In this document: positions 1-15,893 of the stretch, piece by piece
How positions within the stretch are numbered: the first letter of the stretch is position 1
How the letters are laid out: each line of letters opens with the position of its first letter
Assembly: GCA_030668825.1 (NCBI GenBank)
Contig: DAOVET010000056.1
Location: forward strand, 1-15,893
Direction of reading: 5' to 3'
Length of the DNA stretch: 15,893 nucleotides
DNA from: Candidatus Heimdallarchaeota archaeon
GTDB taxonomy: Archaea > Asgardarchaeota > Heimdallarchaeia > Heimdallarchaeales > Heimdallarchaeaceae
Made by a program: the position numbers and the translations under genes
Notes under the pieces: model-generated
What the model was told of the DNA's origin: nothing
The model's database searches: none
Seen by the model: the letters and a program-made list of their open reading frames with translations, nothing else

Positions 1-1070
1 AGACGTACGCCAAATTCACCAGCAAAGTATAACCCTGGTTCTACAGTAATTACTGAATTCTCTAGTAAGTTTTGAGCTGGTCTCTCGGGATACGACTTAC
101 TAATACCTACACCGATATCATGAGTTTCAATACCAATTGGATGTCCTGTAGAATGAATGAATAACTTTTCATGGTCATAACCAAATTCTTCAAATTTGTC
201 TCTTACAGCTTGTTCAACGATATCTGAAGGAATTCCTGCTTTGATTTTAGTATAAGCTGCTTCCTTTGCTTCGTGAACTGCTTCGTAAGCTCTAAGAACT
301 TCTTCGTTTGGATTGCTACCAATCCAGTATGTATGCGTAATATCAGAATTGGACATATCATAAGCAACCCCATAATCAATTAGAAGAACTTGATTTTCTT
401 TAATTTTACCAGTTCCTGCTTTATGGTGAGGTATAGCTGCATTGGGACCTGAGGCTACTATAGGTTCAAAGGCTACTCCACCTCTTTTATTACACTCAAA
501 TTCAATTATTGCTGCTAACTCTTTTTCTATCATGCCAGGTTTAATCGATGGTTCAATAACATCTTCCATCAATTCTTCTGCAAGCTTAGCTGAAATCTTA
601 TGATTTTCAATTTCTTTCTTGGTTTTGACAGCTCTTACATCATAGATAATCTCATTAGCTGAAATATAATTCAGATTTTTATTCTGATTAGTTAGAGCTT
701 TGAATGCCCCACTTGTTAGAATATCATAATTTAGTTTCTCAAACACTTCTTTCTCTTCAACAAAATTAAGTGCAATCGTTGAGTTATCTGAAATATTATT
801 GAATAGTTTACTTACCAATTCTGTAAATTCATTCCCTTGCTTGTAAGCTTTAATATCATAGGTTTTTTCATCTACAAGCATTTCTTCCATTCTTGATGTA
901 ATAACAGTGGGTTTTCCTGTTTTTGGAATAAGAGTAAGAGTAGCTGATGAAATCCATTTTTCATGTAAATATTTTTGATGAATATCATGAGAATGATGGC
1001 AGAAAATTATCCATCCATCAACATTATGTTTATCTAAAATCGCTTGAATTCTGTCTACTTTTTCATTCAA
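1..1070 (-). CDS. Xaa-Pro aminopeptidase/dipeptidase (M24B family); 3' end lies beyond the window
   Basis: Not in the ORF track because its stop is outside the window. Translated by hand from TTG at 1070 (an in-frame TAG lies just upstream): MNEKVDRIQAILDKHNVDGWIIF...AFEPIVASGPNAAIPHH...LLIDYGVAYDMSNSDITHT...FIHSTGHPIGIETHD...ITVEPGLYFAGEFGVR. These are the M24 metal-ligand motifs. Overlaps the cofC 3' end by 8 bp. Confidence 0.92.
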   Translation of the reverse strand, partial: MNEKVDRIQAILDKHNVDGWIIFCHHSHDIHQKYLHEKWISSATLTLIPKTGKPTVITSRMEEMLVDEKTYDIKAYKQGNEFTELVSKLFNNISDNSTIALNFVEEKEVFEKLNYDILTSGAFKALTNQNKNLNYISANEIIYDVRAVKTKKEIENHKISAKLAEELMEDVIEPSIKPGMIEKELAAIIEFECNKRGGVAFEPIVASGPNAAIPHHKAGTGKIKENQVLLIDYGVAYDMSNSDITHTYWIGSNPNEEVLRAYEAVHEAKEAAYTKIKAGIPSDIVEQAVRDKFEEFGYDHEKLFIHSTGHPIGIETHDIGVGISKSYPERPAQNLLENSVITVEPGLYFAGEFGVR

Positions 1071-1683
1071 AATCTACACATTCCTTAATTATTTGTCTTA
1101 TATTTTCTGGAATAGAATTATTTTCCATTATTTCTAACAAATCCTTAAATTTGTCTATATCTCTGTAAAAGTCCTTACTTTCTAAAATCTCATAAGATAT
1201 GGCTTCTTTTTCAAAAACATCTCTAAATCTTAAGGCTGAATTCTTTCCAAAGACCAATGGAAAAGAGTTATTCTTATTGAAAGTTAATATGCTTGTTCCA
1301 TTATCAGGCGTTGGACCAAGTAATATTTTTTTCTCGATTTTGTGTCTATAAAGAATTTCCTTAATTTCTTCAGATTTAATCAAAGGTAAATCAGCCATAA
1401 CTATTGTTATTATATCCTCTTTTATTTCTTTGAAAGCATTAGTCAGCGATTCATTTAACTCATTTCCCTTATCTAGCAGCAAAGTAAATTTTCCTGAAAA
1501 ACTAAGATTATTTTTCTTTGTTAATATATATAAGTGAACATCTGTTTCAATCATAGATACCTCATTTATAAGATTCTGAGTCATATAATAGAGAAGTTTG
1601 TCAACAGAAGTTTCCTTTAGATCAGACCTTAATCTGCTCTTATCACTCGCTGTTCCTCTATAAGGAATTATTATTGCTTCCAT
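1063..1683 (-). CDS. cofC: 2-phospho-L-lactate/PEP guanylyltransferase (F420 biosynthesis)
   Basis: 206 aa with IIIPYR..DKSRL, MADLPLI, PTPDNGTS, FGKNSA and DIDKFKDL motifs typical of CofC/FbiD; in the same operon as cofD. Confidence 0.88.
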   Translation of the reverse strand: MEAIIIPYRGTASDKSRLRSDLKETSVDKLLYYMTQNLINEVSMIETDVHLYILTKKNNLSFSGKFTLLLDKGNELNESLTNAFKEIKEDIITIVMADLPLIKSEEIKEILYRHKIEKKILLGPTPDNGTSILTFNKNNSFPLVFGKNSALRFRDVFEKEAISYEILESKDFYRDIDKFKDLLEIMENNSIPENIRQIIKECVDFE

Positions 1684-2476
1684 GGTTTTTCTGTCCTGTA
1701 TAATCTTTAACTAATCTTTGAATAAACTTTGGATCTCGAATCAATGGTCTAGCAACAGATACCGCTTTTGCTCCAGCTTCAAACATTGTCTTAATGTCGC
1801 TTATAGTTTGAACAGAGTTATTTCCAATAATTGGTATATCAGTTGAATTAGCGAGATTATGAATTAATTTAATATTAGCTCTGTTGTGTCCTGGTAACAT
1901 AGCATCAGAATGAATGAAACTAATTGAAAATTCATCTAAAATTCCTACAAATTTTTGATACTCATTAACTAAATATCCTCGAATTTTTATTCCTAAAGGA
2001 AATGTAGGAAGTATTGCTCTTATCTTATAAAGTAAGAGTTCCAACCCTTCTAGGTTTATAAGTAAACTCTGTCCCCCATTGGTATTGATAATTTCTTTTT
2101 GACGACAATGAGCATTTATTTCTATAAAATCAACAAATTCAGTAAATTTTTTTAACCACATTTTAGCTAGATTATCAACTTTAGAAAATCTTATGTTAAC
2201 ATTTATGGATTGATGTTTGTTTAGTTTTTCAAGATCTAAATTTTTCCTGCACCACAGTCTAGCATTCTTTTGTTTTGTTGGAAGAACAAACTCCTTTCTC
2301 CCTCTTTCAATCATTTTAATTGTAGCTTTATGAGATTCATAATCTATGGAAAATCCTCCTAAAGTTACCATACCTGCACCATATCTCAGAATTTCTTGGC
2401 AAAAATTTCTATTTGAAATACCAGCTAAGGCAGATTGAACAATTGGTGGTTTAAATTTAAAACCAAAATCTATCAT
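1658..2476 (-). CDS. Archaeal Dus-like FMN TIM-barrel protein (MJ0144/NifR3-related family)
   Basis: SALAGIS, MVTLGG, RGRKEF, IEINAHCRQ, IKIR, HSDAM, IIGNNSV and GAKAVSVAR motifs match the archaeal dihydrouridine synthase-like family. Confidence 0.85.
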   Translation of the reverse strand: MIDFGFKFKPPIVQSALAGISNRNFCQEILRYGAGMVTLGGFSIDYESHKATIKMIERGRKEFVLPTKQKNARLWCRKNLDLEKLNKHQSINVNIRFSKVDNLAKMWLKKFTEFVDFIEINAHCRQKEIINTNGGQSLLINLEGLELLLYKIRAILPTFPLGIKIRGYLVNEYQKFVGILDEFSISFIHSDAMLPGHNRANIKLIHNLANSTDIPIIGNNSVQTISDIKTMFEAGAKAVSVARPLIRDPKFIQRLVKDYTGQKNHGSNNNSL

Positions 2477-2480
2477 CGGA

Positions 2481-3407
2481 CTATCTCCTATTTAGAATGA
2501 AAGAGGAAAGTTTCTTTGGAATAGTTTCATCTCTAAAGAGAATGTTTTGTGTAAGAACTTCTAAACTTGTTTCTTTTTCAATTTCCTCTATATAATTCTT
2601 GTCTGTTTCATGAATTATAATAGTGCTACATATGTCTTTATACATTTTTGCCACACCTACAGGAGATATCTCAAAACCTTTGGTTTTCATCAACTTGCCT
2701 GTCGGTCCACTAACAGGTGCATCACCAATAATTGGACTTATAGCTATACATTTGTTTTTGTTTTTTTCAAGCGTTTTTCTAATGTGTTTAATGTCAATAA
2801 TGGGTCCAATGCTGGTGATTGGGTTACTAGGACCAATTATTATTAATTCTGAAATATCCAATTCATTTAGAGCTAAGTTTGGAACTATTGCTTTTTCAAG
2901 ATCTTTAACATATATATCTTTAATTTCGATTTCTCCTTTGTTTTTCACCCAAAATTCTTGGAAGTGAATGTTCCTATCATCCTTAGTAATAATACGCGTT
3001 TCAATATGATTTTCTGAACTTGGAAAAATCCTTGCTCTAATGCCTAGTTTCTCTCTCAAATTATCAATTATTACAGATTGATTTACTCCCTTTTGCATTT
3101 CATTTGTCCGAAAAACATGCATCCCTAAGTCTTTGTCTCCTAACTGGAACCAAGTGTTTACACCATACCTTTTTAGGAAGTCTAGAGTGTTGTAAGTTTC
3201 ATTTATTACACCCCAGTATTTTTCTGTATCTAATAGGTTGCTGAAGAGATAAAGAATTGTATCAATATCTGGAGAAACATAGTAACCATACACCCAGAAG
3301 TTGTCTGCAGAATTGGCAATTATAGATATTTGTTCTTCCGGAATATTACTTCTAAAACCTTGAATTAGTTTTGGGGTTCCTGTTCCTCCAGATAGGAAAG
3401 TTATCAT
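2481..3407 (-). CDS. cofD: 2-phospho-L-lactate transferase (F420-0 synthase)
   Basis: ITFLSGGTGTPKL, NSADN, SPDIDTILY, WFQLGDKDLG, HFQEFWV, IGPSNPITSIGPI and SPIIGDAPVSGP are canonical CofD motifs. Confidence 0.96.
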   Translation of the reverse strand: MITFLSGGTGTPKLIQGFRSNIPEEQISIIANSADNFWVYGYYVSPDIDTILYLFSNLLDTEKYWGVINETYNTLDFLKRYGVNTWFQLGDKDLGMHVFRTNEMQKGVNQSVIIDNLREKLGIRARIFPSSENHIETRIITKDDRNIHFQEFWVKNKGEIEIKDIYVKDLEKAIVPNLALNELDISELIIIGPSNPITSIGPIIDIKHIRKTLEKNKNKCIAISPIIGDAPVSGPTGKLMKTKGFEISPVGVAKMYKDICSTIIIHETDKNYIEEIEKETSLEVLTQNILFRDETIPKKLSSFILNRR

Positions 3408-3440
3408 TTTGAACCCTCATGATTTTAAAATTTTAAAAAA

Positions 3441-4253
3441 TTATTTAGCTGATTTTTTTGAGGTTGTTGTTTTAGATTTTGTAGCTTTTTTACTTGGTGC
3501 TTTCTTTGGTTTTTCAGCTTTTTTACTTGGTGTTTTATTTGGTTTTGCGGATGTCTTGCTTGGTTTTTTTTTTGGTTCTTCTTCAACTGGTTTTTCAGGT
3601 GTTTCTTTAGGCTTTTTTAGAGCAGTTTTTCTTGTTGTTTTCTTTTTAATAGTTCCTGTTTCTACTAAACGAAGTCGCGATGTTGACTTTATAACGACTC
3701 TATAATAAGATCCATGTTCTCCCATATCTGGATTTCGAACAATTTTGATAACATCACCAGGTTTTGCTTGAATAGCTTTCACAGCTGCATCATTTTCTAG
3801 GATTTTAGGTATTTGATGTCTTTCAATTTGATATCTCTCTAAGAAGTACTTTATTTCTGGTCTTTTAAGCTTGATATGTTGACGAACTATTTCATGATCA
3901 AAGATGTTAAACAGTGGATTATTACTACTTATAATTTCAATACCCAGTTTAATTGACTCTTTCTTTGCATAATGAGTTAAAGGTGATTCTGCAATAAGAA
4001 GGGCTTCACCAAGCTGTTCTTCCTCTTGTAGTTTTCCTAAAAGTCTAATTAATTTTACACCAATTTGAGGATTTTTTGGAAAACGTGCAATTGCAGTTAT
4101 CTTTTCCTTTTCTTCAGAAATTTTATCAGCATAAACATCTAGGAAATCGTCATCTTCTTTGGTATTTTTAATTTGAAATCCTCTAAATTCAAGAATCTCT
4201 TTAACACCATCCATTATCCTCTTTTCCTTAGCCTTTTGTTCTTTAGAAGACAA
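3441..4253 (-). CDS. rpoH: RNA polymerase subunit Rpb5/RpoH homologue with N-terminal jaw-like domain and Lys-rich C-terminal tail
   Basis: Residues ~114-188 (FNIFDHEIVRQH...QIPKILENDAAVKAIQAKPGDVIKIVR...YYRVV) form the RpoH/Rpb5 C-terminal domain. There is a ~112-aa N-terminal extension and a ~80-aa basic tail. TTG start preceded by GAGGT. Confidence 0.85.
   Translation of the reverse strand: MSSKEQKAKEKRIMDGVKEILEFRGFQIKNTKEDDDFLDVYADKISEEKEKITAIARFPKNPQIGVKLIRLLGKLQEEEQLGEALLIAESPLTHYAKKESIKLGIEIISSNNPLFNIFDHEIVRQHIKLKRPEIKYFLERYQIERHQIPKILENDAAVKAIQAKPGDVIKIVRNPDMGEHGSYYRVVIKSTSRLRLVETGTIKKKTTRKTALKKPKETPEKPVEEEPKKKPSKTSAKPNKTPSKKAEKPKKAPSKKATKSKTTTSKKSAK
3477..3575 (-). repeat. Three degenerate tandem 33-bp (11-aa) coding repeats in the Rpb5 tail
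   Basis: PKKKPSKTSAK / PNKTPSKKAEK / PKKAPSKKATK. AGCTTTTTTACTTGGTG occurs at 3483 and 3516 (33-bp period), with a degenerate third copy at 3549. Confidence 0.75.
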
Positions 4254-4286
4254 ATAAGTTACCTCTGCCCCATTAATAATCAGTTA

Positions 4287-4301
4287 ATTTAAAATCTTTT
4301 G
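4287..4301 (-). promoter_or_regulatory. Putative archaeal BRE/TATA promoter for the Rpb5-like gene
   Basis: Minus strand reads CAAAAGATTTTAAAT (purine-rich BRE plus TTTTAAAT), ~35-45 bp upstream of the TTG; SD-like GAGGT follows. Confidence 0.45.
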
Positions 4302-4323
4302 ACAAGTGAGAGGTTTTCAAAAG

Positions 4324-4680
4324 CTATTTTTCTTCCTCTTCTGTTTGAAATTTAATATAGTAAGAACCATCTTTATTCCTACCTACAATTGGTTTTTTAT
4401 CATCACTTTCTGAAAGCAATTTTTCAATATCTACTTCAAAAACTCCATCACTTGTAAGTCTGATCTCTTCAACCCCCTCTTTTATATCTGTTTGGTGAAT
4501 CTCTTTTTCTACAATAAGTTCAAGTTCTTCTTCTTTCTTCTGATCTGAAGACTTTTCTCTATAAGTTCTGAATTTGAAGGATCCACAAAAAGGGCATCCA
4601 TTAAGCAGGATTTGACTATTCAATTCAAGCTTCTTATCACACAATGCACACATTGTTATTTTGTTAGATGGTTTTGACAT
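4324..4680 (-). CDS. OapC/DUF2072-like Zn-ribbon protein
   Basis: N-terminal CALC...ILLNGCPFCGSFKF and C-terminal EEIRLTSDGVFEVDIEKL...GSYYI match the archaeal DUF2072 (OapC) pattern. Confidence 0.75.
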   Translation of the reverse strand: MSKPSNKITMCALCDKKLELNSQILLNGCPFCGSFKFRTYREKSSDQKKEEELELIVEKEIHQTDIKEGVEEIRLTSDGVFEVDIEKLLSESDDKKPIVGRNKDGSYYIKFQTEEEEK

Positions 4681-4709
4681 ACAATCACTTGACTCTTGAT
4701 TTGGTTTTT

Positions 4710-5573
4710 CTATTCAAGCTTTATACTTGAATTATATAAGAAAGGACCTTTATGATTACATTTTGGACATCCCTTGTTTTCTAGTTCATCAATTGAATTG
4801 AACTCACCCTCAGATCCCACATTGAAGCTTTCTCCACATATTGTTTTGCACATATATATTTGTAAATGACTATTGCTTTCTCTATAATACATTGGCCCAT
4901 AGTAGTGATTTGCTATAGTTTCTTTAGAATTTGATTTAACTTTAATGCTATATAAGTCTGAAACTGTTTTGTTCAGAGGAGTATTGTATTCATATCCATT
5001 GAAATCTTTTTTCTTTTCTTCTATCTCTAGATTCATTTTATCTACTAGTTTTTCCAAAATATCTTCTTTTTCACTTTCAATATCAAAAGATAGAAAGATT
5101 CTTGATGAAGATTTTTTATTGGCACATTGCACAGCTCTTGATAAACCGACCTCTAAACCTTCCTCTGTCATCGGGGGTTCAACAAAAATATAATCAAATT
5201 GATCTTTCAAAATAATTATCATTATAACTCGGATATCATGATTTACATATCGTATAGTTTTAATCTTTTGTTTAACTTTCATGTTAAAAACAATTTCAGG
5301 GATTCGTTTATCGATATCTAAAATTGTTAAATCCTTTGGTTTTGAAAGAATACCTAATGGTAAAGAAGAAAGATCCATATCCCCTAGAAAAATAATTCTC
5401 TTTCCATTATAATCATCAGGATGTTCTAAGAGGACTCTTTCAATACTAGATGTTTTTGAAACATAATATTGATCATAATCACTATTTGGAATTCCACGTA
5501 GCTCTTGTATTTCAAAATAAGCTTTGTCGATTCTTTCAAAAAGTTCTTCCTCAGTAGGAATTGTTTTCATCAA
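4710..5573 (-). CDS. BpsA-like (branched-chain polyamine synthase family) aminopropyltransferase/methyltransferase with C-terminal Zn ribbon
   Basis: YDQYYV...ERV, GKRIIFLGDMDLSSL, ILDIDKRI, HDIR and FDYIFVEPPMT...GLSRAV resemble the BpsA catalytic domain (YDQ, LGDDDLTS, DIDER, FD..TDPP.T). C-terminal CKTIC...GCPKC. The ATG at 5570-5571 is an alternative start. Confidence 0.78.
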   Translation of the reverse strand: MMKTIPTEEELFERIDKAYFEIQELRGIPNSDYDQYYVSKTSSIERVLLEHPDDYNGKRIIFLGDMDLSSLPLGILSKPKDLTILDIDKRIPEIVFNMKVKQKIKTIRYVNHDIRVIMIIILKDQFDYIFVEPPMTEEGLEVGLSRAVQCANKKSSSRIFLSFDIESEKEDILEKLVDKMNLEIEEKKKDFNGYEYNTPLNKTVSDLYSIKVKSNSKETIANHYYGPMYYRESNSHLQIYMCKTICGESFNVGSEGEFNSIDELENKGCPKCNHKGPFLYNSSIKLE

Positions 5574-5615
5574 GAAGGGCTAATTTTACTAATTTAAAAA
5601 AGATTCGTTGCCATC

Positions 5616-7883
5616 TTAGGAAAGAAAAGTAAGTTGTTTGAGAACATTGAATAACTCATCAATAGGCAGTTTTTGTAATTTCTTATTTTCTCTTGTTTTT
5701 CTTTCTAGCTCTTTTAGTAAAATACTGTATTCATAAGCTGATTTAGCTAGTTGTGCAAAGGTTGAATCGAATTGTGCAACAGATTGTAAGTGATCACTTG
5801 CATCTTTTGCTGCCTTTGCTCCATCGTTAAAGTGAGAGGCAGCCTTGTAATTTTCCTTATTAGTATCTGCACCAATTCCAAAGATTGCTTTCTTTGTTGC
5901 TTCCAAGAAATCGGTCAAAGCAAGAGATAATATCCTCTTAATTTCAATTGCATTCCAGTTGATATTTGAGTCCCTTAAATCAAACATCTCTTTATGATTT
6001 AATAGTTCTGAACAGTTTTCAGAAATTCGTTTGTTAATTATATCAAATAGAGCAAAATGATTGAAATTGTGATTTATAATTGTAAAATAATTTTTCTTTA
6101 TAGAATTTTCTGCAGATAGTGAGAATCTATATCCTTTAGCAATTTTATCTATTACAGTATTCAAAAACAAATACTGTCTGGATAGCTCAAATAAACGTAA
6201 TTCTACGTCCTGTCCTTGAATAAATGTTTGACTATATCTGTGTTCTACCCATTCCTTATTTATATTTGATTCACTGCTCAATTGAGATATTTCTAGTGCT
6301 TTTGTCGAATAATAATGAGCTTTAGCATGATATATGATATTCAAAACCTCATTTGATTCTTTTTCAACAAGATTTTGTTCTAAATACAAAGAGTTAGCCA
6401 TATACTCTAGACATTCTATGTCTTTCACAATGTAAACTTTCTTTTCTGTTTTAGGAAGGAAATAAGCTGATATCTTTATTGTTTTTATATTTTCTAGTAA
6501 AGGTTGTACATCTTCAGATTTTATTTTTGTATCTGCTTTTTCTATTTCAATCAATTGAGCAGAGATATCATTGATTGCATATTCTAATCTCTCAATAAAA
6601 CGAACTAGATTTTGTTCTGCTCTTCCCATTGCAACTTTCAGGTGTATATTTTCAAGCAAAGCAATTTTTAACTCTTGAACAAAGTTTAGATAAACAAATG
6701 GGAGACTACTTACATAATTGATATTTACCTTTAAACCTGGTTTATTCACTATTTCTTCTATTTGTTCTACGATGCTCTGAATTTCTTCTTTTTTCTCATC
6801 TGCGATTACATTGTACAATATTGAAGTTTTAGCTGCAAGTTCTGCAATTCCATGAAAGAACCTATGTATTGTTTCTTCTTTTTTGATATTTTCTTTTAAT
6901 TTCACAGTTCTTTCGTTCTTTTCCACGTTGGAGTCTAAGATTTTCAAAGCCTCCTCCTCTAGTCCTAGAACGAGATTCAGATATTCGACACTTGCAATAA
7001 AACTATCACTTTTAGCTGCTTCAAAACTCAATCTGAGATAATGGTCAATTAGCTCCTTATTTCTTTGAACTTGATTTAAGGAGATATGACTTGTTTCAAT
7101 TTGATTTCCTTTCAATTCTGGATCTTCAGGTATTTGTTTATAATAATCTAGTGCTACCTCAAGATGGCTTAAACTTCTTTCAAAAGCAAAGTGTGTAGCT
7201 ATTGAATCTTTCCACCACCAATCTTCTCCCAGTCTTTTTAGAAATTGTGCAGTGAAAGAAACATCAAATTCTGCCATTATTAGTTCATAAGCACCCTTTT
7301 CCTCGATTAATTTTTCCTTGCTATATCCATTGGGTGATTCTTCTAAAAGATGTATAATTTGTTTTTTTTGATTAAGTAATAGAAAAGTCAACATTACTTC
7401 TTCTATATTTGAAGCTCTTGGGTGAGATGAATCAAAATATGTTTGAGAAATTGTGTTTAGTATTCTATAACCCTCAATATATGATGTACAATAAACAGGA
7501 GATGGTTGAGAACCAAATATACCTGTATTAACAATATCTGCGTATACAATCATTAATATTGCTAATTCCATCTGGAATTCTTGTAAATCTTCCAATTTTT
7601 GAGTGATATTTTTTTTCCTTTTTTTATCTGCTTTAATTTGAGCTTGATCTCTCGTCCATTCATCCAGAAAACGACTATACAGCAGATGAGATAGCGATGA
7701 AACATTTGAAAGAGTGTTTGCACAAAATTGAGAAAAATCTAACCAAACTTGACTTATTTTATCCAAATCATCTATTTGTACAAAAGATTGGTAAATTCTT
7801 TCACGTTCTAATTCCATTAGTACAAATTGTTTGAATGGTGAATCACTTAGTAACTCGGCAATCTCTTTAGAAAATAACATCAA
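5616..7883 (-). CDS. Hypothetical large alpha-helical (TPR-like) protein
   Basis: 755-aa uninterrupted ORF, rich in Leu/Glu/Ala/Lys helices, with repeat-like segments (AHYYSTKALEI, AASHFNDGAKAAKDA); no catalytic motif recognised. Confidence 0.8.
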   Translation of the reverse strand: MMLFSKEIAELLSDSPFKQFVLMELERERIYQSFVQIDDLDKISQVWLDFSQFCANTLSNVSSLSHLLYSRFLDEWTRDQAQIKADKKRKKNITQKLEDLQEFQMELAILMIVYADIVNTGIFGSQPSPVYCTSYIEGYRILNTISQTYFDSSHPRASNIEEVMLTFLLLNQKKQIIHLLEESPNGYSKEKLIEEKGAYELIMAEFDVSFTAQFLKRLGEDWWWKDSIATHFAFERSLSHLEVALDYYKQIPEDPELKGNQIETSHISLNQVQRNKELIDHYLRLSFEAAKSDSFIASVEYLNLVLGLEEEALKILDSNVEKNERTVKLKENIKKEETIHRFFHGIAELAAKTSILYNVIADEKKEEIQSIVEQIEEIVNKPGLKVNINYVSSLPFVYLNFVQELKIALLENIHLKVAMGRAEQNLVRFIERLEYAINDISAQLIEIEKADTKIKSEDVQPLLENIKTIKISAYFLPKTEKKVYIVKDIECLEYMANSLYLEQNLVEKESNEVLNIIYHAKAHYYSTKALEISQLSSESNINKEWVEHRYSQTFIQGQDVELRLFELSRQYLFLNTVIDKIAKGYRFSLSAENSIKKNYFTIINHNFNHFALFDIINKRISENCSELLNHKEMFDLRDSNINWNAIEIKRILSLALTDFLEATKKAIFGIGADTNKENYKAASHFNDGAKAAKDASDHLQSVAQFDSTFAQLAKSAYEYSILLKELERKTRENKKLQKLPIDELFNVLKQLTFLS

Positions 7884-7966
7884 TTATCTTTTCGGCAAAT
7901 AGTAAAAAAACGTTTTGTAACTCTCTTTAACATTTTTAAAGGAGAAAATCCCGATTTCCTCTCTGT

Positions 7967-8215
7967 TTATTGGGTCTGTTTTCCTTTGTTTTCCTTATAC
8001 CAACTTGGTTCTCTTAATTCTCCAAGTTTTTTGTTAAATTCTTGTACAAGTTTTCTAGCTTGAGAATTAGTTTCAACTGCTATTTTCTCAACTTTACTAA
8101 GATTGATTCTGCGTTCACAGTAAGGACACATCTTAGTCTTTTGAATAGCTTTGCAATAACTGAATTTTCCACAAGATAAATTACTACACCTTACAACGTA
8201 ATATTCTGTTTTCAT
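7967..8215 (-). CDS. DUF1922-like Zn-ribbon protein
   Basis: YYVVRCSNLSCGKFSY...TKMCPYCERRINL...ARKLVQEFN. ATG at 8215, preceded by GGAG, is preferred over TTG at 8230, which overlaps yjbQ. Confidence 0.72.
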   Translation of the reverse strand: MKTEYYVVRCSNLSCGKFSYCKAIQKTKMCPYCERRINLSKVEKIAVETNSQARKLVQEFNKKLGELREPSWYKENKGKQTQ

Positions 8216-8219
8216 AATT

Positions 8220-8633
8220 CTATTCTCCAACTACTGTAACTGCAACTTTTCTAGAACGAGGTCTTATATCTAGACATACAAAAACAGGTTGTTGCCATGT
8301 TCCTAGTTGTAATTGTCCTTCTTGTATTGAGAATGAGATGCTCGGCCCTATTAATGAAGCTCGAAGATGAGAATGAGCATTTGAGTCAATGAAATCATGT
8401 TTATACCCAGCTCCCTTTGGTACTAATTTCTGTAGAATCTGTTTAAAATCATCTAAAACCCCTCTTTCATACTCTATTGCAGTTAAAGCCCCAGTAGATC
8501 CTATGACATTGGCACTTAGAATTCCATTTTCTATTGTTGATTCTTTTAATATTGCTTCAAAATCTTGAGTTAGATCTACTATATCAATTTCTCCTTCTGT
8601 TTGAAAATGAATTATTTTTGTGAAGATTTGCAT
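8220..8633 (-). CDS. yjbQ: YjbQ/UPF0047 family protein (secondary thiamine-phosphate synthase-like)
   Basis: IVDLT, GSTGAL..IEYE, YKHD..DSNAHSHLRASLIGPS and LGTWQ..F..D.RPR.R motifs. ATG at 8633 is preferred over GTG at 8642. Confidence 0.92.
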   Translation of the reverse strand: MQIFTKIIHFQTEGEIDIVDLTQDFEAILKESTIENGILSANVIGSTGALTAIEYERGVLDDFKQILQKLVPKGAGYKHDFIDSNAHSHLRASLIGPSISFSIQEGQLQLGTWQQPVFVCLDIRPRSRKVAVTVVGE

Positions 8634-8775
8634 TTTGAACACTTAACATTCTGTTATTCTATCAATGTGATTTTTGTTAAAAAACCAATCGGTTACAGAA
8701 AAACAATAATCTTATTCGTAATGATAACTTCCAAAAGAAATAAGAATTAGATTCACAAAATAGTTTCAGAGATAC

Positions 8776-9480
8776 ATGTCAGACCCAGATATAAAAATGA
8801 ACATTCTAATAGAAGAAGCCAATGCCAACTATAAAGCAAATCGTTTCAAGGATGCTGCTCGAACATTTGAGCATCTCATTACTCTAGCCATTCAAAATGA
8901 TGAACTCGAAGAAGCAATTTATTTTGCGTATAGAGCAGCTGATTGTTGGAAAAAAGATAAGAATACTATGAACAGAGCGGTCATTTTTAGAGATATAGGT
9001 AATATGGCATGTAATTTTAGTATTCAAATAGTTGAATCTAATCTCTCCAAACTAAAAAAATTAGATGAAAAAGCTAAAGCTCTAGAAATAGCTGGAGATT
9101 GTCTGTTAGGAAGAGATATTAAATTAGCAAAAGAAAGATTTCAGGAAAGTATTAATCTGTATAACGAACTTGCAGAAAAAGAAAAAGATTCGAACAAGAA
9201 GGTTCAATTTCTGAGAGATGCTTTAGAAGTAACTGTAAAGTTAGAAAATGCCAAAGCAAAAAAAGATTTGATGATAAGAATTGCTAATATGCATGTTTCA
9301 AACTCAGAGAAGGAATCAAAGAAGAAGACACCTGAAGGAATTCAAATCGCTCTCAGATCTTATGAAGATGCTCTTGATATGTTTAAAGAATTAAAATTGA
9401 AAGAAGATATTCAAACCATCACAAAGAAAATAGAGGGGCTTAAAAAGCAAGTAGAAGCATATGATCCCTTTGCTACATAA
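8776..9480 (+). CDS. Hypothetical TPR/alpha-SNAP-like helical repeat protein
   Basis: 234 aa with repeated helix-pair signatures (DAARTF, EAIYFAYRAADCW, KALEIAGDCL, AKERFQESINLY, ALRSYEDALDMF). Confidence 0.75.
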   Translation: MSDPDIKMNILIEEANANYKANRFKDAARTFEHLITLAIQNDELEEAIYFAYRAADCWKKDKNTMNRAVIFRDIGNMACNFSIQIVESNLSKLKKLDEKAKALEIAGDCLLGRDIKLAKERFQESINLYNELAEKEKDSNKKVQFLRDALEVTVKLENAKAKKDLMIRIANMHVSNSEKESKKKTPEGIQIALRSYEDALDMFKELKLKEDIQTITKKIEGLKKQVEAYDPFAT

Positions 9481-9560
9481 TGAAAAAGTTTTTCTCTTAA
9501 TTCTTCTTTCAAAGAAATTTTTTTGTTCATAAAGATAGGATTTTTATTTCAATTATCAAT

Positions 9561-9574
9561 AAAAATATAAAAAG
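9561..9574 (+). promoter_or_regulatory. Putative BRE/TATA promoter of tRNA-Arg (possibly also tsr3)
   Basis: AAAAATATAAAAAG lies ~25-35 bp upstream of the tRNA 5' end, the typical archaeal spacing. Confidence 0.5.
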
Positions 9575-9597
9575 AAGATTCAAACAAGAAACAATTT

Positions 9598-9674
9598 GAT
9601 CCCGTAGCTCAGTTGGATAGAGCGTTTGCCTCCTAAGCAAATGGTCGCGCGTTCGAATCGCGTCGGGATCGCCA
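9598..9674 (+). tRNA. tRNA-Arg (anticodon CCT), intronless, CCA encoded
   Basis: Cloverleaf: acceptor GATCCCG/CGGGATC; D-stem GCTC/GAGC with A20 (Arg identity element); anticodon stem TTTGC/GCAAA with loop CT-CCT-AA; T-arm GCGCG-TTCGAAT-CGCGT; discriminator G followed by CCA. Confidence 0.97.
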
Positions 9675-9710
9675 ATCTTCTCTTAAATTCCACCTTATAA
9701 TGTGGTATAA

Positions 9711-10250
9711 ATGAAAAAACATCCCGCTGTTCAAATTCCTGTTTATATTTGTAATTTCAAAACTTGTAACCCAAAAATGTGTACCGCAATTAGAGTACTT
9801 AAATTCAAGAAAGCTGAACCTATTTCCGTTGGAAAAATTCATTCTAAGCTTATTGTTTTAACTCCATTTGCTGAATATGCTCTTTCTCCTGCTGATTTGG
9901 ATTTGGCTAAGAAAAACGGTGTTGTGGGGGTTGATTGCTCATGGAACAACATAAAAAGCGGGAGCAAAGCTCTTGAGAAAGGAACTGGAAGGGCTTTACC
10001 TTTTCTAATTGCAGCCAATCCAAACAACTATGGTGTTCCTTCTAAATTAAGTACTTTAGAAGCCTTAGCTGCAGCTTTGTTTATTTTGGGAGCTAAAGAA
10101 CAAAGTTTGGCTATATTATCTCTTGTAGAGTGGGGAAAAGAATTCTATAAGATTAACAGGACCTATCTTGAAAGTTACTCCAAATCTAGTAATAGCCATG
10201 AAATTATTGAAACACAAAGAGAAATAATGAACAAACTATATCCTGAATGA
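9711..10250 (+). CDS. tsr3: 16S/18S rRNA aminocarboxypropyltransferase Tsr3
   Basis: CNPKMCTA, LTPFA..ALSPAD, VDCSW and RALPFLIAANPNNYG.PSKLSTLEALAAAL..WG.EF..IN are canonical Tsr3 motifs. Confidence 0.95.
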   Translation: MKKHPAVQIPVYICNFKTCNPKMCTAIRVLKFKKAEPISVGKIHSKLIVLTPFAEYALSPADLDLAKKNGVVGVDCSWNNIKSGSKALEKGTGRALPFLIAANPNNYGVPSKLSTLEALAAALFILGAKEQSLAILSLVEWGKEFYKINRTYLESYSKSSNSHEIIETQREIMNKLYPE

Positions 10251-10320
10251 TTATTTTAGTTTGGTAGAATGTGTTCAGTTACAAAATTTTTTTTAATAAG
10301 TGATTTCATTGAAAAGTGTT

Positions 10321-11442
10321 ATGAAAATAGGAATTAACTGCTTCCCAACTGTAGGAGGATCTGGTATTGTTGCTACACAATTAGCAATTGAGTTAGCTAA
10401 AAAAGGTCATGATATACATTTGATAAGTTATGATACACCCTTCTTACTACGAACTTATAGACACCCCAATATAACGCTTGACCTTGTAGATATTATTTCA
10501 TATCCCCTGTTCAAAGATATAGGAACTCCATATACGATATTAGCTGGATCAAAACTTGCTCGTATAGCTGAAAAATCTGATCTGGATTTACTACACATTC
10601 ATTATGCTATTCCTGTAGGAGTTTCAGCATATCTAGCAAAGCAGATTTCTGGTGTTCCTGTCGCAATTACGGCTCATGGTTCTGATATTCATACTTTGGG
10701 AGTAGATCCTGCATATAATCCAGTGATTTCCCATGTTTTTGATAATATTGATGGTTTATCAACTGTTTCAGAATATATGAAAAGAGAGATGGAAGAAAAA
10801 TTTTTTCACAATAAAGAAATTGAAGTTTTATACAATCCAATTGACATTGAAAAATATAAGAGAATAGATACTAAGTTATGTGACTTTAGAATTCAACATG
10901 AGAAAAACTTTGTACACGTTTCAAATTTCAGACCTGTCAAAAATGTCCCATTTATTGTAGAGGCATTCGCTAAAGTGGTTAAAAAACATCCAGACACAGG
11001 ATTGATAATGGTGGGAGAAGGACCTGAAAGAAAGAAATGTGAGGAAATAGCTAGTAAGTTGGGAATAAGGGATAATGTTACTTTCCAAGGAGTCAGAGTT
11101 TCAATCGCGCCAATTTATAACTGCGCTTCAGCTCTATTGTCAGCAAGTACAAACGAAAGCTTCGGGTTAACGATTGCTGAATCTATGTCCTGTGAAATTC
11201 CTGTAATAGCACCTAAAGTTGGTGGGATTCCGGAGGTAATTGACCACGAAGTAAATGGCTATGTCTATGAGCTTGGAAACAGTGAATCATTGGTGAAATA
11301 TATGCTTGAATTATTAGATAATCCTCAACGTGTAAGACAGATGGGTGCAAAAGGGAGACAAAAGGTCATTGATCAATTTGAAGCTGGAAAAATTGCTGAT
11401 AAGTACATTAAGTGGTATAACAGAGTTCTGGAAAATCTATAA
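10321..11442 (+). CDS. bshA: N-acetyl-alpha-D-glucosaminyl L-malate synthase (GT4), bacillithiol biosynthesis
   Basis: MKIGINCFPTVGGSGIVATQLA, SYPLF, HIHYAIP, TAHGSDI, HVSNFRPVK and ESFGL..AESM are BshA-type motifs; adjacent to bshC. ATG at 10321 is preferred over GTG at 10300. Confidence 0.88.
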   Translation: MKIGINCFPTVGGSGIVATQLAIELAKKGHDIHLISYDTPFLLRTYRHPNITLDLVDIISYPLFKDIGTPYTILAGSKLARIAEKSDLDLLHIHYAIPVGVSAYLAKQISGVPVAITAHGSDIHTLGVDPAYNPVISHVFDNIDGLSTVSEYMKREMEEKFFHNKEIEVLYNPIDIEKYKRIDTKLCDFRIQHEKNFVHVSNFRPVKNVPFIVEAFAKVVKKHPDTGLIMVGEGPERKKCEEIASKLGIRDNVTFQGVRVSIAPIYNCASALLSASTNESFGLTIAESMSCEIPVIAPKVGGIPEVIDHEVNGYVYELGNSESLVKYMLELLDNPQRVRQMGAKGRQKVIDQFEAGKIADKYIKWYNRVLENL

Positions 11443-13059
11443 TCTAGCATTAATATAACCTATTCCTCCTATAGGCGTATCTTTGCTATAATAACGCCTA
11501 TATGATGCTAAGTAATCTCCCAATCCCGTTACACTTGCCATGATGAACCAAGGCCAGCTTACTTCTTGCCACTTATGAAATCCATCATACATACCAAATT
11601 GCCAAGATTTGTATCTTTCAATTATACTATTTGGTTTATCTGAGTGTTTTATTACTTCTGACATCTTTGTTTTTATAATATCAGCCAAATGTTCTGATTC
11701 AAAAGACAGTTGTTCTTTTTCTCCTTTTCTTCTAGCTTTAGATAAACTTCCAAGTGTTTTGAAAAAATCTCCTGAAAATAGAGAAATTGATTCATCTTTT
11801 ATTTCATGATTAAGATTTTCAATCCAAGGAGTATTATATAATATTCTTGTATATTTTACAAAAATTGGGAATTTCAGACCAATCTTTCTTGTTGCTGGAA
11901 TTACTTGAGCGTTATAATTAATTTCTCCTGGTCCTGAAACCCTGACATACACTGGCATTATAGCTTGAAGGAGAGCTTGATTAGTATCTAATCTAGGAAC
12001 TAGATTTAAAGAAAGCGAAGAAAGATCAATGTTATTCTTATCAATATCAAATGAATATTTTTCCTCATCTAGAGGGCATTCCCCACTGAATGATAACACA
12101 CTATTTTCTTCTTTACAAGAAAGATTAAGTCTGTAGCCATCATTTGGACATTCATAGAAGAAAGGAGAAAATGTTTCTGCCTTTTTTGCTGTAGTAGTTT
12201 GATATCCTAATTCCTCTATTTTCTCTGATGCTTCATTGAACTCCTTAATATATTCCATTCTTTTTTCAAGAAAAGGTTTGTAACCATCTGTTGTTAACTT
12301 CCTGATTTCAGGATGAGAGGAAGGAAAGAAAATGACACCCCAATCATTAATTATATTCGCTTGGATTCCCCATAATAGAGTGATCCACTCACCTATGTCT
12401 TTCGAAGTCCTATACGTCTCTCTAATAAAAGTGAGAATATGGTCGACTTTCTCTGTGAATATTTCATGAGAGTTTTTTTCTATTGATGTTCTAAATTCAT
12501 TGAATATGTTCTTTACTATTGAAAGACTCTCTTCCATCCATTCATACTGGTTAGCTAAAATTTGGCTTGAAACTAGTCCATCTATTGCATTAGGTAAGAA
12601 AATTGATTTACTTATCGATGATTGATTATTGGGAAGATGAATAGTTGAAATTTCTGGTTGAATGCTATCATGAGTATTTACTAGAAACATAGGAACTAGA
12701 TAATGACCTTTTTCTTTACTAACGTCTGAAATTGTAGTGACTGTAGCAATTTTATTTCCAATAATTCCTGAACCTCCAAAGATAGTAGCTTGTTGTCCTC
12801 CTAAAACTATTCCTTGATGAATCAAATCTATATTGCGACTAACTTTCTCAGTTAGTAAACCTAAATCTTTGTGATAATTCTTAAGAATACGCTTTAATTC
12901 ATCTATTTTGTTGGAATCGATCTTAATTTCAGATGATTCTTTGGCTAAGCTGATTGCATCAGCTATCGTTTTAGGTACATTCCCATAGAAATAATTGATG
13001 TCAGGTAAATTAGAAACGTTTCTAACAAATTTTTCGTACAGGTCACCTAGTGGTCCCAT
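11437..13059 (-). CDS. bshC: Bacillithiol biosynthesis cysteine-adding enzyme BshC (divergent)
   Basis: 540 aa, the expected size. IVLGGQQATIFGG (cf. GQQ..L..G), LVPMF, LSLNLVPR..Q..IMP..VRVSGPGEINYNAQ (cf. GPGE..Y.AQ) and C-terminal WQEV. Convergent with bshA, overlapping it by 6 bp. Confidence 0.82.
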   Translation of the reverse strand: MGPLGDLYEKFVRNVSNLPDINYFYGNVPKTIADAISLAKESSEIKIDSNKIDELKRILKNYHKDLGLLTEKVSRNIDLIHQGIVLGGQQATIFGGSGIIGNKIATVTTISDVSKEKGHYLVPMFLVNTHDSIQPEISTIHLPNNQSSISKSIFLPNAIDGLVSSQILANQYEWMEESLSIVKNIFNEFRTSIEKNSHEIFTEKVDHILTFIRETYRTSKDIGEWITLLWGIQANIINDWGVIFFPSSHPEIRKLTTDGYKPFLEKRMEYIKEFNEASEKIEELGYQTTTAKKAETFSPFFYECPNDGYRLNLSCKEENSVLSFSGECPLDEEKYSFDIDKNNIDLSSLSLNLVPRLDTNQALLQAIMPVYVRVSGPGEINYNAQVIPATRKIGLKFPIFVKYTRILYNTPWIENLNHEIKDESISLFSGDFFKTLGSLSKARRKGEKEQLSFESEHLADIIKTKMSEVIKHSDKPNSIIERYKSWQFGMYDGFHKWQEVSWPWFIMASVTGLGDYLASYRRYYSKDTPIGGIGYINARL

Positions 13060-13312
13060 AGTTTAAAATTAAAATGACTATTCTTAACAATTTTTATATA
13101 TCGTACTTCATTAAGTCCATTGCTGATAAGGTGAAATTTAGCATTATTTATTTCTAGATGCCAATAAAAACCCATATGTCTGCCTTTTCTTCAGTTTTAT
13201 TTGAAAAAATAAGCATATATCTCTAATTTTCATTGATTCTTACATAAATTTTTTAAATGTAAACCTCTTAATGAAACATCAAGTAATAATATTCTAAAGG
13301 TGAAAAAAAGAA

Positions 13313-13477
13313 ATGGCTAAAGAGTGCCCCAAGTGTCACAGTAGGAATTTAAAAGAAGTAGAGGATAAGTCTAAAGCAATTGCGTATTTCAATCATCAAC
13401 CAATCTATAAAAAGAAAAATGTCTGTAAAGAATGCACATACGAATGGTCCGATGAAGGCGGCGCAGAGGCTGTATAA
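13313..13477 (+). CDS. Small C4 Zn-ribbon protein (54 aa), not in the ORF track
   Basis: MAKECPKCHSRNLKEVEDKSKAIAYFNHQPIYKKKNVCKECTYEWSDEGGAEAV*. Two CxxC pairs, SD AGGTGA at 13298-13303, and a pyrimidine-rich tract after the stop. Confidence 0.85.
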   Translation: MAKECPKCHSRNLKEVEDKSKAIAYFNHQPIYKKKNVCKECTYEWSDEGGAEAV

Positions 13478-13480
13478 AAC

Positions 13481-13515
13481 CTTCTTTATTCTATTTTCTT
13501 TCTCTTTCTCTTCTG
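13481..13515 (+). terminator. Putative archaeal oligo-T/pyrimidine terminator
   Basis: CTTCTTTATTCTATTTTCTTTCTCTTTCTCTTCTG immediately after the small Zn-ribbon ORF. Confidence 0.4.
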
Positions 13516-13567
13516 AAATGAATTCTATACTTAATTTCTATTTTGCGTTACCTGTAGGGATTCACTG

Positions 13568-14722
13568 ATGAAGTTGAAAGCATCAATACGTAAGTACATT
13601 TTCCGTTTTCTAGTAATTATAATAATGGTAGGAACTTTATTGTATTTTTTCCTTACTTTAGATGTTAAGGGTTCATTTAATCTTTACAAAACTGCTGTCT
13701 TTTATCTCCTTATACTTGCTCTGCTCTTTATGATTATCAGTGCAATAGTTAAAGCATATCGCTTCTATATCCTAATCAAACCTTCATCTCCTGATCTTAA
13801 ATTCATTAAGTTTTTCATTCCATATTTCGTTGGGTACGGTTTTAGTGTTCTTGGACCTTTTAAAACAGGAGAAATTGCAAGTGTTGAGATAAACAAACGT
13901 TCATTAGATGTTCCTCGCTCCTCTTCTCTTGCAGCGCTTGCTTTTTTTAGAATAGTAGATATGTTTGTAGTACTTGTCTTCTTTATTATCGCGCTTGGAG
14001 TAACTGTTCCTGAGATTATCAATTATATTGAACAAAAGAGTGCACTCCTTCAGGTGCAATCATCATTTTACTACATAAAACAGAAAATTTCTATTTGGGA
14101 ATTCTTGTCATCTGGATTAACCGGCAATATTCAATTAGCAATCCAGATTGTCTTTTATATTGCAATTGTTGGTACAGTGATTCTAACATTCATACTTTTC
14201 TTTCCTCCAGTGGGAAGATTAGTTCTCAGAATAATAGTTAAAATTACAGGCAAAATGTCAACAAAAGGTAAAATATGGTTGGAAAATAAAATTGTCACTG
14301 CCTTAGATGATTATTATAACTCACTTAAACTCCTTTACACAAAAAAAATGATTGCAACTATGGTTGTTGTTACAACAGTATTTCGTTGGATATTAGAATT
14401 CTATTCGCTAAAATTCACACTAATGGCATTTGGAGGAAATATTTCTTTAGTAAATGCAGCTTCAGTTACCTCAATTACCTTACTTGTTGGACTATTAACT
14501 TTCGTACCAGCAGGTTTAGGAACAGGAACTATAACTACTCAAACCCTCTTTAAGGGATTAAATATATCATCTGTGGTTGCAGGTGCAACAATAATCTTCC
14601 AAACTTTAATAGGCACAGGTCTCACACTTTCAATTGCTGCTTTCTCTTCCATTTTCCTAAAAGAGAAAAAGATTGAAATGATTGATGAGGAAAAAGAACT
14701 ATCTTCAGAAAATTCTGAATAA
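13568..14722 (+). CDS. Lysylphosphatidylglycerol synthase TM-domain (UPF0104) membrane protein, flippase-like
   Basis: Multiple hydrophobic segments with KAYRF..LI, GPFKTGEI, FRIVD and TFVPAGLGT motifs typical of the LPG_synthase_TM family. Confidence 0.85.
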   Translation: MKLKASIRKYIFRFLVIIIMVGTLLYFFLTLDVKGSFNLYKTAVFYLLILALLFMIISAIVKAYRFYILIKPSSPDLKFIKFFIPYFVGYGFSVLGPFKTGEIASVEINKRSLDVPRSSSLAALAFFRIVDMFVVLVFFIIALGVTVPEIINYIEQKSALLQVQSSFYYIKQKISIWEFLSSGLTGNIQLAIQIVFYIAIVGTVILTFILFFPPVGRLVLRIIVKITGKMSTKGKIWLENKIVTALDDYYNSLKLLYTKKMIATMVVVTTVFRWILEFYSLKFTLMAFGGNISLVNAASVTSITLLVGLLTFVPAGLGTGTITTQTLFKGLNISSVVAGATIIFQTLIGTGLTLSIAAFSSIFLKEKKIEMIDEEKELSSENSE

Positions 14723-14724
14723 AA

Positions 14725-15447
14725 CTATATTCCTTTTTTAAGACGGTTTATCAGAAAATGATGAAACCCTAACTCTTCCATCTTATTACAAGTAAGTTCA
14801 ACATCATATTCAAGTCTTATGTGTTCATATTCGAACCTCTTAGTTTCTTCATCAATTTTGAATGTCATATATGACGCTCTTGGATCATTATCTCTTGGTT
14901 GTCCCACTGATCCTGGATTCAAGAGATGCTTTTCTTCGTTGACAATATGTAAAGGTTTGTGAGTATGACCTAAAAATAGAAAATCTATTTCAGTAAACTC
15001 TCTCGTAATTTCAAAAAACATGTTATATGACCATGACGGTAAATCTGGAGAAACATAGTCTCGTAAAGGTCTTCTTGGAGACCCATGAACAAACATTGCA
15101 TTTCCTTCAGAGATAAAAAGAGGAAAAATGGAAAAGAATGGGTGAGACCCTAGGAGTTGTTTTTCTCTATCAGAAAGTATATTTTTAGTCCACGAAAGGG
15201 ATATTTTTGGTAATGGGTTGAAATATTTGAAATTATCTTTCCAGATGGCATAATCATGATTTCCAACAACATGGATTTGAGCTAAGTTTTCCACAATTTC
15301 TATACATTCTTTTGGATTGGGACCATAACCAACAGTGTCCCCAAGGTAGATAATAATATCCGGTGATGAGTCTTTAATGTGATCTGTTACAATGTTAAGA
15401 GCTTCTAAGTTGGAATGTACATCTGAAAATATTGCCAGAGTTATCAT
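14725..15447 (-). CDS. Calcineurin-like metallophosphoesterase
   Basis: SDVHSN, GDTVGYG, GNHD, HGSP, GHTH and NPGSVGQPRD motifs. ATG at 15447 (MITLAIFSD) is preferred over 15483. Confidence 0.92.
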   Translation of the reverse strand: MITLAIFSDVHSNLEALNIVTDHIKDSSPDIIIYLGDTVGYGPNPKECIEIVENLAQIHVVGNHDYAIWKDNFKYFNPLPKISLSWTKNILSDREKQLLGSHPFFSIFPLFISEGNAMFVHGSPRRPLRDYVSPDLPSWSYNMFFEITREFTEIDFLFLGHTHKPLHIVNEEKHLLNPGSVGQPRDNDPRASYMTFKIDEETKRFEYEHIRLEYDVELTCNKMEELGFHHFLINRLKKGI

Positions 15448-15531
15448 GAAATTATCAACTATAGATGTAATATTGCTGAACATAGTAATAAGATTTTTTC
15501 AAAGAATATAAAATAAAAAGAAAAGAAATTA

Positions 15532-15893
15532 TTACTCTTCTTTAACAACTTTAAATCGTTTTGTAGCCAAACCACCGATAACAGCGAGACCAATAGATGT
15601 GATAAATATGATCAGAGCTATTATATCAATCCTAATGCTTGTATTGAGAACTGGCTCGATGAAAACCTCAACTAGATTGGTTTCATTGTAACCATACCCT
15701 CTCTTATGCATACGAATTGAAACATCTACAAATTGAGTTCTAATACTTGCAGCTGGAACAATTTTTCCATTGAAGTTTATCTCATCACCAGTACTGATTA
15801 GAAGTTCTTTGTTGATATCTGCTTTCAATTCTAGTACAACAATCCAAACTTGAACATCTGCTATTGTACTGTTTTCATCTCCTCTAACGGTAA
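15532..15893 (-). CDS. C-terminal part of a membrane-anchored extracellular protein (start lies beyond the window)
   Basis: The frame stays open to the window edge (TVRGDENSTIADVQVWIVVLELKAD...). N-glycosylation sequons NST, NET and NTS; C-terminal TM helix followed by basic KRFK. Confidence 0.7.
   Translation of the reverse strand, partial: TVRGDENSTIADVQVWIVVLELKADINKELLISTGDEINFNGKIVPAASIRTQFVDVSIRMHKRGYGYNETNLVEVFIEPVLNTSIRIDIIALIIFITSIGLAVIGGLATKRFKVVKEE

What the first reader, a model, noticed from the sequence alone, without database searches (positions are those of the whole stretch)
1063..3407. Dus-like flavoenzyme between cofD and cofC: candidate F420-pathway reductase or F420-linked enzyme
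Order is cofD, a 4-bp gap, the MJ0144-type TIM barrel, a 26-bp overlap, then cofC, which implies one transcript with translational coupling. When CofC/FbiD uses PEP, CofD yields dehydro-F420-0, whose enol C=C bond must be reduced by an FMN-dependent domain (the FbiB C-terminal nitroreductase in mycobacteria). Dus-family enzymes are FMN-dependent C=C reductases. This 272-aa protein seems to lack most of the C-terminal tRNA-recognition domain and has NAHCR instead of NxGCP. Hypothesis: it reduces dehydro-F420-0, EPPG or PEP to the lactyl form, or is an F420H2-dependent reductase, rather than a tRNA enzyme.
Basis: partly seen in the sequence, partly recalled or inferred. Interest (0 to 1): 0.7.

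Follow-up and report, generated by a model that had tools for sequence, protein, structure and literature searches.

The report
Dus-like reductase in F420 operon
A small flavoenzyme gene wedged between two coenzyme F420 biosynthesis genes sits beside the same partner gene in three distant archaeal groups, which makes it a strong candidate for a long-missing step of F420 synthesis in archaea.

Summary
On the minus strand, cofD (2481-3407), a 272-aa Dus-like TIM barrel (1658-2476) and cofC (1063-1683) are packed with a 4-nt gap and a 26-nt overlap. The middle protein belongs to the uncharacterised archaeal MJ0144 family. It keeps a Dus/DHODH-type FMN active site, with an invariant ExNAHCRQ motif, but has no tRNA-binding domain.

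Comparative genomics supports the F420 link. In 201 Asgard genomes, all 42 with the gene have cofD, and 40 of 41 strong hits lie directly downstream of cofD. Another 64 genomes instead carry an FbiB-type nitroreductase directly upstream of cofD; in mycobacteria that domain reduces dehydro-F420-0. The two genes are almost mutually exclusive. The cofD to MJ0144 pairing recurs in 17 of 20 regions fetched from another phylum, 16 of them with the high GC typical of haloarchaea. In Methanobacteria it appears as cofE-cofD-arfA-MJ0144.

Best reading: an FMN-dependent ene-reductase that saturates the enolpyruvyl side chain of the F420 precursor, analogous to FbiB-C but not homologous. Whether the substrate is dehydro-F420-0 or PEP is unresolved.

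Caveats: 25 of 133 cofD-positive Asgard genomes and 85 of 294 Halobacteriota genomes have neither gene, and one close relative carries a deleted remnant. I found no paper making this assignment.

The parts
2481..3407 (-). cofD (2-phospho-L-lactate / enolpyruvyl transferase), 308 aa
   Evidence: TIGR01819 305.4 bits (cut-off 257.45) and PF01933 149.8 bits.
1658..2476 (-). MJ0144-family Dus-like FMN TIM-barrel protein, 272 aa; the candidate F420 side-chain reductase
   Evidence: TIGR00736 166.1 bits, positions 1-228 of 231. PF01207 41.7 bits. AF2 model pLDDT 93.1, a single barrel. Foldseek top hits are DusB 6ei9, DHODB 5ksw and 1vhn.
1063..1683 (-). cofC (guanylyltransferase), 206 aa
   Evidence: TIGR03552 105.8 bits (cut-off 105) and PF01983 73.8 bits.
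2099..2116 (-). Codons for N121-A-H-C124-R-Q126, the family signature loop that holds the presumed catalytic cysteine
   Evidence: Invariant in 27 of 27 aligned family members and in 20 of 20 further members from the Halobacteriota sample. It aligns to the N-M-G-C loop of E. coli DusB.
2477..2489 (-). cofD/Dus-like junction: the 4-nt spacer (2477-2480), the cofD stop codon (2481-2483) and an AGGAGA (2484-2489) 7-12 nt before the ATG
   Evidence: Read from the sequence. Its role as a ribosome-binding site is inferred.
1658..1683 (-). 26-nt overlap between the Dus-like gene and cofC
   Evidence: Relatives show the same 26-nt overlap (L014) or overlaps of 4-44 nt.
3408..3440 (-). 33-nt A/T-rich spacer upstream of cofD, with a TTTTAAAA-type stretch and a GAGGG; a possible archaeal promoter and ribosome-binding site
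   Evidence: Read from the sequence. Inference only, not tested.
3..1070 (-). M24 (Xaa-Pro-type) peptidase gene overlapping cofC by 8 nt; a conserved downstream neighbour and probably a passenger
   Evidence: PF00557 159.6 bits. The same neighbour (cluster c7) follows cofC in 19 related loci.

Best explanation
The 272-aa protein is an FMN-dependent ene-reductase of the MJ0144 family that works in the tail branch of coenzyme F420 biosynthesis. CofC activates a three-carbon phospho-acid with GTP, and CofD transfers it to the deazaflavin Fo. When that acid is phosphoenolpyruvate, the product is dehydro-F420-0, whose enol C=C bond must be saturated to give the lactyl linker of F420-0. I propose that this protein performs that saturation. 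Reduced FMN would deliver a hydride to the terminal CH2 carbon, and the invariant Cys124 in the NAHCRQ loop would protonate C2. This is the chemistry that Dus and class-1 dihydroorotate dehydrogenases apply to the C5=C6 bond of uracil or orotate. The most likely substrate is dehydro-F420-0, the product of CofD, which would make the protein a non-homologous analogue of the nitroreductase-fold C-terminal domain of FbiB. What is shown: the gene order, the family membership, the conserved active-site residues, the fold, the conserved linkage to cofD, and the alternation with the nitroreductase. What is inferred: FMN binding, the reaction, the substrate and the electron donor.
For: 1. Fold and active site. 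The AF2 model is a confident single TIM barrel. Its nearest solved folds are Dus and dihydroorotate dehydrogenases, all FMN enzymes that act on a C=C bond next to a carbonyl or carboxylate. N121, C124, K164 and R166 align to the N..C and K-I-R of DusB and are invariant, as is H189, in 27 of 27 members.

2. Linkage in the first locus sample. Among the best 80 of 478 loci found by motif, 28 have cofD directly upstream; cofC follows within three genes in 27 of these. A further 20 have cofD two genes upstream, 22 have no cof gene within 8 kb, and 10 have too little flank to judge.

3. Asgard sample of 201 genomes. The family occurs in 42, cofD in 133, and all 42 family-positive genomes have cofD. 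Forty of the 41 strong hits lie directly downstream of cofD, and the 41st is cut off by a contig end.

4. Alternation with the known reductase. In the same 201 genomes an FbiB-C-type nitroreductase occurs in 71, directly upstream of cofD in 64 by my reading of the coordinates. It is either free-standing or fused to cofE. Only one genome, G088, has both, and its nitroreductase hit is weak (66 bits) and lies on another contig. The two operon forms are NTR-cofD-cofC and cofD-X-cofC.

5. Independent clades. In the Halobacteriota sample, 17 of 20 fetched regions have cofD directly upstream, including all 16 with GC of 0.62 or more, which I take to be haloarchaea. All 20 carry NAHCRQ. In Methanobacteria the family is present in 151 of 151 genomes, and 10 of 10 fetched loci read purO-cofE-cofD-arfA-X-atwA-MM9. 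On the family tree the cofD-linked forms fall in three separate clades.

6. The gap in the pathway is real. The window's genome has cofC, cofD, two cofE genes, cofG and a weak adjacent match taken to be cofH, but no FbiB-C-type domain. Bashiri 2019 (PMC6450877, passages read) postulates an unknown archaeal reductase, 'CofX'. A 2024 paper (PMC10949242, passages read) still calls it 'a yet-unknown enzyme' and shows that M. jannaschii CofC plus CofD make only dehydro-F420-0 in yeast.
Against: No activity, cofactor or transcript was measured here.

Twenty-five of 133 cofD-positive Asgard genomes have neither this gene nor the nitroreductase. Twelve of their cofD regions were fetched and none has either gene nearby. 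Four of these genomes (G115, G097, G193, G002) still have cofG and cofE. In G115, whose CofD is 90% identical to the window's, only the first 38 and last 34 codons of the gene remain between intact cofD and cofC.

In Halobacteriota, 85 of 294 cofD-positive genomes lack the family, and only weak nitroreductase hits occur, none beside cofD. Fourteen such cofD regions show no substitute. The enzyme therefore cannot be the only solution.

Hasan 2022 (PMC8764529, passages read) found cognate archaeal CofC/CofD pairs 'highly specific for 2-PL'. That favours reduction before CofC rather than after CofD.

Archaeoglobi, Methanosarcinales and Methanocellales members are not linked to cof genes.

The TIGR00736 score is below that model's cut-off.
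Confidence: 0.45

Rival explanations
1. The chemistry is the same but the step is earlier. The enzyme reduces phosphoenolpyruvate (or the activated EPPG) to 2-phospho-L-lactate (or LPPG). It would thus supply the 2-PL that archaeal CofC/CofD prefer, and would functionally replace the never-identified lactate kinase 'CofB'.
For: Cognate archaeal CofC/CofD pairs were reported as highly specific for 2-PL, and the source of 2-PL is unknown (PMC8764529 and PMC8498797, passages read). All of the linkage and alternation evidence fits this step equally well. PEP is a small alpha,beta-unsaturated carboxylate resembling orotate, the substrate of the structurally nearest DHODH enzymes.
Against: The conserved partner is cofD, not cofC. 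In the haloarchaea-like and Methanobacteria loci no cofC was found in the stretches held around the gene (about 6 kb on each side in the former). The gene alternates with a nitroreductase whose characterised relatives act on dehydro-F420-0, after CofD (PMC6450877).
Confidence: 0.2
2. The protein is F420-related but not the side-chain reductase. It could be an F420H2-dependent or F420-reducing oxidoreductase, or a redox helper of CofD or CofE, kept beside the cof genes for co-regulation.
For: The linkage to cofD shows only a functional association. In methanogens the gene is fused to, or lies next to, methanogenesis marker 9, and lies next to atwA and, in Methanocellales and Methanosarcina, dmrX. 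That hints at a wider redox context.
Against: The near-perfect alternation with the biosynthetic nitroreductase at the same operon position would be unexplained. Haloarchaea-like and Asgard members have no MM9 or MCR context, and the window's genome has no MM9.
Confidence: 0.13
3. The protein is a genuine RNA dihydrouridine synthase with a minimal architecture, and its place beside cofD is incidental or regulatory.
For: The best Pfam and PDB sequence matches are Dus proteins, and the Dus-type Asn, Cys, Lys and Arg are kept. The window's genome has no other Dus candidate; the best PF01207 hit is this gene at 40 bits.
Against: The helical tRNA-recognition domain is missing, and the Dus profile matches only positions 44-232 of 311. 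An incidental position would not be conserved in three distant clades, would not be restricted to cofD-positive genomes (42 of 42 against 133 of 201), and would not alternate with a nitroreductase.
Confidence: 0.07

Closest known systems
FbiB C-terminal domain and stand-alone nitroreductase-fold dehydro-F420-0 reductases (TIGR03553; mycobacteria, Thermomicrobia)
   Same: The proposed reaction is the same: FMN-dependent saturation of the enolpyruvyl group of dehydro-F420-0. The genomic niche is also the same, directly beside cofD in the cofE/cofD/cofC cluster. In Asgard genomes the two occupy alternative positions and almost never co-occur.
   Different: The fold is unrelated: a TIM barrel against the nitroreductase alpha+beta fold. 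The protein is never fused to cofE in the loci seen. It lies downstream of cofD, whereas the nitroreductase lies upstream. Its activity is inferred, not shown.
tRNA dihydrouridine synthases (Dus; PF01207; e.g. E. coli DusB 6ei9, T. thermophilus Dus 3b0p)
   Same: It has an FMN-type (beta/alpha)8 barrel, an Asn...Cys catalytic loop and a Lys-x-Arg strand, and the nearest sequence and fold matches are Dus proteins.
   Different: There is no C-terminal helical tRNA-binding domain. The loop reads NAHCRQ where Dus has NxGCP. The additional family-specific invariants are E62, E119, H123, R125, Q126, E128, D191, N219, N220, S240 and R243. The genomic context is F420 biosynthesis, not translation.
Class-1 dihydroorotate dehydrogenases (PF01180; e.g. 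L. lactis DHODB 1ep1 and 5ksw)
   Same: The fold family is the same (Foldseek E about 5e-10). A local sequence match covers the last two strands. These enzymes also act on a C=C bond conjugated to a carboxylate.
   Different: Identity is low (15-19%), the substrate loop differs, and the genomic context is not pyrimidine biosynthesis.
MJ0144 family sensu stricto and its fusions to methanogenesis marker 9 (TIGR00736, TIGR03277)
   Same: Same family, with a full-length HMM match and all invariant residues. In Methanobacteria these genes lie in the cluster cofE-cofD-arfA-MJ0144-atwA-MM9.
   Different: The window protein scores below the family's curated cut-off (166 against 218.7 bits). It has no MM9 partner in its genome. 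It lies directly between cofD and cofC.

Membership tests
Dus (tRNA dihydrouridine synthase, PF01207) | FMN-binding (beta/alpha)8 barrel of the Dus/DHODH type | tested here: met
   AF2 model pLDDT 93.1. Foldseek finds DusB 6ei9 at E 4.2e-10 and TMq 0.68. PF01207 scores 41.7 bits against a cut-off of 20.4.
Dus (tRNA dihydrouridine synthase, PF01207) | Catalytic cysteine in an N-x-G-C-P loop, plus a conserved Lys/Arg strand | tested here: inconclusive
   Asn121 and Cys124 align to the Asn and Cys of DusB, and K164/R166 to its K-I-R. The loop reads N-A-H-C-R-Q, not N-x-G-C-P. The N-x-G-C-P wording is recalled from the literature, not taken from a call.
Dus (tRNA dihydrouridine synthase, PF01207) | C-terminal helical tRNA-recognition domain | tested here: not met
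   The model ends with a single helix after the barrel. The Dus profile is matched only at positions 44-232 of 311. Solved Dus chains in the hit lists are recorded at 305-346 residues, against 272 here.
Dus (tRNA dihydrouridine synthase, PF01207) | Forms dihydrouridine in RNA | not testable with these tools
   Needs tRNA nucleoside analysis of a mutant.
MJ0144 family (NCBIfam TIGR00736) | Score at or above the curated cut-off of 218.7 bits | tested here: not met
   166.1 bits over positions 1-228 of 231. Only 5 of 42 Asgard hits exceed the cut-off, so the model appears tuned to methanogen members.
MJ0144 family (NCBIfam TIGR00736) | Single-domain archaeal barrel of about 240-270 aa with the ExNAHCRQxE signature and the other family invariants | tested here: met
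   There are 24 invariant columns in 27 sequences, including E119, N121, H123, C124, R125, Q126 and E128. The same signature is present in 20 of 20 further members.
Dehydro-F420-0 reductase (functional class defined by FbiB-C, TIGR03553) | Nitroreductase fold homologous to FbiB-C | tested here: not met
   The protein is a TIM barrel. In the window's genome the best TIGR03553 hit scores 30.8 bits and lies elsewhere. If the function is shared, this is an analogue and not a member.
Dehydro-F420-0 reductase (functional class defined by FbiB-C, TIGR03553) | Encoded with cofD, cofC and cofE, and restricted to F420 producers | tested here: met
   40 of 41 strong hits are adjacent to cofD, and 42 of 42 family-positive genomes have cofD, in Asgard. 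17 of 20 regions fetched from Halobacteriota have cofD directly upstream. 10 of 10 Methanobacteria loci fetched have the gene in the cof cluster.
Dehydro-F420-0 reductase (functional class defined by FbiB-C, TIGR03553) | Complementary distribution with the known reductase | tested here: met
   In Asgard, 41 genomes have this gene, 68 cofD-positive genomes have the nitroreductase, and 1 has both, with a weak nitroreductase hit elsewhere. This could not be assessed in Halobacteriota, where no cofD-linked nitroreductase was found.
Dehydro-F420-0 reductase (functional class defined by FbiB-C, TIGR03553) | Reduces dehydro-F420-0 to F420-0 with FMNH2 | not testable with these tools
   Needs reconstitution and LC-MS.

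The most novel reading that the evidence does not exclude
The MJ0144 family is the missing archaeal enzyme of F420 biosynthesis, the 'CofX' of Bashiri 2019 or a reductive substitute for the hypothetical 'CofB'. It would be a Dus-derived flavoenzyme recruited from RNA or pyrimidine chemistry to saturate an enolpyruvyl phosphodiester, and a non-homologous twin of the FbiB nitroreductase domain. It was found in all 151 sampled Methanobacteria genomes, in the haloarchaea-like genomes examined and in 42 of 201 Asgard genomes. As a corollary, methanogenesis marker 9, the Cys-rich domain fused to it in Methanosarcinales, Methanocellales and some Archaeoglobi and encoded two genes away in Methanobacteria, would be its electron-input module. 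That would give this 'marker' protein its first functional assignment.
Probability: 0.45. Interest if true: 0.85.

Novelty: new variant of a known kind. Interest (0 to 1): 0.78.

Why it matters
How archaea make the lactyl linker of F420 has been an open question for two decades. The proposed lactate kinase CofB was never found. The 2019 pathway revision left archaea without a dehydro-F420-0 reductase, and a 2024 paper still calls the enzyme unknown (PMC6450877, PMC8498797 and PMC10949242, passages read).

A concrete, widely conserved candidate makes the question directly testable. Add MJ0144 or this orthologue to the existing yeast or E. coli strains that stall at dehydro-F420-0, or delete it in a tractable haloarchaeon or methanogen.

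If true, it would do four things. It would complete the pathway for methanogens, haloarchaea and Asgard archaea. It would give a compact gene for heterologous F420 production. It would show a Dus-type barrel recruited to small-molecule ene-reduction. It would correct the 'tRNA-dihydrouridine synthase' annotation that one search shows on several database members of this family.

Tried and rejected
- Complex prediction (CofD alignment A2 with family alignment A1) could not be run. The queue was full, and the tool was declared unavailable. Whether the protein binds CofD is therefore untested.
- RNA evidence: no RNA holder was listed. The one run labelled RNA-Seq (X20, 'probably DNA') holds a single 271-nt contig at 1614-1884. 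This gives no evidence on transcription.
I therefore have no family census outside the three phyla sampled. Nitrososphaeria, Thermoplasmatota, Bathyarchaeia and Methanococci could not be reached, for lack of a genome handle or because they did not appear in the samples fetched.
- I looked for a third analogue beside cofD in genomes with neither gene. In 12 Asgard and 14 Halobacteriota regions the selected neighbours that were scanned are rpoH, radical-SAM proteins, M24 or methionine aminopeptidases, ThrRS, Fic-like, CitG-like and unknown proteins, with no obvious reductase.
- A role in H4MPT or MCR maturation was considered because of the MM9, atwA and dmrX neighbours in methanogens. I rejected it as the general function because Asgard and haloarchaea-like members lack that context.
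- A role in riboflavin or Fo precursor synthesis was considered because of the arfA neighbour in Methanobacteria. I judged it unlikely because arfA is not adjacent in the Asgard or Halobacteriota loci.
- Literature searches: 'MJ0144' found 0 papers. 'CofX' found only the Bashiri preprint among relevant hits. 'F420' + 'dihydrouridine synthase' + 'CofD' found 0 papers. Methanogenesis marker 9 found one 2012 survey. One search was swamped by matrix metalloproteinase MMP9. Searches for DF420, dehydro-F420 and phospholactate from 2022 onward found no identification of the enzyme. Subscription journals are not covered by this library.

Full report
**The locus.** The window is archaeal, about 31% G+C, and closest to MAGs labelled Candidatus Heimdallarchaeota (88-92% protein identity). 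On the minus strand it carries a long co-directional run of genes. These are UPF0047, DUF1922, a 755-aa protein with no Pfam family, a BpsA_C-like protein, OapC, an RpoH/Rpb5-like gene, then cofD (2481-3407), a 272-aa Dus-like ORF (1658-2476), cofC (1063-1683) and an M24 peptidase (3-1070). There are 4 nt between the cofD stop and the Dus-like ATG, with an AGGAGA 7-12 nt upstream. The Dus-like gene and cofC overlap by 26 nt, and cofC and the peptidase gene overlap by 8 nt. Co-transcription and translational coupling are plausible from this packing but were not tested. No usable RNA data exist.

**The protein.** It matches NCBIfam TIGR00736 ('MJ0144 family RNA dihydrouridine synthase-like protein') end to end, at 166 bits against a cut-off of 218.7. 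It matches Pfam Dus only over the barrel core. In an alignment of 27 diverse relatives, 24 columns are invariant. They include E119, N121, H123, C124, R125, Q126, E128 (the ExNAHCRQxE loop), K164, R166, H189, D191, N219, N220, S240 and R243. A profile search of solved structures places the N-A-H-C loop on the N-M-G-C loop of E. coli DusB, and K-I-R on K-I-R. The AlphaFold model (pLDDT 93.1, pTM 0.90) is a single (beta/alpha)8 barrel with one closing helix and no second domain. Foldseek ranks DusB, DusC, T. thermophilus Dus, human Dus2 and class-1 and class-2 dihydroorotate dehydrogenases first. The protein therefore keeps the flavin ene-reductase machinery of Dus and DHODH but lacks the part of Dus that holds tRNA.

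**The genome.** The assembly (2.76 Mb, 90.6% complete) has this one family member. It also has cofC, cofD, two cofE genes, cofG and a weak adjacent match that I take to be cofH. It has no FbiB-C-type nitroreductase (best hit 30.8 bits), no methanogenesis marker 9 and no canonical Dus.

**Neighbourhoods, first sample.** A motif scan found 478 relatives in one-genome-per-species contigs, and the 80 most similar were kept. I called ORFs, built HMMs for CofD and CofC from the window proteins, and clustered the neighbours.
- 28 loci have cofD directly upstream. All of these carry Asgard labels (Heimdall-, Hod-, Baldr-, Frey-, Borr-, Sif- and Promethearchaeota), or are unclassified 'uncultured archaeon' MAGs, or in one case a 'Thermoproteota' MAG that the genome tool places in the same phylum. 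cofC follows at +1 in 24 of them, at +2 in 1 and at +3 in 2. cofE precedes cofD in Baldr, Frey and L049.
- 20 loci have cofD two genes upstream. All but one are labelled Methanobacteria-type (Methanobacteriaceae, Methanobacterium, Methanobrevibacter and the like; L069 is labelled Methanomicrobiales), and the order is purO-cofE-cofD-arfA-X-atwA-MM9-cysG_N-hemA.
- 22 loci have no cof gene within 8 kb. In Archaeoglobi the order is pyrF-dapF-X. In Methanocellales and Methanosarcina it is atwA, then X fused to MM9, then a citG-like gene, then dmrX. One Hadarchaeota locus also falls here.
- 10 loci have less than 1.5 kb of upstream flank.

**Asgard phylum sample (201 genomes, the same set in each search).**
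- The family was found in 42 genomes at E<=1e-10. One of these, G104, is a weak 43-bit generic hit.
- cofD was found in 133 genomes.
- An FbiB-C-type nitroreductase was found in 71 genomes.
- All 42 family-positive genomes have cofD.
- By the printed coordinates, 40 of the 41 strong hits lie 50-100 nt downstream of cofD on the same strand. The 41st (G080) starts at a contig edge.
- The nitroreductase lies directly upstream of cofD in 64 of 71 genomes by my reading. In two it is 1.4 kb away, in four it sits at a contig edge or without cofD on the contig, and in G088 it is a weak hit elsewhere.
- Fetched examples read NTR-cofD-cofC, cofE-NTR-cofD, or a cofE::NTR fusion followed by cofD. The best NCBIfam match of each nitroreductase is TIGR03553 or the full-length FbiB model, at 113-176 bits, below the TIGR03553 cut-off.
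- By GTDB family the two genes are exclusive. The MJ0144 type occurs in f1, f3, f5, f11, f12, f14, f19 and f22. The nitroreductase occurs in f7, f9, f10, f13, f16 and f18.
- Kin are not independent, so I give no p-value. The pattern holds over 8 and 6 families respectively.

This is the classic signature of two unrelated genes filling one role. In mycobacteria the role of the nitroreductase is the reduction of dehydro-F420-0 (PMC6450877, passages read).

**Other phyla.**
- Methanobacteria: in the phylum around Methanobacterium oryzae the family is present in 151 of 151 genomes, and 10 of 10 fetched loci show the cofE-cofD-arfA-X cluster.
- Halobacteriota (301 genomes around a Methanosarcina genome): the family is in 209 and cofD in 294.
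- From the lower-scoring rows of that search I hand-picked 20 hits whose open frames did not look like MM9 fusions. In 17 of them cofD lies directly upstream on the same strand, including all 16 with G+C of 0.62 or more. All 20 carry NAHCRQ.
- A FastTree of 117 members follows organismal groups. It puts the cofD-linked genes in three separate clades: Asgard, Methanobacteria and the high-GC Halobacteriota clade. The last of these nests beside unlinked MM9-fused forms. The linkage is therefore either ancient and repeatedly kept, or gained more than once.

**Evidence against, and limits.**
- Twenty-five cofD-positive Asgard genomes have neither gene. At least one (G107) is cut at a contig end. 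For 12 I fetched the cofD region and found cofD followed directly by cofC (f1, f8, f17, f21) or other neighbours (f2, f6), with no reductase candidate.
- Three of these 12 are in the window's own GTDB genus. In G115 the 183-nt spacer between a 90%-identical cofD and cofC still encodes residues 1-38 and 239-272 of the protein. This is an internal deletion, or a population or assembly variant.
- G115, G097, G193 and G002 keep cofG and cofE.
- In Halobacteriota, 85 cofD-positive genomes lack the family. Nitroreductase hits there are weak (58-78 bits), found in 20 of 301 genomes, and not beside cofD. Fourteen cofD regions of such genomes show no substitute.
- So other routes to the saturated linker must exist, or dehydro-F420 is tolerated.
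- The step at which reduction occurs is open. Hasan 2022 reports cognate archaeal CofC/CofD pairs as highly specific for 2-PL, which favours PEP to 2-PL (PMC8764529, passages and Table S3 read; the 'Ca. H. archaeon' tested there is a Hydrothermarchaeota MAG, not a Heimdallarchaeon). Against that, M. jannaschii CofC and CofD make dehydro-F420-0 in yeast (PMC10949242). The conserved partner is cofD and the alternating gene acts after CofD, which favours dehydro-F420-0.

**Prior knowledge.** In the searchable library I found no paper that names MJ0144 or links a Dus-like protein with F420. The 2021 review (passages read) still gives the unidentified kinase CofB as the proposed source of 2-PL, and the 2024 paper calls the reduction step unassigned in archaea. 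Subscription-only papers were not searched, and the bioRxiv supplements are closed.

**Verdict.** The most likely mechanism is an FMN- and Cys-dependent saturation of the enolpyruvyl C=C bond in the F420 tail pathway. I put about 0.65 on that reaction at either step, split as 0.45 for dehydro-F420-0 and 0.20 for PEP or EPPG. This is a new functional variant, a non-homologous analogue of a known enzyme, and it makes an old gap in archaeal cofactor biosynthesis directly testable.

Noticed in passing
window 3441-4253 (-); also L098:5984-6559, L099:1593-2168, L103:6014-7060: The RpoH/Rpb5 gene directly upstream of cofD has an N-terminal extension with weak matches to PD-(D/E)XK restriction-endonuclease-like domains (Mrr_cat, NA-iREase1) before the Rpb5 C-terminal domain. 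In the window it also has a Lys/Pro-rich tail. This two-domain layout recalls eukaryotic Rpb5. rpoH-cofD is a conserved pair in several Asgard families.
   Followed up: partly
L104:5947-6129 (G115:C169, between cofD and cofC): A close relative (CofD 90% identical) retains only the first 38 and last 34 codons of the Dus-like gene in a 183-nt spacer. This is a recent internal deletion or a population or assembly variant, and cofD, cofC, cofE and cofG are all kept.
   Followed up: partly
L044, L052, L071, L074, L079, L081 (fusions); L082:10707-11186 (stand-alone MM9): Methanogenesis marker 9 (TIGR03277), a Cys-rich domain of unknown function, is fused to the C-terminus of the MJ0144 barrel in Methanocellales, Methanosarcinales and some Archaeoglobi. 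In Methanobacteria it is encoded two genes downstream, with the MCR component A2 gene (atwA) between them. This suggests MM9 is a redox partner of the barrel.
   Followed up: partly
window 11437-13059 (-): A 540-aa protein matches the bacillithiol-biosynthesis BshC N-terminal domain (PF10079 94.7 bits; TIGR03998 99.8 bits, far below its cut-off). This is an unexpected family in an Asgard archaeon.
   Followed up: no
window 5616-7883 (-): A 755-aa ORF has no Pfam or NCBIfam match. It is conserved in length and position (754-755 aa) in related loci L103-L105.
   Followed up: no
G020, G041, G058 (Asgard family f19): These genomes carry five cofD-like genes each. One is a high-scoring cofD next to the MJ0144-type gene. 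Three are paralogues scoring 180-200 bits, and the fifth is listed only for G058, at 96 bits.
   Followed up: no
L060:4393-5295, L150, L151: Some Archaeoglobi loci have a second, divergently oriented Dus-like paralogue of about 300 aa right next to the MJ0144-type gene.
   Followed up: no
G012 (Asgard family f17): This 96%-complete single-contig genome has cofD, cofC and three cofE-like genes but no cofG at E<=1e-30. It may salvage Fo.
   Followed up: no

Follow-up and report, generated by a model that had tools for sequence, protein, structure and literature searches.

bshA and an archaeal-type bshC as probable parts of a bacillithiol-type pathway in a Heimdallarchaeaceae archaeon

In Bacillota, Deinococcus-Thermus and Chlorobiota, bacillithiol is made by the GT4 malate glycosyltransferase BshA, the PIG-L/LmbE deacetylase BshB and the Rossmann-like protein BshC, and the genes described here belong to the same three families. 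The mycothiol system of Actinomycetota (MshA-MshB-MshC-MshD) follows a like logic, with a GT4 enzyme, a PIG-L deacetylase and the addition of cysteine to glucosamine by a class-I-aaRS-like protein; MshC is a paralogue of CysRS. The PIG-A and PIG-L steps of GPI-anchor synthesis in eukaryotes also bring together a GlcNAc transferase of the GT4 type and a de-N-acetylase of the PIG-L family, a likeness of interest because this archaeon is closely related to eukaryotes. However, the acceptor is there phosphatidylinositol on the membrane, whereas here a soluble BshA equivalog is partnered with BshC, and nothing in our analysis pointed to a lipid acceptor for the GT4 enzyme.

BshC was originally found through its co-occurrence and co-localisation with bshA, and PMC5790435, which gives this history, describes its reaction as reconstituted in vitro for no organism; the label "cysteine-adding" therefore comes from bacterial genetics. 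For archaea, a 2020 review (PMC7278568) gives 39 InterPro matches each for BshA and BshC, mostly from Asgard archaea; according to this review, neither bacillithiol nor any other sugar-type low-molecular-weight thiol has been detected in an archaeon, and it is not established which thiol is the main one in the Asgard group. Since the Asgard proteins are already in that review, and NCBI annotation already names BshA and BshC in Heimdallarchaeaceae MAGs, an earlier note on this DNA had rated its novelty too high: this is a variant of a known pathway, with a predicted product, and the idea being in print limits the surprise. What was a hint from two genes is now a full set, comprising bshA, a specific bshB candidate and a defined archaeal-type bshC, and the lineages with and without this set are told apart.

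The window, i.e. the whole stretch of DNA analysed, is the entire contig C61 (15,893 bp) of a 2.76-Mb genome in 138 contigs (estimated 90.6 % complete, with 4.67 % contamination). The contig is assigned to a Heimdallarchaeaceae genome, and the host is thus archaeal; RpoH, tsr3, DUF1922 and OapC are archaeal genes sharing the contig with bshA and bshC, and reading of the sequence places an A/T-rich, TATA-like stretch ca. 15–25 nt upstream of the tRNA-Arg(CCT) gene. The two bsh genes converge (Table 1), as had been claimed, but their stop codons abut instead of overlapping: in CTATAA, the CTA is the TAG of bshC and is followed, with zero gap, by the TAA of bshA. Zero-gap convergent stops also occur in loci L015–L019 and L029. 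The gene order tsr3-bshA><bshC is kept in 22 of 23 related Heimdall loci, two complete chromosomes included, and three DNA runs, from as many independent studies, contain contigs that bridge both junctions. These results indicate that the locus is not chimeric and contradict an assembly chimera at the tsr3/bshA junction, which had been named as a possible refutation. Gene tsr3, conserved as a neighbour on the upstream side of bshA, is treated here as context only, outside the pathway. The GC content of 1-kb windows over bshA and bshC is 0.32–0.355, compared with 0.29–0.34 in the remaining window and 0.334 in the genome, in agreement with the claim that their base composition is like that of the flanks. 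An old presence of the genes is supported by this host-like GC, by synteny that persists down to 51 % BshC identity and by the grouping of the Heimdall BshC sequences (see below); the "old acquisition" proposed earlier stands in this part, while the direction of acquisition is not given by an unrooted tree.

Table 1. Features of the bshA-bshC locus and its surroundings (positions in the window).
Feature	Coordinates	Strand	Basis
tRNA-Arg(CCT)	9598-9674
tsr3 (16S rRNA acp transferase family)	9711..10250	+	NF002621, 188.6 vs cut-off 152; PF04034
bshA	10321..11442	+	likely ATG start; TIGR03999 match
Abutting convergent stop codons (CTA/TAA)	11437..11442	.	read in sequence
Archaeal-type bshC, predicted cysteine-adding enzyme	11437..13059	-	540 aa; PF10079, fold
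Four-Cys zinc-ribbon ORF, 54 aa, divergent from bshC	13313..13477	+
Flippase-like membrane protein gene	13568-14722

The deduced BshA scores 365.5 bits against TIGR03999 (cut-off 273.7), matching profile positions 1–374 of 375, and is the sole GT4 protein of the genome above that cut-off, the runner-up scoring 113 bits. The ATG at 10321 is its likely start codon, because in the longer ORF, which opens with GTG, the match to TIGR03999 sets in at residue 8, and because close homologues have 373 aa. Both PF13439 and PF00534 match, giving the two-domain GT-B/GT4 architecture, and the nearest solved structures are the BshA proteins of B. anthracis (2jjm/3mbo, E 5e-81), B. subtilis (5d00, 7e-74) and S. 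aureus; 6n1x was matched with E 1e-68 and the next structural family with 2e-18. Scores were far lower with the MshA model (TIGR03449, 73.5 against a cut-off of 462.5), and the match to the GlcNAc-PG synthase model was faint (60.5 vs. 480 bits). Judged from its sequence, the protein is an equivalog-level BshA, as called in the earlier note, and by the bacterial pathway it would be expected to use UDP-GlcNAc and L-malate. The gene is under purifying selection (dN/dS 0.05–0.14 in 15 pairs), and so is bshC (0.10–0.22).

The product of bshC matches PF10079, the N-terminal Rossmann-like domain, with 94.7 bits (cut-off 27; residues 40–401), and TIGR03998 with 99.8 bits, short of the equivalog cut-off of 265.8; its Thor, f12 and Bathy relatives score 64.6–86.2 bits against the latter model, and f7-type and Bacillus-type proteins 386–563 bits. 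Identity to bacterial BshC is ca. 18–19 %, with 14 columns, including the GGQQ and GPGE-x-Y motifs, invariant across archaeal-type, f7-type and Niallia BshC. The AF2 model (pLDDT 94.5) matched B. subtilis BshC (4wbd) in Foldseek (E 6.2e-20, TM 0.67), and VIA-align gave Z 34.2 with an rmsd of 2.7 Å for 449 of 540 residues, followed by class I LysRS with Z 21; the alignment to 4wbd spans the range 1–538. The Rossmann core also aligns with class I aaRS (LysRS-I, GluRS, MetRS, CysRS; Z 9–21), but neither an aaRS family model nor an anticodon-binding domain matched, and the match to BshC was far stronger. This class-I-aaRS-like core is accompanied by a degenerate Cys-rich beta insert (residues ~300–340) and a non-canonical C-terminal region. 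The insert is zinc-ribbon-like, holding four Cys in the BshC of Thor, Bathy and f12, and is absent from the bacterial type; the C-terminal 110 residues are helical, and the PF24850 coiled-coil gave no match in this part, compared with 75 bits for an f7-type protein. On the family match and the modeled fold, the product is a predicted BshC below the equivalog cut-off, and the earlier call holds at that level.

The wider BshC relatives were collected with a single Thor protein as query. A gap in score from 275 to 132 bits sets the archaeal type apart in the profile search, and in the unrooted tree it forms a separate clade (SH-aLRT 98), whose named members are all archaeal-labelled and in which the sampled Heimdall sequences (families f1, f3, f4 and f32) fall together, with Thor and Bathy apart. 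One Heimdall family, f7, contains a bacterial-type bshC-bshB-bshA cluster in place of the archaeal type, which fits with functional equivalence of both BshC types. The tree contains a further clade of 20 rows, of which none of the eight tested members reached the TIGR03998 cut-off, so that it is not counted as canonical. Among the genome contigs searched this clade had no relative; its one metagenome locus (L111) places the BshC-like gene between genes for a CE4 polysaccharide deacetylase, a GT2 glycosyltransferase and a UDP-GlcNAc 2-epimerase. From this single polysaccharide-type locus, the BshC fold is probably not bound to bacillithiol alone, and the context hints at a broader action on amino sugars.

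The window contains no PIG-L gene, in accordance with the earlier statement that bshB lies outside it, and the genome-wide check for a PIG-L deacetylase that the note had proposed led to a bshB candidate on another contig (C34:146-835), contrary to the refuting case, named in the note, of a genome devoid of such a gene. Its product scores 83.7 bits against PF02585 (cut-off 28.2) and contains AHPDDE and HIDH, which we take to be metal-binding motifs. The four PIG-L paralogues of the genome reach at best 93.2 against the cut-off of 182.5 for BshB1 and 64.6 against 195.25 for BshB2 (TIGR04001/TIGR04000), and the C34 protein reaches 47 against 224 for MshB (TIGR03445). The candidate was singled out by its linkage: of the 12 loci taken from further Asgard families, 11 have a PIG-L gene directly beside bshA or bshC and one has it at a distance of 3.5 kb, and nine of the 12 cluster proteins have the C34 protein as their best match (E 3e-36 to 1e-60). 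The remaining ones are two f7 proteins that match it weakly and one f32 protein that favours another paralogue. In clusters of the Thor, Bathy and other Heimdall lineages, orthologues adjoin bshA/bshC, so that linkage of the three genes is conserved; in the family of this genome the orthologue is present in 31/31 genomes and, in complete relatives, lies on the same contig at 10–25 kb from bshA/C. Throughout the family, the deacetylase gene forms a conserved pair with a gene for a divergent TrxR-like flavoprotein.

We examined 44 loci, including some from Thor- and Bathyarchaeota, and found BshC in 44, BshA in 41, where it adjoins BshC, and PIG-L in 38. Across 400 Asgard genomes, BshA was above the cut-off in 146 and PF10079 in 156, in the same families: BshA and BshC, respectively, were present in 29/30 and 29/30 genomes of f1, 12/12 and 11/12 of f4, 16/19 and 17/19 of f12, and 78/89 and 77/89 of the Thor-containing families. 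BshA was above the cut-off in none of the 22 genomes of f5 or the 135 of f20.

The redox partners that the earlier note had proposed to look for did not turn up. In the 90.6 %-complete genome there was no match for BrxA/B (TIGR04019) or BrxC (PF06491) and none at the cut-off for Bdr/YpdA (best TIGR04018 score 70.5 vs. 339.9 bits). Should the thiol act as a redox buffer, reduction of the disulfide would probably take another way, pointing toward a different reductase. In support of a bacillithiol-type pathway, the genome has five matches to DinB_2 and four to DinB, a superfamily that includes bacillithiol and mycothiol S-transferases, and a GCS2-type gamma-Glu-Cys ligase was not found in it.

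Taken together, we consider it fairly probable that the products of bshA and bshC catalyse the first and the last step of a native three-step bacillithiol-type pathway in this archaeon. BshA would move GlcNAc from UDP-GlcNAc onto L-malate, the C34 PIG-L deacetylase would take off the acetyl group to leave GlcN-malate, and the archaeal-type BshC would join cysteine to the free amine, yielding bacillithiol or a very close derivative; the TrxR-like flavoprotein paired with the deacetylase is a speculative candidate for reducing the disulfide. Malate and cysteine as substrates, the product, and its use in redox balance or detoxification would be as expected from the bacterial pathway. Compared with that system, the archaeal genes are alike in the clustering of all three in many relatives, the equivalog-level BshA and the BshC fold, and differ in the distant BshC, the low-scoring deacetylase and the recycling enzymes.

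These differences are what could suggest that the pathway yields a related compound, such as a GlcN-glycoside with another aglycone or a product with a modified (e.g. N-methylated) cysteine or with another amino acid introduced by BshC, making it a bacillithiol analogue or a non-thiol. The archaeal-type BshC forms its own clade beyond a gap in score, with a Cys-rich insert missing from the bacterial type and a differing C-terminal sequence, the deacetylase lies under the BshB equivalog cut-offs, the search of the genome brought up none of the known redox partners of bacillithiol, and BshC chemistry is, as described in PMC5790435, unsettled in bacteria too. We nevertheless regard such a product as unlikely, since BshA is equivalog-level and near biochemically characterised malate synthases, the invariant columns extend across both BshC types, and f7 has a cluster of the bacterial type in place of the archaeal one.

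A role outside redox chemistry seems more improbable still. The pathway would then supply a GlcN(Ac)-malate-type solute or a precursor of the envelope or of glycoconjugates, or the BshC-like protein would aminoacylate the amino sugar of a larger molecule, as the surroundings of the third clade at L111 and the lack of matches to bacterial-kind thiol-recycling genes might suggest. The flippase-like protein encoded near bshC in f1 could be read in the same sense, having a faint match to the GlcN-phosphatidylglycerol flippase model (30.4 vs. 320 bits), but its gene is a neighbour in f1 only and had no match in the 12 bsh clusters from other Asgard families, whereas the soluble BshA, PIG-L and BshC triad is what recurs across phyla, and the BshA model is matched far better than that of GlcNAc-PG synthase. 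A lipid reading (GlcN-PG or GPI-like) of the GT4, PIG-L and flippase-like genes was rejected on the same restriction of the flippase-like gene to f1. An artefact, by which faulty binning or assembly would have placed a bacterial fragment in an archaeal MAG, or else a very recent transfer, has a negligible probability: bacteria are the best-known owners of the pathway and the MAG is fragmented and has some estimated contamination, but the archaeal genes on the contig, the recurrent gene order, the contigs spanning both junctions, the host-like GC and the archaeal labels of the BshC clade all argue against it.

Extending the native bacillithiol-type pathway to other lineages is more tentative, and we hold it as possible but doubtful that the bacillithiol pathway of Heimdall- and Thorarchaeia, and of a minority of Bathyarchaeia, is an inherited, ancient archaeal version, with a separate BshC lineage bearing the zinc-ribbon insert, a sugar-cysteine thiol as main redox and detoxification buffer, and recycling not by Bdr, for which the TrxR-like flavoprotein would be a candidate. 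Were it true, the users of such a thiol as main buffer would include close relatives of the ancestor of eukaryotes. With the archaeal BshC clade there is a second and very distant form of this enzyme of unsolved chemistry, and its comparison with the bacterial type could then help to find the cysteine donor or partner of BshC.

Of the 20 loci that extend to that side, 18 have the zinc-ribbon ORF no more than ca. 0.7 kb from bshC, and its homologues outside f1 are located elsewhere in the genome. It is thus a conserved neighbour within f1 and context only, and we do not take it as a partner of BshC, since neighbourhood is what connects them. None of the sequencing runs bearing the locus is recorded as RNA; one run, X20 (labelled "RNA?" and rated as probably DNA), contains four short contigs of 100 % identity, which fall within bshA, bshC and the zinc-ribbon gene.

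Two genes of a probable bacillithiol-type pathway lie side by side in the window, whose genes were obtained by ORF calling and family scans (see the table). The GT4 glycosyltransferase scored 365.5 bits against the BshA model TIGR03999 (cut-off 273.7), being the sole GT4 protein of the genome over this cut-off (runner-up, 113 bits), and its closest solved structures are BshA of B. anthracis (E 5e-81), B. subtilis and S. aureus, with the next family at E 2e-18. The 540-aa product of the convergent gene reached 94.7 bits with the Pfam BshC N-domain (threshold 27) and 99.8 bits with the BshC equivalog model TIGR03998, below its cut-off of 265.8, and did not match PF24850, a model of the C-terminal coiled coil. 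An AlphaFold2 model of this protein, built on 41 relatives, was confident (pLDDT 94.5, pTM 0.94), and its top Foldseek match was B. subtilis BshC (4wbd, E 6e-20). VIA-align superposed model range 1–538 on 4wbd over 449 residues (Z 34.2, rmsd 2.7 Å), followed by class I LysRS (Z 21) and other class I aminoacyl-tRNA synthetases (Z 9–12). Additionally, 14 columns, including the GGQQ and GPGE-x-Y motifs, were invariant in a 22-sequence alignment with bacterial-type proteins. [quoted passage not shown]

Features of the window (contig C61) and of C34, another contig of the same genome (G000)
Feature	Contig	Coordinates	Strand
cofC and cofD with the MJ0144-family dihydrouridine-synthase-like gene between them	C61	1063-3407	-
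RpoH fusion	C61	3441-4253	-
755-aa ORF	C61	5616-7883	-
tRNA-Arg(CCT)	C61	9598-9674	
tsr3	C61	9711-10250	
bshA (GT4 glycosyltransferase)	C61	10321-11442	+
bshC (540-aa gene)	C61	11437-13059	-
bshC/zinc-ribbon intergenic region with skipped bases	C61	13099-13291	
loose ends of several runs	C61	near 13199-13230	
zinc-ribbon ORF	C61	13313-13477	+
flippase-like membrane protein gene	C61	13568-14722	+
bshB candidate (PIG-L)	C34	146-835	
TrxR-like flavoprotein gene (locus L002)	C34	841-1866	-

The window is a complete contig of 15,893 bp from a genome of 2.76 Mb in 138 contigs (90.6 % complete, GC 33.4 %). Relatives of the 540-aa protein with 94–96 % identity occur in MAGs titled Candidatus Heimdallarchaeota, and identity is 77 % with AB_125 and 51–53 % with the complete chromosomes of Ca. 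Heimdallarchaeum aukensis and endolithica; these relatives place the host among the Heimdallarchaeaceae, a family of Asgard archaea. The other genes of the contig are archaeal in character (RpoH, DUF1922, OapC, and the MJ0144-family Dus-like gene between cofC and cofD, two genes of F420 biosynthesis). RpoH (Rpb5 C-domain, residues 115–187) carries a fused N-terminal region that gave weak Mrr_cat and restriction-endonuclease-like matches, a fusion kept in related Heimdall loci with 68–92 % identity. The 755-aa ORF had no Pfam or NCBIfam match and shows 73–94 % identity across Heimdall loci, with a partial match (52 %) in locus L033.

The bsh locus is not chimeric and is under selection. Of 23 Heimdall loci, 22 have the order tsr3-bshA><bshC and the remaining one breaks off inside bshC. 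In three DNA runs belonging to three studies (marine sediment, cold seep), contigs ran across the tsr3/bshA junction and contigs ran across the bshA/bshC junction, which removes the assembly chimera that the earlier note had envisaged at tsr3/bshA. Ratios of dN/dS over 15 pairs were 0.05–0.14 for bshA and 0.10–0.22 for bshC. The two genes are indeed convergent, but their stops abut (CTA|TAA) rather than overlap as had been described; their GC content (0.32–0.355) is like that of the flanks, as had been noticed, and like that of the genome.

In a set of 400 Asgard genomes, 146 had a BshA and 156 a PF10079 match over the cut-off, both within the same families. Listed as BshA and then BshC, the counts were 29/30 and 29/30 in the family of the window (f1), 1/1 and 1/1 in f2, 3/3 and 3/3 in f3, 12/12 and 11/12 in f4, 11/12 and 11/12 in f7, 16/19 and 17/19 in f12, and 78/89 and 77/89 in the Thor-containing set (the last three families); BshA was found in 0/22 genomes of f5 and 0/135 of f20. 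A class sample of Bathyarchaeota contained bshC in 8 of 151 genomes (E<=1e-8).

A profile of 41 archaeal-type BshC sequences, run against 1.84 billion representatives, retrieved 3678 proteins at E<=1e-3, but just 65 at E<=1e-30. Full-length archaeal-type matches scored from 776 to 275 bits and were separated by a gap from other BshC-like proteins (<=132 bits), which cover merely profile positions ~20–400. We built a quick, unrooted maximum-likelihood tree of 88 rows: the window protein, 18 locus-translated archaeal-type proteins, 20 chosen from the full-length archaeal-type representatives of the profile search, two f7 proteins, protein P0107, 45 of 67 full-length representatives with lower scores, and Niallia BshC. 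A branch with SH-aLRT 98 separated all 39 archaeal-type rows from the others; among these 39, Heimdall families f1, f3, f4 and f32 formed a 14-row clade (support 100), and Thor and Bathy sequences clustered (support 88). Named members are from Heimdall-, Thor-, Hermod- and Promethearchaeota, Ca. Harpocratesius and Bathyarchaeota. Archaeal-type BshC carries a Cys-rich beta-hairpin insert, with C-x4-C ... C-x2-C in Thor, Bathy and f12. In f3, f4 and f32 it mostly has three Cys (L042, from f4, has four), and in the family of the window its Cys set is degenerate.

Family f7 and one f24 genome have a bacterial-type BshC (PF10079, 227–280 bits). The two f7 loci fetched (L039:6287-9684 and L049:5709-9139) contain a co-directional bshC-bshB-bshA cluster, with TIGR03998 at 386 bits and PF24850 present, which apparently stands in for the archaeal type and looks like a replacement by transfer. 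The tree clade including the f7 protein and Bacillus haimaensis BshC passed TIGR03998 in 5/5 tested members (386–563 bits). A further clade of 20 rows did so in 0/8 (six without match, two at 39–41 bits), and in the single locus fetched from it, on a metagenome contig, the gene (L111:4910-6601) is surrounded by a CE4 polysaccharide deacetylase, a GT2 and a UDP-GlcNAc 2-epimerase.

The probable deacetylase gene, bshB, lies outside the window, in agreement with the earlier note. The genome has four PIG-L genes, all under the BshB1/BshB2 cut-offs, and the best by BshB score is that on C34 (93.2 vs 182.5 bits). Six other Asgard families supplied 12 bshA/bshC loci; a PIG-L gene touched bshA or bshC in 11 of them and was 3.5 kb off in the twelfth. 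Together with 32 further loci, retrieved with a Thor protein and belonging to Thor-, Hermod- and Bathyarchaeota, all 44 contained BshC, 41 contained BshA and 38 contained PIG-L, several of these loci being truncated. Among the 12 PIG-L proteins from the first set of loci, nine had the C34 protein as best match in the window genome (34–48 % identity, E 3e-36 to 1e-60); two f7 proteins matched it weakly and the f32 protein preferred other paralogues. Gene context in other lineages thus identifies the C34 gene as the putative bshB. Its orthologue occurs in 31/31 genomes of the family. Where relatives have longer contigs, it shares one with bshA/bshC at a distance of ~10–25 kb, which explains its absence from the 15.9-kb contig.

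The best reading, which we consider probable, is a native, conserved and complete three-enzyme route to bacillithiol or a close derivative, supporting the pathway proposed in the earlier note. The far divergence of BshC and BshB would suit the main rival, a related but different product, which we hold to be unlikely. The same divergence accounts for a 2025 report (PMC12719100) that, in the part available, finds the full pathway in no RefSeq archaeon by BLAST with Chlorobaculum queries. The core idea of archaeal bsh genes is already in print: the available part of Rawat and Maupin-Furlow (2020; PMC7278568) reports that InterPro gives BshA and BshC 39 archaeal hits apiece, most of them Asgard, besides two hits for YpdA, and NCBI already names proteins of Heimdallarchaeaceae and Bathyarchaeota MAGs BshA/BshC. 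PMC5790435 states, in the part available, that the reaction of BshC had not been reconstituted. New here are the identification of the probable bshB, the archaeal-type BshC clade and its distribution, the lack of a bacterial-type recycling set, and a conserved TrxR-like/bshB pair.

As to the recycling enzymes that the earlier note had named, BrxA/B was not found in the window genome and no YpdA/Bdr exceeded the cut-off (best, 70.5 vs 339.9 bits); neither BrxC/YtxJ nor a GCS2 gamma-Glu-Cys ligase was found there. The DinB superfamily contains bacillithiol and mycothiol S-transferases, and the genome has five DinB_2 and four DinB matches; in controls, these models matched bacillithiol producers and none of four control archaea. 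A TrxR-like flavoprotein gene (CSVC motif) is directly upstream of the bshB candidate in 10/10 family loci, and this conserved pairing makes its product a putative candidate disulfide reductase. It is the most divergent of four paralogues (TIGR01292, 198.7 bits vs 293.7, 292.7 and 212). Two f4 loci have more distant TrxR-like genes beside bshC.

Divergent from bshC is a zinc-ribbon ORF (54 aa, four Cys), better conserved than BshC (65–98 % identity). Of 20 Heimdall loci, 18 have it no further than ~0.7 kb from bshC. Homologues occur in f1, f2, f3, f7, some f4 and one of two f6 genomes and in none of 22 f5 genomes, and outside f1 are not adjacent to bsh genes. In the window BshC, part of the internal Cys-rich insert has been lost. 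The flippase-like membrane protein (LPG_synthase_TM), which matches a model of a GlcN-phosphatidylglycerol flippase only faintly (30.4 vs 320 bits), is a neighbour of bsh genes in f1 only. In the bshC/zinc-ribbon intergenic region, contigs of DNA run X6 leave out 37 or 188 bases and loose ends occur in several runs, which suggests strain-level variation or a repeat.
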